The notes under the pieces were generated by a model. It ran no database searches, was not told the DNA's origin, and saw only the letters and a list, made by a program, of their open reading frames with translations. Both the position numbers and the translations under genes were made by a program. From Bacteroidota bacterium (GTDB lineage: Bacteria > Bacteroidota > Bacteroidia > Chitinophagales > Saprospiraceae), in contig JBCCSZ010000001.1 of the NCBI GenBank assembly GCA_039199225.1, positions 7,523 to 71,522 on the forward strand: DNA of 64,000 nucleotides, written 5' to 3'. Each line of letters begins with the position of its first letter. The stretch's first letter is position 1. Positions 1 through 64,000 of this stretch are shown in pieces.

Positions 1-936
1 ATCGGCATACCAAAGCTGTCCCATTTGATCTTCGACAGCGTAAAGTGGCCGATCGACACAAGAGGAATTGACACGGGTGAATTGATTGTTGTCATCAAAA
101 CTCAAAACACGCCCTTCACAGCCATTTAGACAATAGGCGCCAGCCAGCAGATGTTCACCTTCTGCGGTGAGGAAGCGAATTTCGTGGTTGTTGAGGAAGT
201 AAATGGAATCGAGGTCTTGACCATCGTAAGCGTAAAGAATGTTGTTGATGTCGAAAAACAACTGATTGTTATGGGTAATGATGGAGAGTGTTTTGTAGAG
301 GTCTGGAAATCCATCAGCCCCACCGAGCAATTGCCAATTGCTGATGTCCTTCAGGTTCAAGTTGGGATCGTCGGGCGCTCTGTAAATACCTTCCTCCGTT
401 GCGGCATAGAAGAAGCTTCCGTAGCGGGCTACTCCTGTGACATTGATGTCGAGATTGGCCGTAAAGCCAAATTCTTCTCGATCTATGTCAAACTCAACCA
501 CACCAAAGCTGGTTGCAAAATAAATGCGTCCGTTGTCGAGTAAATTGATGTCATTGATTTCCCGGTTGAAGAAATTGCCATCGGTTTTTATGTTGGTGAA
601 GGTTCTTACGTCATTGCCTTCGACGAGATCGAAAACACCGCTGTTATAGGTGACGATCAACTTCTCTGTATTCTGGTCATATTTCACGAATTGGGTTCCC
701 GCTTCGCTCAGTCCGTTGATTTTTGAGATGTAGGATACGGATAATTCCTCCTTATCAAGCGCCAAAACCGCCCAGTCGGTCGTGTAGTAAACCTGCTCAC
801 TGCTCTGGGTGATGTAGCGGCCAAATTGGAAAGGCAGGTGGGAGCGCCACTGGCCTATCTTTAGTGGTTCTTGAGCATTGCTTGGGAGTACGAAGAAAAG
901 CACGCTGAACAGAAGGAGTATGTATTGTCTAGACAT
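1..936 (-). CDS. Secreted beta-propeller-repeat protein, N-terminal 312 codons only (3' end runs off the window). Possibly a T9SS PorZ-like two-propeller protein.
   Basis: This open frame is absent from the ORF track because it has no in-window stop. The ATG is at 936 (minus strand reads atgtctagacaa). The translation starts MSRQYILLLFSVLFFVLPSNAQ, a signal peptide, followed by repeated blade-like segments (IYFATSFGV, FFYAATEEGIY, LWYAD). The family name is from memory of similar Bacteroidota proteins, not from a search. Confidence 0.55.
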   Translation of the reverse strand, partial: MSRQYILLLFSVLFFVLPSNAQEPLKIGQWRSHLPFQFGRYITQSSEQVYYTTDWAVLALDKEELSVSYISKINGLSEAGTQFVKYDQNTEKLIVTYNSGVFDLVEGNDVRTFTNIKTDGNFFNREINDINLLDNGRIYFATSFGVVEFDIDREEFGFTANLDINVTGVARYGSFFYAATEEGIYRAPDDPNLNLKDISNWQLLGGADGFPDLYKTLSIITHNNQLFFDINNILYAYDGQDLDSIYFLNNHEIRFLTAEGEHLLAGAYCLNGCEGRVLSFDDNNQFTRVNSSCVDRPLYAVEDQMGQLWYAD

Positions 937-1092
937 AAGATGTATGGGTGCGTTGATGAAGCTGGGTTGTTTGGGGCTTGTGATTTAATGGTATAACAAA
1001 AAAACAAAATTATTATTGTTTTGCTCAAATTAGAGGCTTGGGAATGTCGTGAATTAGCGGAGGAAGATTTGCTTGTCTGGCTTCTGTACAAG

Positions 1093-1665
1093 CTATTTGT
1101 AAAGGTGGCTGTTTGAGATGTATTCAAAGACAGGTTCTGGAACGAGGTATTCAATGGAATGGTTCTCTCGAATGCATTTGCGAATGTAGCTGGCAGAAAT
1201 ATCCATTAGGGGTACCTCAAAATAGCGGACACTTGGATGGGTAGCTAGTGGTCCTGGCTCGTAATTGGGCCGATTATAGACATAGATTTGATAGTACTCG
1301 AGGATTTTTTCGTAATTCTTCCATTTGTGGAGGGTTTTAATATTGTCCCCTCCCATGATGAGTACAAAGTCGTTATTGGGATACTTTTCTTTCAGATACG
1401 TCAGTGTATCTATGGTGTAGGAAGGCTTAGGTAGCTTAAATTCAATGTCGGAAGCTTCTAGCAGGCGGTTGTCGCCAATGGCGAGTCGGACGAGGTGCAG
1501 CCGGTCATGGTCGCGGGCCAAAGAGCTTTTGGGCTTCAATGGGTTTTGAGGGGACACGATGATCCACAGGCGATCCAAATCGGTTTGAGTAGCCATATAA
1601 TTGGCAATAATCATGTGTCCGACATGAACGGGATTGAACGATCCGAAAAAAAGGCCAACTTTCAT
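1093..1665 (-). CDS. nadD: nicotinate-nucleotide adenylyltransferase
   Basis: 190 aa. The N-terminus MKVGLFFGSFNPVHVGHMIIANY carries the (H/T)xGH nucleotidyltransferase motif typical of NadD, and ISASYIR lies near the C-terminus. Confidence 0.9.
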   Translation of the reverse strand: MKVGLFFGSFNPVHVGHMIIANYMATQTDLDRLWIIVSPQNPLKPKSSLARDHDRLHLVRLAIGDNRLLEASDIEFKLPKPSYTIDTLTYLKEKYPNNDFVLIMGGDNIKTLHKWKNYEKILEYYQIYVYNRPNYEPGPLATHPSVRYFEVPLMDISASYIRKCIRENHSIEYLVPEPVFEYISNSHLYK

Positions 1666-1680
1666 GAATCGCAGCTTGAA

Positions 1681-2178
1681 TTATTGAATGAGATCAGTGG
1701 CATCCAGCGAGTCAGACAGCAGCTCTTTGAATTCCTGCCGAATTTCTTCCATTTCCTCTGGGCTGAGTTCCTCTTCTTCTGCAAAATCAACCAGCCATCT
1801 ACCTTCTAGTTTGACCAAGCGTACACTGTCTTCTATCCGCAATCCCTCCTCCTCGGTGAGATATACGCAGGAGGCTGTATCGGCGCTTACGGTACATTCG
1901 AGTTTCAGAAACTGTGTCAGCAGTATGCTATCTGGGCTGGTATTGTCCTCCAAAAGCATCGGAACAATCATATCGATCCACTCTACTGTGCTGGGCGTAC
2001 TGAGTACACGGGCTTGTTCAAATTCGTTGCGGTCAATGTGAGCTTGCCAGGTACGGAAAATGGATTCTGGTGACTGTTGCTCGGTATGACTTCGCTGCTT
2101 TGCCGTGTTTGGCGTGTCTTGACAGGCAAGAACACAAAATAAGCTTATGAAAAAGAACAATAGCTGTAGGATGCGCAT
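1681..2178 (-). CDS. hypothetical lipoprotein
   Basis: 165 aa with a signal peptide and lipobox-like LFCVLAC. Acidic C-terminus. No recognisable family. Confidence 0.55.
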   Translation of the reverse strand: MRILQLLFFFISLFCVLACQDTPNTAKQRSHTEQQSPESIFRTWQAHIDRNEFEQARVLSTPSTVEWIDMIVPMLLEDNTSPDSILLTQFLKLECTVSADTASCVYLTEEEGLRIEDSVRLVKLEGRWLVDFAEEEELSPEEMEEIRQEFKELLSDSLDATDLIQ

Positions 2179-2208
2179 GAAAATCCTTTCGTTGTCTACA
2201 ACTTTGAG

Positions 2209-3324
2209 TTAATTGCTCAGCATGACTGGCATGACCAGCATCAAAATTTCTTCCTCCTCCGATTCTTCTACTGGCAACAGAATACCAGCTCGTGTGGGTG
2301 TAGACAACTCCATTTTGATGTCATCGCTTTCTAAAACGTTGAGCATTTCGACCAGAAACTTGGCATTGAAGCCAATTGTCAGTGGGTCACCTTTGTATTC
2401 GCAGGCCAATTGCTCGGTCGCTTCGTTGGAAAAGTCGAGGTCTTGAGCGGATACCGTCAGGCTGCCATCGTTGATGTTGAGGATGACCTGATTGGTGGTT
2501 TTATTGGCATAGATGGCGATGCGCTTCATGGAGTTCATGAAATCCTGGCGACCGAGGGACAATAAGTTGGGATTGTCGACAGGGATAACCGCATTGTAGT
2601 CCGGATAGCGGGCGTCGATCAAGCGGCAGACCAGGTGAATATCGCCAAAGGTGAAGAACGCATTGGCTTTGTTGAAAGCTACAGTGACTTCGTCGCCGCC
2701 GGGTAGGGCAGACTTCAAAAGGTTGAGTGCTTTCTTTGGAATGATAAAAGAAGTAGAAACCTCACTTTGGATTTCTTTGAATGTATATTTGACCAACTTG
2801 TGTGCGTCGGTTGCTACCATGATCAGCTTGTTGAAATCTACCTGGCAGTAAACGCCTGTCATGGCAGGGCGAAGTTCATCGTTGCTGGTAGCAAAAAGGG
2901 TTTTGCTGATGCCTTGTGCCAACATGCCGGCGGAAAGCTTGATGGTATCGACCGTCTCTGGTTCGGGAATGCGTGGAAAATCCTGACCGTTCTCACCAGC
3001 GAGCCGATACTTTCCATAGGCAGAGGTAATCTCGATGCCAAAATTCTCTTCGTTGACATTGAAAGTGATGGGCTGCTGAGGCAGTTCCTTCAGTGTATCT
3101 TGCAGGATTTTAGCTGGTACAGCAACGACGCCATTGGTATCCGCATTGACCTCTATCTGGGTGGTGATCGATGTTTCCAGGTCGGTAGCAGCAATGATCA
3201 GCTTATTGTTTTCAATGGTAAAGAGAAAATCTTCAAGTATGGGCAGTACTGGATTGGAGCCGATGGCACCTCCGGCAATTTGTAGTTGCTTCAAAAGATC
3301 AGAAGACGATACGCTAAATTTCAT
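2209..3324 (-). CDS. dnaN: DNA polymerase III subunit beta (sliding clamp)
   Basis: 371 aa. It starts MKFSVSSSDLLKQLQ, has the three-domain clamp length, and ends LLPVEE...MLVMPVML as in DnaN. Confidence 0.95.
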   Translation of the reverse strand: MKFSVSSSDLLKQLQIAGGAIGSNPVLPILEDFLFTIENNKLIIAATDLETSITTQIEVNADTNGVVAVPAKILQDTLKELPQQPITFNVNEENFGIEITSAYGKYRLAGENGQDFPRIPEPETVDTIKLSAGMLAQGISKTLFATSNDELRPAMTGVYCQVDFNKLIMVATDAHKLVKYTFKEIQSEVSTSFIIPKKALNLLKSALPGGDEVTVAFNKANAFFTFGDIHLVCRLIDARYPDYNAVIPVDNPNLLSLGRQDFMNSMKRIAIYANKTTNQVILNINDGSLTVSAQDLDFSNEATEQLACEYKGDPLTIGFNAKFLVEMLNVLESDDIKMELSTPTRAGILLPVEESEEEEILMLVMPVMLSN

Positions 3325-3399
3325 GTTGGTCTAGGATTTTTCTGAAAGGCCAAAAATACATTATTGGCGGCATATTTTTACCATAAATAACCAACAGCT

Positions 3400-3408
3400 T
3401 GTGGATAA
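3400..3408. promoter_or_regulatory. single consensus DnaA box (TGTGGATAA, the reverse complement of TTATCCACA) upstream of dnaN
   Basis: Exact 9-mer match read directly in the 3325-3531 intergenic region. Only one copy was seen. Confidence 0.4.
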
Positions 3409-3531
3409 CTGTGGGGATTTTAAAATCATTTTGGCCCGCAAGCTGGTATATTATCATCCGGCGCGCTAACTTTGTAGATTAAGGACTTACTGAAAGGTCC
3501 ATTTGCCAAGCAGATTGTAGAATAGAACGAC

Positions 3532-4803
3532 ATGCCAGACCGTACGCGCGCGCCTAAAATCCAGGCGATCCAACAACTCACACTTCCCGTGCCGAAACAG
3601 TTCCAGCTCGATAACGGAATTCCTGTTTATACCATCGATATGGGAACACAAGACGTGCTAAAGGTCGAATTTGTTTTTCGGGCTGGGCGACCTTTTGAAG
3701 ACAAAGAGCTGGTTTCCAGAGCAACAGCCGAATTACTCAAAGAGGGTACGACCCAAAAGACGGCTGCGCAGATTGCCGAAACAATTGACTTTTATGGCGG
3801 CTCACTTAGCGCGCCTGTCAATTTGGACACTTCCAATGTCGTTTTGTATTGTTTGAACCGACACTTTGAAAAGTTGCTGCCTTTGCTGGCTGAGTTGCTG
3901 ACCAGCCCTGCCTTTCCCCAAAAGGAGTTGGATTCTTTTATTCGAAACAGTCAGCAACGTCTACAGCTGGACCTTTCCAAAAACGATGTGGTGGCCTATC
4001 GGGAGATTACAGAGATGATTTTCGGCTCTGAACACCCCTATGGTTACAACAGCAATGCGAACACCTATGGCGCTATTGAACGCGATGATCTAATTCGCCA
4101 TTTCGAGAAAAACTTTACAGCAAAGAACTGCCGCATATTTGTCAGTGGTCGCATTCATGCCAATACGATTGGCTTGCTGAACGACTACCTGGGGAGTGTT
4201 TTGCCAATTGGTGAAGCCAATCAGGTTAAACTGCCCAAAACCGAGCATCAGCCTGCGCACAAAAAAATATCCAGGCCCGAAGCTGTTCAAACTGCGATTC
4301 GCATTGGGCGACGTCTCTTCAACAGAGGGCATGCCGACTATCCTGGAATGTATGTGCTCAATACGGTCTTGGGAGGATATTTCGGCTCTCGCTTGATGGC
4401 CAATATTCGCGAAGAGAAAGGATATACATACAATATTTTCTCTACGATGGACATCATGCACCACGACGGTTACTTCTACATCGGAACGGAGGTGGGCAAT
4501 GATTTTACGGAGACAACCATTAATGAAATTTATCGCGAAATGGCCGTGTTGGCAGAAAAAGAGATAGATGCGGCAGAATTGGAAATGGTGCGGAGTTACC
4601 TTGCTGGGCATCTACTCACGATGTTGGACGGTCCATTCAATATTGCAGATTTGGTTAAGATGTATGTCAATAGAGGCATTCCTTTCAAGGCATTTGACGA
4701 ACTGGTCCATGTTATCAAAACGATAGAGCCCTCCAGGCTGCGCCAACTAGCAGAAAAGTATTTTCAAAAGGACGACCATTGGGAAGTTGTTGTTGGAGTT
4801 TGA
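3532..4803 (+). CDS. M16 (pitrilysin/insulinase) family peptidase-like protein
   Basis: 423 aa. The layout and motifs (RAGRPFEDKE, REEKGYTYNIFS) are typical of M16 peptidases. No HxxEH zinc motif was seen, so this may be the non-catalytic subunit type. Confidence 0.8.
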   Translation: MPDRTRAPKIQAIQQLTLPVPKQFQLDNGIPVYTIDMGTQDVLKVEFVFRAGRPFEDKELVSRATAELLKEGTTQKTAAQIAETIDFYGGSLSAPVNLDTSNVVLYCLNRHFEKLLPLLAELLTSPAFPQKELDSFIRNSQQRLQLDLSKNDVVAYREITEMIFGSEHPYGYNSNANTYGAIERDDLIRHFEKNFTAKNCRIFVSGRIHANTIGLLNDYLGSVLPIGEANQVKLPKTEHQPAHKKISRPEAVQTAIRIGRRLFNRGHADYPGMYVLNTVLGGYFGSRLMANIREEKGYTYNIFSTMDIMHHDGYFYIGTEVGNDFTETTINEIYREMAVLAEKEIDAAELEMVRSYLAGHLLTMLDGPFNIADLVKMYVNRGIPFKAFDELVHVIKTIEPSRLRQLAEKYFQKDDHWEVVVGV

Positions 4804-4941
4804 GGTGTAAATATTTTTGTATTTTTCGCCGATACTTTAAAGGATTCACATTCGCACCATTGTTTGGATGCATTTGTTTCTTTTTTTTGTAAATTTTGTT
4901 TTCTTTTGTGGTCGCTAGAAATTTATTATAACGTACTGTAG

Positions 4942-5973
4942 ATGAAACTGTTTAGCTTTTTTTCCCAGGAATTGGCCATTGATCTAGGCACTGCGAACAC
5001 CCTGATTATTCAGGACGGAAAAGTGGTGGTAGATGAGCCTTCGATCGTCGCCGTCAATCGCCGGACGGGAGAAACGATTGCCGTGGGGACAAAGGCGATG
5101 CAAATGCACGAAAAAACGCATGAGAACATCAAGACAATCCGCCCGCTCAAGGATGGTGTGATTGCCGATTTCCAAGCGGCTGAGAATATGATTGAAGGGC
5201 TGATTAACATGGCGGGTAACCGCCGCCGGTTCTTTTCTCATATGAAGATGGTCATCTGTATTCCTTCGGGAATTACTGAAGTAGAGAAGCGAGCTGTTTT
5301 TGACAGTGCGGATCATGTAGATTCCAAAGAGACTTATCTCATCCACGAACCCATGGCGGCGGCTCTCGGGATTGGCTTGGATGTGGAGGAACCTATCGGT
5401 AATATGATTATTGATATTGGAGGAGGAACGACCGAAATTGCTGTTATTGCACTTTCCGGGATTGTCTGCGATCAGTCGATCCGGACAGCAGGAGACGAGT
5501 TTACAATGGACATTATGAACTACATGAAGCGGCAGCACAACATTCTCATTGGAGAGCGTACGGCTGAGCAAATCAAGATCAATGTTGGTTCTGCTTTGCC
5601 TGAGTTGGACAATCCACCCGAGGTATATGCCGTAAATGGACGTGATTTGATGACGGGTATTCCTAAGCAAATTACCATTACATACCAGGAAATTGGGCAT
5701 GCCCTGGACAAATCCATCAGTAAAGTGGAAGATGCCGTTTTGAAAGCTTTGGAAACAACACCGCCCGAATTGGCATCCGATATTTACAAGACCGGCCTTT
5801 ATCTGACAGGAGGTGGGGCCTTGCTTCGTGGGTTAGACAAGAGAATCGCCCAAAAAACGAAGCTGCCAGTACACATTGCCGAAGATCCTCTGAGGGCTGT
5901 TGTTCGGGGTACGGGCATTGCCTTGAAGAATACCGATAAGTTTTCCTTCCTGATCGACCGCAAAAGCGTCTGA
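4942..5973 (+). CDS. mreB: rod shape-determining protein MreB
   Basis: 343 aa with actin-fold motifs DLGTANT, IDIGGGTTE and LTGGGALLRGLD. Confidence 0.95.
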   Translation: MKLFSFFSQELAIDLGTANTLIIQDGKVVVDEPSIVAVNRRTGETIAVGTKAMQMHEKTHENIKTIRPLKDGVIADFQAAENMIEGLINMAGNRRRFFSHMKMVICIPSGITEVEKRAVFDSADHVDSKETYLIHEPMAAALGIGLDVEEPIGNMIIDIGGGTTEIAVIALSGIVCDQSIRTAGDEFTMDIMNYMKRQHNILIGERTAEQIKINVGSALPELDNPPEVYAVNGRDLMTGIPKQITITYQEIGHALDKSISKVEDAVLKALETTPPELASDIYKTGLYLTGGGALLRGLDKRIAQKTKLPVHIAEDPLRAVVRGTGIALKNTDKFSFLIDRKSV

Positions 5974-6051
5974 TCCATCCTCCACAAAGCGATGACCATT
6001 ATTTTTTGATCGACACTTTCCGATCCCCTTGAAATCTATTAATTTCGCTTT

Positions 6052-6885
6052 ATGCGCAACCTCCTGATGTTATTCGTTCGAAATGGTGGACTACTGCTCT
6101 TTTTGCTTTTGCAGGGGATTTGTATGATTTTGGTTGTTCGCTTCAGTGATAAACACAGCGAAATTCTCTTCAGCTCGGCCAGCAACATCTCTGGCTATTT
6201 CCAAAGCCAAGTAGATGAAGTCACCAAGTTTTACAATCTATCCTCTGTAGCCGATACGCTGGCCAGGGAAAATGCTCGACTCTATGCTCAACTTGATCAG
6301 ACCCAACTGGTCCGCTCTCCCTGGCGAGACACGATGAAGCGCAGCGATGAAGCCGATAATTGGTACACTTATCGGCCCGCCCAAGTTCGCAGTAATTCCA
6401 TCAGTGCGCACAATAATTCCCTGTTGATCGACATTGGCAAAAAGCATGGCATTACCAGTGGGATGGGGGTCGTTAGTAGCAATGGTATTGTTGGGGTTGT
6501 TAAAAATGCTCGTGAGAACTTTTCCAGCGTGATGTCTATTCTGCACAAGGAATCCCGAATCAGTGTCAAAATAAAAAACAGCAACTATTTCGGGCTTATG
6601 GTTTGGGAGACGAGCAATCCACTGAAGGCATCGCTGATAGATATTCCAAAGCATGCCGTACTCAATAAGAGAGACACGGTGGTCACCAGTGGTTTTTCGA
6701 CGATTTTTCCAGAGGGTATTGTTGTAGGATTGGTGGAAGATTTTACCATCAAGCCAGGAAGTAATTCGTGGGAGGTTGATATTGGATTGACCAATGACTT
6801 GGCCAATATCCGCTATGTATACGTCATCGAGAACATTATGAAAGAGGAGCTTGAGGCATTGTTAGAAGAAAACAACGATGAATAG
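6052..6885 (+). CDS. mreC: rod shape-determining protein MreC
   Basis: 277 aa with an N-terminal TM segment, a coiled region with ENARL, and beta-rich GMGVVSSNGIVG. It lies directly after mreB. Confidence 0.85.
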   Translation: MRNLLMLFVRNGGLLLFLLLQGICMILVVRFSDKHSEILFSSASNISGYFQSQVDEVTKFYNLSSVADTLARENARLYAQLDQTQLVRSPWRDTMKRSDEADNWYTYRPAQVRSNSISAHNNSLLIDIGKKHGITSGMGVVSSNGIVGVVKNARENFSSVMSILHKESRISVKIKNSNYFGLMVWETSNPLKASLIDIPKHAVLNKRDTVVTSGFSTIFPEGIVVGLVEDFTIKPGSNSWEVDIGLTNDLANIRYVYVIENIMKEELEALLEENNDE

Positions 6886-7399
6886 TACCATACTCACACA
6901 TACGCTGCGATTCATCGGGATCACGCTTTTCCAAGTACTTCTTCTAAAAGGAGCTTCCCCAAGCTGGGAAAACTTCAACTACATCCAAATATTTTTGTAT
7001 CCGGTTTTCATCATGTTGTTGCCTTTGCGGACCCCCAATACCCTGGTTATTTTCCTGGGGTTTGTCACTGGCCTGGCAGTCGACCTGTTTTACGACTCTG
7101 TGGGAGTACATGCAAGTGCTTGTGTATTTATGGCCTTCATTCGGCCAGCCATCCTGGCACTGGTCGAACCGCGGGGTGGCTACAATGTTAACCACAGCCC
7201 CACCAAACGCCGCTTTGGCATTGGCTGGTTTACCATTTATTCGAGTTGTCTAATGTTTGCCTTTTTGTTTTGGTACTTTTCTGTGGAGGCATTTACTTTT
7301 TACTATTTCTGGGATATATTGCTAAGAACATTGTCGAGCTTTCTCGTTTCAATGGTTTTTGTGGTTATTTATCAATACATTTTTGATCCGAAGGAATGA
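6878..7399 (+). CDS. mreD: rod shape-determining protein MreD
   Basis: 173 aa polytopic membrane protein. It overlaps the mreC stop by 8 nt and the mrdA start by 4 nt (ATGA). Confidence 0.75.
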   Translation: MNSTILTHTLRFIGITLFQVLLLKGASPSWENFNYIQIFLYPVFIMLLPLRTPNTLVIFLGFVTGLAVDLFYDSVGVHASACVFMAFIRPAILALVEPRGGYNVNHSPTKRRFGIGWFTIYSSCLMFAFLFWYFSVEAFTFYYFWDILLRTLSSFLVSMVFVVIYQYIFDPKE

Positions 7400-9252
7400 A
7401 GGATAATCTGAAAGAGCGGAGTTTGATCATTCGCCTGTTTTTTGTCTTGGGGGCTGTTTTGCTATTGTGGAAAGCCCTTCAAATTCAGTTGATGGATTCT
7501 GACCAGCATCAGAATAAGGCACAGGCGACGGCTATAGATAAGGACGTCATCTATCCTTCCAGAGGGTTGATGTTCGACCGCAATGGCAAGCTACTGGTCA
7601 ACAACAATGCGATGTACGATCTGAAAGTGACTTACAAGCAGCTTTCTCCGGATATGGACACCGCTAAGTTTTGCCGCTTACTGGAAATCGACAAAGCGAC
7701 TTTTGAAGAAAACCTCAATAAAAACTGGCGCAGTCCACGCTACTCCAAATCGGTGCCTTTTCCCTTTTTGACCAAAATATCGGCAGCAGTTTGCGCGCGT
7801 TTTGTAGAGCATTTGCACGAATTTCCTGGCTTTGCCGTTCAGCTTCGCAATGTTCGCGGTTATCCCCACAACAATGCCGCTCACGTACTTGGCTATCTCA
7901 ATGAGGTGGACCAAGCTCAAATCGATGAAAACAAGGGGGTGTATACCCGAGGTGACTACATCGGAGTGAGTGGCTTGGAAGCCTACTACGAAAAGGAGCT
8001 GAGAGGGAAAAAGGGTGTTCGCTTTGTAATGAAAGACAACCTGGGGCGCGAGGTCGGTACCTACAAAGGTGGTAGCCTTGATTCTTTCGCTACTTCTGGC
8101 CAAGACCTCATCACGACTCTCGATCTGGACTTACAAAATTATGCAGAACAGCTTTTAAACAATAAAACCGGTAGCATCGTTGCACTCGAACCATCTACTG
8201 GTGAGGTGTTGTGTATGGTCAGCGCACCAACTTATGATCCAAATATCTTGACCATCAATCGCAATCGGGGAAACGAATTTGCTCGCTTGGAAAAGGATAG
8301 CTTGCGTCCTTTTTTCGATCGAAGCATCTCAGCCAAGTATCCGCCAGGGTCCATCTTCAAGACCCTTGTCGCCTTGATTGCGATGCAAGAGGGCATCCTG
8401 GACCCCAACCGAGGCATCACCTGTAATATGGGATACTACTACAACGGAACTGTTCGAAAATGCCACGGCCATCCCTATCCACATAATGTTCAGACGGGCC
8501 TGGCACATTCTTGTAATGCCTATTTCTTTCAGGTTTTGAGAGATATGGTCGATCGCTATGGGTTTTACAATCCACATCAAGGCTTAGATACTGTTGTACG
8601 CTATCTGTATGATTTTGGATTGGGCAATCGGCTGGACATCGATGTTTCCTATGAGGTAGGGGGAAACATTCCGACGACAGAATATTACGATTACTTATAT
8701 CCAAAGAAAAAGGGAGGATGGTATTCTCCAACCATCATGTCCATCGGGATCGGGCAGGGAGAAATTCAAATGACGACCTTGCAAATGGCGCATTTGGCCG
8801 GTGTGATTGCCAATCGAGGTTGGTACTACACGCCGCATCTTGTCAAGGGATTCCGGAATTCTGATCGACAGATAGAAGAGAAATACCGCACGAAGCGCCA
8901 GGTCCCAGTAGACGAGGTACATTTCGGTCCTGTGATCGAAGGGATGGAGCGAGCAATATTGGAGGGTACCGGGACCGTTGCCCGTATCCAGGATATTTCT
9001 GTTTGTGGAAAAACGGGAACTTCTCAAAATCCACATGGCAAAGATCATTCGGTCTTTTTTGCCTTCGCCCCCAAGGAAAATCCTAAGATTGCCATTGCCG
9101 TATATGTGGAGCACGGCGTGTGGGGAGCAACCTATGCAGCTCCAATGGCCAGCTTAATGATTGAACGCTACCTCAAGGGAGCCGTTGATCCTTCTCGTAA
9201 GTATTTAGAAGACCGCATGCTGCAGGCCGATCTAGTGAGCAATCCACCATGA
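7396..9252 (+). CDS. mrdA: penicillin-binding protein 2 (elongasome transpeptidase)
   Basis: 618 aa. Transpeptidase motifs are present: SxxK as PPGSIFK, SxN as HSCN, and KTG as GKTGTSQ. Confidence 0.9.
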   Translation: MKDNLKERSLIIRLFFVLGAVLLLWKALQIQLMDSDQHQNKAQATAIDKDVIYPSRGLMFDRNGKLLVNNNAMYDLKVTYKQLSPDMDTAKFCRLLEIDKATFEENLNKNWRSPRYSKSVPFPFLTKISAAVCARFVEHLHEFPGFAVQLRNVRGYPHNNAAHVLGYLNEVDQAQIDENKGVYTRGDYIGVSGLEAYYEKELRGKKGVRFVMKDNLGREVGTYKGGSLDSFATSGQDLITTLDLDLQNYAEQLLNNKTGSIVALEPSTGEVLCMVSAPTYDPNILTINRNRGNEFARLEKDSLRPFFDRSISAKYPPGSIFKTLVALIAMQEGILDPNRGITCNMGYYYNGTVRKCHGHPYPHNVQTGLAHSCNAYFFQVLRDMVDRYGFYNPHQGLDTVVRYLYDFGLGNRLDIDVSYEVGGNIPTTEYYDYLYPKKKGGWYSPTIMSIGIGQGEIQMTTLQMAHLAGVIANRGWYYTPHLVKGFRNSDRQIEEKYRTKRQVPVDEVHFGPVIEGMERAILEGTGTVARIQDISVCGKTGTSQNPHGKDHSVFFAFAPKENPKIAIAVYVEHGVWGATYAAPMASLMIERYLKGAVDPSRKYLEDRMLQADLVSNPP

Positions 9253-10424
9253 CAATGGCCGTCAACCGTCTAGCAATTCCTCTTCTTTTATTATTGCTCT
9301 GGGGCTGTTCTTCTCCGGAAACCAAGCCAGCTAGCCAGGAACCCGAACTTCTGAGCATTGACTCTACCTTTTCCACCTTTGCCGTAGATAGCTTACGGCT
9401 GTTATTCGCCGGCGATATTATGGGCCACGGCCCGCAAATCAAAGGTGCCGAACGGATAGAGGATGTGGCATACGACTATACCCCCTGCTTTAAACACATC
9501 AAACCGCTATTGGAAAAGGCTGACTTTGTGGTGGGCAATTTGGAGTTGACTTTGCCTGGAAAGCCTCCCTACCAAGGATTTCCCTACTTCAGGAGTCCGG
9601 ACGCGCTTTCTGCCGCCCTTGGATCGGCCGGCTTCGACCTCTTGCTCACTTCCAATAACCACGCTAATGATGCCCATCAAGCCGGCCTCCACCAAACGAT
9701 CGAAACGCTGCGGACACAACATTTTTACCAGACTGGCACCTTTAAAAATGAGTTGGAGCGGGCCTTGTACTACCCCCTGCTGGTTTACCGGAAAAGCTTT
9801 CGGTTGGCGTTTTTAAACTACACTTATGGGATGGGGCGGAAAAGTCGCTACGTACCCCGCTGGGTCAATCAGTTGGATACAGCGCTGGTTCGGGAGGATT
9901 TAGAGCAGGCGCGGCGCCTGCGCCCGGATGCCATCATCGTGTGTGTGCATTGGGGAAAGGAGTACAAAGACGAGCACAACAGCAAGCAGCGCCAGTGGGC
10001 CATGCAAATGCTGCGTTGGGGAGCCGACCTGATTGTAGGCGCCCACCCACATGTTGTACAGCCCATCGAAGAGCGATATATGAAAGAGCAAAATGGCCAC
10101 ATCAAAAAAACATTGGTGGCTTATTCTCTAGGAAATTTCATCTCCAACCAGCGAAAGCCACTGACTGATGGTGGTATATTACTAGATATTTGTCTCAAAA
10201 AAACAGAAAATGGCCGGACGGAAATTTCAGATTATCGCTACCATCCCATTTGGCGGCACATCCGGAAGAGACCTGGGCAGAAGACCGATTTTGAAGTTTT
10301 GCCCATTCGTCAGGCGGCGTCCGCTTCCAATCCCTTTAAGCTAGGAGCCAGCGCTCAGCGTCAAATGAAGCGCTACGAAAAATACATTCGGCAGCACCTG
10401 GGGGCGGAGTTAGAGGCAAAGTGA
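9249..10424 (+). CDS. CapA-family (metallophosphatase-like) lipoprotein
   Basis: 391 aa with a lipoprotein signal (LLLLLWGCSS) and CapA-like blocks: GDIMGH, LTSNNHANDA, VCVHWGKEY, GAHPHVVQP. The start overlaps the mrdA stop (ATGA). Confidence 0.75.
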   Translation: MTMAVNRLAIPLLLLLLWGCSSPETKPASQEPELLSIDSTFSTFAVDSLRLLFAGDIMGHGPQIKGAERIEDVAYDYTPCFKHIKPLLEKADFVVGNLELTLPGKPPYQGFPYFRSPDALSAALGSAGFDLLLTSNNHANDAHQAGLHQTIETLRTQHFYQTGTFKNELERALYYPLLVYRKSFRLAFLNYTYGMGRKSRYVPRWVNQLDTALVREDLEQARRLRPDAIIVCVHWGKEYKDEHNSKQRQWAMQMLRWGADLIVGAHPHVVQPIEERYMKEQNGHIKKTLVAYSLGNFISNQRKPLTDGGILLDICLKKTENGRTEISDYRYHPIWRHIRKRPGQKTDFEVLPIRQAASASNPFKLGASAQRQMKRYEKYIRQHLGAELEAK

Positions 10425-10526
10425 TGGGATATGCATCTTTATTCATGGCAGGCTTGCGTTGTCAGATGACCTAAAAAGCCAGCTCACTGGCTGAATGAAA
10501 GTCACAACTTGGATTATCTTTGATGC

Positions 10527-11255
10527 ATGAAAGCAATGATACTTGCGGCTGGTTTGGGTACGCGCCTGCGTCCACTTACAAATAATCGCCCCAAAGCCTT
10601 GGTGGAAGTAGATGGCATGCCACTTCTGGAAATAGCCATTCGCCGGCTGAAGGATGCGGGCTGTGAGGGCATTATTGTCAACATCCATCACTTTGGGTCT
10701 ATGATTCGCGCATTCCTGGCTCAAAGGGACTTTGGATTGCCCATAGAAATTTCTGATGAAAGCGGGCAATTGCTCGAAACGGGAGGAGGGCTCAAGAAAG
10801 CCCGTGGGTTTCTGGACGGAGCGCAGTCATTTTTGATGTACAATGCCGACATCCTGAGCAATATTGATCTGCGTAAGTTTTACGAACAGCACAACGATTC
10901 GGGAGCGCTGGCGACCCTCTCTGTTCGCCGCCGCGAGAGCAGTCGCTATCTGGTATTTGATGAACGGAATCAGCTTTGTGGTTGGACCAATGTGAAGACG
11001 GGCGTTTTGAAAATGTCCAGAGCCAAACAAGGTGTTTTTCAGTTCCTGGGATTTAGTGGGATACACGCCATCCATCCGGCTATTTTTGAGTTGATGCCCT
11101 CAGAGGCTGCTTTTTCCATTATTGATTTGTACCTCCAAGCTGCCCACTCACAAAAAATTATGGCTTATCCCCACGATCAAGACCTATGGTTGGATGTTGG
11201 AAAGCCCGAGGCGCTAAAAAAGGCGGATGTCCTTCTTCGACAAATCATGGAATGA
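10527..11255 (+). CDS. sugar-1-phosphate nucleotidyltransferase family protein (MurU/mannose-1-P guanylyltransferase-like)
   Basis: 242 aa. The N-terminal MILAAGLGTRLRPLT...PKALV is the G-x-G-T-R-L signature. Confidence 0.8.
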   Translation: MKAMILAAGLGTRLRPLTNNRPKALVEVDGMPLLEIAIRRLKDAGCEGIIVNIHHFGSMIRAFLAQRDFGLPIEISDESGQLLETGGGLKKARGFLDGAQSFLMYNADILSNIDLRKFYEQHNDSGALATLSVRRRESSRYLVFDERNQLCGWTNVKTGVLKMSRAKQGVFQFLGFSGIHAIHPAIFELMPSEAAFSIIDLYLQAAHSQKIMAYPHDQDLWLDVGKPEALKKADVLLRQIME

Positions 11256-11316
11256 TGAGAATTTAACTATCTTTGATTGCCAAGTAAGACCCAGCCTAAA
11301 GCGAAACCTACCAACT

Positions 11317-12033
11317 ATGAGCAAACTGCCAATCGGTACCTTCATCAATATGAGTACGGTCGTACTCGGAAGCATGATTGGGGTCATGCTCCAACAAGTC
11401 TTTCCCGAAAATATTCAAGCGATTGTTTTTCAGGCCATGGGGCTTGGTATCCTCATTTTGGGCCTTCAGATGAGCCTCAAATTGCAAGAAGGGCTGATGG
11501 TAATGTTCATATTTAGCCTCATTATCGGTGGTGTGTTTGGAGAATTGCTCGGAGTCAAAGCCCTCCTCGACAATTGTGAGATTTGGATGAAGACCAATTT
11601 CCAGTTGGGAGAACGGCAATTTTCCGAAGGGCTCATTGCTGCCTTGATTCTTTTTTGTGCCAGTCCCATTACCATAGTTGGAGCCATTGAGGAGGGGTTC
11701 CAGAACAAGCGGGAATTGATGTTGATAAAATCGGCCTTCGATGGTATTATGGCCGTTGCCCTAGCTTCTAGTTATGGCATTGGAGTGCTTTTTGCGATCC
11801 TTCCCATGCTGATTGTGCAGGGAGGCATTACCCTCCTAGCGGGAAAAGCCAAGCCATTGTTTACCAAAAATATCCTAGCGCTCATCAGTGGAATTGGTGG
11901 TGTCTTACTCATCGCCCTGTCTATCAAAATCTTAAAACTGGCAGAATTCTTTGTCGTTGCCAATCTACTACCCGCCTTGGTTGTCTGTGTTTTTGTAGCT
12001 TGGGGCTACGGCCGCCTCAAGGTGAAATTCTGA
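11317..12033 (+). CDS. DUF554-type polytopic membrane protein
   Basis: I prefer the internal ATG at 11317 (MSKLPIGTFINMSTVVLGS), because the track start at 11227 overlaps the upstream gene. The protein is glycine-rich and hydrophobic throughout. Confidence 0.7.
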   Translation: MSKLPIGTFINMSTVVLGSMIGVMLQQVFPENIQAIVFQAMGLGILILGLQMSLKLQEGLMVMFIFSLIIGGVFGELLGVKALLDNCEIWMKTNFQLGERQFSEGLIAALILFCASPITIVGAIEEGFQNKRELMLIKSAFDGIMAVALASSYGIGVLFAILPMLIVQGGITLLAGKAKPLFTKNILALISGIGGVLLIALSIKILKLAEFFVVANLLPALVVCVFVAWGYGRLKVKF

Positions 12034-12060
12034 GAAAGTCCCTCCCTAGGCTGGAAAGCA

Positions 12061-13176
12061 TCATTTATTCAAAATGAGAAAGGCAACCCGGCGATTGAGC
12101 TGCCGGCCTTCTTCATTGGCATTATCGGCAATTGGGCTGCTGCTGCCATAGCCTTTGAAGCGGCACCTGGCCCGGCTGATACCGTTTTTGTGCAAGTAGT
12201 CTACCACTGCCTTGGCGCGCCTTTGCGAAAGAGATAGGTTGTAGTTAAAGTCTCCCACACTGTCTGTATGTCCTTGTACCTCGATGATCAGCGTCGGATT
12301 GTTTTTCATAATGTCGAGAAGCTTATTCAGTTCTATGTAAGAACGTGGGAGCAATTCGGCCTTGTCTGTATCAAAGAAAATATTCCTCAGCTGGATCACC
12401 TTGCCTTTTTCCAGGACAGCCCGACTCAAATCGTCCTCTTTAACGGGAACTTCCAATATAGGGTCTTCCTTTTTGAGCAAGACATCGTCGATATAGTAAT
12501 AGGCATAATTGAGGTGATTGGAAACGGGAGCGCGGAAAAGCGTCAGGCTGTCGGGGCAAAAATTGCCGATGATGAGGTAGTTGGCCTCCGAGACCGCTTT
12601 GAAGCGACCGCTGATGCGGGTCCATTGCCGCGCTGAGACAATGTAATCGGCCTTTACCTGTGGTGTTAGATCGAGCGGACTGTCGGTTTTGACATTGACC
12701 ATCTCGTCTGAAAAGCAAAGTCCAATGTTGTTGATTTGTAAAGAACGCGGTAGATGGGACACCCAAAATTCGGCATAGTAGTTTTGGCCGACGACCAGAG
12801 GCTCTGCCAATTGAATTTGAACATACTCCCGGCAGTGGGGCTTGCCGCCATCACAACCATAGAGGGTCGTTCCAACCATTGAAGATCCACCATGCGCTTT
12901 CTGATCACCAAAACCCTTGGCTGCCCATTGCTTGGGAACACGGACTTTTGGACCGAAGATGTCGGGAGAAGCACCGGTGGCAGAGCTCCAATATTTCATA
13001 ACATCTGTGAAATGCTTGCCTTTGTAAAACCAGCCAATAGGGGTGCTAGAGTACAGCTCGAAACTTGCATTGGGGACAATATTGAAGCGATCCGGACCTT
13101 TGGCAGTTTGGCCGGGCAACACATATACCAACAAGCATAGAAAAACGATGGTGTATATTTTTCTCATCGAGATCAC
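12061..13176 (-). CDS. OmpA-family protein (C-terminal OmpA peptidoglycan-binding domain)
   Basis: 371 aa. The C-terminus (IIEVQGHTDSVGDFNYNLSLSQRRAKAVVDYL...NRRVAF) is a classical OmpA_C motif. It has an N-terminal signal peptide, and ATG 13167 is a possible alternative start. Confidence 0.8.
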   Translation of the reverse strand: MISMRKIYTIVFLCLLVYVLPGQTAKGPDRFNIVPNASFELYSSTPIGWFYKGKHFTDVMKYWSSATGASPDIFGPKVRVPKQWAAKGFGDQKAHGGSSMVGTTLYGCDGGKPHCREYVQIQLAEPLVVGQNYYAEFWVSHLPRSLQINNIGLCFSDEMVNVKTDSPLDLTPQVKADYIVSARQWTRISGRFKAVSEANYLIIGNFCPDSLTLFRAPVSNHLNYAYYYIDDVLLKKEDPILEVPVKEDDLSRAVLEKGKVIQLRNIFFDTDKAELLPRSYIELNKLLDIMKNNPTLIIEVQGHTDSVGDFNYNLSLSQRRAKAVVDYLHKNGISRARCRFKGYGSSSPIADNANEEGRQLNRRVAFLILNK

Positions 13177-13351
13177 TGATGTAATTAAGCGCTTACTCCT
13201 AGCTACGAAGAATTCGCAAATTAAACCAATTGATTAACGAATTAGTAGCGCACATCCGTATGTTTGTTTCCACTGTCAATTCTTTTATACGGAATCTTTT
13301 CTCGGAAGGTTTTGCAGGAAGGCGGATAAAGACAAGAAAAATGGCTGGAAA

Positions 13352-13380
13352 TAAAAAAGACCCCTGATGGACAGGAGCCT
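13352..13380 (-). terminator. putative intrinsic terminator after tRNA-Asn
   Basis: The minus strand reads CTCCTG-TCCAT-CAGGGG (6 bp including one G-U pair), followed by TCTTTTTTATTT. Confidence 0.4.
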
Positions 13381-13384
13381 TTTG

Positions 13385-13458
13385 CGCCTCAGGTAGGGCT
13401 CGAACCTACGACCTACGGATTAACAGTCCGCCGCTCTAACCAGCTGAGCTACTGAGGC
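13385..13458 (-). tRNA. tRNA-Asn (anticodon GTT)
   Basis: Hand-folded cloverleaf, 74 nt:
- acceptor GCCTCAG/CTGAGGC
- D arm GCTC..GAGC
- anticodon stem GCGGA/TCCGT with loop CTGTTAA
- T arm GTAGG-TTCGAGC-CCTAC
- discriminator G
No CCA is encoded. Confidence 0.9.
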
Positions 13459-13609
13459 ATTGAGTCAATTTGTTAGCCTCCCTTTCAGAGGCGAGTGCAA
13501 AGTTATTACATTTAGAAGAAAAGCGCAAAGGTTTTTGCTCAAAAATATTTCACTATACCCATTTCAAGATGGTATATTTGCAACGAAAAATCAAAAACTC
13601 ATACAAATT

Positions 13610-14527
13610 ATGGATTTAGTCAGTGTTGGAACGGTTGCCTTTGATACCATCGAAACGCCCTATGGCAAGGCTGAGCGTGTCGTAGGGGGGGCAGCTACCT
13701 ATATTTCTTTAGCCGCTTCTTACTTCACCAAAAACATCGGCTTGGTTTCAGTAGTCGGAGATGACTTTCCCGAAAGCGAGTTGAAATACATGCAAAAAAG
13801 GGGCATCAACCTGGAAGGGCTACAGATCAAAGAAGGGGAAAAATCCTTTTTCTGGGCTGGCCGCTATCATTCTAACATGAACCAGCGCGACACCCTCACA
13901 ACAGAACTGAATGTGTTGGCTGACTTCAATCCCAAGCTGCCGGAATCCTATCGCCATGCTAAAATCCTGATGCTTGGTAATCTGACGCCTGAAATTCAAA
14001 TGAAGGTCATCCGCCAGATGAAAAAGCAGCCCAAGTTGATCGTTTTGGATACGATGAACTTTTGGATGGATGTTGCCATGCCTGCGCTCAAAAAGGTGAT
14101 CAAGAAAGTTGATGTACTGACAATCAACGATGAGGAGGCGCGCCAGCTTTCTGGAGAATACTCGCTCGTCAAGGCTGCCAAGATCATCCACAAGATGGGA
14201 CCTAAGTTTTTGATCGTCAAAAAAGGAGAGCACGGCGCTTTGCTGTTTCAGGGCGACAACATATTCTTTGCTCCCGCCCTACCGTTGGCTGAGGTCTACG
14301 ATCCAACGGGCGCCGGAGATACCTTTGCTGGTGGTTTTACAGGCTACCTGGCACAGAGCGGACGCCCTACCATGGCCAACCTTCGCCGCGGCGTCATCTA
14401 TGGCTCGGCACTGGCATCTTTTTGTGTCGAGGAGTTTAGCATTGGCCGTCTCAAAGGATTGGGCAAAAGAGAAATCAACAGCCGCGTCAAACGCTTCGGC
14501 AAATTGGTTCACTTTGACATGCCCTAA
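13610..14527 (+). CDS. PfkB-family carbohydrate kinase
   Basis: I prefer ATG 13610 (MDLVSVGTVAFD), because the track start at 13460 abuts the tRNA. The C-terminal DPTGAGDTFAGGF is the PfkB signature 2. Confidence 0.8.
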   Translation: MDLVSVGTVAFDTIETPYGKAERVVGGAATYISLAASYFTKNIGLVSVVGDDFPESELKYMQKRGINLEGLQIKEGEKSFFWAGRYHSNMNQRDTLTTELNVLADFNPKLPESYRHAKILMLGNLTPEIQMKVIRQMKKQPKLIVLDTMNFWMDVAMPALKKVIKKVDVLTINDEEARQLSGEYSLVKAAKIIHKMGPKFLIVKKGEHGALLFQGDNIFFAPALPLAEVYDPTGAGDTFAGGFTGYLAQSGRPTMANLRRGVIYGSALASFCVEEFSIGRLKGLGKREINSRVKRFGKLVHFDMP

Positions 14528-16650
14528 GGCGTAACCCTCAGCGTCCCACGCATCACACTGTGGTGGCCTGGTACGGTACAAACATAAGTGTAGTTGCCCG
14601 GTTTTTTGGGAGCGACGAAAAAGATCGACTCCGAAGTGCCGGGCGGCAATAACCTTGTGTGAAACAAAACCTTAGCGGTATTGGGTATGTGGTTTTTTTC
14701 CACACCCCGAATCCCCAATTTCATAGCCATTGTTCCCACGGCATCCCCCTGATTGGGGGTGGTGATTACAACATTATGCGGCATATCGTCATTGTTGTAA
14801 AAGGACCATTTTACCCGGCTTCCTGCTTTGACTGTGACGGTCTTTTGGTCGTATTTCAAACCTGGTAGGGTAGACAATACAATGGTCTGATCGATCTTAG
14901 CCCAAGATGCTGGCTTCTTGGTAACCCTTTTGCGCGAACGCGCTGTGGTTGTCTTGGCCTTATTGACTTTCTTCTTTTTTGGTGCTGCTTTCTTCTTTGT
15001 CTTCTCAGCCGACATCTCCATGCTGTGTTGATGGTTGCTGTGTTCCATCTTTTTGGGCGCAGGCAAAGGCGGAAGGTCTGCTAAATTGAGTTTTTTGCCA
15101 TCTGGAATATTATTGAGGGTGTAATAGGCAGCGCTGTGCAATAGCGGAACACCATCTGTGTAAGATTTAATGCCGGGAGCATTGATCTCGTGGACAAACT
15201 TTTCGCGCATGCCGTCTACGACAATACGCGCTTTGAGGCCATCCCTGGAAACGAGAATCCCTTTGATGGTACAATCCTGGTTGTCGACTGCTGGGCTGCC
15301 ATACACTGGGTGGTATTTGTAAATAAAGCTTGTCAAGGCGTAAGAAGCCGGGTCTTGAGCAGATGCCTTGTCCACAGGTTGCGTAAACTCAATCTCAAAA
15401 CCATCCGGCATTGCCTTGACGGTTTTCATTTCAAAAGGAACTTTACCTGTCCACACCAGTCGTTGTAAACCATAAGGGTCTTTACCAGTGGACCCCCAGC
15501 CTCTATTGGTTTGCCCGACGAACATCGATCCGTCGTTGCCCCAGCACATGCGCAATACCCCCGATTGAAAGCCTTCCACAAAACCAAAAGCGGCCCCTTG
15601 ATAGCTGCCTTTGACTTTCTCTAATGCCACCCGAACCACCTTGCTCTGCCCCTGGTCGCCAATGAACATCTGACCTGTAAACGGCCCGAAAGCTCCTCCG
15701 GTACTGTCCACGATAATCTCCGAAGTGGAAATCCCCAAAACTCCATGTGGCAGCCATACTGCTGGCAGCTTAACTGCGGGAAGTTCTTTGGCCAAGGCGA
15801 ATAGAGGTGTCGGTTTCTCATCTGGAATATTTTCTGGTTTACTAGGTGGCTGACCAGGTCCAGCCAAGCGCGGGCTAACCCTGTAGTAGATGTCGTTGGT
15901 TTGTAATTTTACGGGTGAATTGGGTAAGTTTGCCCAGCGTAGACCAGCAGGATGACCTGTAAAGTCGCCCTTTTCGACATGGACCAATCCACCAGAACCC
16001 ATCCAGTCTCCTTGATTATCAGCATAAAAAAATTCGCCATCGAACATGCCGATGCCACATGGTGAGCGCATCCCAGTAGCAAAAGGCTCCATGTCTCCAT
16101 CTGGGCTAATCTTCATGGTCCAGCCCCGCCAGGGAACGCGGCTTTCGCCTCGCCACCACTCGACATCTCCAAAAGCCACATTACCTGTGACATACATATC
16201 GCCATTTGCTGCTACTTTGGGTCCGAACGAATATTCGTGGTAATGCCCAGAAAGGGGCCATACGTATACCGCTTCGTAAAGGTCGGCCTGGCCGTCGCCA
16301 TTTTCGTCGACCAGCTTTGTCAGTTCTCCGCGTTGGGCAGCGTAGAAGGCATTATCCCGATAGGCCAGCCCCAGGATTTCGTGCAAGCCGCTGGCGAAAC
16401 GTCGGTAGAGCGGATTGCGTTCATTGCGCATGTAAGGGTTTTCAACCGTCCAGATTTCTCCCCGGCGGGTTGAAACAGCCAACATATCATTGGGCAAAGT
16501 GGTCAGCCCTCCAACCTCCATGACCAGTCCTTCGGGCAGTGGTAGGGTGATGATTTTATAGTAATCTGACTCTTTTGGAGCGCTGTTTTGAGCTTGTAAG
16601 GCAATCGTATAAAAGAGCGTAATTATTAGTATGAAGAAAAAACGATTCAT
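14524..16650 (-). CDS. secreted beta-propeller (membrane-bound-dehydrogenase-like domain) protein with a C-terminal azurin-type cupredoxin domain
   Basis: ATG 16650 gives MNRFFFILIITLFYTIALQAQ, a signal peptide. A long propeller-like N-terminal part is followed by a Lys-rich linker (KKKAAPKKKKVNKAK). The C-terminus (MPHNVV...YTYVCTVPGHHSVMRGTL) matches the His/Cys/His/Met type-1 copper ligand pattern of azurin. No CxxCH motif is present. Confidence 0.75.
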   Translation of the reverse strand: MNRFFFILIITLFYTIALQAQNSAPKESDYYKIITLPLPEGLVMEVGGLTTLPNDMLAVSTRRGEIWTVENPYMRNERNPLYRRFASGLHEILGLAYRDNAFYAAQRGELTKLVDENGDGQADLYEAVYVWPLSGHYHEYSFGPKVAANGDMYVTGNVAFGDVEWWRGESRVPWRGWTMKISPDGDMEPFATGMRSPCGIGMFDGEFFYADNQGDWMGSGGLVHVEKGDFTGHPAGLRWANLPNSPVKLQTNDIYYRVSPRLAGPGQPPSKPENIPDEKPTPLFALAKELPAVKLPAVWLPHGVLGISTSEIIVDSTGGAFGPFTGQMFIGDQGQSKVVRVALEKVKGSYQGAAFGFVEGFQSGVLRMCWGNDGSMFVGQTNRGWGSTGKDPYGLQRLVWTGKVPFEMKTVKAMPDGFEIEFTQPVDKASAQDPASYALTSFIYKYHPVYGSPAVDNQDCTIKGILVSRDGLKARIVVDGMREKFVHEINAPGIKSYTDGVPLLHSAAYYTLNNIPDGKKLNLADLPPLPAPKKMEHSNHQHSMEMSAEKTKKKAAPKKKKVNKAKTTTARSRKRVTKKPASWAKIDQTIVLSTLPGLKYDQKTVTVKAGSRVKWSFYNNDDMPHNVVITTPNQGDAVGTMAMKLGIRGVEKNHIPNTAKVLFHTRLLPPGTSESIFFVAPKKPGNYTYVCTVPGHHSVMRGTLRVTP

Positions 16651-16674
16651 GTCAAATTCGATTTTGAACAATCT

Positions 16675-18522
16675 TTAAAAAACGATGGAATAGCTGAACT
16701 CGGATGTTTCAGCCAGGCGAACCAGAAGTTCCTGTTGGTCATCCACAGATCGGATGCTGGCCGATTGGTTGGCGTGTAAGTGAATGTAGTACCGCTGATC
16801 ATCGATGCTGTACCAACCATTTTCGTGTGCCTGTATTTTGCTGCCAGCCGCCAGGCGAAAATGAAGTTGTCCTTCTGTGGAGCCTTCCAGTTTGATCTCC
16901 CGGGTCAATTTTTTACCCTCCTCTTCTGGGTAAAGTTTGTCGAAGACCTTGAGGCCATAAGCTTGGTATTGAAAAGTGGGGTATCCTTCTTCATCTAATC
17001 GGTAACCTTTAAAACGGTAGGCAGCCTCTTGGTCTAAGGAGTCGCACCAACTGACCTCTGGGGCCGTCAGCTGCCAAAGGTCGGGAGCGGCATCTAGCTC
17101 TAGCAAGCTGCCGCGAGGTCTGGAACTACCGTCGCCCCGCTCGTTCCACATTGGCGTGGCATCCAGAAAATCACCTCTCCAAATTTGGAGCAGATTGCCC
17201 TCGTCCAAATCGTAGGTATAGTGCAGTTTTTCCTCATGGCCAGCCGAAATGGCATGAACGATTCGGTTCTTCAAGGAGCGATCATACCCCTTGAAATCGA
17301 CAAAGCATCGGATGAGCTTCACATCCTGGTCTGCATCGATTAGGATGGGATTGACGGGGCGATTGAGCAAGAAAGACGAAGCAATGTGGGTCGGGGCTAG
17401 CCGAAACCCTGGCCCCTGTATGAACAGCCCAAGTCGAGGTTGCATCCAACCTTCTCGCTTGGCATAGGTGATAACGAAAGGGACCTTCCCTTTTGGTAGT
17501 TGCATGCTGCGGCTGCGCTCGTTCCAACCTTCGGGAATCAAAAGACTGTCTTGGAGCGTCAAGCTGGTATTTTCATTGCCAGAAAGTTTGAAAAAGTAGG
17601 AACCACTCGTTTCGATGTTGATGTGGCCTTTGTAGCGAATGGCATATTCGTTTTTTCGTCGGGCTACTTCCCAGGTGAATTCTTCTGTTGTCCCTGTCAA
17701 ATCCGGTGTCAGCTTGCTAAAATCCGGAATTTTGTCGTAAGGTCCATAGTAGACTTCGTACTGGATGTCTTCCAGCTTGATGGGAGGCTTGCTGTAGTCG
17801 AGCAAACGGATGTTGCGAAAAGCTACTGGTCCGTGGTCGCCCTGTATCATCAAGGGTCCTCTTGGTGCTTCTTCTTGGAAGGCAGGTCCTCGGGTTGGGC
17901 CGGTGAGCTCTACATCTTCCTGGATGAGTGTTTCGTTGAGCCACACTTCCAATATGCGGGCATTGGCAATTTTCCGGCCCTGAGCATCAAATCGAGGGGC
18001 CTGAAAGGAGATTCTCATTTTTTGCCATAAGCCAGGAGCGCGGCAAGTATTGGCCCTGGGTGCATGGCCCTGATACCCCTTTTTTCCTTCCGGCTTCGAG
18101 TCATCCCAACGCTCATAAATACCACCACAGTCGTTGTAGTAAGGGTTTTGCTTGCCCCAGGAATCCAGCAGCTGAATTTCATAGCGTCCTTGTAGGTAAA
18201 TACCGGAATTTGATTTGCGAGCCATCATAAATTCCAATTCCAGGTCCATGTCGCCATATTCTCCCAGGCTGAAGAGGTTGCCCTTGGTCTGTTCATTGGG
18301 CAGGTTGATTAAGACCCCCTTGCCTGGGCTACTGGCCAAGTGCTTGTCTTTTGAGATATTTGCCATGGCGCTGCCTACAATGCTCCAATTGGCGGAGGGA
18401 TCTTTAAAAAACGATAAATCATCCAAGCTTACTGCGTCATCGGTCGATTTGCTTGCTTGTGCTTTTACCTGGCTGATCATGGAAAAGCAGGGCAAAAGCA
18501 GGAAGAGAAAGTATTTGATCAT
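16675..18522 (-). CDS. DUF1080 (3-keto-disaccharide hydrolase-like) domain protein with PA14-like and further beta-rich domains
   Basis: 615 aa with a signal peptide. The block NSGIYLQGRYEIQLLDSWG...GPVAFRNIRL is typical of DUF1080. The middle region resembles PA14. Confidence 0.7.
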   Translation of the reverse strand: MIKYFLFLLLPCFSMISQVKAQASKSTDDAVSLDDLSFFKDPSANWSIVGSAMANISKDKHLASSPGKGVLINLPNEQTKGNLFSLGEYGDMDLELEFMMARKSNSGIYLQGRYEIQLLDSWGKQNPYYNDCGGIYERWDDSKPEGKKGYQGHAPRANTCRAPGLWQKMRISFQAPRFDAQGRKIANARILEVWLNETLIQEDVELTGPTRGPAFQEEAPRGPLMIQGDHGPVAFRNIRLLDYSKPPIKLEDIQYEVYYGPYDKIPDFSKLTPDLTGTTEEFTWEVARRKNEYAIRYKGHINIETSGSYFFKLSGNENTSLTLQDSLLIPEGWNERSRSMQLPKGKVPFVITYAKREGWMQPRLGLFIQGPGFRLAPTHIASSFLLNRPVNPILIDADQDVKLIRCFVDFKGYDRSLKNRIVHAISAGHEEKLHYTYDLDEGNLLQIWRGDFLDATPMWNERGDGSSRPRGSLLELDAAPDLWQLTAPEVSWCDSLDQEAAYRFKGYRLDEEGYPTFQYQAYGLKVFDKLYPEEEGKKLTREIKLEGSTEGQLHFRLAAGSKIQAHENGWYSIDDQRYYIHLHANQSASIRSVDDQQELLVRLAETSEFSYSIVF

Positions 18523-18578
18523 TTTATTAACAGGTTACATCAATTTTAGCCTTACGACTCGTCTACAACAAAAGTTTT

Positions 18579-19367
18579 TTATCCTACAATCAAGTGTCCA
18601 CCATCTGCGGTAAACACAGAACCGGTGCAGTAACTGGATGCATCGGAGGCCAAGTAAACGGCCAGTCCAGCCATTTCGTCGGGCTGCGCCATTCGTTTCA
18701 TGGGGAGGTGATTTTCGAATTGCTGCAGGATTTCTTCATTTTCCCAAAGCGCAGAGCTGAATTTTGTCTGTATCAGTCCCGGACAAACGACGTTGACGCG
18801 GATGTTGTACTTGCCCCATTCTTTTGCTTGGCTTTTGGTCAGCATAATCAGTGCAGCCTTGCTGACGCTGTACAGGCCGAGTCCAAAACTAGGCTTTACA
18901 CCTTCGACGGAGGAAATGTGGATAACCGAACCGCTGCCTTGTTTTTTCATGATGGGAAAGACGTCGTTACTCAGGGCGAAAGGCGCCTTGACGTTGACGT
19001 CCATGATTTTATCGAACACATCATTCTCGGTTTTGGCCAGGGGACCAAAGAAAGGGTTGATGGCGGCATTGTTGATGAGGACATCGATGCGCCCATATTT
19101 TTCCATGGTTTTTTCGATCAATTGCTGACGCTGTGCTTCATCTCCCACATGACAGGCGATACCGACGGCTTCGAGGCCATCTGCCTTAAAGCCTTCGGCC
19201 ACTTGGTCTACAGATTCTTGCTTGCGGCTGCTGATGACGACTTTGGCGCCGAGTTCGGCCATTCCTCTGGCCATGGATTCGCCGATGCCCTTGCTGGCGC
19301 CGGTCACGACTGCTACCTTGCCGTCGAGGCGGAATAAGGGACTGATGCGTTGACTTTTCACTTCCAT
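18579..19367 (-). CDS. SDR-family oxidoreductase
   Basis: I prefer ATG 19367 (MEVKSQRISP...KVAVVTGASKGIG). It has the TGxxxGxG motif, NNAA, and catalytic YxxxK (YSVSKAAL). Confidence 0.85.
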   Translation of the reverse strand: MEVKSQRISPLFRLDGKVAVVTGASKGIGESMARGMAELGAKVVISSRKQESVDQVAEGFKADGLEAVGIACHVGDEAQRQQLIEKTMEKYGRIDVLINNAAINPFFGPLAKTENDVFDKIMDVNVKAPFALSNDVFPIMKKQGSGSVIHISSVEGVKPSFGLGLYSVSKAALIMLTKSQAKEWGKYNIRVNVVCPGLIQTKFSSALWENEEILQQFENHLPMKRMAQPDEMAGLAVYLASDASSYCTGSVFTADGGHLIVG

Positions 19368-19372
19368 ATAAT

Positions 19373-19648
19373 TTAGGATTCTATTGGTTTGTATATCTGA
19401 ATTTCTTCCAATTCTTCTACGAGAATTGTCTGTAGGTTTTGGTACCAATCGATGTGGAGCGACCATTCGCTGCAACCTCCAAGGGACGGATGTACGCATT
19501 GGGTGTATTTCCAAATCTTTTTACACTTTGGACACTGGCCACCCGTATCGAAGGTATTCCAACGATGCCCACAACTGCACGGCCACTCGTCAGATGGGTC
19601 GGGTTGCCATTGGCACTTTGGACAGGCGATGTGTATTTCCTGGCTCAT
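19373..19648 (-). CDS. small zinc-ribbon protein (hypothetical)
   Basis: 91 aa from ATG 19648 (MSQEIHIACPKCQW...CPKCKK) with two CPxC pairs. Its stop lies 5 nt before the SDR start, so the two are probably co-transcribed. Confidence 0.5.
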   Translation of the reverse strand: MSQEIHIACPKCQWQPDPSDEWPCSCGHRWNTFDTGGQCPKCKKIWKYTQCVHPSLGGCSEWSLHIDWYQNLQTILVEELEEIQIYKPIES

Positions 19649-19767
19649 CGCTCCAAGATAAAAAATTGATGGGAGAGCATGTGTAAAATTAGCTGGAAAA
19701 GTCGGGAGGTAAAGTCCTGCTAAGCCCTTATTTTTTGGCCATGAATGGGCAGCGGTACTGGTAATGG

Positions 19768-20165
19768 ATGATTGGACTTTTGAGCATTGGAGCTTTATTG
19801 AGAGTGCTCCACTATGCGGGCAATCGCTCATTGTGGTACGATGAGGCGATGCTGGCCATCAACTTTGTCCGTCGCGATTTTATTGGTTTGCTTGATCCTC
19901 TGGCCTACGGTCAAAACACCAATTGTGGGCGATGGCATTTTTTGTTTTTTGTCAACCCTTGATATTCTACGCCGCCGAGATCAAGCAATACAGTTTTGAT
20001 TTGTTGTTTATCTGTCTGTTGTGTTTGTTGTGTCTCCGGGTGGAGGCTGGCCACAGGCGGCTTTTTACCTTGGGAGCGATTGGTTTATTTTCCATTGGTT
20101 GGTCTATGCCGATTGTTTTTGTTTTGGTAGGTATCGGGCTTTACCTATTATTGTTTTTTGGGGAG
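19768..20165 (+). pseudogene. remnant of a GT39/PMT_2-like (ArnT-like) membrane glycosyltransferase
   Basis: Family-typical pieces are spread over three frames: NRSLWYDEAML...LDPLAYGQN, then IVGDGIFCFLS, then PLIFYAAEIKQYSFD...SMPIVFVLVGIG. It ends after about 130 codons, whereas such proteins are 400-500 aa. Confidence 0.5.
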
Positions 20166-20268
20166 AAAAGGAAGGGGTTAATAATCCTTCGGAATAATTT
20201 GAACGGAAAGGGGCGATTCTTTACCTTACCTCCGCAACCCTATTCCACAAAACCTAAAAAATCTACCT

Positions 20269-21171
20269 ATGCCTATCAATTGGAATGGTGTCTTTCCTGC
20301 GGTAACAACAAAATTCACAGCAGATCATAAGCTGGATATTCCGGCCTTTGTCCACAATCTCAAGGCGCAAATCGATGCGGGTATTCACGGCATCATCATT
20401 GGAGGAAGCCTGGGGGAAGCGAGTACGCTGAAGCATACGGAGCGAATGGAATTATTGGCTGCTGCTCTTGAAGTGAGCCAAGGCCGGGTTCCGGTATTGA
20501 TGAATATTGCTGAGCGCAGCACAGAGGATGCCATCGAATTAGCGCATTTGTCCCAGAAAAATGGTGCAGAGGGCTTGATGCTTTTGCCGCCGATGCAATA
20601 TAAAGCCGGAGAGCGAGAGGTTGTTACTTTCCTGGGGACTGTTGCCCAATCCACCAGCCTACCCATTATGCTCTACAACAATCCAGTAGATTACAAGATT
20701 GCTTTGACCATTCCCATGCTGGAAGAGTTGGTACAACACGACAACATTGAGGCCATAAAAGCTTCCAGTCGCGACATCACCAATATTACCCGCATCAAAA
20801 ATGCATTGGGCGATCGCCTGAAAATCTTGTGTGGGGTTGATACCATTGCTTTAGAATGCCTGGCCAGCGGTGCAGATGGCTGGGTTGCTGGTTTGGTCAA
20901 TGCCTTTCCGAGGGAGACAGTGGCCATTTATCATTTGGTGAAGGCTGGAAAGATCGAGGAAGCTTTGCCGCTCTATCGTTGGTTTATGCCTCTGTTAGAA
21001 CTGGACATCCACCCAAAATTGGTGCAATACATCAAATTGGCAGAAGTGGCAACGGGACTCGGAACAGAACATGTCCGACCGCCCCGCCTTCCATTGATTG
21101 GTGAAGAAAGAGCGCACGTCCAAAAAATCATTCAAACGAGTTTGGAAAATCGGCCAGTAGTACCTGCTTAG
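20269..21171 (+). CDS. dihydrodipicolinate synthase (DapA/NAL) family lyase
   Basis: 300 aa with FPAVTTKF, GIIIGGSLGEASTL and YNNP motifs of the class I aldolase DapA family. The exact substrate cannot be called. Confidence 0.8.
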   Translation: MPINWNGVFPAVTTKFTADHKLDIPAFVHNLKAQIDAGIHGIIIGGSLGEASTLKHTERMELLAAALEVSQGRVPVLMNIAERSTEDAIELAHLSQKNGAEGLMLLPPMQYKAGEREVVTFLGTVAQSTSLPIMLYNNPVDYKIALTIPMLEELVQHDNIEAIKASSRDITNITRIKNALGDRLKILCGVDTIALECLASGADGWVAGLVNAFPRETVAIYHLVKAGKIEEALPLYRWFMPLLELDIHPKLVQYIKLAEVATGLGTEHVRPPRLPLIGEERAHVQKIIQTSLENRPVVPA

Positions 21172-21190
21172 ATAAAGTAGCCTTTTTTCC

Positions 21191-21766
21191 CTATGGTGCT
21201 ACCCATTGGCCTTGCCACTGGGCGGTATCGTCTTGCCAAAATTGGAGCCGTAGGTGGCCATCCCGACTCAGCTGCAAAACATCCATCTTCTCGGGGATGC
21301 AATGAATCAAAGCAAAGTTTTGGTAGCCACTGTTGACTTTGAGGTCCCAGCCTTCTTGAGGAGCAGTGAGTGCCTCGCCCGGGTCCTTAAGCCGGTTGTA
21401 ATCCTTCTTTTGATGATCCGGAAAGGCTTTCCAAATAGTCTGTGTTTGATCGGTATCCGTTTCGATGCGCACCTTGCAGTGGCAGCTGATTTGTAGTTGC
21501 TTTTGTGGGTGGTAAAATAGCAGACTGGCTATATCGTTGACCTCAAATTCGCTACACTTGCCAGATCGTAGGTCGGTGTAAATCAAGAAATGTCGTTGTT
21601 CCGAGATGCTTCTACAAACAACGGTGCGCTGAACAGGGCTTTTGTCTCTTACGCTGGCCAGTGTGACAAAGCGAAAAGGGTGGCGCCGATCGACGGTGCC
21701 GCGTCTTAGTTCCTTCCAGCAGTTGGAAAGGAGTTCGAGTGGTTGGGCATTAGCTGTTATAATCAT
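21191..21766 (-). CDS. pyridoxamine 5'-phosphate oxidase family (FMN-binding split barrel) protein
   Basis: 191 aa. The pattern RHPFRFVTLASV...RTVVCRSI...LIYTDLRSGK matches the PNPOx-like family. Confidence 0.7.
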   Translation of the reverse strand: MIITANAQPLELLSNCWKELRRGTVDRRHPFRFVTLASVRDKSPVQRTVVCRSISEQRHFLIYTDLRSGKCSEFEVNDIASLLFYHPQKQLQISCHCKVRIETDTDQTQTIWKAFPDHQKKDYNRLKDPGEALTAPQEGWDLKVNSGYQNFALIHCIPEKMDVLQLSRDGHLRLQFWQDDTAQWQGQWVAP

Positions 21767-21778
21767 GCTTGGTTCAAT

Positions 21779-23035
21779 TTATCCGCCGGTGGCAATTCCT
21801 TGCATTAGAAAAGCGCAAATAATGGCGCCATAGGTTCCAAGGGCATAGCCCAATACCGCCATCAAGACTCCTACAGGGGCTAGGGAAGGGCTGAAAGCGG
21901 AGGCGACGACAGGAGCCGAAGCGGCACCACCGATGTTGGCCTGGCTTCCGACGGCAACAAAAAAGAAGGGGGCTTTGATGATTTTGGCCGTTACCAGCAA
22001 AATGATAACATGCACCAGCATCCAAATGATGCCAATGGCGAATAGCCCGAGGTTTTCCCAAACTTCTCCAAGATTCATTTTCATGCCAATGGTGGCTACC
22101 AAAATGTAGATGAATACGGAGCCCCAACGGGATGCGCCAACCCCTTCCAGCTTCCGAGCTTTGCTGAAGGAAAGCAACAGTCCAATGGTTGTGGAAAAAA
22201 CGATCAGCCAGAAAAAGTGCGACATCAAGGAGTTGAGGCGGCTGGCCTCCAAGGTTTCTTTGAATTCCGTCATAAAAGGCGTCATAAGGTCTGCACCCAG
22301 GTGGGACAAGGCTACGCCACCAAAGGCCACACCGCCAAGGAGAAACATCGTCGTTGTGGTTGGCATGCGTTCGATACTGGCCCGATAGTCGGCTACCCGT
22401 TGCTTTAGGTCTTCAATGGAAGAAGCATCTGCCTTTAGCCATTTGTCTATTTGAGGGCTGATGTTGGCTCCGTAAAGCAGGAATCCCATCCATATGTTTG
22501 CAACGACGATGTCTACGATAATCATGGTGGCAAAAAGGTCATCGCCCACATCAAAAATTTCCTTCATGGCCGTCTGATTGGCACCTCCCCCGATCCAGCT
22601 GCCAGCAACGGTGGACAATCCTCGCCAAATTTCATCTGGGCTGGCCTGGACAATGTCTGGCGCAAGGGTGCTGATCAAAAGTAGGGCGATGGGGCCACCG
22701 ATGATGATGCCAAGCGTGGCAGCAAAGAACATGATGAGTGCCTTGGGGCCGAGGTTGACAATCCCTTTAAAGTCGATGCTGAGACAGAGCAGTATCAAAC
22801 TGGCAGGCAGCAAGTAGCGTGAAGCTACGTAGTATAGGTTGGAGCCTTTGGATGTGATAAGGCCCAGCGGCCAATGTAGCAAAGCCGGTAAAAAATAACA
22901 CAGCAATAGCGCTGGCACATAGCGATAGAATTTCTTCCAGCCAGGAGAGTCCAGGTGGGAGGTGTAAAAAACCAGCGCCAGGACAATCATCAGTAGGCCA
23001 AATGTAATGGCATCATTGGTAAAGGGTAACTCCAT
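21779..23035 (-). CDS. DUF819-type polytopic membrane protein
   Basis: 418 aa with about 12 hydrophobic segments. The block GSWIGGGANQTAM is typical of DUF819. Confidence 0.7.
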   Translation of the reverse strand: MELPFTNDAITFGLLMIVLALVFYTSHLDSPGWKKFYRYVPALLLCYFLPALLHWPLGLITSKGSNLYYVASRYLLPASLILLCLSIDFKGIVNLGPKALIMFFAATLGIIIGGPIALLLISTLAPDIVQASPDEIWRGLSTVAGSWIGGGANQTAMKEIFDVGDDLFATMIIVDIVVANIWMGFLLYGANISPQIDKWLKADASSIEDLKQRVADYRASIERMPTTTTMFLLGGVAFGGVALSHLGADLMTPFMTEFKETLEASRLNSLMSHFFWLIVFSTTIGLLLSFSKARKLEGVGASRWGSVFIYILVATIGMKMNLGEVWENLGLFAIGIIWMLVHVIILLVTAKIIKAPFFFVAVGSQANIGGAASAPVVASAFSPSLAPVGVLMAVLGYALGTYGAIICAFLMQGIATGG

Positions 23036-23121
23036 TCCGTTGGGTATTTCGTTTCAGCTCAATATAATTCAAGTTGTGGTAAAATCCTTACCTTTGTAAG
23101 GTAGAAATAACTGTCAATTTT

Positions 23122-23598
23122 ATGGAAGAGCAGGACAAACGATTTATGAGAATGGCCATTGAACTGGCCCGAAAGGGGATGGCATCCAACGAAGGTGGGC
23201 CGTTTGGTGCAGTCGTCGTACGGGATGGAAAAGTCATTGCCAAAGGCAATAATCGGGTCACTTCGACCAACGATCCAACGGCTCATGCAGAGGTGGTGGC
23301 CATTCGGGAGGCTTGTCAGGTATTGGGGCATTTCCAATTGGATGGCTGCACAATTTACACTTCCTGTGAACCCTGTCCAATGTGCCTGGGAGCCATTTAC
23401 TGGGCTCGCCCCAGCCGAATAGTGTATGCCTGCTCCAGAGAAGATGCGGCTGCGATTGATTTTGACGATGATTTTATATATCGAGAAATTCCCCTGCCGG
23501 TAGACCAAAGGAGTATCCCTACGACGCAATTGTTACAAAAAGAAGGCGTTGAAGTATTTGAAGATTGGAAGCACAAAACGGATAAACATTTGTATTGA
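23122..23598 (+). CDS. CDA-fold nucleoside/nucleobase deaminase (guanine-deaminase-like)
   Basis: 158 aa with the zinc motifs HAEVVAI and CEPCPMCLGAIYWA. Confidence 0.85.
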   Translation: MEEQDKRFMRMAIELARKGMASNEGGPFGAVVVRDGKVIAKGNNRVTSTNDPTAHAEVVAIREACQVLGHFQLDGCTIYTSCEPCPMCLGAIYWARPSRIVYACSREDAAAIDFDDDFIYREIPLPVDQRSIPTTQLLQKEGVEVFEDWKHKTDKHLY

Positions 23599-23613
23599 TT
23601 TGTAAAAACAGCA

Positions 23614-24120
23614 TTGTATATGTCGTTGTCCAAAAATAGAGTCGGAAGAATAGTCCTCATCTTAATGATCGTGCTGGTCAATATTGGCTGCGATCAGCAA
23701 ACCAAAATCATCGCGGAGCAACGCTTGGAATACCGCGAAGTCACCCCTTACATGAATGACTTTTTTCGATTGATCCTCGTTGAAAATAAGGGCGCATTTC
23801 TCAGCTTTGGTTCCGATCTACCCGCGCCAATGAGCCTGATTTTCTTGAAGATTTTTCCCAGCTTAGTCCTATTGGGATTGGGCGCTTTTCTGCTGTTTTC
23901 GCGAGGATTGTCTATGGGGCAGACCATCGCGTTTAGCTTTGTGTTGGGCGGCGGCATCAGCAATATCTATGACCGCATATTCAATGATGGAGCGGTAGTC
24001 GACTTTATGAATTTTGGCATTGGCAACCTCCGAACCGGAATCTTTAACTTTGCCGATGTCTCGATTATGATTGGCCTATTTGTACTTTTATTTACTTACT
24101 TTCAAAAGCCAGACTCATAG
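23614..24120 (+). CDS. lspA: lipoprotein signal peptidase II
   Basis: 168 aa with four TM segments and conserved NKGAFLSFG and FNFADVSIMIG blocks. Confidence 0.85.
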   Translation: MYMSLSKNRVGRIVLILMIVLVNIGCDQQTKIIAEQRLEYREVTPYMNDFFRLILVENKGAFLSFGSDLPAPMSLIFLKIFPSLVLLGLGAFLLFSRGLSMGQTIAFSFVLGGGISNIYDRIFNDGAVVDFMNFGIGNLRTGIFNFADVSIMIGLFVLLFTYFQKPDS

Positions 24121-24687
24121 TTTTTCTTCCCGTTCGATTTCAATGTGCATATCGTCAAAGTAGATGGATTCCTGACTGGGGTTCCAACAATACAACCTTA
24201 AATGCTTGCCTCGAAACTGTAGAAGCGGATCGATGGTCAGCTCAATTTTTTCCCAGCCGTTTTCGTCTGTCTCGACCACTTTGTCGCTGCCTTCCCAAAA
24301 CAATCCACCCGAGATAGAGGCCACTAAAGTTCCCGTTTTATTTTTATGGTTGCTGGCGTAGCGCCAAACACTCAACTTGATTTTCTCGTTGCCGCGAAGG
24401 GTCGGGATCGAATAAGACATGCCGTAGGGCATCTGGCCGGATAGTTCTAGGCTGTAGTTGCCTGAGCGTGCCTGCTGTTGCGTTTGTGCTTTTCCACCGC
24501 TAAAGTAAGCACCATTGCTTTCAAAATGGGCGACTCCATTGTGTGGGACCACTCTTTCGGCACCACACTCGATTGTTTGCTTTTCTGCATCCGCCAAACC
24601 GATATACCCAATTAGTAAGGCGACGAGCAAGCCATAAAAAAGGAGCGTCAGACCGAATTCTATTGATGTTTTGACGAAAGCAGACAT
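24115..24687 (-). CDS. membrane-anchored hypothetical protein with a jelly-roll/CBM-like domain
   Basis: 190 aa. One N-terminal TM helix is followed by a beta-rich domain. No confident family. Confidence 0.45.
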   Translation of the reverse strand: MSAFVKTSIEFGLTLLFYGLLVALLIGYIGLADAEKQTIECGAERVVPHNGVAHFESNGAYFSGGKAQTQQQARSGNYSLELSGQMPYGMSYSIPTLRGNEKIKLSVWRYASNHKNKTGTLVASISGGLFWEGSDKVVETDENGWEKIELTIDPLLQFRGKHLRLYCWNPSQESIYFDDMHIEIEREEKL

Positions 24688-24789
24688 TTCAGATTGCAGG
24701 ATTTAGTAGCTAAAGATAAAGGTAAAAAGAAGTTAGAGATCAAGAATGATACAGCCAAATCAAAAGATAAAAAGGCTATTTTTATGTGT

Positions 24790-25260
24790 ATGGTTTTTTA
24801 GTAGCGTCTATTTTCTACACTATTTTTTCCCCGTTTTCCTATTGCTGTATTTTGTCAGTCCGGCAAAATGGAAAAATGCAGTGGCATTGGTTGGTAGCTG
24901 CTACTTTTACACCTGGGGGGGCTCCCGAATTTTTCTTTATGCTGATTCTGGGTTTGATCTGCGATTTTTATCTGGTCAAGCTGACGGCTTTGTCAGACGG
25001 TCGCCTGCAAAAGTGGCTTTTGGGTATCAACATTACCCTGAATGTGGGCATGCTGGCGGTTGTGAAGTACCTCAATTTTTTTTGTGGATAGTTTCAGCCC
25101 TTTGTTCAAATTGTTTGGCGGAGAAGGTTTACAAATTGCTCAAATCTTTTTGGCCGTTGGATGCGCGATTATTTGTACATCCCTCTCGGCGGCAATCGGG
25201 TGAGTGAGTGGCGGATGTACTTCAATTTGTGGGTTGTATTTTTGCTATCGGCAGCCGCCC
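24790..25260 (+). pseudogene. decayed MBOAT (AlgI/DltB-like) O-acyltransferase
   Basis: The MBOAT N-terminus is spread over three frames:
- M-V-F-(frameshift at T6)-SSVYFLHYFFPVFLLLYF...CYFYTWGG
- after a frameshift at G7: APEFFFMLILGLICDFYL...KYLNFF
- then VDSFSPLFKLFGG...IFLAVG
This joins directly to the C-terminal block RWMRDYLYIPLGGNR. About 230 central codons, including the conserved His region, are missing. Confidence 0.65.
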
Positions 25261-25893
25261 ATTGGGCCACAGAACAGTACGGTCTTTTTAGATGTTTTCA
25301 AGGAGGCGGCAGTTCCGCTGATCGACTTTAGCTATTTGAAGCGATGGCAGGACAGCTTGGCTTATCCAATTTATTCCCCTGCTGGCATGCACTTTAGTAG
25401 GTACGGCCTGGGACTGATGATGGATACTCTGCGCAGCCGAGCAGAAGCATTGACAGGGATGGCAGTACCGAAGCCACTGTGGAGGGATTCCATTATCTGG
25501 GAAAAGGAGCCGAGAGGGATGGACATTGAACTAATGAACGGGAGCAATTTTTTTGTTGATCCTCCCATAGATTCTATGCCATATCCTGTATTCCGCTTCT
25601 CGGAAACCCAGCAATCGCCCAAGCCCAAGGTGCTGGTTATTGGTGATAGTTTTTACAAAATGTTGTACGAACTAGATATACATCAGGCTTTATGGGAAAA
25701 GGGATCGGACTATTGGTTTTATTTCAATATTGCTTTTCCACCAAGAGAAGGCATCGAATCGAATAAGGATATGATTGATTGGTTGGCCAAGATAAAACAG
25801 CAGGACCTTGTTGTTTTGCTGTGCTACGATACCAACCTGCCAGATTTTGGATTTGGATTCATCGAAAAGCTCTATGATCTCATTGAGCAGTGA
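25204..25893 (+). pseudogene. C-terminal fragment of the MBOAT partner protein (AlgJ/AlgX/DHHW-like), fused to the MBOAT remnant
   Basis: The 229-aa frame begins inside MBOAT-derived sequence. The recognisable part is IYSPAGMHFSRYG...KVLVIGDSFYKML. The expected N-terminal signal/anchor and the first ~150 aa are absent. Confidence 0.45.
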
Positions 25894-25919
25894 GGAATTT
25901 TTAAAAACAGAGAGAGAAT

Positions 25920-26603
25920 ATGCAAATTTTACAGTTGGAATTGCTCACCCGGCAGCTATCGGCGCAAAGAGCCTTTTACGTCGATTTGTTGGGCTTTGAG
26001 CTAAAGGAGGCTACCGAGAATTCGTTCAGCATACAGGCGGGGCGTTCAGTTTTGTGCTTTCGGCAATCAGAGGATGCAGTTTGCTACCATTTTGCCTTCA
26101 ATATTCCTGCTCTACAAATGGAGGAAGCTTGCCATTGGACCCGCGCCAGGTGTCCGCTCCTGCAAGATGGGGATGCCCAAATCATTGATTTTCCCAATTG
26201 GAATGCTCAGGCTATTTATTTTTTTGATGCTGATTTGAACATTGTGGAGTTCATCGCCCGTAAAAATTTGGCTTTGCCAAGTGTAGGTGCGTTTTCTGCA
26301 AAAAGTGTTGATGGTATTTCGGAGATTGGCTTTCCGGTGGATCAGGTAGGGGGGATGTTCGGCCAACTTGAACAAGCCTTAGGTGTGAAACAGTATTCCG
26401 GCGATTTGGATCGCTTTTGCGCTGTCGGCGATGAAGAGGGCTTGTTTATTGTTGTGGATCGACATTCAAAAAAATGGTATCCAACCAGTGTTCAATCGGC
26501 GCCCCATCCGATTGTTTTAACAGTAGAATTGGGCAGTAAAAAGTACGCTTTGCAATTCGATGTGGAAGCCCAGCTGGCTATTCAACAGCTTGAGATGGAA
26601 TAG
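25920..26603 (+). CDS. VOC (glyoxalase/bleomycin resistance/dioxygenase) family protein
   Basis: 227 aa in a two-module beta-alpha-beta layout, starting LELLTRQLSAQRAFYVDLLGFEL. Confidence 0.65.
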   Translation: MQILQLELLTRQLSAQRAFYVDLLGFELKEATENSFSIQAGRSVLCFRQSEDAVCYHFAFNIPALQMEEACHWTRARCPLLQDGDAQIIDFPNWNAQAIYFFDADLNIVEFIARKNLALPSVGAFSAKSVDGISEIGFPVDQVGGMFGQLEQALGVKQYSGDLDRFCAVGDEEGLFIVVDRHSKKWYPTSVQSAPHPIVLTVELGSKKYALQFDVEAQLAIQQLEME

Positions 26604-26732
26604 TGGTGCGCTGCCTTTTCATTTTCTCTCTTTTGTGGTAGAACAAAATACACAAAATCATAATGGTTAGCATGTCTCCTGTGGTTGTGGTAATGTAGAA
26701 ATGGTGTGTTGGTGAATGTTTGTCCACAGGAT

Positions 26733-27380
26733 TTATCCTTGCTTGTAGACATTGTCTTTGGTCATCATTTCGGCCTGCTGGTGTGTACGAACGTTTTCTA
26801 TGGTAAGCAAGAAAGATTGCAGCTCATGCTCTGTTTCGACTATTGGCGTAATCGAAAAGGTACCATTTATCAGCTTGCCATTGGCCAATTCCAGTTCGCG
26901 TTCGAAGTTTAGTGATTCCTGATTCAGCCAGATTTCTTCCAGCAGGATTTCAAAGGCAGTGTAGTCCAGAGTGTCCAATACATCTGAAAGATGCAGGTTT
27001 GTTGGGTTTTGTCCCTTTGTTTCGAACAGATTTGTGAAACGGTCATTGCAAAACATAATGCGGTAGTCCATGTCCAAGTAAGCTGCGCAGCTTGGAAGTG
27101 CGTTGGCCATGACGGCCATGTTGTGTTGTTTTTTTGGAACTGCTTCCAGTATTTGGAGCAGTTGATTGTCCCTGTTGTCGAGTTCTTGGATGGTTCTATC
27201 CGCTTGTTGGTTGTAGTCATTCAGTATCATCAGTAAAACAAAGCCTAGTACTCCGATCATTGCGCCGCCGACGAAGCCGGAAACGGCCTGTGTGGTCAAT
27301 GTTGTAAAGAAGATTAGAATCGTTGCGTAAAGTAGACAGTCTTTTAGTAGTGTGTATGGTAGTCGCTTTGTAGTTGTCAT
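26733..27380 (-). CDS. membrane-anchored PAS-domain protein (no output domain)
   Basis: 215 aa. Two N-terminal TM helices are followed by a single PAS-like fold (MDYRIMFCNDRFTNLF...). Confidence 0.55.
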   Translation of the reverse strand: MTTTKRLPYTLLKDCLLYATILIFFTTLTTQAVSGFVGGAMIGVLGFVLLMILNDYNQQADRTIQELDNRDNQLLQILEAVPKKQHNMAVMANALPSCAAYLDMDYRIMFCNDRFTNLFETKGQNPTNLHLSDVLDTLDYTAFEILLEEIWLNQESLNFERELELANGKLINGTFSITPIVETEHELQSFLLTIENVRTHQQAEMMTKDNVYKQG

Positions 27381-27657
27381 TATTCTTTATTCGTTTTTGT
27401 AATCACAAAAGAGAGCTTTCGCGCGGGGGTGGTTTGGGCCGGGGGGATGTCATTATTTTATTCGTTTTTTCTCCGAAGAGAGAGCAGTCGCGTGGGGGGA
27501 TGTTTTTCAGAAAGTTGTCATTATTTCATTCGTTTTTTCTCTAAAGAGAGAGCAGTCGTTGTTTGGGAGTTTTTTTAAGAGGGAACGTCATTATTTTATT
27601 CGTTTTTTCTCCGAAGAGAGAGCATCGCGTGGGAGGAAGTTTTGAAGGAGGTTGTTT
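27376..27657. repeat. four imperfect tandem copies (73, 68, 70, 71 bp) of a unit containing the start codon and leader of the PAS gene
   Basis: Copies begin at 27376, 27449, 27517 and 27587. The conserved core is GTCATTATTTTATTCGTTTTTTCTCCGAAGAGAGAGCAGTCGCGTGGGG and the tails are variable. Copy 1 contains the real ATG (27380). Confidence 0.9.
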
Positions 27658-27891
27658 GTCACAAACACTTATAGGTTTGCAAATTGCGTTCCAAAAGGGT
27701 GTCACGGATACCAATCGGAATAAAAAAAATGAAAAAAAGTGCTCGTTTTTGATTTTTATACCCTACTTGTGACAGTATAAAATGGCTTTTCCTTCCGGTA
27801 TTTTAAAGCAATAGTATGACAAGCCACCTTTGTTGTGACCAGCTTCCAATAAGCAAGTTGTCTGAAATTTTTTGAATCGACTATTTTTCGA

Positions 27892-28938
27892 TCAGGATTT
27901 CTCGAAATGCTTCCATCCTTGTGCTTTCAAAGGGTGGATGTTCCCTCCTTTGGTGTGTAGCCGGAGGCCATCGGCGGCTGGAACAATCTCTCCCATGATG
28001 TAGATGTCGGGAAGGTATTTGACTTTTTCCAGGTCTTCGGGGCGGATTGTGAATAGCAGCTCATAGTCTTCGCCGCCGCTCAGAGCGCAGGTAATGGGGT
28101 CGAGTTTGAATTTGATGGCCATCAATTCGGCCTCATTGTGGATGGGAACGCCGCTTTCTTCCACGAAAGCACCGACCCCCGACTGGGTGCAGAGATGAAA
28201 AAGCTCGGAGGCCAGGCCATCGGATACATCGATCATGGAGGTAGGCAGCAGGCCGTTTTGCTCAAAGAGCTGAATCATTTCCTTCCGGGCTTCCGGTTTG
28301 AGCTGTCGACCAACGAGGTACTGCTGGTTTTCCAAGTCGGGCTGTACGCCGGGATTGGATAGGTAAATTTGTTTTTCGCGTTCGAGTATTTGAAGACCAA
28401 GATAGGCGGCTCCCAGGTTGCCTGTGACACATATAATGTCACCCACCCGAGCTGTATTGCGATAGACGACCTTGTCTTTGGCCACCTGCCCGATGGCCGT
28501 AACGCTGATGATGAGCCCTTTGTTGGAAGATGTCGTATCTCCTCCCACCAGGTCTACCTTATAATAGTCACAAGCAGATTTGATGCCCTCGTAGATTTCG
28601 TCCAGCGCCTCTACGGAGAATCGATTGGAGATGGCCAGCGAGATGGTGACCTGCCTTGGATGGGCATTCATCGCATAGATGTCCGACAAATTGACGATGA
28701 CGGCTTTGTACCCCAGATGCTTTAATGGCGTATACATCAGGTCGAAGTGAATGCCTTCGACCAGCATATCGGTGGATACGACAGTGAGTAAGTCCTTATT
28801 ATTGATGATGGCAGCATCGTCGCCTATCCCCTTGACAGAGGAAGGGTTGCGCAGTTGGAAATTTTTGGTCAGGTGGTCGATCAGGCCAAATTCGCCCAAT
28901 TCGTTGACGTCTGTTCGATTTTCGTGCTTGTCTGACAT
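27892..28938 (-). CDS. thiL: thiamine-monophosphate kinase
   Basis: 348 aa with ELGEFGLIDHL, GIGDDAA and the AIR-synthase-like fold typical of ThiL. Confidence 0.9.
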   Translation of the reverse strand: MSDKHENRTDVNELGEFGLIDHLTKNFQLRNPSSVKGIGDDAAIINNKDLLTVVSTDMLVEGIHFDLMYTPLKHLGYKAVIVNLSDIYAMNAHPRQVTISLAISNRFSVEALDEIYEGIKSACDYYKVDLVGGDTTSSNKGLIISVTAIGQVAKDKVVYRNTARVGDIICVTGNLGAAYLGLQILEREKQIYLSNPGVQPDLENQQYLVGRQLKPEARKEMIQLFEQNGLLPTSMIDVSDGLASELFHLCTQSGVGAFVEESGVPIHNEAELMAIKFKLDPITCALSGGEDYELLFTIRPEDLEKVKYLPDIYIMGEIVPAADGLRLHTKGGNIHPLKAQGWKHFEKS

Positions 28939-28949
28939 CCAGTGAGTGT

Positions 28950-29621
28950 TTAGTCCGATTTATTGAAGGCATTCCAAACGACTTCGTCGGGAAGAGGTGC
29001 CTCTATATTAATGGTGTCGCCCGAGATAGGGTGTTGAAATTCCATTTTCCAGGCATGCAGGTGAATCGATCGATCTTTATTGCTGCGCCTGGCACCGTAT
29101 TTTACATCGCCTTTGACGGGGCATCCGATGGCTGCCAACTGGGCGCGAATCTGGTGGTGTCGACCACTGATCAATTCGATGCGTAATAAGTGATAGTGAT
29201 CGCTCTTGCCCATTAGCCGATAGCTCAGTTTGGCTTCTTTGCTGTTTTTGGTCGCAATGTCGGATACAAATGACTTATTCAGCTTGCTGTTTTTGCTCAA
29301 ATGGTGGATCAAATGGTCTTCTTCTTTTGGAGGGGCATTTTTGACGACGGCCAAATACTGCTTTTTGATCCGCCCTTCCTGAAATTGCTTGCTGAGGTAG
29401 GCTGCCGTTTGCTTTGTCTTGGCAAAGAGCAGCAAGCCACTAACCGGCCGATCAATCCGATGTACCAGGTGCAAATTGCGTTTGCAGTAAATCTCTGCCA
29501 AATCCATTAAAGACTTGTCGCCGCTCCGGTCTGCTTGAACAGGCACTCCTGCAGGCTTCGAGAAGGCAATCAACTGATTGTTTTTGTAGAGAACAAGCGC
29601 TCCGATGTTTTGCACAAGCAT
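28950..29621 (-). CDS. RluA-family RNA pseudouridine synthase
   Basis: 223 aa with the catalytic block HRIDRPVSGLLLFAKT and SGRHHQIRAQL. Confidence 0.85.
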   Translation of the reverse strand: MLVQNIGALVLYKNNQLIAFSKPAGVPVQADRSGDKSLMDLAEIYCKRNLHLVHRIDRPVSGLLLFAKTKQTAAYLSKQFQEGRIKKQYLAVVKNAPPKEEDHLIHHLSKNSKLNKSFVSDIATKNSKEAKLSYRLMGKSDHYHLLRIELISGRHHQIRAQLAAIGCPVKGDVKYGARRSNKDRSIHLHAWKMEFQHPISGDTINIEAPLPDEVVWNAFNKSD

Positions 29622-29656
29622 ATAGATGAGCTGGGTTGATGAACAGGTTGGCCAAA

Positions 29657-29815
29657 TTAATCCACCTCTTCGTAATCGATGTAGTCGTCGTCCGTATTTT
29701 TGGGGTTATTGTCTATCTGTTGGCCGGATTTGGTCTCTTCTATTTTCTTAGGAGCAAAAGACATCCGGTAAAACAGATAAATCAAAGCGCCAATTGTGAA
29801 GATTTTGAATAACAT
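29657..29815 (-). CDS. small membrane protein (DUF4834-like)
   Basis: 52 aa from ATG 29815 (MLFKIFTIGALIYLFYRM...DDYIDYEEVD). One TM helix plus an acidic Y-x-D-Y-E-E tail fits that family. The longer 99-aa track ORF has an implausible N-terminus. Confidence 0.5.
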   Translation of the reverse strand: MLFKIFTIGALIYLFYRMSFAPKKIEETKSGQQIDNNPKNTDDDYIDYEEVD

Positions 29816-30285
29816 GGCCGATAGATTTTGCGCAAAGGTAGTGATTATTGATCTGAATTGAACCTTATTTGTCGAAGTAGCCTTTAGATCGCCTGCTGGA
29901 AATGCTTCTCTATCATTTTGAGAGTGTAAAAACGCTCCCTTGGCCTGTATTTTCAACTTGGCGATTGATCGATTGTAGACGAATGCTATTTTTTGACATT
30001 TGTCGCTCTTCTAATTGAACCTTTAGCGCTTAGAGGCGTAGAAATAAGCTGAAAAACCGGTTAAAAGTTAAATCGTCTTTTTTCCTGCTTATCAATGGAT
30101 TAAGGGTGGCTTTTGGCCCGGTATATTTTATTACATTTGCATTTCTAACAAAACAGTGAATGCGATGGGTCATTTTGGGTGCCTTGTGAGTCACTTTTTG
30201 TTGAAACAAGCCTAGTTGCGATGAATGATAGGCTTTCCCGAGGATGAATCGCAACTTCAATTAAAAACAGCTAATTTTTTCTTCG

Positions 30286-33200
30286 ATGAATAATTTCAAG
30301 AAATTAACGAATATCGCCGGATGGGTCGTCTTTGGTATCGCCTTCGTGGTTTACTTCTTTTCCGCTGAACGTACGGGTAGTCTTTGGGACTGTGGTGAAT
30401 TCATCACCGGAGCCTACAAATTACAGGTCGTTCACCCTCCCGGCGCTCCGCTTTTCATCCTAATTGGGCGGATGTTTACTTTCATAGCACAGATATTTTA
30501 CGATAATCCTGAGAATATTGCCTTTTCCGTCAACATACTTTCCGGTATTTGCTCGGCTTTTGCCGCGACTTTTGTGTGCTGGAGTACCATTATCCTCGGA
30601 AAATTGACCTTGACAGATAGAGAGTCTGTACCGGAGCAGGGAGAACAAATTGCCTTGGCTGGCGCTGGCGTTGTAGCTGGTTTGGCAACTGCATTCTGTA
30701 CTTCCGTTTGGTTTTCTGCTGTGGAAGGGGAAGTTTACGCCATGTCTACCTTCTTTACGACTCTAACACTTTGGGCTTCCATGAAATGGTACGCATTGCC
30801 CGACAAGCCAGATGCTGACCGTTGGTTGATCTTTGCATTCTATGCAGCGGGTCTTTCTGTAGGGGTTCACCTTTTGAGTATTTTGACCTTCCCGGCCTTG
30901 GCGTTGTTTTACTATTTCAAGAAATACGAAAAGCCCAACATAAAAGGAATGGCCATCGCTGCAATTATCGGTGTGGTCCTAGTGGCTTTCTTGCAAACGG
31001 TGGTCATTACGGGTATTCCAAACCTTTGGAGCTGGCTGGAACGCACCATGGTCAATGACTTTGGGCTGCCTTTCCACTCTGGTATCTATCCGCTGCTTGT
31101 CATTATCGGTGCGATCTTCTTTTTCGCTTTGCGCTATGCGCGTGATAAGGAGAGTGCACTCTTGCAAAAGCTGATTGTGATGGTTGGCTTGGTTGTCGTT
31201 TCCTATTCTACTTTTGGGGTGGTGATCATTCGTGCCAATGCGAATCCGCCGATCAATATGAACGATCCAAGTGATCCACTTCGCTTGCTGCCTTATCTGA
31301 ACCGCGAGCAATATGGTGAGCGTCCGCTGATGAGGGGACCACACTACCAAACGCAAATCATACGGACCAACCTGGAAGACCGCTATGGCCGTGCTGGAGA
31401 TAAGTATGAGATTGTGGATCAAAAAGCCAGCTACGAATTTGATCCTGGCGATCAGATGCTGTTTCCACGTTTGGGTCACCTAGATGAAAATCGAAAGCGT
31501 TTGTACGAAATGTGGCTGGACAAAAAGTCGCGTCCCACAATGGGCGATAATATTGGCTTTTTCTTCCGCTACCAAATAGGCTGGATGTACTTTCGCTACT
31601 TCATGTGGAACTTTGCCGGGCGCCAAAATGGCCAACAGGGCTTCTATCCCTGGGACAAAACATCGGGCCATTGGATCAGCGGTATCCCATTTATAGACAA
31701 TGCAAGATTGGGGAATCAGAGTAAATTACCCGAATCACTGGATAGTAAGGCCCGCAATAAATACTATTTGCTGCCCTTGATCTTCGGTTTGATTGGCATG
31801 TTTTTCCACTTCAAGCGAAGACCCAACGACTTCCTTGGTTTGTTGACGCTGTTCATCATCACCGGAATCGGCATCATCGTCTACTCCAATCAGCCGCCAA
31901 ATGAGCCCCGAGAGCGGGATTACGTTTTGGTTGGATCGTTCTTCACCTTCTGTATATGGATGGGAATGGGCGTGCTGAGTTTGTTCCTGGCTGCAAAGGA
32001 GCGGTTTCAGATGAAATCTATGACTGCCGCCATGGCTGCTACTGCCTTGGTACTCGTTGCTCCGGTGCTGATGGGGACTCAGAACTTTGACGATAACAGC
32101 CGTCGCCACCACAAGGCATCGCGGGACTATGCTAGTAACTTCCTGAATTCCTGTGAACCCAATGCCATCATTTTTACATATGGCGATAACGATACTTATC
32201 CGCTTTGGTATGCCCAGGAGGTAGAGAACATTCGAACGGATGTACGGGTGGTCAACTTGAGCTTGATTGCTGTAGATTGGTACATCGACCAATTGCGTCG
32301 GAAAATCAATGATTCGCCGCGGATCAAAATGAGCCTTACAGAAGAGTCGATTCGAGGCTTTAAGCGAACCCAAATACCTGTCGATCCCTATGGCAACGGC
32401 AGGGAAATGAGCCTGACTTCGGCACTGAAGGTACTGTCTGAAGACCATCCGATTCCCACCCAGTCCGGACGTAGCTTGGAGAGTTTCTTCCCAACGCGGG
32501 ACGTCTACATACCTGTTAATCGGCAACGGGCCATCCAGATGGGGCTCATCAGCTCCTCGGACACGACTGCTTTGAGTAAGATGAAGTTTCGCTTGAATAA
32601 AAGCTCTTTCATGCTCAAAGGCGATGCAGCCGTATTAGACATTATCAACAGCAATATTTGGGATCGGCCAATTTACTTTGCAGTGACTTGCCGCCGAGAA
32701 TCTTTGATGGGACTTGAAAATTTCACTCAGCTAGAAGGCTTGGCCCTGCGATTGGTGCCGGTAAAAAGTAAAGGCGACCCTATTTACGGTATGATTGGTA
32801 ATGGACGAGTAAATACCGACAAGTACTACGACAACTTTATGACCAAGTTCAAGTGGGGTAATTTTGATAAAATGAAGCTGTTTGTCGATAACTCCTATGG
32901 TCCGACCATCCAAACGACTCGTTTTGGCGCACTCCGAACGGCCCGAACGATGTTGGATCGGGGAGACAAGGACCGCGCGGTCGAACTGGTCGATAAATAC
33001 TTCGAAGCCTTTCCGCACATGAACTTCCCTTATGATGCCAACACAATTTTGTTCATCAATATTTACGCGCAGGCTGGCGACATGGAAAATGTCAAAAAGC
33101 ACATGCGAATATTGGCAAAAGAAACAGCCGATCAGTTGGAATTCATCGAATCTTTGGGTAGTTATCGCGAACTGGGTTATGACAATGCTTATAGCAATTT

Positions 33201-33324
33201 CATGCGGGCGCGTGAGGACATGACCCGATTGTCCAAAGATATTATCAAGGACGAGGCATTTGATAAAGAATTGAATGATCTTTTGGGTAAATTCGCTTCG
33301 GAGAGTCTTCAAGGTAGAGACTAA
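30286..33324 (+). CDS. DUF2723 (TMEM260-like, GT-C fold) large membrane protein
   Basis: 1012 aa. The N-terminus is ERTGSLWDCGEFITGAYKLQVVHPPGAPLF, with many TM segments and then a large soluble C-terminal part. Confidence 0.85.
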   Translation: MNNFKKLTNIAGWVVFGIAFVVYFFSAERTGSLWDCGEFITGAYKLQVVHPPGAPLFILIGRMFTFIAQIFYDNPENIAFSVNILSGICSAFAATFVCWSTIILGKLTLTDRESVPEQGEQIALAGAGVVAGLATAFCTSVWFSAVEGEVYAMSTFFTTLTLWASMKWYALPDKPDADRWLIFAFYAAGLSVGVHLLSILTFPALALFYYFKKYEKPNIKGMAIAAIIGVVLVAFLQTVVITGIPNLWSWLERTMVNDFGLPFHSGIYPLLVIIGAIFFFALRYARDKESALLQKLIVMVGLVVVSYSTFGVVIIRANANPPINMNDPSDPLRLLPYLNREQYGERPLMRGPHYQTQIIRTNLEDRYGRAGDKYEIVDQKASYEFDPGDQMLFPRLGHLDENRKRLYEMWLDKKSRPTMGDNIGFFFRYQIGWMYFRYFMWNFAGRQNGQQGFYPWDKTSGHWISGIPFIDNARLGNQSKLPESLDSKARNKYYLLPLIFGLIGMFFHFKRRPNDFLGLLTLFIITGIGIIVYSNQPPNEPRERDYVLVGSFFTFCIWMGMGVLSLFLAAKERFQMKSMTAAMAATALVLVAPVLMGTQNFDDNSRRHHKASRDYASNFLNSCEPNAIIFTYGDNDTYPLWYAQEVENIRTDVRVVNLSLIAVDWYIDQLRRKINDSPRIKMSLTEESIRGFKRTQIPVDPYGNGREMSLTSALKVLSEDHPIPTQSGRSLESFFPTRDVYIPVNRQRAIQMGLISSSDTTALSKMKFRLNKSSFMLKGDAAVLDIINSNIWDRPIYFAVTCRRESLMGLENFTQLEGLALRLVPVKSKGDPIYGMIGNGRVNTDKYYDNFMTKFKWGNFDKMKLFVDNSYGPTIQTTRFGALRTARTMLDRGDKDRAVELVDKYFEAFPHMNFPYDANTILFINIYAQAGDMENVKKHMRILAKETADQLEFIESLGSYRELGYDNAYSNFMRAREDMTRLSKDIIKDEAFDKELNDLLGKFASESLQGRD

Positions 33325-33339
33325 AAGCACCTTTCAATT

Positions 33340-33783
33340 GTGATTGAGATCAAAAAAATAGCTGTAGGCGGTGACCATGCCGGCTACCAACAAAAGGACG
33401 AGATCGTGGCCATGCTCAAGGAAGCAGGCTACGAGCTTGTCGATTTTGGAACCAATGGACCGGAATCGGTTGATTATCCCGATTATGCACATCCTGTAGC
33501 AGAAGAAGTGGAGCAGGGCAAGGCAGATGTCGGGATTGTTTTTTGTGGAAGTGGCAATGGTATTGCCATGACGGTGAATAAACACCAGGGCATTCGGGCA
33601 GCCATCGCCTGGACCAAGGAATTGGCCGAATTAGCCCGGCAACACAACAATGCCAATATCCTTTCTATTCCAGCCCGCTTTGTCTCTCTTGAAACTACTA
33701 AGGAGATGGTCAAAGCCTTTTTGACGACGGATTTCGAGGGTGGTCGCCATGAAAGGCGAATCAAAAAAATTGCCTGTGGCTGA
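33340..33783 (+). CDS. rpiB: ribose-5-phosphate isomerase B
   Basis: 147 aa with a GTG start. Motifs are IAVGGDHAG, CGSGNGIAM and the RHERR tail. Confidence 0.9.
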   Translation: MIEIKKIAVGGDHAGYQQKDEIVAMLKEAGYELVDFGTNGPESVDYPDYAHPVAEEVEQGKADVGIVFCGSGNGIAMTVNKHQGIRAAIAWTKELAELARQHNNANILSIPARFVSLETTKEMVKAFLTTDFEGGRHERRIKKIACG

Positions 33784-33878
33784 CAAAGTGCTGCCTGAAT
33801 GTCAAACATGCTGAACGTGTAAGTCGTTTTAGTAAGAGTTCTCCGCTAAGCTCTTATATTTACATAAACTTCTTATAC

Positions 33879-35495
33879 ATGAAGCGCATATTAGCCTTTG
33901 GACTCAGCCTTCTCTTCTGTTTTGTTTTACAAGGACAATCCACACTGCCTATTACTCCTTCTGAAGGGGTCTCTACAGCTACCGACGAAGTTGATCCGGC
34001 TTCCTTTGCAGGTACCATCAACAGTAGTGACTTGCAGACTCACCTGAATATTTTGGCATCTGATGAATTCGAAGGCCGCGAGACTGGGAAACCTGGCAAC
34101 GATAAAGCTGCGGAGTACATATCAGATTATTTTGCGGGATTGGGACTTCCGACTGTTGGGGAGAATGATTCTTATTACCAGCGTATCCGTTTTAATACAG
34201 AGCTGTGGCGTGACATTGACATGCAGGTCAATTCCAAGGCTTTTCGCCATTTGTGGGACTTTATTTCTTTTCCACACCAGAATACGAATTTGGAGGAGCC
34301 TCTGCTAGCAGATGAAGTGATCTTTTTGGGATATGGAATTGCATCGGAAAAGTACAATGATTACAAGGGGGTTAATGTAAAGGACAAAGTGATTTTGATT
34401 TACAAAGGGGAGCCCGTTGATTCAAAAGGGAAGTCTCATGTAACAGGAAGTAAGGAGATGTCCGACTGGACGGAATTGCAGAAGTTGCGTCTGGCAAAAG
34501 AAAAGGGTGTCCGGGCGGTCTTAATCATTGAGGATAAAATCAAAAAATTGCTTCGCAAGAACCGGCAGTATCTAATTGGTCCCTATGTTTCTTTGGGTGA
34601 TCCGGAGAATGATCCGCATCAATTGGCTCGGAGTTGTTACATTTCCACCAATGTGGCTAAGGAGATTATGTCGGGTAATTTTCGAAAAATTGTAAAGGCT
34701 CGAAAGAAAATACGTAAAAAAGGAAAGGCTCGTTCGGTTAAAATTCCCTGTCAATTGCGCATCAAGCACGATAAGAACCTCAAGATTATTGCTGGTAATA
34801 ATGTACTTGGGTACATAGAAGGGAGTGATCCTGTGTTGAAGGAAGAACTCATTGTCGTGACGGCTCATTATGATCATTTGGGAAAACGAGGTGATAATAT
34901 TTACAATGGAGCAGATGACAACGGGTCTGGTACCTCCTCCGTTTTGGAAGTTGCACAAGCATTGGTAGAGGCCAAAAATAGTGGGGCAGGTCCGAGGCGT
35001 TCGGTACTGGTCATGCTGGTAACAGGAGAAGAAAAAGGTTTATTGGGTTCTCAATTTTACACTGCCCGTCCAATATTTCCTCTGGAAAATACGGTGGCCA
35101 ATGTGAATGTGGATATGGTTGGGCGTATTGACCGACGCTACAAAGACGACCCCAACTACATTTACGTTATTGGCTCGAACCGCTTGAGCACGGAGTTGCA
35201 TGAAATCAATGAGGCGATGAATCAGCGATATACCAAATTGAAATTAGATTATAAATACAATGCGAAAAATGATCCGAACCGCTATTACTATCGGAGCGAT
35301 CATTACAATTTTGCGGAAAAAGGCATTCCTGCTATTTTTTATTTTAATGGTACGCACAAAGATTACCACCGAACTTCTGATACGGTTGAAAAAATTAATT
35401 TTGAAAAAATGGAGAAGATTGCGAAACTGGTTTTTCACACGACCTGGGAATTGGCCAATCGTGAAAAACGCATCGTGGTAGACGTAAAAGATTAG
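33879..35495 (+). CDS. M28-family metallopeptidase with a PA (protease-associated) insert
   Basis: 538 aa with a signal peptide. Zinc ligand blocks are VTAHYDHLG, GADDNGSGTS and TGEEKGLLGS...NVDMVG. Confidence 0.85.
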   Translation: MKRILAFGLSLLFCFVLQGQSTLPITPSEGVSTATDEVDPASFAGTINSSDLQTHLNILASDEFEGRETGKPGNDKAAEYISDYFAGLGLPTVGENDSYYQRIRFNTELWRDIDMQVNSKAFRHLWDFISFPHQNTNLEEPLLADEVIFLGYGIASEKYNDYKGVNVKDKVILIYKGEPVDSKGKSHVTGSKEMSDWTELQKLRLAKEKGVRAVLIIEDKIKKLLRKNRQYLIGPYVSLGDPENDPHQLARSCYISTNVAKEIMSGNFRKIVKARKKIRKKGKARSVKIPCQLRIKHDKNLKIIAGNNVLGYIEGSDPVLKEELIVVTAHYDHLGKRGDNIYNGADDNGSGTSSVLEVAQALVEAKNSGAGPRRSVLVMLVTGEEKGLLGSQFYTARPIFPLENTVANVNVDMVGRIDRRYKDDPNYIYVIGSNRLSTELHEINEAMNQRYTKLKLDYKYNAKNDPNRYYYRSDHYNFAEKGIPAIFYFNGTHKDYHRTSDTVEKINFEKMEKIAKLVFHTTWELANREKRIVVDVKD

Positions 35496-35516
35496 AAAAA
35501 GGCAAAGAGTACAAAC

Positions 35517-35552
35517 GCAAAAAGGCCATCGGAATTCCGATGGCCTTTTTGC
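35517..35552 (+). terminator. intrinsic terminator (perfect 36-nt palindrome) after the M28 peptidase
   Basis: The sequence is GCAAAAAGGCCATCGGAATTCCGATGGCCTTTTTGC. A GC-rich stem is flanked by an A-run and a T-run, so it could act in both directions. Confidence 0.75.
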
Positions 35553-35570
35553 GTTTTAAGAAAAAAAGTT

Positions 35571-35645
35571 GAGTGAGTTTAGGACCAGTTCTACCCCCCA
35601 ATAAACTGGTCCCACTCACTCGTTTAGGACCACTTCTGATCCTAA
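35571..35645. repeat. structured double-hairpin element, copy A (candidate ncRNA module)
   Basis: - P1: GAGTGAG 35571-77 pairs with CTCACTC 35615-21.
- P2: GGACCAGTT 35582-90 pairs with AACTGGTCC 35604-12.
- Loop: CTACCCCCCAATA.
- Second hairpin: TTAGGAcCA-CTTC-TGaTCCTAA, 35624-45. Confidence 0.8.
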
Positions 35646-35759
35646 GATTTTTGCAATTAATATCCCAAATAAATTAGTACGAATAAATCATACCGGGGGT
35701 ATTTGTGGGGGGTAACGCAAAAACCGTATTCTTTAAAAAGTTGGTTTTTTCAGTAAGTA

Positions 35760-35835
35760 AAGTGAGATATGAGACCAGCATTACCCCCCAATAAACTGGT
35801 CTCACTCACTTACTTAAGATCACTTCTGATCTTAA
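35760..35835. repeat. structured double-hairpin element, copy B (candidate ncRNA module)
   Basis: - P1: AAGTGAG 35760-66 pairs with CTCACTT 35805-11.
- P2: GAGACCAG 35771-78 pairs with CTGGTCTC 35796-803.
- The loop contains the same TACCCCCCAATAAAC as copy A.
- Second hairpin: TTAAGATCA-CTTC-TGATCTTAA, 35814-35. Confidence 0.8.
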
Positions 35836-35960
35836 TTCTTGTGTATCGTTTCAAGTTTGCTTTTTGAAAACTGGGGGTAACATTTCAAAGGTTTGAGCGG
35901 CCTTTTTTTCGGGGAGGGCCGTATGCTCATTCCTCCTACAATTATCCAAGAACTATGCCA

Positions 35961-36200
35961 TTAAGCCAAAATCATTGGAGATGTTTCCAAATTATTTTTT
36001 GGCAATTCCAACGACAAGTTTTTTGTCCGTGCATCGAGCAGACGGCCATAGGTTTTCTTGTAATCGGCATAGTCAGTATGTTCACTATAAATCAGAGATT
36101 GGTCTTGTTCGAAGAGAAGAAAAATCTGGAAGCAAAGGTTGTTATTTTTGTAGTAGAATTTTGTGAGTAGGTTCTTAATCTGTTCGCCGCGAATATTCAT
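35961..36200 (-). CDS. AT-rich orphan ORF (hypothetical; the start could also be at 36332)
   Basis: 79-123 aa (MNIRGEQIKNLLTKFYYKNNN...) with clearly lower GC than its neighbours. No family recognised, and coding status is uncertain. Confidence 0.3.
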   Translation of the reverse strand: MNIRGEQIKNLLTKFYYKNNNLCFQIFLLFEQDQSLIYSEHTDYADYKKTYGRLLDARTKNLSLELPKNNLETSPMILA

Positions 36201-36454
36201 CTTTAGATCGTTGTAATAATGATTAAATGTGGTTCCGTATGTTCTGATGAAACAATGATAAAGGCATTTACATTTTGAAGTATGTACTAAATGGTTTACT
36301 TGTGACAGGAAAAAAGGCCGACCTATTGACAAAAGCTGTTATTTTAACAGGAATTTTTGCGTTTCCTAGCTACAGTCCGGTCATTTTGGCAGCAAAATCG
36401 GCATGGCACATCCTTTGACCGCAGATCAACAGTTCTCAACCAAAACTCTCAACT

Positions 36455-38320
36455 ATGCAAAAAGGACAGATATCTGTACAAACGGAGAATATATTTCCCA
36501 TCATCAAGCAGTTTTTGTATTCCGATCAGGAGATTTTCTTGCGGGAATTGATCGCCAATGCGGTTGATGCCACTTCCAAACTCAAGGCATTGGCCAACCG
36601 CGGAGATGTCAAAGGCGACATCGGCAATCCCATCATCGAAATCGTCCTCGATAAAGAGGCCAAAACTCTTACCATCAAGGATCAAGGAATTGGGATGACT
36701 TCTGCCGAGGTAGAAAAATACCTCAACCAAGTAGCCTTTTCCAGTGCCAAGGAATTCCTCAAGAAATACGAAAACGAAAGCAGCATCATCGGTCACTTCG
36801 GACTTGGATTTTATTCTGCTTTTATGGTGGCCGAACGAGTAGAGGTTGTCACCAAAACCTACAAGAAGACGCCAAAGGCTGCCCGTTGGACCTGCGACGG
36901 TACTCCTGAATATACCTTGGATGAAGATTCGCGTAAGGATCGTGGAACAGATGTCATCTTGCACATCAGCGAAGACAGTGTCGAATACCTGGAAAACAGC
37001 CGAATCCAATCCCTTTTGGATAAGTACTGTAAGTTTTTGCCAGTTCCCATCAAATTTGGTACGAAGACAGAAACAGTTTACGAAGGCGAAGGAGACGACA
37101 AGGAAGCCAAAGAGACAGAAGTCGACAACTTCATCAATAATACCAACCCAGCCTGGAAGCGCTCCCCTCGTAGTTTGAAAGAGGCAGATTACAAGTCTTT
37201 CTACCAGGAGCTCTATCCCTACAGCCAAGAACCTTTATTCTGGATTCACCTCAACATTGACTTTCCATTCAATCTGACAGGAGTACTCTACTTTCCAAGG
37301 CTCAACAACTCATTGGAAGTACAGAAGAATAAGATTCAATTGTACAGCAATCAGGTGTATGTGACGGATGATGTTAAGGAAATTGTACCTGAATTTTTGA
37401 CCTTACTGCACGGAGTGATTGATTCGCCAGATATTCCTCTGAACGTATCCAGAAGTTATCTGCAGAGCGATCAAAACGTCAAGAAAATTTCTGGTTACAT
37501 CACGAAGAAAGTAGCAGATAAGCTGGCGAACCTCTTCAAAAAAGATCGGGAAGATTTCCAATCTAAGTGGAAAGACCTTGGGGTGTTTATCAAGTATGGA
37601 ATGTTGTCGGACGAGAAATTCCATGATAAAGCCATGAAGTTTGCGGTTTTGAAAAACATTGACAATGAGTTTTCTACCTTAGAAGAGTACAGAGAGAAGA
37701 CCAAAGCCACTCAGACCGATAAATACGACAAGCAGGTTTTCATCTACACCAACAATCCTGCAAATCACCACAGTTTCATCCAAGGTGCCAAGAACAAGGG
37801 GTATGACGTCCTAGAGTTTGACAATGTCATTGACAATCACTTTATGCAGCACTTGGAGCAGAAGATGGATGGGGTTACCTTTGTAAGGGTCGATTCAGAT
37901 ATTCCAGATAATCTCGTGCAGAAGGATGAAGAGCGCGAATCTGTTTTGAGTGAGAAAGAAATTGAAAAGGTCAAGGCGCTGTTCGAAGGGCAGGTCAAGG
38001 CACAAGGGGCCAGCGTACAGCTGAAACCGCTTTCTTCCGAAGACCAGCCGGTTTTGATTACTCGTCCGGAATTCATGCGGCGAATGAAAGAAATGCAGGC
38101 CATGCAAGGTATGCAGTTTGGAAATATGCCTGACAGCTACAACTTGGTGGTCAATACCAACCACCCATTGGTCGCAGAAAAGTTGTTGAAAATGCGGAAT
38201 CAGGAGAAGAAGGAAGATTTTGTGGATCACTTGACCAACTTGGCATTGCTCAACCAGGGTATGTTGACGGGAGAGGCATTGACCAACTTTATCTCCAAGA
38301 GTATTGAATACTTGAAATAA
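36455..38320 (+). CDS. htpG: molecular chaperone HtpG (Hsp90)
   Basis: 621 aa. The N-terminus IFLRELIANAVDA...DQGIGMT is a GHKL ATPase of the Hsp90 type. Confidence 0.95.
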   Translation: MQKGQISVQTENIFPIIKQFLYSDQEIFLRELIANAVDATSKLKALANRGDVKGDIGNPIIEIVLDKEAKTLTIKDQGIGMTSAEVEKYLNQVAFSSAKEFLKKYENESSIIGHFGLGFYSAFMVAERVEVVTKTYKKTPKAARWTCDGTPEYTLDEDSRKDRGTDVILHISEDSVEYLENSRIQSLLDKYCKFLPVPIKFGTKTETVYEGEGDDKEAKETEVDNFINNTNPAWKRSPRSLKEADYKSFYQELYPYSQEPLFWIHLNIDFPFNLTGVLYFPRLNNSLEVQKNKIQLYSNQVYVTDDVKEIVPEFLTLLHGVIDSPDIPLNVSRSYLQSDQNVKKISGYITKKVADKLANLFKKDREDFQSKWKDLGVFIKYGMLSDEKFHDKAMKFAVLKNIDNEFSTLEEYREKTKATQTDKYDKQVFIYTNNPANHHSFIQGAKNKGYDVLEFDNVIDNHFMQHLEQKMDGVTFVRVDSDIPDNLVQKDEERESVLSEKEIEKVKALFEGQVKAQGASVQLKPLSSEDQPVLITRPEFMRRMKEMQAMQGMQFGNMPDSYNLVVNTNHPLVAEKLLKMRNQEKKEDFVDHLTNLALLNQGMLTGEALTNFISKSIEYLK

Positions 38321-38403
38321 CTCGGATTGTAACTGGCTTGAGGCGCAAAGCGTTGTCCTCTGCCCATCGCAATTTGAACAAGATAAACGTATAACATAAT
38401 GGT

Positions 38404-38446
38404 AATAGAGACCGGCAATTGAGACTGTCGGTTTCTATTCTTTTTT
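38404..38446 (+). terminator. intrinsic terminator after htpG, overlapping the 3' end of the convergent gene
   Basis: AATAGAGACCG...CGGTTTCTATT forms an 11-bp stem with one G-U pair, followed by CTTTTTT. Confidence 0.6.
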
Positions 38447-39226
38447 AGGGAGTTTGTCTAGTAATGTTTTGACCTCTTCTTTGTAGTATCCATCCTCAAG
38501 GCGTTGCAAATCCATCAATATTTCGCGGGCTTCTTCCAATTGACCTGCCTTGATATGTGCCAGTGAAGCATACCAGCTGGCATCTTCGTAATAGTCTGTG
38601 CTGTTGAGGCGGACGATTTCCAACTTTTCTGCTGCCTCTAGGGCCTGCCCATTTTCCAAATAAGCCAATCCCAACAAGAGGGTTGCCTGTACGTCTTCCG
38701 AATGGGCCATCAGATGATCTTCCAGCAATGGGATGCTTTGTAGATAAGCACCTTGCTGATAGGCTTCGAGCCCTTCCTTAAAAGCATTGGTATTGGTATT
38801 GGTATTGGTATTCCCCTCTACGGAGCGGATGGCTGCCAGATTCTCGGGAAGGAAGCTTTCGTGGTAAGCCTGGTACAGCCGTTCGGAGGTACCAGATTGC
38901 CAGTAGAGCCAGACGGCGGAAATGAGCAATAGAACGCTGGCTGCTGCCGCCACAGCTGGAAACAGGCGCCGGCGCTTGACTGTGGACTTTTTTACGACTT
39001 CTAGTGGTGGACTCGCAGTAGGAAAAGCTTGCTGCAAAGTACCGAGTTGGCCATCTTCCTCAAAATTGTGCAGGTTGGCATAACCCTCCACCGCATCACT
39101 GCAAAGCGGGCAGTCCAAGAGGTGGTTCTCAATTCGATAGCGATCCGCTTCGTCCAATTCTTCCCGGAGATATTGGCGAATGTCTTGGCTGGTCAGGCAA
39201 TCTGTAGATTGAAATATTTTTTTCAT
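38435..39226 (-). CDS. anti-sigma factor (zf-HC2-like N-terminus, one TM helix, TPR-like C-terminus)
   Basis: 263 aa. The N-terminal part has the HC2 pattern H...C..C (HLLDCPLCSDAVEG) and a central TM (AVAAAASVLLLISAVWLYW). It lies directly downstream of the ECF sigma gene. Confidence 0.7.
   Translation of the reverse strand: MKKIFQSTDCLTSQDIRQYLREELDEADRYRIENHLLDCPLCSDAVEGYANLHNFEEDGQLGTLQQAFPTASPPLEVVKKSTVKRRRLFPAVAAAASVLLLISAVWLYWQSGTSERLYQAYHESFLPENLAAIRSVEGNTNTNTNTNAFKEGLEAYQQGAYLQSIPLLEDHLMAHSEDVQATLLLGLAYLENGQALEAAEKLEIVRLNSTDYYEDASWYASLAHIKAGQLEEAREILMDLQRLEDGYYKEEVKTLLDKLPKKE
38786..38812. repeat. hexanucleotide microsatellite (ATTGGT)x4.5 inside the anti-sigma gene
   Basis: Read directly from the sequence. 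It encodes NTNTNTNTN on the minus strand and is in frame. Confidence 0.9.
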
Positions 39227-39234
39227 AGAGCGAG

Positions 39235-39831
39235 CTAGGATTGCAGTTGTTCTAATTGTTGTCGCAGTTGCCGCTTACCGTTTTGCAAGTGACTTTTGAC
39301 CTGTTTGATGTCCAGCGCCAGTTTTGAGGCGATTTCCTTGTAAGAATACCCGTCAAAGAAGAAAAGGCGCATGCATTGTCGGCGTTTTTCTGGCATTTTC
39401 TTTAGAATCAGCTTAACCATACGTCTTTCTTTGTCCCGTTCTTCCTCTTCCGAAAGCTGTTCGAATTGTATCAGAAAGTCAGCTTCTGGTGCTTGTCGTT
39501 GGCCCCATTCCTCTCCCTTTTCTCTGTCTACCCGTCGATCGCGAATGCGATTGTTGCATTCGTTCCGAATGAGTACATATAACCAGACTTTAAAAGATTT
39601 CACAGTGGAGGAGGGAAGTTTCTTCAAAATTTTTTCGAAAAGGTCCATAGCCAGGTCGCGACTCTCTTCTTCGTCTTCCAAGTATTTCAGGCAGGCACCG
39701 TAAACCAGGTGTACGTAACGACCATACAACTCTGTGATGAACATGGTCTGTTGACTGTGTTGGTAATGGCGTACAAGCCGGTCGTCGGACCAGGACTGCA
39801 AGTCCTTGTTTTCCGTAGGTGTAAAAAACAT
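39235..39831 (-). CDS. ECF-type RNA polymerase sigma-70 family factor
   Basis: I prefer ATG 39831 (198 aa), because the upstream extension to 39921 would run into the neighbouring terminator. It has region 2 (LVYGACLKYL...DLFEKI) and a region 4 HTH (YSYKEIASKL). Confidence 0.85.
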   Translation of the reverse strand: MFFTPTENKDLQSWSDDRLVRHYQHSQQTMFITELYGRYVHLVYGACLKYLEDEEESRDLAMDLFEKILKKLPSSTVKSFKVWLYVLIRNECNNRIRDRRVDREKGEEWGQRQAPEADFLIQFEQLSEEEERDKERRMVKLILKKMPEKRRQCMRLFFFDGYSYKEIASKLALDIKQVKSHLQNGKRQLRQQLEQLQS

Positions 39832-39924
39832 TAAGATATCCCTTCTGATGTGCGAATGAGCCGTTTGGCGAATGGCAAAAAGGGCCGCGCCTTGGACTAC
39901 AAAATCAAGTGATGAACTCAAAAT

Positions 39925-39965
39925 AAAAAAAAGTGCCTGGAAAAAAGACTTCCAGGCACTTTTTT
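39925..39965 (-). terminator. bidirectional intrinsic terminator after the DUF4837-like gene
   Basis: AGTGCCTGGAA-AAAAGAC-TTCCAGGCACT forms an 11-bp stem flanked by an A-run (39925-31) and a T-run (39961-65). Confidence 0.7.
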
Positions 39966-39990
39966 GCTTTCGGAGGAAAGCGACCCAACG

Positions 39991-41070
39991 TTAAGGAATC
40001 TCTATGCTGGAAAAGATAAGCTCCAGGTTCTGCATGTATTTTCGTTTGGCCTTCCCAGGCGCATGGATGAAGCCATCGACAAAAATTAATTCTTTTGAAT
40101 TGGGTTTATGAATCAGATAACTGATGAAAGGACCACCCATAAAGTCGTTGACAATTTCCCAGATGCCACGAGCTTCCAATACGTAGTAATCTTTGAGTTC
40201 GATTTGCTTGGTAAACATGGGGAGGTCGACATCGTTGATGCGCATGTAGGTATCTTCCACTTCTGAGCTAACATATTTTCGGCCCAGCGAATCGCGGATG
40301 CCTTTGATGCCTTCCTTGCTCAGTTGGGAAACATCTTGATACGGTACCTTATGGATCATAATGTTGCTACTCAGAAACTCTGTTTCCTTGCGCAGCCAGG
40401 CAGCGTCGCCATCATTGACAGCCAGGAAAAAATCGGCCGGTATCTGCATATCGATGCCAAAGGAGCTGAGCATTTCCTCTTTGAGCTTGTAGTTTTCTCC
40501 CTTTTGATAAACGTTGGCTTCTATCTGTACAAGGTCGGCTTTGTGGATGCGTTTGGCTGCTGCGGGGAAGTTGCTGCGAATGTTGTCGATGAGCCCTTGG
40601 TTTCCGTGAGCAAAAAGATAGATCAACAACTGACCGCTGGCCCACTTATCATGTCCTACTCGGGTACGTCGGCTGTCCTTATTGCCAGTTTGCATGGCGT
40701 TTTCATTGCCAATATCGTTGAAAATCAATTGGCTGGTGGATGAGCTTTTTTGGTCGAGGTCGCCAAGTATGACATAGTTGCGCAGTTCTTTTCGAACAGG
40801 GTCCTCGTTCAGTTCTTCTGGTGTGAAGTGCTTAAGATCAAAAATTGGTTCAGGCTGTGGTAGTATGGGGTAGGCCGAACCGAAGTAGTAGCGGAACGTA
40901 TCGCCTACGGCACCCTCCCATAGGGCTTTGTCGGCCACCACTACCACCTGGTTGATCTTACCGAACGCAGTTGTTGAAGGAGCCAGCTGTTTGCTAAGAT
41001 CGGCAGAACAACCGATGAGTAAGCAAGCCAAACTCACAAACAAGAACCCATTGCGGAGTTTATTTCTCAT
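39991..41070 (-). CDS. DUF4837-like lipoprotein
   Basis: ATG 41070 gives MRNKLRNGFLFVSLACLLIGCS, a lipobox. About 359 aa. The family assignment is from memory. Confidence 0.55.
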   Translation of the reverse strand: MRNKLRNGFLFVSLACLLIGCSADLSKQLAPSTTAFGKINQVVVVADKALWEGAVGDTFRYYFGSAYPILPQPEPIFDLKHFTPEELNEDPVRKELRNYVILGDLDQKSSSTSQLIFNDIGNENAMQTGNKDSRRTRVGHDKWASGQLLIYLFAHGNQGLIDNIRSNFPAAAKRIHKADLVQIEANVYQKGENYKLKEEMLSSFGIDMQIPADFFLAVNDGDAAWLRKETEFLSSNIMIHKVPYQDVSQLSKEGIKGIRDSLGRKYVSSEVEDTYMRINDVDLPMFTKQIELKDYYVLEARGIWEIVNDFMGGPFISYLIHKPNSKELIFVDGFIHAPGKAKRKYMQNLELIFSSIEIP

Positions 41071-41232
41071 AAAGGTTGGAATTTTTGATGATGCAAAATC
41101 GAGCATATAAATATAGGTATTGGGGCTGAGATCAGAAAGTCTATCTATAACACAACCGCCAGAATACTTTGGTTTTTATTACACTCGAATAGATGCATCC
41201 ACCAACGCTTTTGGTGTATTTGTCAATTGAGC

Positions 41233-42171
41233 TTACTCGTAGAAGGCCGTGACTTTGGTAACCGTTTTGCTGGGGTCTTCCTGTCCATTTGGATCAGAAA
41301 TGTACTCCTCGACCGTCGGTGGGACCATCACTAGGCCGTTTTGCGACATGTATTGGTTGATGGCTATATGGGCTTTTGAGATATTTTCCGGATTGCCCTT
41401 GAATTCTACCTGGACAGCCTTTTTGGCCGGCAGCTTAAAAGCGACCATTTCTTTGTCGAGGTCCTGAGCAGCCCTTACGGGAATGGCGGCGGCCACATCG
41501 ACAATTCCTCCCTGCTCGTCCCAATCGTAAAACAATGCTGTTGGATTGCCATTGACAACCAGTCCGCTAGTTTGTGCCGTACTGTAGATCAGTGGAAAGT
41601 AGTTGGCAAAATGCCCGGGCATTTCGCGCATGTTGATGCGCTTGCGGCAAATGACAAAATCAGTTGCTGGGTACTGAATTTTATATACCTCTAATCCAGT
41701 ATTGCCAACAGTTGTCCTTTGCATGGCTTGGTTCAGGCCGGCATTTTGTCTTTCGCATACGCCCCTCAGCTTCTCCAAGGAAGCTTTGATGTCACTTTTT
41801 ATCTGGCGCTGTTTGTTCCAGCCAGCCAGGCGGGCCATGGGGCTGCTTCCGAGCGAGGCATCGTATTTCCAATCCACCTTTACGCCATTGTTGGCTTTTT
41901 CGAAGCGCCATACGCTTTTGCCATCGAGGCCATCGTAATTCATACGGCCTACCACAAGGCTGACGGGCTTGAAATCTGTAATGGTGCAGTTGCTACCTTG
42001 AGGCAACCAGGCTGCCATGTTTTCTTCTTTACTAACTTGTAGAAAAATAGACTGCTGAGGCGCACCAGTAATTATAATGAAGTCTTCCGCCATCACGTGG
42101 GAAGGGAGTAGATAGATGCCGATACTTGCGACAACTAAAAGACCGATGGCTCCATAAAGAATACGTTGCAT
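41233..42171 (-). CDS. membrane-anchored SRPBCC-like plus GyrI-like (effector-binding) two-domain protein
   Basis: ATG 42171 (MQRILYGAIGLLVVASIGIYLL). The C-terminal half resembles AraC-effector/GyrI-like domains. Confidence 0.55.
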   Translation of the reverse strand: MQRILYGAIGLLVVASIGIYLLPSHVMAEDFIIITGAPQQSIFLQVSKEENMAAWLPQGSNCTITDFKPVSLVVGRMNYDGLDGKSVWRFEKANNGVKVDWKYDASLGSSPMARLAGWNKQRQIKSDIKASLEKLRGVCERQNAGLNQAMQRTTVGNTGLEVYKIQYPATDFVICRKRINMREMPGHFANYFPLIYSTAQTSGLVVNGNPTALFYDWDEQGGIVDVAAAIPVRAAQDLDKEMVAFKLPAKKAVQVEFKGNPENISKAHIAINQYMSQNGLVMVPPTVEEYISDPNGQEDPSKTVTKVTAFYE

Positions 42172-42294
42172 GTTCTTATAATTTTTTATTGATCCTGCAA
42201 AATTATAACCAATTCTGTTAGCCCCAAAGAAAAACTTCCTGCTTGTCGACATTTGCAAGCAGGAAGTTCCATGTTTCGAAGCGGTAGTGCCTTT

Positions 42295-43266
42295 TTAGAA
42301 CAGGCTTTCGATCACCTTTTCTTCGGTGATGCCCTCTGCTTCGGCTTTGTAGTTGCGGACGATGCGGTGGCGCAAAACATATTTGGCAATGGCCTGTACA
42401 TCTTCTATGTCCGGAGAGTATTTTCCATTGATGGCCGCATGACACTTGGCGCCCAGCACCAGGTACTGAGAGGCGCGAGGACCTGCACCCCAGCTGATGT
42501 AATTGTTCACCTTTTCGGTAGCTCGCTGGGTGTTTGGACGTGTTTTGGTGGCCAAGCCTACGGCGTATTCGAGTACATTGTCGGCGATCGGTATCTTGCG
42601 GATGAGTTGCTGATAGAACAAAATCTGCTTACTGCTGACAATGTGCTTGAGGTCGTAATTGATGGAGGCAGTCGTAGACTTAACAACTTGGATTTCTTCT
42701 TCGTAAGAAGGATAATCGAGCGGAATGTTGAACATGAAGCGGTCGAGCTGTGCCTCTGGAAGCGGATAAGTTCCTTCCTGTTCGATGGGGTTTTGGGTGG
42801 CCAAAACGAAGAAAGGCGCTGGCAGCGGATAGCGTCGTCCGCTCACAGTAACCACCCGCTCCTGCATGGCTTCGAGCAATGCCGCCTGTGTCTTTGGAGG
42901 GGTCCGGTTGATCTCCTCTGCCAGTAGTACGTTGGCAAATACCGGCCCTTTGTTGAACTTGAAGTTGCGGTCTTCACCCAGGATTTCGGAGCCCGTAATA
43001 TCAGAAGGCATCAAGTCGGGAGTAAATTGGATGCGTTTAAAGTCGAGATCAAGCACTTCTGCGATGGTACTTACCAGGAGGGTCTTCGCCAAACCGGGAA
43101 CACCAACCAGCAGGCTGTGTCCATTGCTAAAAAGAGAAATGATAACAGTTCGAACAACATCTTCCTGACCGACGATCACCTTGCCAATTTCTTTTGACAA
43201 ATCCCTGTAAGATTGTGCCAAGGCATCTACAGCTTCTACTTCAGATTTGTATACGGTATCCTGCAT
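42295..43266 (-). CDS. MoxR-family AAA+ ATPase
   Basis: 323 aa with Walker A (GVPGLAKT), Walker B (LLAEEINR), and PLPEAQLDRF. Confidence 0.9.
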   Translation of the reverse strand: MQDTVYKSEVEAVDALAQSYRDLSKEIGKVIVGQEDVVRTVIISLFSNGHSLLVGVPGLAKTLLVSTIAEVLDLDFKRIQFTPDLMPSDITGSEILGEDRNFKFNKGPVFANVLLAEEINRTPPKTQAALLEAMQERVVTVSGRRYPLPAPFFVLATQNPIEQEGTYPLPEAQLDRFMFNIPLDYPSYEEEIQVVKSTTASINYDLKHIVSSKQILFYQQLIRKIPIADNVLEYAVGLATKTRPNTQRATEKVNNYISWGAGPRASQYLVLGAKCHAAINGKYSPDIEDVQAIAKYVLRHRIVRNYKAEAEGITEEKVIESLF

Positions 43267-43410
43267 ATTAAAAGCGGTTTAAGTCTTTATTTAACACCAA
43301 CCGGCTTATCCGGCAATGGGTTCCTATTATTTTTACATCTAATCTGTAACGCGCTACGCTTAGCCTTTGTTTCGTAAGCTTTGTTTTTATTAAAACGTCT
43401 CAAATACTCC

Positions 43411-44115
43411 TCATTTACATTCCCAAAGCATATCTGCCAATGGATAAGATTTGCCCCTGTAAGAGTAATGCCACCATTCCGTTCGGATAGGGCTTAGCTC
43501 TATGGTCGCCATTGTTTCTTTTAATAGTCGCCGATTGGCCAACACGGTGGAATCCAAGTCGGTATAATCGTGGTATGCCTCGCGGCCAAAGTAATCGTAG
43601 TCGGTTCCCATGTCCAGCTCTTTTCCGTCTTGGTCCACGATGGTCAAATCGACGGCGCTTCCTCGATTGTGCATGGAGCCTTTGGAAGGTGGCGTAACAT
43701 ATCGGGCATCTGGTACTTTTTCCCACAGCTTCTCCTGTACGGGTCGTGGGCGATAACAGTCGAATACTTTTAAGCCCAGTCCTTTTTGCTGCAATTCCCT
43801 TTGTGCGCTGACCATTCGATAAGCCACTTCGGGACGTAACAAGCAGCGGGGACATTCGTATAGTTGCTCCTTGACAAAATTATTAGAGGTGGCGTAACGA
43901 ATATCTTTCATGATGCTTGGGTCCAACCATTGTAGATCAATCCATTGGGTCGTATCCAGCTCCGTTGTCGGTTGTTGGATTGTGTCGGTTGTTGGTTCCT
44001 CTACGGGTAGGGGTACTTCTGTTTGGGCTGGCTGCTCGGGAGCTTTGGGTTTCTCTGGACCACAGGCTCCGAGTAGCAACAGAAATATCAATGGAAAGAG
44101 GGAGGAGGTATTCAT
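43411..44115 (-). CDS. M15-family D-alanyl-D-alanine dipeptidase (VanX/DdpX-like) lipoprotein
   Basis: I prefer ATG 44115 (MNTSSLFPLIFLLLLGAC). Motifs are CYRPRPVQ, SMHNRGSAVDL and EWWHY. Confidence 0.8.
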   Translation of the reverse strand: MNTSSLFPLIFLLLLGACGPEKPKAPEQPAQTEVPLPVEEPTTDTIQQPTTELDTTQWIDLQWLDPSIMKDIRYATSNNFVKEQLYECPRCLLRPEVAYRMVSAQRELQQKGLGLKVFDCYRPRPVQEKLWEKVPDARYVTPPSKGSMHNRGSAVDLTIVDQDGKELDMGTDYDYFGREAYHDYTDLDSTVLANRRLLKETMATIELSPIRTEWWHYSYRGKSYPLADMLWECK

Positions 44116-44119
44116 AGGG

Positions 44120-45511
44120 TTATTCGCCAAATAGTTTTTTGAGTTCCTGGTGAAGCATTTCGCCTCTTAGGTTCCGGGCGATGATCCGTCCCTCTCGGTC
44201 GAGCAAAACCGTATGTGGAATAGAGCTAACGCTGTACAAACGAGCTGCAGAGCTGCTCCAGCCCTTCAGGTCGCTGACGTGTTTCCACTCCAGGCCGTCG
44301 GCTTCAATGGCATTTAGCCAGCGTTTCTTCTGGCGATCCAGGCTCACGCCCAGTATTTCGAAGCCTTTGTCTTTGTACTTATTATACAATTTGACCACGT
44401 TGGGATTTTCCTTGCGGCAAGGTCCGCACCAGCTCGCCCAAAAGTCTACAAGAACGACCTTACCTTTCATTTCACTCAAGCTCAGTGCTTGATCATCGGG
44501 TGTTTTGAGGGTAAAATCAGGGGCCTGCGCACCTACGACGAAGCTCTGAGCGGCAACGACTTGCTGCTTCAAGCCCTCAATCGCCAGCGACTTATCGGCT
44601 GCATAGCGGTCAGTAAATTGTTTGCCATATTCCAAAAAAGCCGGATGGTTCTTAGATTGCAGACCGACAGCCGTACCGCCAAGTGCATAGCGATAAGCCC
44701 TCGAATCCTTGGGTACCTTTATCAGCAGGCTGTCTACGAAAGCCATCATTTGCTCCTTTGGGAGTCGGACACTGGCCAGGGTCTGTGTATAATTTTTGAA
44801 GCCTTCAAAAAGGTAGGGAATGCCGTTGTAATCCGAACTGGTCAAATCAGTGTTTTTGAAGAAAGTATTGGCATAGTGTAGAACTTCATTTTGGTATCCG
44901 GCCGAGTCGGTAAAAAAGCTTTGATAGGAATCAATGGCGGTGACGCGAGCGACAAAGGGATTTTGCTGACGGATGCTATCCAACAAGGCCCTTTTCTTTT
45001 GGTCCACCAGCTGGATTTTGGCGATGGCTTCCTGGCGTTTTTCCAGGTTGTTGAAGTTTCTTTGCAGCAGTCGAACAGCCGAATTCATCTCTATGTTGTT
45101 CTGCCGAGTCTTCATCATTGACTGTTCGTACATTTCATTCAGTGGAGATTCCGTTACCTTAGCCACACGGATGCTGTTGCAATTGCCGCTGAAGACGATT
45201 TTATCTTCATTGCCGATCAGTACAGCCTTCTTATCCTTTTCGTTTGTACCGATGTACAGAAAGCGAGCCTCTGTGCGTGGCAGGGTGAAGCGCACTGTAT
45301 CGTTTGTCAGAGCGAATGATTGGAGTGTCCGGAAGTAAATGCCCTCGAATTGCATCAGTCGAAGAGAATCTTTACAGCCTTTGAGGGCGCAAACGATTTC
45401 GACAGGCTTTGGTGGCTCGACGACCTTTGGTGTATTGGCTTGTTGACTTATGGGCTGTGGAGCCTTACATGCGAAGAGCAACAAAGCCAGGGAGAGGTAT
45501 AGATATTTCAT
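44120..45511 (-). CDS. TlpA-family thiol:disulfide oxidoreductase with an N-terminal DUF4369-like domain
   Basis: 463 aa with VLVDFWASWCGPCRKENP, a CxxC redoxin motif. Confidence 0.85.
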   Translation of the reverse strand: MKYLYLSLALLLFACKAPQPISQQANTPKVVEPPKPVEIVCALKGCKDSLRLMQFEGIYFRTLQSFALTNDTVRFTLPRTEARFLYIGTNEKDKKAVLIGNEDKIVFSGNCNSIRVAKVTESPLNEMYEQSMMKTRQNNIEMNSAVRLLQRNFNNLEKRQEAIAKIQLVDQKKRALLDSIRQQNPFVARVTAIDSYQSFFTDSAGYQNEVLHYANTFFKNTDLTSSDYNGIPYLFEGFKNYTQTLASVRLPKEQMMAFVDSLLIKVPKDSRAYRYALGGTAVGLQSKNHPAFLEYGKQFTDRYAADKSLAIEGLKQQVVAAQSFVVGAQAPDFTLKTPDDQALSLSEMKGKVVLVDFWASWCGPCRKENPNVVKLYNKYKDKGFEILGVSLDRQKKRWLNAIEADGLEWKHVSDLKGWSSSAARLYSVSSIPHTVLLDREGRIIARNLRGEMLHQELKKLFGE

Positions 45512-45543
45512 GCTTCCGGTTTGAATGAGGATACAAAGTTACA

Positions 45544-47682
45544 TCACTTTTCGCCAATAATCTCCAAAAACCGAGCCTCTGTCATAATCTCTACAGTGCC
45601 GAGGGCCTCTGCTTTCTTGAGTTTAGAGCCTGCTTTTTCACCGGCTACCAGGATATTGAGATTCGAACTGACGGCGCTGATGTTTTTAGCACCTGCCGCC
45701 TCAGCCAACTTTTGAGCCTCCTTGCGTCCCATTTGTTGCAACGATCCGGTAAAGAGAATGGTTTTGCCTTTTAATGGAGCATCTTCGGCGACCTCTAATG
45801 GCTTGTCTGCTTCCGTTTGTTGAAGGTTTACACCAAGCGTTTCCAGTTCGCTCAACATCTCGATGTTTTTGGCTTCGGCAAAATAGGCCATGACGTTTTT
45901 AGCAACAATGGGACCTACATCTTTGATCTCGGTAAATTTTTCTTCTGTCCAATCTCGAAGCTCCAACACGTGGTCGATTTCCGCAGCCAGCAATTTGGAA
46001 GCCTTTTTACCCAGGTGGTGAATGCTCAGGCTGTGCAGCAATCGAGCAATTGGATTTTGTTTGGCCTTATTGATGGCCTTTTCCAGGTTTCCAGCTGATT
46101 TCTTGCCAAAACCTTCCAGCCTGGAGATCCAGTCGTAATCCAGCCGATAGATGTCCGGGAGTGTTTTTAGGATGCCCAATTCGTAAAAACGTTCGACAAT
46201 AGACTTCCCAAAGCCATCGATGTCCATGGCTGATTTGGAAACGTGGAAAATCATTCGTTGTAGGCTCTGGGCATTACAAGTACAACTGGGACAACGCCAG
46301 GCAGCTTCGTTTTCCTGCCTGACCAGTAATATTTCCTCCTCCTGATTGATGGGGCAGTACTTTGGGAATTCGATTGGTGCCTCACTGCCATCCCGCAGCT
46401 CCTCCATTGGCTTGACGATGTAGGGAATGACATCTCCTGCCCGCTCAACCAGCACCGTATCGCCAGTGCGAATGTCTTTGCTGGTAATAAAATCTTCATT
46501 GTGCAATGAAACGGAGGATACCGTCACACCGGCAAGTTGAACCGGCTCGAGCTTTGCAACAGGGGTGATGGAACCTATTTTTCCCACCTGATATTCCACA
46601 CTTAGCAACTTTGTCGTGGCCTGCTTGGCTTTAAACTTAAAGGCAATGGCCCATCGCGGATGGTGGCTGGTATATCCACATTTTTCCTGTAGCTCACGGC
46701 TGTTCACCTTGACAACCATGCCATCGATTTCGTAGGGATAGCTTTCGCGCTTTTCCTGCCACTTCATGCAAAAGTCGATGACTTCTGCGATATTCTTACA
46801 AACCTTGCGTTCTTCTCTTGGAATTTTGAAACCGAGCTGTCCCAGCAGTTCGATGCCTTCATCATGGGTTTCGATGGTAGCGAGTTGATCTTTTCCATCT
46901 TGTGTGACCGCATAGCCCAATTGGTAAATGAAAGCCTCCAATCCGCGTTTTGCGACTTCTTTGGGGTCTTTCATGCGCAGGCCGCCCGTTGCTGCATTTC
47001 GGGGATTGGCAAATAGGCTTAAACCCTCCTTTGCTCTTTTTTGGTTGATGTAATCGAAATTGTCTTTCCGGATAATGGCTTCGCCCCTCAATTCGACTTT
47101 GTGGAAGCCACTGGCTGAGAAACCGGCAGTCAGGGGGATGGATCGTATGGCCCGCGCATTCTTTGTCATTTCCTCTCCCAAAACGCCATTGCCTCTGGTA
47201 GCTGCCCGGCTGAGTTGATCGGCTTCGTATACCAACGCAATGCTACCACCATCGTATTTGGGCTCGACACAGTACTCGATGTTAACCTCCGCTTCCGTGT
47301 TTGTCAACTTTTTGATTTGCTCGTCGAAGTCCTTCAAATCCTCTGCATTGTAGGAATTGTCTAGAGACAGCATAGGAGTGAGATGCTCGACGGAAGGGAA
47401 GTCACTCGTGAGATCGTTGGAGACCCTTTGCGTGGGAGAATCGGACGTCAATAGCTTTGGGAACAATTTTTCCAATGCTTCGAGTCGCTTGTAGAGGCTG
47501 TCGTACTCAAAATCGCTTAAAACAGGATTGTTCAATACGTAGTAGCGCCATTCGTGGTAATTGATGATGCGATGCAATTCAGCAACTTCTGCGCTTGCCT
47601 GCAGTGGGTTGGTTGTTGCCTCTTCTTTGAGCAAGGCTTTGGATCGGTCGAATATTTGGCGTTGTTCAGCAGTATTGTACAT
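45544..47682 (-). CDS. ligA: NAD-dependent DNA ligase
   Basis: 712 aa with the adenylation motif CVEPKYDGGS, a zinc finger (CPSCTC), HhH repeats and a C-terminal BRCT domain. Confidence 0.95.
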   Translation of the reverse strand: MYNTAEQRQIFDRSKALLKEEATTNPLQASAEVAELHRIINYHEWRYYVLNNPVLSDFEYDSLYKRLEALEKLFPKLLTSDSPTQRVSNDLTSDFPSVEHLTPMLSLDNSYNAEDLKDFDEQIKKLTNTEAEVNIEYCVEPKYDGGSIALVYEADQLSRAATRGNGVLGEEMTKNARAIRSIPLTAGFSASGFHKVELRGEAIIRKDNFDYINQKRAKEGLSLFANPRNAATGGLRMKDPKEVAKRGLEAFIYQLGYAVTQDGKDQLATIETHDEGIELLGQLGFKIPREERKVCKNIAEVIDFCMKWQEKRESYPYEIDGMVVKVNSRELQEKCGYTSHHPRWAIAFKFKAKQATTKLLSVEYQVGKIGSITPVAKLEPVQLAGVTVSSVSLHNEDFITSKDIRTGDTVLVERAGDVIPYIVKPMEELRDGSEAPIEFPKYCPINQEEEILLVRQENEAAWRCPSCTCNAQSLQRMIFHVSKSAMDIDGFGKSIVERFYELGILKTLPDIYRLDYDWISRLEGFGKKSAGNLEKAINKAKQNPIARLLHSLSIHHLGKKASKLLAAEIDHVLELRDWTEEKFTEIKDVGPIVAKNVMAYFAEAKNIEMLSELETLGVNLQQTEADKPLEVAEDAPLKGKTILFTGSLQQMGRKEAQKLAEAAGAKNISAVSSNLNILVAGEKAGSKLKKAEALGTVEIMTEARFLEIIGEK

Positions 47683-47738
47683 GAATGAGTGCTTATCAAA
47701 GGGTCAGGACTTGTTTTAGCAAAGGCAAATATAAACAA

Positions 47739-47769
47739 TCCCGAACTTTGCCGTGTAGAAAGTTCGGGA
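47739..47769 (-). terminator. intrinsic terminator after the T9SS cargo gene
   Basis: An 11-bp stem TCCCGAACTTT/AAAGTTCGGGA. On the minus strand it is followed by TTGTTTATATTT. Confidence 0.55.
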
Positions 47770-47816
47770 CTGAACAGAAGCCGTTTGAGGCCGTCTGGAG
47801 TTGGTGAAATTTACTG

Positions 47817-48674
47817 TTAAAGCTTCAACAGCTTTCGCGTTGCTATTTCTTTGCCATCGGTTAATTGGAGGTAGTAAATGCCGGAAGGCAATGTTTGTAC
47901 GTTGACTGTGTGTCGGAATTGGCCTGCAGGAACCAGTAGGCTTTCATCTTTCAGCAGCTTCCCCTGTACGTCGGTTAATCGAAGCTGAAAGCGCTCGGAT
48001 GTTGAGCTGTTGGTTGACAAGGTCGTGAAATCTACTGCAGGGTTGGGAAACACTTTCATGCCCAGCTCGTCGGCCAATTCATTGGTGCTGACGACATCTG
48101 TTTCTGCAATGGTCAGAGTGTTACAAGCCGCATTATCGCCACCGGTGCTGCCATTGCCATTGACCCCATTGCCACAAGCATAAAAAGTAACGGTACCAGA
48201 ACCAGTTGGGGGGGCTGTCCACTTCATCGTAAATTCATTGGAACTACCAACACCATTGTGTTCAACATAGGTACGGCCATTGGAAGCTGTCGCCATTTGT
48301 ACGTTACTCCCCAAGTCAGACCAGTTTGGAACATCGGGGGCATTGGCATTTAGCTCGCCATTGAGGCAAACCATCTGAAAACCAAAACCTGCTGGTGTAC
48401 CCTGAGCGACGTTGATGGTCACTTTGACATCGTACACTTGTCCTGCCATGTAAGTGGGGTCAGGAGGATTGCCTTGATCATCCGTGACTTCTATGTCTAA
48501 GGTCACTTGGATGGCCGAACTGTTGCCGTGGCAAGTAATACAAGTTGCACCGGCGTCACCCGGAGCGGTGGTGTTGCCGCTGTTGGCAGCAGTAGCTCTT
48601 CCACCAGAATTACTGGAGATCGCAAAGGCGAGGATTGAAAGACCAAATAATGTGTAGAGGAATTTAAATTTCAT
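47817..48674 (-). CDS. T9SS C-terminal-sorting-domain secreted protein with a single CxxCH motif
   Basis: 285 aa with a signal peptide. It has GATCITCHGNSS near the N-terminus and a T9SS-type C-terminal domain (VFPNPA...GIYYLQL...KLLK). Confidence 0.7.
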   Translation of the reverse strand: MKFKFLYTLFGLSILAFAISSNSGGRATAANSGNTTAPGDAGATCITCHGNSSAIQVTLDIEVTDDQGNPPDPTYMAGQVYDVKVTINVAQGTPAGFGFQMVCLNGELNANAPDVPNWSDLGSNVQMATASNGRTYVEHNGVGSSNEFTMKWTAPPTGSGTVTFYACGNGVNGNGSTGGDNAACNTLTIAETDVVSTNELADELGMKVFPNPAVDFTTLSTNSSTSERFQLRLTDVQGKLLKDESLLVPAGQFRHTVNVQTLPSGIYYLQLTDGKEIATRKLLKL

Positions 48675-48892
48675 AGGTTTTTTGTTTAACGTTAAATGAT
48701 TATAAAAGATGATAATTTTCTTATGCTGTTGGGCGGGGAGCCCTACGTATTACACAATTTAGGATAAGTAAGTGATTGAACAACTGTATTTTACTTGTAT
48801 TTAACTTTTAAAGTTGCAAACTGTCATCCAATGAACGTTTGTAAGGGAAAGAGGAAGCCTTTGTGCAGTTTGTGTTGAGTGTAAGGCAAGCC

Positions 48893-49456
48893 TCAATTGG
48901 AAGATGTGGCTTTGTAGCCCCAACTGTAGGCTGGAATTTTACCAACGACCCCTTTGAAGTATTCCCTGATGTGGGCGAAGTCTGCCTCTTTATCATCTGT
49001 CGGATAATATGGATCGCTGACTTTAAATTGTCGCTTGCCGTAGTCAAAACTAATCATAACGATGGGGCAACCGGCACCTTTGGCGATGTAATAAAAACCC
49101 GTTTTGAGCTTTCCAACATTGCTGCGCGTACCCTCCGGAGCGATGCAGATGGCAAATTCATCTCTTTGATTGTACACATCTACCACAGCATCGACAAAGT
49201 TGTTGTTCTTGGAACGGTCAACTGGAACGCCACCTGTCCAACGAAAAAAACCACCTATGGGCCATTGGAACAAAGAGTCTTTTGCAATGTACTGGATATT
49301 CCTTTTTAAGGCTTTACGGATGAGTATTCCATAGGGAAAATCCCAGTTGGAGGTATGTGGTATGGCGATGAGTACGAATTTTTTGACGTCCGGCCAATCG
49401 CCAATCAACTTCCAACCGAGCAACTTCAGAATTAGGGCGCTGATCTTGCTCAACAT
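48893..49456 (-). CDS. lysophospholipid acyltransferase (PlsC-like) family protein
   Basis: 187 aa with the HxxxxD motif (PHTSNWD) and APEGTR. Confidence 0.75.
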   Translation of the reverse strand: MLSKISALILKLLGWKLIGDWPDVKKFVLIAIPHTSNWDFPYGILIRKALKRNIQYIAKDSLFQWPIGGFFRWTGGVPVDRSKNNNFVDAVVDVYNQRDEFAICIAPEGTRSNVGKLKTGFYYIAKGAGCPIVMISFDYGKRQFKVSDPYYPTDDKEADFAHIREYFKGVVGKIPAYSWGYKATSSN

Positions 49457-49641
49457 TTTGTATACGAATTTGAGTCAATGCAAAATACTCTTTTTTCGGA
49501 ACATATCAGGATCAATCGCGATCTGCTTGGCATACAAATTGGATTAGTTTAGCATATGTACCGATAGGAGGCCATCATTCCTCGTAACTTAGGTTAAGCA
49601 ATTCTTATTGTCAGCAGAAAATATTATTTTGTGCGACTTCA

Positions 49642-52098
49642 TTGTTAAGAGAAAACGACAACTTGTACACAAAAATACCCATATTACCCCTTCTCGTTCT
49701 ATTGCTCCTCAACTTTATTGATGCCAATGCCCAGTCGGGACAGAGCAATCTACTGAAGGTCCAAGACAAGAATAAACCCATTCGACCCATTCTGGAGTTC
49801 TTCCCCGAAGGCGGATTTTACGACGAGGCGCTAGAGGTCGAGTTGTTTGCACCTGGTTGCGACATTTATTACACGACAGACGGCAGTAAGCCTGGCCGGA
49901 CCAAAACGAAGTATCGCAAACCGATAAAGGTCCGCAAGACCCTTGTCATTCGAGCCGTTGCTTATCGCGGCAAAATCAAAAGTAAGTTGGGTGGCTTCAC
50001 TTATTTTATAGACGAACCAGAAAGTACCTTTCCGATTGTTTCTTTGGGCGTAAACCCAGAGACGCTTTTCGACCCAGAGAGAGGTTTGTATATGAAAGGG
50101 CCAAATGCAGTTGACTCCCTCTGGACAAAGGACGGCGCCAATTTTTGGAGTCGAAAAGAGGTGCGTATTCACACTGAGATTTACGAAAATGGGAATGATC
50201 GAGTGTTCAGCAGTGGTACGGGCTTGCGTTTGTTTGGTGGGATCAGTCGGCTATTTCCTCAAAAGTCGATGACCATTGTAGCCCGGGACCGCTATGGCAA
50301 AAAGCGTATTCGCCATCCGGTATTTGGGGAAGATGGACTGAAGAAGTTTAAATTTTTGGTTTTCCGTAATTCGGGGAGTGATTGGGGGAAATCTCACTTT
50401 CGCGATGGTCTGATGACCAGCTTGGTGGAAGACTGGGACATTGAAAAACAAGATTTTCGCCCTTCTCAGCTTTACATCAATGGTAAGTACTGGGGGATTT
50501 ACAACATCCGGGAAAAAGTCAACCGCTACTTTATCGAAGGGCATCAGGACATCGACAACGACAGCATTGACCTGATCGAGCATCGCATGACGCTCAAGCG
50601 AGGCAGCCGAGGGCATTATGTAAAGATGTTGCGCTATATCAAAAAGCACTCAATGCGCAATCCGGCGCATTACCAATACATCTGTAGTCAAATGGAGGTG
50701 GAGAATTTCATGGACCATCAGATTGCACAGATTTATTTCGATAACCAGGATGCAGGTGGCAACATTAAGTTTTGGCGGCCTCAAAAGCCCAACGGGCGCT
50801 GGCGCTGGATTCTATACGATACTGATTTTGGTTTTGGCCTACACAATCCGACTGCTTACACGAATAACAGCTTGGCCTTTCACACAAAGCCAGACGGTCC
50901 CGATTGGCCCAACCCCCCTTGGAGTACTTTTCTGCTTCGCAACCTTCTGGGGAATTCGGAATTCCAACGCATGTTTGTCAATCGCTTTGCCGACCGAATC
51001 AATACGAGTTTTGCGCCGGAAAATGTAATGCAGAAAATCGATGCACATTATGAAAAACTATTGCCTGAGATACCGAGGCACCTCAAGCGATGGCGTCTCA
51101 AGAAGAAGCGTTGGGAGAAGCATGTCAACATCCTGCGGAAGTTTGCCCGCCTCCGTCCCGATCACATGCGTATGCACTTGATGGAACGCTTCAAAACGGG
51201 CGATGCCGTTGAGTTGAGTATGATTTGTACCAATGGTGGCAAAATCCTCTTGAACAACAACCTCCAGGTGGAGGGTGGTACGGTGTTTCGCGGTAAGTAC
51301 TTCGAAAACTATCCAATACATTTGAAGGCGCAGCCGCAATTCGGCTACCGCTTTTCTCATTGGGAGGGCCTTCCATTTGAAGAAGCGCCCAGAGACTTAT
51401 CGGTCAAGTTGGAAAAGGACAAGCCCCTTAAGCTTAAGGCTGTTTTTGAGCGGTACATCCATCCATTGGCCGAGAAGCTCATCATTAACGAGGTCAGCGC
51501 GAATAATAAAAAATCGGGTGATTGGATCGAATTGTACAATTCTACCAAAGAGACGATTAGCCTAAACAATTGGGTTTTTACCGATGGGAAAAATGAATTT
51601 CGAATACCAGATGTGTCCATCACTGGAAAGTCCTACTTGGTGTTGTGCGAGGACAGCACCTCTTTTTACCAACAACATCCTGAGTGGATCAAAGTAGCTG
51701 GGAATTTTACTTTCGGCCTAAACAAACGTCGCGAAAGCCTGGGACTGTACACTGACAAGGGAGCCTCGGTAGACAGCACCTCCTACGTGCTGGCACCTAT
51801 GGATTCTACTTTCGTTTGGAGCCACTTATTGCCGCATTTGGACAATGGCGATCGCGAAAACTGGGAAGTTCGCCTGGGCATCGGAACGCCTGGTGGTCCC
51901 AATCCCTATTATTTGGAAAGCCACATCAAGGCAGAGCAGGAAATGTGGGTGCGCATTGGCGTAAGCATCGGTGTACTGCTGTGCTGTTTTTTGGTCTTCC
52001 AACTGAAGAAAAGGCGACAGCCGACCATCATTGTAACCAGGCAAAAAGAGCCACAAAGTCCGAAGCCTCCTCCTAAAAATCCACCGACTTTTCAGTAG
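49642..52098 (+). CDS. CotH-family protein with an N-terminal chitobiase/Fn3-associated motif, a lamin-tail domain and a C-terminal TM anchor
   Basis: 818 aa with a TTG start. It has DIYYTTDGSKP, a CotH core (FRNSGSDW...YINGKYWGIYNIREK...ILYDTDFGFG), an LTD (LIINEVSANN...WIELYN), and a TM helix VSIGVLLCCFLVF followed by a KKRRQ Pro-rich tail. Confidence 0.8.
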   Translation: MLRENDNLYTKIPILPLLVLLLLNFIDANAQSGQSNLLKVQDKNKPIRPILEFFPEGGFYDEALEVELFAPGCDIYYTTDGSKPGRTKTKYRKPIKVRKTLVIRAVAYRGKIKSKLGGFTYFIDEPESTFPIVSLGVNPETLFDPERGLYMKGPNAVDSLWTKDGANFWSRKEVRIHTEIYENGNDRVFSSGTGLRLFGGISRLFPQKSMTIVARDRYGKKRIRHPVFGEDGLKKFKFLVFRNSGSDWGKSHFRDGLMTSLVEDWDIEKQDFRPSQLYINGKYWGIYNIREKVNRYFIEGHQDIDNDSIDLIEHRMTLKRGSRGHYVKMLRYIKKHSMRNPAHYQYICSQMEVENFMDHQIAQIYFDNQDAGGNIKFWRPQKPNGRWRWILYDTDFGFGLHNPTAYTNNSLAFHTKPDGPDWPNPPWSTFLLRNLLGNSEFQRMFVNRFADRINTSFAPENVMQKIDAHYEKLLPEIPRHLKRWRLKKKRWEKHVNILRKFARLRPDHMRMHLMERFKTGDAVELSMICTNGGKILLNNNLQVEGGTVFRGKYFENYPIHLKAQPQFGYRFSHWEGLPFEEAPRDLSVKLEKDKPLKLKAVFERYIHPLAEKLIINEVSANNKKSGDWIELYNSTKETISLNNWVFTDGKNEFRIPDVSITGKSYLVLCEDSTSFYQQHPEWIKVAGNFTFGLNKRRESLGLYTDKGASVDSTSYVLAPMDSTFVWSHLLPHLDNGDRENWEVRLGIGTPGGPNPYYLESHIKAEQEMWVRIGVSIGVLLCCFLVFQLKKRRQPTIIVTRQKEPQSPKPPPKNPPTFQ

Positions 52099-52187
52099 TT
52101 TATGATAACATTATTTCGTCCGCTTCTGTTAATCTGACAAAGGTTGGCCCAAAGGCTTACTTCAAATCAAACACTAAAAACAAAAGA

Positions 52188-52745
52188 ATGCGTACGCTAT
52201 TATTAGGACTGCTCGTTTGCTGCCTCATTGGATGCTCAGGTGGTGAGGTAGAACAGCAAAGAAAAGATTCAGATACTGCTGAATACCAACTATTGGTGAA
52301 AGAAATCAAGGAGTTGGAAGATTCTCTGAAAAGCTCAGAGCAAGCAATTAACAAAATGGCTGCAGTAGAATTTATTGCAAAAAGTGAAGCTTTCGCTTCT
52401 GGGTTTTCAAAAGACCCGCAGGCAGCTTTTATGTTGTTTCGGGCCGCTGATGTGGCGCGAGGCATTGGGGTGTATGATCTGGCCATTCAGCATTGGCAAA
52501 CAGTCTACGACAATTACCCTGAATACGAATTTTGGGAAGAGGCCCTATTTATGATGGGGTATACTTACGAAAACAATATCGGCGATAAGGCCAAGGCTAA
52601 AGAAAAGTACGAAGCCTTTTTGGAAAAACATCCAACTCATAAGCGTGCTACGGATGTCAAACAGATATTAGCCGTCATTGATAAGTCGCCGGAAGACTTG
52701 GTTCGTGAGTTCCAAAAGAAACAAAAGGAGGAACAGCAAAATTGA
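52188..52745 (+). CDS. TPR-like lipoprotein (hypothetical)
   Basis: 185 aa with the lipobox LLVCCLIGCSG and a YbgF/TPR-like helical repeat. Confidence 0.55.
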   Translation: MRTLLLGLLVCCLIGCSGGEVEQQRKDSDTAEYQLLVKEIKELEDSLKSSEQAINKMAAVEFIAKSEAFASGFSKDPQAAFMLFRAADVARGIGVYDLAIQHWQTVYDNYPEYEFWEEALFMMGYTYENNIGDKAKAKEKYEAFLEKHPTHKRATDVKQILAVIDKSPEDLVREFQKKQKEEQQN

Positions 52746-52911
52746 CGGTCGAGAAAGGCAGTATTTGAAATGGATGGTGGCTAAATGGTTACAAAACTGT
52801 TAAAGTTAAACGCAAGCTTTGACTTTGGGCTGGCTTCCATGCAAGGTCGCGGGCAAAAAAGTGTTATTCTTTATATCTTACGGAAGTTTTTTGCATAAAA
52901 TAAATTTAATT

Positions 52912-54084
52912 ATGAGAGCGATATTTGCAGCTTTACTCCTTTCGATCTTTTGCCAGTCGATGGCAGTGGCCGGCGGCATTGAATTCTTCCAAGGGAGTTG
53001 GGAGGAAGCACTAGAAAAAGCCCGCAAGGAAGAAAAGCCCGTTTTTGTGGATGCCTATGCTGAATGGTGCGGCCCTTGCAAGCGAATGGCCCGCACTGTA
53101 TTCACCAATGAAGTAGTCGGCGAGTTTTACAACAAATACTTCATTAATTTGAAAATTGACATCGAGAAGGCACCTGGCCAGCAGTTTGCTGCTAAATATC
53201 CAGTAACTGCCTTTCCAACCTTGTACTATATTAATTCAGAGGGTAAGGTGCTCATCAATACCAAAGGGGCCAGAAATGTAGATCAATTCATAGAGCTGGG
53301 TCGCAAAGCCTTGGACAAGGGGGACAACAGTGCCAAATACGCTAAGGCATATGAAGAGGGCAATCGCGAACCTGAACTGATTTACAAGTATGTCAAATCC
53401 CTCAACAAAGCATCAAAATCAAGTCTGAAGGTCGCCAATGAATATCTGATGACTCAGAAGGGTCAGCTGGATACAGAATTCAACCTGAAATTTATCCTGG
53501 AAGCTGCTTCGGAGGCAGATTCTCGCATTTTTAATATGATGATCGAACGGAAGGACCGCATCATCGCTGTGACTTCCAAAGAGAAGGTGTCGGCCCGCAT
53601 TGAAAGAGCTTGTAACCGAACCTTGGAAAAGGCCATTGAATTTGAGACGGAGGATTTATTGACAGAGGCGAAAAATAAGATGAAAGCCAACTATCCGGAG
53701 AAAGCCGGGCGTTTTGCTCTGGAAGCTGATTTGGCCTACTACAAGGCTGTCGGCAATGGCAAAAAATACCTCAAGGCGGTCCAGGGACTTGTTAAGAAAG
53801 AAATCAAAAACGATGCAACCCGACTGAATAAAATGGCAAAGGATATGTTGAAGCACTTTCCAAAAGATGGCAAGGTGATGGCCAATGCAGAAAAAATTGC
53901 TCGTAAAGCCAGTGAAAATGGCGGATTGTCCAGCTACTACTACACTTATGCCAGCATACTATTCAACAACGGTAAAAAATCTGCTGCTTTGGATACGGCC
54001 CGTAAGAGCCTGGAGTTGGCGAAAAACAGAAGGGTGCAAACGGGCGGTATTGAAGAATTAATCCGCAAAATTGAGAATAGCTAA
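52912..54084 (+). CDS. thioredoxin-fold protein with a helical C-terminal extension
   Basis: ATG 52912 (MRAIFAALLLSIF...) gives a signal peptide, followed by VFVDAYAEWCGPCKRM. Confidence 0.75.
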   Translation: MRAIFAALLLSIFCQSMAVAGGIEFFQGSWEEALEKARKEEKPVFVDAYAEWCGPCKRMARTVFTNEVVGEFYNKYFINLKIDIEKAPGQQFAAKYPVTAFPTLYYINSEGKVLINTKGARNVDQFIELGRKALDKGDNSAKYAKAYEEGNREPELIYKYVKSLNKASKSSLKVANEYLMTQKGQLDTEFNLKFILEAASEADSRIFNMMIERKDRIIAVTSKEKVSARIERACNRTLEKAIEFETEDLLTEAKNKMKANYPEKAGRFALEADLAYYKAVGNGKKYLKAVQGLVKKEIKNDATRLNKMAKDMLKHFPKDGKVMANAEKIARKASENGGLSSYYYTYASILFNNGKKSAALDTARKSLELAKNRRVQTGGIEELIRKIENS

Positions 54085-54135
54085 CAGCTGTTGAAAAACG
54101 AGATTTATTAATATAATCCCAACAAATCGATTTCG

Positions 54136-55296
54136 ATGAAAGGAATATGGACGACTTTGTGTCTCCTGCTTTGCTGGAGCGCCGTATCTGCTCAAGGTAT
54201 TCAATTTAAAAAAGGTAAGTGGGGCGAGTTGTTGGAGCTGGCCAAAAAGGAAAATAAATTGATCTTCCTGGATGCCTACACGACTTGGTGTGGCCCTTGC
54301 AAGCAAATGTCCGCCCAGGTATTTACCAAGCCTGCTGTTGGCAAGTATTTCAACGACCGCTTCATCAACGTGAAGCTGGATATGGAAAAAGGAGAAGGTC
54401 CCGAAGTGGCTCGAACGTATCGCGTCATGGTGTATCCAACCTTGTTGTTTGTCGACGGGCAGGGGGAACTTGTCCACCGTTCGGCCGGATTTCACAACGA
54501 GGGGCAACTCATCGAGTTGGGCGACATCGCCATAAACAATGACAAAAGCCTTGGCAGCATGGCGGCTCGCTTTGCCAAAGGTGATCGCTCCGAGGAGTTT
54601 CTGAAAGAATACACTTTGGCCAGTTTCGATGCACAGGATGGTTCCCACACTGCTGTTGCTGAAGCTTACATGGATACCCAAAAGGATTGGGCGACAGAAG
54701 ATAATATGAATTTCATTTATGCCTTTACAGGCGATGCCAATTCCAAGTTATTCGACTACATCCTGGCCAACCAAGGCGCTTTTGAAAAGATGTTTGGTGA
54801 CCGTGAGGTGAAGGGCCGCCTTCAGGAAATCATTTACAACAGTATTTACGACAGTGCCGATAATTCTGCATTGGATCAAATAGATGCTCTGTTCACCAAA
54901 GCCTACGGTCCAAATAAAGGTGGAGAACTCTCTGCGCGCTTTCGCCTGACTTATTATAGACAAGCGGGCGACCGGCAGAAGTACGCCGAGTCGGCAGCAG
55001 CATTGCTCAAAAAATATCCACAACAAAGTCCGGAAGAACTCAATGAAATCGCCTGGACTTTCTATCGCGTTGTCGAGGACAAGAAACTGCTGAAAAAGGC
55101 GGTCAAGTGGACCAAGAAATCCATCAAAGCAGAGAATCGCTACTACAACAACGATACCTTGGCAGCCTTGTACTTCAAGCTCGGCAAAAAGAAAAAAGCC
55201 AAGAAGGCAGCCCTGAATGCCATCCAACTGGCCAAAGAAAATGGAGAGGACTACAGCGAAACAGATAAGATGCTGGAAGAGATTTACAAGATGTAG
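54136..55296 (+). CDS. thioredoxin-fold protein, paralog of the preceding gene
   Basis: 386 aa with IFLDAYTTWCGPCKQM and the same architecture as 52912-54084. Confidence 0.75.
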   Translation: MKGIWTTLCLLLCWSAVSAQGIQFKKGKWGELLELAKKENKLIFLDAYTTWCGPCKQMSAQVFTKPAVGKYFNDRFINVKLDMEKGEGPEVARTYRVMVYPTLLFVDGQGELVHRSAGFHNEGQLIELGDIAINNDKSLGSMAARFAKGDRSEEFLKEYTLASFDAQDGSHTAVAEAYMDTQKDWATEDNMNFIYAFTGDANSKLFDYILANQGAFEKMFGDREVKGRLQEIIYNSIYDSADNSALDQIDALFTKAYGPNKGGELSARFRLTYYRQAGDRQKYAESAAALLKKYPQQSPEELNEIAWTFYRVVEDKKLLKKAVKWTKKSIKAENRYYNNDTLAALYFKLGKKKKAKKAALNAIQLAKENGEDYSETDKMLEEIYKM

Positions 55297-55402
55297 TCTA
55301 AGCCATATGTGATAAATTTCGATTTGTTTTTGGCAAAATCTACCTCACTTTCGATCGAAATACTTGCTAGTTTGAGTTGAGAATGAAAACTCAAACGCCG
55401 CA

Positions 55403-56707
55403 ATGATTTACCAAATACTTAGCTGGATACTGAAAATAGCTTGTCGGGTTTATTTTCGGAAAATAGAAATACACGGTTCCGTCATTCCCCCCAATCGTCC
55501 GCTATTACTGCTTGCTAATCATCAAAGTGCTTTGATGGACGCCATCGTTTTGGCTGCTTTCTGTCAACGGCCGCTGTACTTCCTGGCAAGAGGAGAGTCC
55601 TTTAATAAGCAGTGGAAGCGCTGGTTGTGGAAACAGTTCAACATGATTCCCATTTACCGCCCGGTACACAGCCCTTCTATGGTGCGCCACAATCCCAATA
55701 TATTTAAGTATTGCCACCAACTGTTCGACGATCGGCAGGCATTGGTGATTTTTCCAGAGGGCATTAGTAAAACCGATCGGCAGCTCCGACCCATCAAAAC
55801 GGGGGCTGCGCGAATCATACTTGGTTTCGAACCAAACACAGAGGAGTTGGCATTGATCCCTGTCGGCCTCAATTACAATGATCCTCATCGCTTTCGAGCA
55901 GAATTAATCATCAACATCGGGGCGGAAATATCTATTAAGCCTTATCGACAAACTTATGCACAAAATCAGTCATTGGCCATCAAACAACTGAGTGAGCAGA
56001 TGGCTCAAGCCCTGAAAAAACTGATCATCGTCGTAGACAAGCCAGAGACAGAAAAGCTGACTCGTCAGCTCGAGCAACACTACAAAGAACATCTTTTGCA
56101 ACAAGCGGCTGTCTTGGAGCGACCCGGCTCTCGTTCTTTCCATCTGAGCAAAGACATTGTACGCGCTATTCACTACTTTGAACAACACAGGCAACGTAAG
56201 GCATCGGAATTGCGGAAGCGAATCTGTTTGTACACCAAAAATTTGAAGGATTTGGGATTGGAGCGTTTGTCTCTTTCCGTGCCAAGGCTAAAGGAGCATG
56301 CTCTACCAATTTGGGTCGATGGACTTGATCGCCTTTGCTACATTGCCTGCTATCCCGTCGGGTGGCTCAGCCGAACAGCAACCCATTTTTTCTGCCAGCG
56401 CCCGGATTTTAAAGGTACTTTACTGCTGTTGTTCGGAACGCTGTCTGCGCTGTTGTATACCATTTCATGGTTGCTGTCGGCCTATTGGTTGACGCATTCC
56501 GTTGGGTTGTGTGTGCTTTTATCACTGCTGTTTGTCTTAATGGCTGTTCGATCGCTCCGCTATATCGATCGTCGAGCTTTTCAAAAAGAAAAGTATTTAC
56601 TTACATCTCTTCGTCCGGATATTGTCCGAGGGTTGGTTGTAGAACGGGAATTCCTTTTATCAGAGCTGGGGCAACTGAAAGAGATCTTTCTCAACGAGCG
56701 CGCCTGA
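55403..56707 (+). CDS. PlsC-type acyltransferase with a C-terminal membrane domain
   Basis: 434 aa with HxxxxD (NHQSALMD) and FPEGIS, and C-terminal TM helices. Confidence 0.8.
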   Translation: MIYQILSWILKIACRVYFRKIEIHGSVIPPNRPLLLLANHQSALMDAIVLAAFCQRPLYFLARGESFNKQWKRWLWKQFNMIPIYRPVHSPSMVRHNPNIFKYCHQLFDDRQALVIFPEGISKTDRQLRPIKTGAARIILGFEPNTEELALIPVGLNYNDPHRFRAELIINIGAEISIKPYRQTYAQNQSLAIKQLSEQMAQALKKLIIVVDKPETEKLTRQLEQHYKEHLLQQAAVLERPGSRSFHLSKDIVRAIHYFEQHRQRKASELRKRICLYTKNLKDLGLERLSLSVPRLKEHALPIWVDGLDRLCYIACYPVGWLSRTATHFFCQRPDFKGTLLLLFGTLSALLYTISWLLSAYWLTHSVGLCVLLSLLFVLMAVRSLRYIDRRAFQKEKYLLTSLRPDIVRGLVVEREFLLSELGQLKEIFLNERA

Positions 56708-57546
56708 ATCTTAACATTTACTGCCTGTAACTAATTCTCTATCAGATCGTCTTACGCTTGAAAGAGTATTGATAGATATAATCGAGTCGTTCATCGAAAA
56801 AGGCAGAGAATCGTCGAAAAGAAATTTGCTTCAAGCGATAAATGGCTTACTTTTAAGCTGTTGACTGTGGAAATTGTACGAATCAACAGCTGTACGATTG
56901 AACCAGCAGAGTGCAGATACGAGGGGATTGGTTCTGGGGAATTCTAGAGCTGGTCGAGCGCGAAAGGCAGGGTTTTTACAACCCATCGGTTCTTCTTCCA
57001 TTTATTTTCAATAGTATGATACAATGATGCAACCATCGCTAAATCCTAGTGTCTTTCACTGAGAATTAGTACTTCGTGTCATTTATCATATTACCCAAAG
57101 TAACTTATGAAACATACCACTCTTGCGAATAGACTACTACTGCATCTAATTTCTGGATCGAGCCCGACCCAGTACAAGCTATCCCGATTGATATGATTTT
57201 GAAGCTAACCAATGCTACAGACGCGCAAGGCAACGCAGTGTCGATGATTCGCACCGAGAGTAGGAATTACCGGATGGCATCCGGAGACGAAAAGATTTGT
57301 TTGGAAACATCCTATGTGAGATAAAACATGGGTTTTCCTCAAACATAAAGATGTATCATACTAATACGTTTTTTTGGATGGCCGGACCACATCAGTGGTT
57401 CCGGCTATACTTATTTCACTGAAAGATATTGTTAAATTGGCGGAATTCAAACTTTTTCTGAAGCCTTGCAGGTCTTTAAAGGCTAGATGTAAACAAAGTT
57501 TGACGGCAATGCGATAATTTGTCGCTATAAGTCCTTATTTGTCCTC

Positions 57547-60471
57547 CTAGTGTTGAACGACAAATTTTCGAACAGCTTCCACTTGCCCAATCCGCAGACG
57601 AGCAAAGTAAATACCAGGCGCAAAGCTTTCTATATCCAACGTCTCACTGCTATCGGTAGCATTTTTCCTGCGGCCCTGTAGGACAACCTTGCCACTGTTA
57701 TCGGTGATGGTCCATGCTACTTCCTGATTGATCATTTCCGATCGATAAGACAATCGCACATAGCTTTCAGCTGGATTTGGATTGAGTTCAAAGCCGAGTT
57801 CCTTGGGTGTAACCCTTTTTACCTGGGTTGTGAGTGTTTCAATACCATACCAAAGCGTCCGGTCTTTTGCCTGATCCAAGTGGATGTGAAAGTGGCCGTC
57901 GCTGTCCGGTAGGTAGGTTGTTGGAGTACTTTGTTGGCCACGCTCGTCCAATGGATAAAGCTTGATGGCAGCGGCCTGTATGTCGAGCTGTAGGCGAACG
58001 TCCAAGGGGAATATACTGGTTGGCGAGCTGCCCCAATTGCCATTTACGGTTTGATTGTCCTGCCAAATCATGTCGCTGTTTTGCAATTTGGAGGACAAGA
58101 CAATGGCAGATCGCTGGCTGTTTTCCAGTGGATCATCTGTCAAAGAAACCCAAGCCAAGGTACCAAAGTCATTGGCAGATTCTAGGGTGAGCTGCCCAAA
58201 ACTTTGTCCATTGGCTTCCTCCAAAAAGCCTGTTAAGCCAATGTATTTCGGGCTGGTAGAACTCAGTAGCCCCTCTGCAGTATTAACGGCTGTTTCATTG
58301 GTAACCGTGGAGAAGAAGGTATTGGCGCTGGGAGGTAGTTGGCCGAGATCGGGTGCATCAGTGGCCTCGTAGCCGGTCGTACGAATGGCGCGGCTCAAGG
58401 CCAATTTATTGTCGTAGGGATGAAATTGTTGCCAGCGGCTTTTATCATCTTGGTGGACCAGCGAATAGACAAATTCGTCCGAATAATCGATTGTAATGGG
58501 TGCTGGGTCGGCTTGCAGCAATTGCTGTCGGAAGATGTAGGCATAAAAAGGAGAAAGCCCCATAAGCGCATGGTTGCGATGGATGCTGAAAAAGCCATCA
58601 ACGCGATCGGCCTCCCAGAGCGAATGGCTGCCGTTGTAGTCATAGATCATCAGCCCGTCGGCATTGTGCAAGGAGGCATAGGCTGTCAGAATGGGGAACA
58701 TCTCCGCCTGGAATCGGTTGGGGAAGGGGTGGTTGTACTCACTGATGGTGTAAGGCTTATCCTTGGCGGCAAGCCCTCCAAAAATGTTGGGCATGGTTCC
58801 CAACGTTTCTTCCCGCACCATTGGCTCATTGGCAATCAACCAATCCTTGTCGGACCAGTAGCCCAAAGGAAAGGATGGATGGTTCCAATAGGCATGATCG
58901 TCTACATAGTCCAGATGGCGCATACTCATGGCATCGCTGTGGCCAGTCAGTGCGTTGGTACCTGTGATGGGGACGCGAACACCAAGTGTATCTTTGAGAT
59001 AGGCATATAGCTCATCGAAATAACGGGTCTGTAAATCAATGTAGAAGGCCGTTTGATCCTCTATTCGCTTGGGGCCGTAGAACTGCCGTTCGGTCCAGGG
59101 GACACGGCGAATGTTGCCTTCTTCCAGGTTTTCATCCTCTTCTAAAGCTTTGATTTCAACTTCAGAAAATCGTACATTATCAAGCCAAACGGTACTGGCT
59201 TGGTTGGCTAAACTGGTGGTCAGCCGTGCTTCCCGGAGGTTGTCTTCCGAGGCGACAATCGTGAATTTATACGTTTGCCATTCCGTATCGAGGTTGAGGA
59301 GGGTGCCGCCATACCAAGTGTAGGGGGCGGTGTGCTTCATCAAGGACGCATAGGCAGTTCGTGGACGGTCCGCTCGTGCAGCAAATCGAATTTCATAGGT
59401 TTTGCCAAGTGTCGTTGTCAGTCCAAACTGATAAAATTGCAGATGCCAATCTTCAGAACTTTGATTGTTAATGTCCACTTTGGCGCAATAGGTACCTTCA
59501 TAGGCATTGGTAGAGTCAATGGTGGCTGTTCCGTTGGCGGCCTGGTGTTGTTCGATGGTCCAGTCGCTGTCTAGGGTACCACTTTCAAAGTCGCCATTGA
59601 TGACTTTATTCATCACGCTGCCAGGGTCGGAAGTTCCCTCGGACCAGGCAGATTTAAGGGTTTTGTGATCGCCGTATTTATCTAGCAAAAACGCCTGCCA
59701 GGCGTCGTCCAACATCCGAGCATGCCGCTGCGGGAGCAGTCCACCTTGAGCAATTGGCTGAAGTTGGTTGGACTTCCAAGCGCCATAGAGTGTATTTTCA
59801 TTACTTATCTCAATCATAGCCACAACGGGATCGTTGGCCGTTGACAATCCTGTGTAAGGATTGGGTGCGGACAACAACTGTTGAGCATATTCCTTTTGAA
59901 GAGCAATCAAATGGGGATCGAAGAAGGTCACGATCTTCGCAAAATCTGGTAAAGAATCGGCATCTGGAACGCCATCGCCTTCCAGGAAAGTTCGGGTTAC
60001 ATGTAAGTTGATATTGGCGTAGATACCTTCTTGCTTCATCTGTGCCAGCAAAAAATGGAAGCGGTCTAAGGAAGTAGGGTTGAGCTGTCGGGTATTGCCA
60101 GAATTGCGGATGAAAATGGTGCCGTTTTGATCGGTCCAGGGATTATCCATATGGTGAAATCGGACCAAGTTGATCCCCATCTTGCGCATTCTCCCAGCAA
60201 TGAAGGCCGCCTTTTGTTTTAAGGGGAAACAAGCCCCTGTGGTAAAATTGACTCCCCAAAAACGGATGTTTTGTCCATTGGCCGTAAAGTGGCCATCTGC
60301 ACTGATGCCAATGAAATCGTCGATGGGAGTGGCTGGAAAAATTGGTAGAAAAAGCTGACTGCTTGTATCATCGTGTGGCATTTCAAAGGAAAAACCATCC
60401 TCGAAGTTTTGAGCAACTGCAAAAGTTGTCAGGAAAAAAGCGACGAAAAGATGGCGGATTCTCTGGTGCAT
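57547..60471 (-). CDS. secreted clan GH-A (GH5-like) glycoside hydrolase with a CBM4_9-like insert and a T9SS C-terminal sorting domain
   Basis: ATG 60471 gives MHQRIRHLFVAFFLTTFAVAQN. Features are GINLVRFHHMDNPW, an acid/base-like EISNEN, INGDFESG...WHLQFYQ (CenC-type CBM), and a C-terminal domain GIYFARLRIG...KFVVQH. Confidence 0.8.
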   Translation of the reverse strand: MHQRIRHLFVAFFLTTFAVAQNFEDGFSFEMPHDDTSSQLFLPIFPATPIDDFIGISADGHFTANGQNIRFWGVNFTTGACFPLKQKAAFIAGRMRKMGINLVRFHHMDNPWTDQNGTIFIRNSGNTRQLNPTSLDRFHFLLAQMKQEGIYANINLHVTRTFLEGDGVPDADSLPDFAKIVTFFDPHLIALQKEYAQQLLSAPNPYTGLSTANDPVVAMIEISNENTLYGAWKSNQLQPIAQGGLLPQRHARMLDDAWQAFLLDKYGDHKTLKSAWSEGTSDPGSVMNKVINGDFESGTLDSDWTIEQHQAANGTATIDSTNAYEGTYCAKVDINNQSSEDWHLQFYQFGLTTTLGKTYEIRFAARADRPRTAYASLMKHTAPYTWYGGTLLNLDTEWQTYKFTIVASEDNLREARLTTSLANQASTVWLDNVRFSEVEIKALEEDENLEEGNIRRVPWTERQFYGPKRIEDQTAFYIDLQTRYFDELYAYLKDTLGVRVPITGTNALTGHSDAMSMRHLDYVDDHAYWNHPSFPLGYWSDKDWLIANEPMVREETLGTMPNIFGGLAAKDKPYTISEYNHPFPNRFQAEMFPILTAYASLHNADGLMIYDYNGSHSLWEADRVDGFFSIHRNHALMGLSPFYAYIFRQQLLQADPAPITIDYSDEFVYSLVHQDDKSRWQQFHPYDNKLALSRAIRTTGYEATDAPDLGQLPPSANTFFSTVTNETAVNTAEGLLSSTSPKYIGLTGFLEEANGQSFGQLTLESANDFGTLAWVSLTDDPLENSQRSAIVLSSKLQNSDMIWQDNQTVNGNWGSSPTSIFPLDVRLQLDIQAAAIKLYPLDERGQQSTPTTYLPDSDGHFHIHLDQAKDRTLWYGIETLTTQVKRVTPKELGFELNPNPAESYVRLSYRSEMINQEVAWTITDNSGKVVLQGRRKNATDSSETLDIESFAPGIYFARLRIGQVEAVRKFVVQH

Positions 60472-61206
60472 GATTGGATGTTTTTGAAGGTGATGACCTC
60501 GGCAAGCGTCAGCGCTTATCAAATATACAAAATACCCACTTGATAAATGGCCCAAAGGGAGACAATGGTTGCCTTGTAGGGCAGTATCCGACAATGCTTT
60601 AAACATATGAGCGAAAAAAGGGAAGTGTTTTTAAAGCACGTTATCAAAATGAGCCATAGCCACTTTTTAGGAGGTCAAAAACCGACTAGATTGTCAGCAA
60701 TTAAAATCCTATTATTATGATGCGTACTTTATTACTTTTCGTTTTGATGATGGCCTGGTTGATTACGATCATCAGTTGATTCAAGTTATAGTTACATTTC
60801 CGTATACAATGATCTCATCGAGGATTGTATACGGAAAATCACTTTTACCTTCTCCAAGTTCATTCCTTCTCAAAGCCTCCTTCAACTCGGAGGTGTCACT
60901 CCTTGCTGTTTCTTCAGAAGCTCTTCTTCAGACTTTTCAAACCTTTTTAGGAGCCTTTCGCAATGGTAGAGCATTGCATCCACAAGGGCTGTAATGTCTT
61001 ATGTGTCGCATTTTAGAAGGGTGAATTTCCTTCTAAGGAAGCATCCTGCCCCTGCCGCTAAAAAAAATCCAATAATTTTTTATTTCCTTTTAGGCTATAA
61101 AAGCTATTGACATTCAATGGATTACGATTGTTTTCTATTGGCTAGTACTATGGTTTAATAAGTACTATGTGTTGCATGGTACTTGGTGAAAGCCTATATT
61201 TGTGTT

Positions 61207-61554
61207 ATGATTCAAAAGAAGGATAAATTGGAAAAAACAAAAGCACAAATGCGACGGGGGGTACTCGAACTGTGTATCCTTTCTATCATATCCGAGCAGG
61301 AGGCATATCCTTCGGACATTATCAATAAGCTAGAGGATTCTCAACTGATTGTTGTAGAAGGAACCCTATACCCTTTACTAACCCGTTTGAAAAATGATGG
61401 CCTATTACATTACAACTGGAAAGAGTCCCTCAAAGGTCCTCCTCGAAAGTATTACCACCTAACCGACTCGGGTAAGGCTTTTCTTGGCGCCCTACTCGAT
61501 ACCTGGAACGATTTGGTAAACGCTGTCAGTCAATCTACTAAAAACATCCATTAA
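61207..61554 (+). CDS. PadR-family transcriptional regulator
   Basis: About 115 aa with RRGVLELCILSII...YPSDI...GTLYPLLTRLKNDGLL. Confidence 0.85.
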   Translation: MIQKKDKLEKTKAQMRRGVLELCILSIISEQEAYPSDIINKLEDSQLIVVEGTLYPLLTRLKNDGLLHYNWKESLKGPPRKYYHLTDSGKAFLGALLDTWNDLVNAVSQSTKNIH

Positions 61555-61556
61555 TA

Positions 61557-62243
61557 ATGAATAAGGTATTCAATATCAATTTAGGAGGCTACCCATTTAC
61601 CATAGACGAAGATGCCTACGAGCATTTGAGCGACTATCTGGATACGATCCACAAACATTTTAAATCGTCGGAAGGCTATGAAGAAATTACTGGCGACATC
61701 GAGGCGAGAATTGCCGAGTTGTTCGAGGAGCATCTTGGCGGTCGGAAGATCGTCACGATCAAGGATGTGAGTGCAGCCATCCGTCGCATGGGAACGCCCG
61801 AGGATTTTGGCGCAGAGCCTACAGGAGATCGCCAAAGGTATGCCTCCGGGGAGTCGGCCATCAAAACGGGTAAGCGACTGTTCCGCAATCCGGAAGACAA
61901 GGTGGTCGGTGGAGTCTGCTCGGGCATTGCTGCCTACTTTGGAATTCAGGACCCTCTCTGGGTCCGCCTGGGCTTCATATTGATTACCATATCTGGTGGA
62001 TTTGGCATTCCACTGTACATCATCCTTTGGGCGATCTTGTCGGAAGCTGGTACGGCTGGCGACCGCTTGGCCATGCGGGGTGAGCCCATCAATGTTTCCA
62101 ATATTGCTCGTACGATCGAAGAGGAAATTGATCATCTGTCAGATACGCTGACGGACTTGAGCAATGATTTTAATTCAAAAAAAAAAGAGATGGTGGAAGA
62201 GATAATGCGAGAAGTACCCTTAAGAAAGGGGTTTCTCTGGTAG
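61557..62243 (+). CDS. PspC-domain protein, N-terminal part (frame interrupted at the A10 run 62177-62186)
   Basis: The PspC motif is VVGGVCSGIAAYFGIQDPLWVRLGFIL...LYIILWAIL. The frame ends 57 nt after an A10 tract. Confidence 0.8.
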   Translation: MNKVFNINLGGYPFTIDEDAYEHLSDYLDTIHKHFKSSEGYEEITGDIEARIAELFEEHLGGRKIVTIKDVSAAIRRMGTPEDFGAEPTGDRQRYASGESAIKTGKRLFRNPEDKVVGGVCSGIAAYFGIQDPLWVRLGFILITISGGFGIPLYIILWAILSEAGTAGDRLAMRGEPINVSNIARTIEEEIDHLSDTLTDLSNDFNSKKKEMVEEIMREVPLRKGFLW

Positions 62244-63727
62244 GAAAGGTCATCAGTAGGGTCGTCCTTACCATCTCTAAAATCTGGAAACCCATAATTT
62301 TTCTAATAGGCTTTGCGCTGATTATTGCATTCTCCATCATGTGGATTTTGTCAATAATCAGTTTTTTCTTGGCTTTACCCTACACAGATTACTTCTTTGC
62401 AGACTCTCGATTTTCTTCAGTTCTCGGCTTCGCCAATGTCTTTTTGATGATCTCTATCCCTCTACTAGGGATGATTTTGCTCTCTGGCAGAATGTTTTTC
62501 CGACGTCACACAAGCCCTCACTTCAGGGCAGGACTGTGGTCGCTTTGGGTTGTCAATTTGATTTCTTTCTTTTTAGTAGCTTCCATGACTGGCCGAGAAT
62601 TCAACCAAGGAACAAAGATTGAAAAGTCGCTTGGCGTGCTGCCCGATGTGGATACCCTGCGGATTGGCGTTGGAAGCAATGAATACGAGGATGCCATCTT
62701 TGCGGTTGGGCCGTTGCAGGTTGCCCAAAATAAGTTGATCAGCCGCGACATCAATCTCGATATTGAACAATCGGACGGCGAACACATTGAGCTGTTGCAG
62801 CGAAATGTTTCTCGCGGAAAAAGCCTGGACGAAGCTCGGCGTTTGGCCCAGGAGGTCAATTATACTCCCGAATTTGGTAATGGCAAGCTAACCATCGATC
62901 CTTATTTTATCATCGATAAGGGAGAGAAATGGCGGGGCCAACACGTAAACCTTGTTCTCCGAGTACCAAAGGGCAAGTCGATTCATTTCAACGACTACAG
63001 CGGTTACTATGTCGAAGACATGGCAATTGATCGTCAAAAAGAGCATCCCTGGCTGGGCAAGGACCAAACCTGGAAAATGGAGGAAGGTGGTTTGGTTTGT
63101 CAAGCCTATCGCGATAAGCACAACTACGGCAAGGAATTAAAATTCGAAGATTTTCACAACATCATCCTCGAAGGAAAGCTCGATGTCTTGGTAGAGCAGG
63201 GTGATGCCTACGAACTGAGCTTAAAAGGAGAAGAATACTATGCCAGCAAGGTGGAGTTTGCTCAAATGGGAAAGACGCTGACGATTTCTTCAGATAAAAA
63301 CCACAACCACGGCGAATTGCGATTGCACATCAAAATGCCTGAGCTGAAAGTTCTCGATGCCGAGTACAGCGGCAAGTTCCGCCTGCAAGGGTTTCGCCAG
63401 GAGAATATGGAAATCAAATACCGTGGCCGCCATGAAATGAAGGCATTGGTGGAAATCGATACCCTTTCGATCAAGCACTACGGACGCGGCCGATTCAGCC
63501 TACGCGGTCAGGGCAACGTGCTGAAGGCAAAGCTGGATAAACGAGCTAGTTTTGATGCAGAACACTTCCGAGTGAGTCAAGCGGAAATCATAGCCAAAGG
63601 CAACAGTCGTGCGACATTGGATGTCGTGGACCAACTGACACAAACCGTCAGCCAAGGCAGCAAAGTCGAGTTGGATGGTGAAGCAGTTGTTGTCGATGTC
63701 AAAAGCAACAAGGGCAAGAATAACTAA
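62174..63727 (+). CDS. continuation of the PspC-domain protein: TM region plus a DUF2807/head-GIN-like beta-helix C-terminus
   Basis: This frame is open from 62174, and the track starts it at ATG 62339. It has four TM segments followed by repeated beta-strand units (LDVLVEQGDAYELSLKG..., LSIKHYGRGRFSLRG...). Reading through the A10 tract with a -1 shift joins it to 61557-62186. Confidence 0.75.
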   Translation, partial: FKKKRDGGRDNARSTLKKGVSLVGKVISRVVLTISKIWKPIIFLIGFALIIAFSIMWILSIISFFLALPYTDYFFADSRFSSVLGFANVFLMISIPLLGMILLSGRMFFRRHTSPHFRAGLWSLWVVNLISFFLVASMTGREFNQGTKIEKSLGVLPDVDTLRIGVGSNEYEDAIFAVGPLQVAQNKLISRDINLDIEQSDGEHIELLQRNVSRGKSLDEARRLAQEVNYTPEFGNGKLTIDPYFIIDKGEKWRGQHVNLVLRVPKGKSIHFNDYSGYYVEDMAIDRQKEHPWLGKDQTWKMEEGGLVCQAYRDKHNYGKELKFEDFHNIILEGKLDVLVEQGDAYELSLKGEEYYASKVEFAQMGKTLTISSDKNHNHGELRLHIKMPELKVLDAEYSGKFRLQGFRQENMEIKYRGRHEMKALVEIDTLSIKHYGRGRFSLRGQGNVLKAKLDKRASFDAEHFRVSQAEIIAKGNSRATLDVVDQLTQTVSQGSKVELDGEAVVVDVKSNKGKNN

Positions 63728-63757
63728 GCGAGCCTAAAAGAGTTGCTGGTTGATCTT

Positions 63758-64000
63758 TTACACATCCTGTTTGGCAAAAGTGAGAATTTCCTCCAAATAA
63801 GTTCGCTCGTTGGACAGGCGTGGGACCTTGCTTTGGCCACCATAGCGGCCTTTGGATCGCAACCAATTGTGGAAACTACCCTCCGGTAAAGCATGAATCT
63901 GCAACTGCTGGAGGGCCATATCCCGATAGCGTTTGGCCTCGTAATCAGAATTGAGCTTTTGAAGGTTTTGGTCGAGTACCCTGGCAAAATCTTCTTTGCA
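63758..64000 (-). CDS. GH3 (auxin-responsive-promoter-like acyl-adenylate) family protein, C-terminal 80 codons (5' end off window)
   Basis: This open frame is not in the track. It reads ...DFARVLDQNLQKLNSDYEAKRYRDMALQQLQIHALPEGSFHNWLRSKGRYGGQSKVPRLSNERTYLEEIL, which matches the conserved C-terminus of bacterial GH3-family proteins. The stop is at 63758-60. Confidence 0.7.
   Translation of the reverse strand, partial: CKEDFARVLDQNLQKLNSDYEAKRYRDMALQQLQIHALPEGSFHNWLRSKGRYGGQSKVPRLSNERTYLEEILTFAKQDV

Follow-up and report, generated by a model that had tools for sequence, protein, structure and literature searches.

NrsZ of Pseudomonas aeruginosa is an NtrC/sigma-54-dependent sRNA composed of repeated stem-loop modules and linked to a nitrogen signal, and Qrr1-5 of Vibrio are LuxO/sigma-54-dependent sibling sRNAs that are encoded at dispersed sites, each with its own promoter, and that depend on Hfq. 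In the CcsR1-4 or 'cuckoo' system of Rhodobacter sphaeroides and other alpha-proteobacteria, a small ORF (ccaF1) is followed by tandem homologous sRNAs under control of stress/heat-shock sigma factors (PMC8034643). For Bacteroidota, mapping of transcription starts in Flavobacterium psychrophilum has placed sigma-54 -24/-12 promoters at groESL, dnaK, grpE-dnaJ, lon, clpB, htpG and one sRNA, and the putative sRNA Rfp36 of that species has a sigma-54-type (SM4) promoter (PMC9723704). A comparative study has moreover reported that sigma-54 promoters are enriched ahead of the chaperone and Hsp90 genes of this phylum (PMC12316311).

The regulatory RNA biology of Bacteroidota is a young field. Here we analyzed a 64-kb stretch of Saprospiraceae DNA (the window), in which we consider it reasonably probable that the minus strand of positions 35561-35934 is the gene for a stand-alone non-coding RNA of ~370 nt, made of two tandem sibling units and acting as a sigma-54-driven, trans-acting stress sRNA. 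In its layout, though not by homology, this locus agrees with CcsR as a set of tandem siblings 3' of a small ORF in a stress-sigma locus: in both systems an ORF of ~70-80 aa is followed by one to four homologous units on the same strand, every unit is built of two hairpins with a homopolymer-like motif conserved in the loop, and the locus, driven by a stress/heat-shock sigma factor (here predicted to be sigma-54), ends in one strong terminator. The two differ in that there is no homology in sequence or structure between the CcsR RNAs and the Saprospiraceae RNA, which has no Rfam match, and in that CcsR has CCUCCUCCC in both hairpin loops whereas the loops here are GAAG and GUUUAUUGGGGGGUA, the latter including GGGGGGUA. 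Moreover, CcaF1 is a DUF1127 protein whereas the 79-aa protein encoded here is not (no Pfam family at E < 0.1), CcsR uses RpoHI/HII where the sigma factor here would be sigma-54, a separate promoter-like element lies between ORF and RNAs here, unlike in CcsR, and the phylum is Bacteroidota instead of the alpha-proteobacterial setting of CcsR. RNase E processing and protein binding are established for CcsR, whereas processing and protein binding of the Saprospiraceae RNA are hypothetical. As a non-homologous instance of a layout so far alpha-proteobacterial, it would suggest that this design evolved more than once.

With NrsZ the locus shares the layout of a single sigma-54-type transcription unit, predicted here, that encodes an sRNA of tandem structured modules, but the two are non-homologous and differ in phylum, signal, module size and sequence, and NrsZ has no adjacent chaperone gene. 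The Qrr RNAs are likewise siblings driven by sigma-54, as is predicted here, with a terminator hairpin and a recognition segment that does not vary; they differ in their dispersed genes, individual promoters and use of Hfq, and show no sequence or structural similarity to the Saprospiraceae RNA. Rfp36, compared by description only, similarly belongs, as an sRNA candidate, to the sigma-54 regulon of a Bacteroidota member, but has not been reported as tandem or htpG-linked. A family with strong covariation, a defined strand, predicted ends and promoter type, and with two genomic partners, htpG and the gene for a small protein whose fold is unknown, could give an entry to post-transcriptional tuning of the sigma-54 chaperone regulon.

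Conserved fold, strand and distribution

A preliminary description of the locus had proposed a pair of double hairpins with compensatory base changes, and all of its coordinates for the pair agreed with the sequence upon recheck. The repeat copies at 35583-35645 (copy A) and 35773-35835 (copy B) show 84% identity, have starts 190 nt apart, and share both the 15-nt loop TACCCCCCAATAAAC (35592-35606 and 35782-35796, plus-strand reading) and the hairpin-2 loop CTTC. For the 20-mer TACCCCCCAATAAACTGGTC, the window has exactly two occurrences where none is expected. From copy A to copy B, G35571-C35621 is replaced by A35760-T35811, G35582-C35612 by A35772-T35802 and, in hairpin 2, G35627-C35642 by A35817-T35832, while the copy A mismatches A35581/C35613 and C35630/A35639 correspond to the pairs G35771-C35803 and T35820-A35829 in copy B. 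The G-runs GGGGGGTA (35707-35714) and GGGGGTAA (35873-35880), again as read on the plus strand, and a T7 following copy A on the minus strand were also found as described. Both copies, on either strand, gave folding z-scores of -5.8 to -7.3 against shuffled sequence. Runs of C6 are scarce, with 15 on both strands of the window versus 32 in shuffles, and three of these 15 fall within this 200-nt stretch. The repeat pattern is far beyond chance and recurs in orthologous loci of other genomes.

A covariance model search found 31 copies at 15 loci (E between 3e-23 and 3e-5), comprising the window, seven Saprospiraceae/Bacteroidota MAGs and seven metagenome contigs. The arrays consist of one to four tandem units, and htpG adjoins them in 15/15 loci, with the RNA located upstream of htpG on the opposite strand. 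There was one RNA locus per genome in seven genomes, including a complete 6.2-Mb chromosome, and of the 11 loci in which a gene downstream of the array could be called, nine have it in convergent orientation. Searching 80 metagenome htpG loci with a second model, for which all 31 copies were used, gave no further confident members. With that model, locus L018 has a borderline, divergent pair of hairpins with a G6 loop.

Compensatory double changes were found at 21 of 24 base pairs over the 31 copies, with 96.9% of paired cells pairing on the RNA strand against 26-50% in slid controls, and none of 500 shuffles reached the observed values. RNAalifold, run on a model-free MAFFT alignment, recovered the same hairpin pair and, among its 21 base pairs, 18 with compensatory changes. 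The element hence has a conserved secondary structure backed by compensatory changes beyond those of controls, which is the mark of a structured non-coding RNA. The strand had earlier been regarded as ambiguous; the T7 behind copy A was correctly noted at that stage, but the ambiguity is now resolved in favor of the minus strand. All 17 of the first-found copies fold better in minus orientation, by 4-18 kcal/mol, G·U pairs number 70 on the minus strand against 6 on the other, paired cells drop to 88.2% on the opposite strand, and model scores are 48-106 bits (about 95) on the RNA strand versus at most 26 bits (about 18) on the opposite strand. A plus-strand RNA is ruled out by these fold energies, G·U counts and scores. 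Fold, strand, conservation and synteny, together with the promoter-like motif treated below, are in silico findings.

Using cmscan with Rfam 15 over the whole window at gathering thresholds, the sole match was a tRNA at 13385-13458, and a permissive search (E up to 10) of 35400-36100 gave SCARNA15 as its best match with 32.5 bits against a threshold of 65, the remaining ones being at or below 27.5 bits. A limited literature search for Saprospiraceae sRNAs found nothing. Judged from these comparisons, the element is a previously undescribed, locus-specific structured small RNA of Saprospiraceae bacteria. The preliminary description had suggested an uncharacterised structured RNA selected for its fold, neither a REP/MITE repeat nor a known Rfam family, and three results support that suggestion: no Rfam 15 family at threshold, one locus per genome in seven genomes, i.e. 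locus-specific and not dispersed, and strong covariation in a model of 31 copies at 15 loci. A new Rfam family could be founded on the alignment and model.

Architecture of the units

The features of the locus are collected in Table 1. The unit is larger than the ~75-nt module of the earlier description, as it also has a leader and, when it is a later unit, a third helix (P3) that keeps the C-runs in an internal loop. Every unit ends in the conserved double hairpin. Hairpin 2 has a GAAG loop on a 9-bp stem, and hairpin 1 is a bulged stem of ~15 bp with a 17-nt loop holding GGGGGGUA, which is invariant in 31/31 hairpin-1 loops. This loop and part of the P1 stem (GUGAGU/ACUCAC) are kept in sequence, beyond pairing. 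P3 has GGUUUUUGC/GCAAAAAUC arms, is 8-11 bp long in 13 of the 15 later units, and shows the compensatory variants GGUUUUUGC/GCAAAAAUC, GGUCUUUGC/GUAAAGAUC and AUCUCUGUG/UACAGAGAU. The T-rich GGUUUUUGC was also considered as an internal promoter and rejected, as it is instead the covarying 5' arm of P3.

Table 1. Positions of the features at the Saprospiraceae RNA locus, in window coordinates.
Feature	Position	Strand	Description
M28 peptidase gene	33879..35495	+	Convergent with RNA array; context only
Perfect 22+22-nt palindrome	35513..35556	.	Predicted bidirectional terminator for M28 gene, backstop for RNA array
Unit 2 (later-unit type; copy A)	35561..35733	-	Model match 35559-35656, 102.7 bits, E = 5e-22
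Unit 2, start	35727-35733	-	AAGAAUA
Unit 2, P3 5' arm	35716-35725	-	P3 encloses the C-runs, a variable hairpin and GGGAU
Unit 2, C-run 1	35706-35715	-	UUACCCCCCA
Unit 2, C-run 2	35695-35702	-	
Unit 2, GGGAU	35659-35669	-	
Unit 2, P3 3' arm	35646-35655	-	
Unit 2, hairpin 2	35624-35645	-	
Unit 2, hairpin 1	35571-35621	-	Loop 35592-35606
Unit 2, tail	35561-35567	-	U7
Unit 1 (first-unit type; copy B)	35753..35934	-	Model match 35748-35846, 97 bits, E = 1e-20
Unit 1, leader hairpin	35895-35928	-	C-rich loop CUCCCC; leader ~98 nt
Unit 1, C-run	35871-35880	-	UUACCCCCAG
Unit 1, small hairpin	35849-35869	-	
Unit 1, single-stranded segment	35836-35847	-	GAUACACAAGAA
Unit 1, hairpin 2	35814-35835	-	GAAG loop
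Unit 1, hairpin 1	35753-35813	-	Loop GUUUAUUGGGGGGUA, 35782-35796
Sigma-54-type -24/-12 element	35946..35960	-	TGGCATAGTTCTTGG; TGGCAY-N5-TTG-like; directly after TAA stop of small ORF
Small ORF	35961..36200	-	79 aa + stop (MNIRGEQIKNLLTKFYYKNN...); upstream of array, same strand
htpG sigma-54-type promoter	36404-36418 (region 36382..36418)	+	TGGCACATCCTTTGA; conserved upstream CATTTTGGCAG at 36382-36392
htpG (Hsp90 family)	36455..38320	+	Divergent from small ORF and array; constant RNA neighbor in all loci

Since the RNA strand is the minus strand, the conserved loop is G-rich and its complement is a C-run located ~90-115 nt upstream of the loop, within its own unit. Such loop/run complementarity is enriched, with a run of at least five C in 18 of 30 units versus 5% of control windows. 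It is absent in L023, L032, L010 and unit 1 of L009, and a pseudoknot or switch through pairing of G-loop and C-run is therefore a possible, not a defining, property of the RNA.

The final unit of every array carries a tail of T7-T9 and internal units T0-T8. Array ends thus have the G+C-rich stem followed by a U-run typical of intrinsic terminators, and unit 1 of the window has no U-run behind hairpin 1. The likeness to an intrinsic terminator is confined to hairpin 1 with U7-U9 at the end of every array; the RNA differs in its 17-nt loop with an invariant octamer, its obligatory second hairpin, its covarying extra helices and its internal units, which often lack a U-tail.

Predicted promoter elements, htpG and the small ORF

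A TGGCAY-N5-TTG-like element precedes the first unit in 15/15 loci, in nine of them, including the window, right behind the stop codon of the conserved 79-aa ORF, and its spacing is that of the sigma-54 consensus TGGCAC-N5-TTGC. TGGCAY and the spacing are retained in 14 of 15 loci (TGGCCT in L003) and the -12 TTG in 13 of 15 (TCG in L016 and L021). At the final -12 base most loci have G, A or T and not C: L003 and L023 read TTGC, whereas the window (TTGG) and eight further loci read TTGG, TCGG or TTGA in place of the consensus TTGC. From promoter spacing alone, the transcription start is predicted at ~35934. The htpG promoters of RNA-bearing loci read TTTGA at -12, and a sigma-54-type promoter, of the type shared with the RNA, was found before htpG in 68 of 85 Bacteroidota htpG loci. 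Since htpG thus has a matching promoter type and sigma-54 drives Bacteroidota chaperone genes, the RNA is probably switched on alongside htpG, as part of the proteostasis/heat-shock regulon.

The window yielded neither a gene for an enhancer-binding protein nor an upstream activator site, and a six-frame scan of it found no GAFTGA. A third TGGCAY-N5-TTG match in the window, at 49528, lies ahead of a gene for a CotH-domain protein and not of a chaperone gene, and is neutral with regards to the chaperone link. A generic promoter/terminator scan, of a kind that does not cover Bacteroidota promoters, returned the M28 palindrome and one weak sigma-70-like site only. Reading the 25-40 nt gaps between units by eye for TTTG or TAnnTTTG (Bacteroidota sigma-A) and for TGGCA revealed no promoters of internal units. 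Elsewhere, T8 tails are found on internal units (unit 2 of L008, unit 1 of L009), and as no promoter of their own was found for the units that follow, this implies either substantial read-through or an unrecognised promoter.

What had been taken for an AT-rich orphan ORF upstream of the array is in fact a conserved gene of 79 aa, not 123 aa, as seen by tblastn, which found it in 10 other loci, and by an exhaustive phmmer search, which gave a family of 75 representative clusters where a word-indexed search gave just two close relatives. It adjoins the RNA in 11 of the 15 RNA loci, window included, and often has a sigma-54-type element of its own. The two can occur apart: in L030 the ORF is present and the RNA absent, and no homologue of the ORF was detected in the RNA-bearing L003, L015, L023 and L032. 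The protein had no Pfam (E < 0.1), NCBIfam or PDB sequence match, and its confident AlphaFold2 model (pLDDT 89) resembled no PDB fold significantly (best E = 0.16, TM < 0.5).

Possible action of the RNA and alternative explanations

For the proposed sRNA, transcription would start at the sigma-54-type promoter just after the small ORF, read through unit 1, which lacks a U-tail, and stop at the U7 behind unit 2. The RNA most likely acts in trans by base pairing, in which case the invariant G-rich loop would be the main recognition element and the C-runs could serve either as a second seed or as an internal partner that masks the loop. The tandem units may provide dosage, or may yield separate sRNAs upon cleavage in the A-rich AAGAAUA linkers. 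Transcription, its sigma-54 dependence, processing, the trans-acting mode and its targets are predictions; scans of the window for complements of the G-loop gave self matches and matches at chance level only.

Bacteroidota largely lack Shine-Dalgarno-based initiation and mostly lack Hfq. Given the former, a C-rich seed would not necessarily work here in the customary way, by covering a ribosome-binding site. A bolder and rather doubtful version of the proposal would be that this is the first riboregulator of the sigma-54 proteostasis regulon in Bacteroidota, with a G6U loop that does not target mRNAs conventionally but works as a Shine-Dalgarno mimic or in a ribonucleoprotein with the 79-aa protein, and with the C-runs as a built-in, possibly temperature-sensitive, loop mask. 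As a mimic, GGGGGGU could use G·U pairs to bind CCUCC in the 3' tail of 16S rRNA, within a phylum that otherwise avoids Shine-Dalgarno sequences; in the other variant, the loop and the co-located protein of unknown fold would form a stress-induced ribonucleoprotein.

Alternatively, the RNA could be a protein-binding sponge or scaffold, with the GGGGGGUA loop and the GUGAGU/ACUCAC stem as candidate protein site, multiplied by the tandem units, and with the 79-aa product or another RNA-binding protein as ligand. The conservation of loop and stem in sequence and not pairing alone, the multimerised units and the frequent adjacency of the small ORF, often with its own sigma-54-type element, are all consistent with this; a large conserved loop in a terminator hairpin fits a protein-binding site equally well, and CcaF1 offers a precedent, in that it binds the precursor of the CcsR RNAs, which are encoded right behind ccaF1 (PMC8034643). 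We nevertheless regard it as unlikely, as ORF and RNA are found apart in the five loci named above and the 79-aa protein has no recognisable RNA-binding domain.

Somewhat less probable still is that the array is a cis-acting 3' UTR or terminator array of the small ORF, whose hairpins only terminate and stabilise its mRNA, the motif behind the stop codon then not being a promoter. It is true that the array immediately follows the ORF on the same strand, that no terminator separates them, and that hairpin 1 with a U-run resembles an intrinsic terminator. However, L015, L023 and L032 have the RNA without a detectable ORF and still carry TGGCAY-N5-TTG at a similar distance, unit 1 of the window lacks a U-tail, and it would be unusual for a terminator to preserve a 17-nt loop around an invariant octamer, plus another conserved hairpin and P3, across lineages whose neighbor proteins are only ~60% identical.

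A cis-regulatory leader, such as a riboswitch, thermometer or attenuator of a downstream gene, would fit the structured, conserved tandem architecture and the alternative pairing that the G-loop/C-run complementarity could permit, but is largely refuted by gene orientation and thus highly improbable: the next gene on the RNA strand is convergent in most callable loci, the plus-strand fold is poorer, and the element is located between the M28 terminator and an ORF of opposite orientation. A type III toxin-antitoxin (ToxI-like) RNA, which would have short tandem repeats just ahead of a gene for an endoribonuclease toxin, was also rejected, with units of ~190 nt, a position downstream of the 79-aa ORF and a convergent next gene.

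An element acting as DNA, either a REP/MITE-like selfish palindrome or a recombination or replication site working as a single-stranded hairpin, could account for long imperfect palindromes in tandem and for a Logan assembly contig that breaks just behind the M28 gene, but is effectively refuted and equally remote in probability, as there are only two copies in the window and one locus per genome in seven genomes, in fixed synteny with htpG, viral contigs gave no matches (which also argues against a phage or mobile origin), and pairing is strand-specific, with a 70:6 G·U asymmetry that cannot come from selection on double-stranded DNA. The alignment and model would also flag a frequent break-point in Saprospiraceae MAG assemblies.

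Occurrence and copy number of the tandem element

We conclude that the tandem units at 35561–35934, read on the minus strand, belong to a real family of structured sRNAs in Saprospiraceae that had not been catalogued before, and that the fold, strand, conservation and synteny of this family are well supported in silico. The preliminary description had proposed an uncharacterised structured RNA, and this was upheld by the lack of any match to the element in Rfam 15, by covariation and by locus-specific conservation. The best permissive Rfam match, SCARNA15, was spurious, scoring 32.5 bits where the threshold is 65. A repeat search placed the two modules where they had been described (35583–35645 and 35773–35835, 84% identity, spacing 190 nt). 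The 15-nt loop and the CTTC loop were indeed the same in both copies, the three compensatory pairs and two repaired mismatches were visible directly in the window sequence, and the G-runs were found at 35707–35714 and 35873–35880. A loop-spanning 20-mer occurred twice in the window, with none expected, and both modules were far more stably folded than shuffled sequence on either strand (z = −5.8 to −7.3).

The pattern CCAGNNNTACCCCCCAATAAACTGG, scanned against one genome per species (185,579 species), matched seven Saprospiraceae/Bacteroidota MAGs; viral contigs had the motif in no case. The copy count that had been suggested gave a single locus in each MAG, with one to three tandem matches 170–210 nt apart, and this locus-specific, conserved occurrence rules out a dispersed repeat. 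Using tblastn with the proteins of the window, the usual gene order was found to be M28 peptidase (+), array, small ORF (−) and htpG (+). A covariance model, likewise suggested earlier, was built from 17 copies and run on the window, the seven genome loci and 80 metagenome loci retrieved via the HtpG N-terminus, independently of the RNA. It gave 31 copies at E < 1e-3 in 15 loci, all upstream of htpG on the opposite strand, including some with divergent stems and loops that had escaped the exact pattern (loci with such copies: L003 with four units, L007 and L009 with three each, L015 with two, and L010, L016, L021, L023 and L032 with one each).

A second model, made from the full set of 31, yielded just one borderline addition, two divergent hairpins with G6 loops, UAUUUGGGGGGACGC and AACUGGGGGGUG, which lie upstream of htpG in a metagenome locus that is more distant (L018, 2412–2452 and 2562–2610, minus strand), the second being followed by T7. 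These may be remote homologues, which would widen the family. In L003, a masked run of N at about 7050–7150 within the four-unit array made the 5′ domain of one unit unreadable. A further contig (L001, Logan SRR22824307_2639662) encodes the identical M28 peptidase and ends 5 nt past its stop codon, stopping just short of the palindromic terminator and the array, which suggests that these repeats break short-read assemblies.

Fold, strand and anatomy of the units

In the 31-sequence alignment, 96.9% of the cells held standard pairs, changes on both sides were seen for 21 of 24 pairs, and five measures all exceeded every one of 500 shuffles; when partner columns were slid by 1–3, pairing fell to 26–50%. 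RNAalifold returned the same two hairpins both on the model-fitted alignment and on a fresh MAFFT alignment, the latter with 18 of 21 pairs compensatory. Hairpin 1 covaried, for example, as GACCAG/CTGGTC, GATCAG/CTGATC, GATTAA/TTAATC and GACTGG/TCAGTC. The strand was assigned as window minus because that orientation folded better by 4–18 kcal/mol in each of the first 17 copies, because its stems had 70 G·U cells against 6 on the other strand, with 96.9% against 88.2% of cells paired, and because the model scored it at 48–106 bits, with at most 26 bits for the opposite strand. The G·U asymmetry also excluded a DNA palindrome under double-strand selection. A cis leader was rejected because, of the 11 loci in which the gene that follows on the RNA strand could be called, 9 had it in convergent orientation, and a mere terminator of the small ORF because the RNA is also present in loci with no detected ORF and, in L030, the ORF is present without the RNA.

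On the RNA strand, hairpin 2 has 9 bp and mostly a GAAG loop, and hairpin 1 carries a 17-nt loop on a bulged stem of some 15 bp. In the latter, GGGGGGUA was invariant in 31/31 copies, even those found without requiring it, and the 5′ half (UUUAUU) was variable in distant members. The complementarity earlier described between a C6 loop and a downstream G-run reads, on the RNA strand, as one between a G6 loop and a C-run that lies upstream of it within its own unit. In 18 of 30 units, five or more consecutive C were present in the 130 nt 5′ of hairpin 2, compared with 5% of control windows, and C6 runs were rare elsewhere in the window; L023, L032, L010 and unit 1 of L009 had no C-run. Covariation cannot probe this pairing, since both partners are invariant homopolymers, and intramolecular pairing of G-loop and C-run is plausible in most members, as a feature that does not define the family.

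The units took two forms. The first after the putative promoter had a variable leader of about 95 nt, a small hairpin, single-stranded GAUAYAYAAGAA, hairpin 2 and hairpin 1. Later units began with AAGAAUA and a helix P3 (typically GGUUUUUGC/GCAAAAAUC; 8–11 bp in 13 of 15) abutting hairpin 2. Enclosed by P3 were an internal loop that holds a C-run, the short (U)CCC/GGGA helix and, at the apex, a hairpin that varied. P3 covaried as UCUUU/AAAGA in L005, L007 and L009 and as AUCUCUGUG/UACAGAGAU in L003. T-tails were T7–T9 after the last unit of every array and T0–T8 after internal units; in the window, unit 1, which is copy B of the preliminary description, had none and unit 2, its copy A, had T7 at 35561–35567. 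The predicted 375-nt window transcript (folding z = −5.9) kept every one of the elements described above. Promoters were looked for at internal units and none were found, so multi-unit RNAs would most simply be made as a single transcript that is partly terminated at internal units, processed, or both.

Putative promoters, the small ORF and related systems

Features of the array locus and of the Rfam scan in the window
Feature	Position	Strand	Remark
tRNA gene	13385–13458	−	sole above-threshold Rfam match in window
Palindrome, perfect 22+22 nt, no spacer	35513–35556		between convergent M28 gene and RNA array
Putative RNA promoter element TGGCATAGTTCTTGG	35960–35946	−	directly after TAA of small ORF
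Small ORF	35961–36200	−	product 79 aa, 36200–35964
htpG promoter region CATTTTGGCAG-N11-TGGCACATCCTTTGA	36382–36418	+	
htpG −24/−12-like element TGGCAC-N5-TTTGA	36404–36418	+	CATTTTGGCAG upstream

The palindrome is a strong bidirectional terminator. At the other end of the array, a TGGCAY-N5-TTG-like element was found at the equivalent place in 15/15 loci, including those without a detected small ORF (L003, L015, L023 and L032), with departures in three (TGGCCT in L003, TCG in L016 and L021). Its spacing equals that of the sigma-54 consensus TGGCAC-N5-TTGC; the final base of the −12 element often deviated. The htpG −24/−12-like element was present in 68 of 85 Bacteroidota htpG loci, and in most of the listed htpG loci a TTTGGCAG/TTTGTCAG-like element lay about 11–13 nt upstream, possibly as the site of a regulator or as an extension of the promoter. 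Transcription-start mapping in Flavobacterium psychrophilum placed −24/−12 sigma-54 promoters at groESL, lon, dnaK, grpE-dnaJ, htpG, clpB and one sRNA (PMC9723704), and a 2025 comparative study found upstream regions of chaperone and Hsp90 genes enriched in such promoters in Bacteroidota (PMC12316311). The small ORF had its own TGG-N9-TTGC 50–70 nt before the ATG in L004, L005, L006, L007, L009, L010 and L016, the window copy being degenerate. With promoter elements at htpG, small ORF and RNA, the locus has the appearance of three clustered transcription units, each of sigma-54 type. A third TGGCAY-N5-TTG match in the window, TGGCATACAAATTGG (49528–49542, +), lies 114 nt upstream of the gene for an 818-aa protein (49642–52098) with CotH, Fn3-associated and lamin-tail domains, and could be due to chance or be a further promoter of this type.

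A 123-aa product of the small ORF was discarded in favour of the 79-aa protein, which belongs to an uncharacterised, conserved family (about 75 clusters at 50% identity; motif LITKFYYKxNxLCFQILL...Y.EYxDYxxYKK) without match in Pfam, NCBIfam or PDB sequences. AlphaFold2 confidently modelled a four-strand sheet with one helix (pLDDT 89), for which a PDB fold search gave nothing significant. As it has its own sigma-54-type promoter in several loci, this small protein is probably induced by stress.

Among known systems, the closest layout is that of ccaF1-ccsR1-4 of Rhodobacter, where sibling sRNAs of two hairpins each lie in tandem behind a small ORF, with a heat/stress sigma factor in control. 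RNase E excises these RNAs, and the small protein CcaF1 binds them (PMC8034643). In spite of the similar layout there is no homology, and the defining CcsR motifs are absent here. NrsZ and Qrr share with the array its likely sigma-54 control and a modular or sibling organisation, although neither is homologous and the defining motifs of both are absent. From its promoter context the RNA is likely co-regulated with sigma-54/proteostasis, and we infer a putative trans-acting mechanism via the G6 loop.
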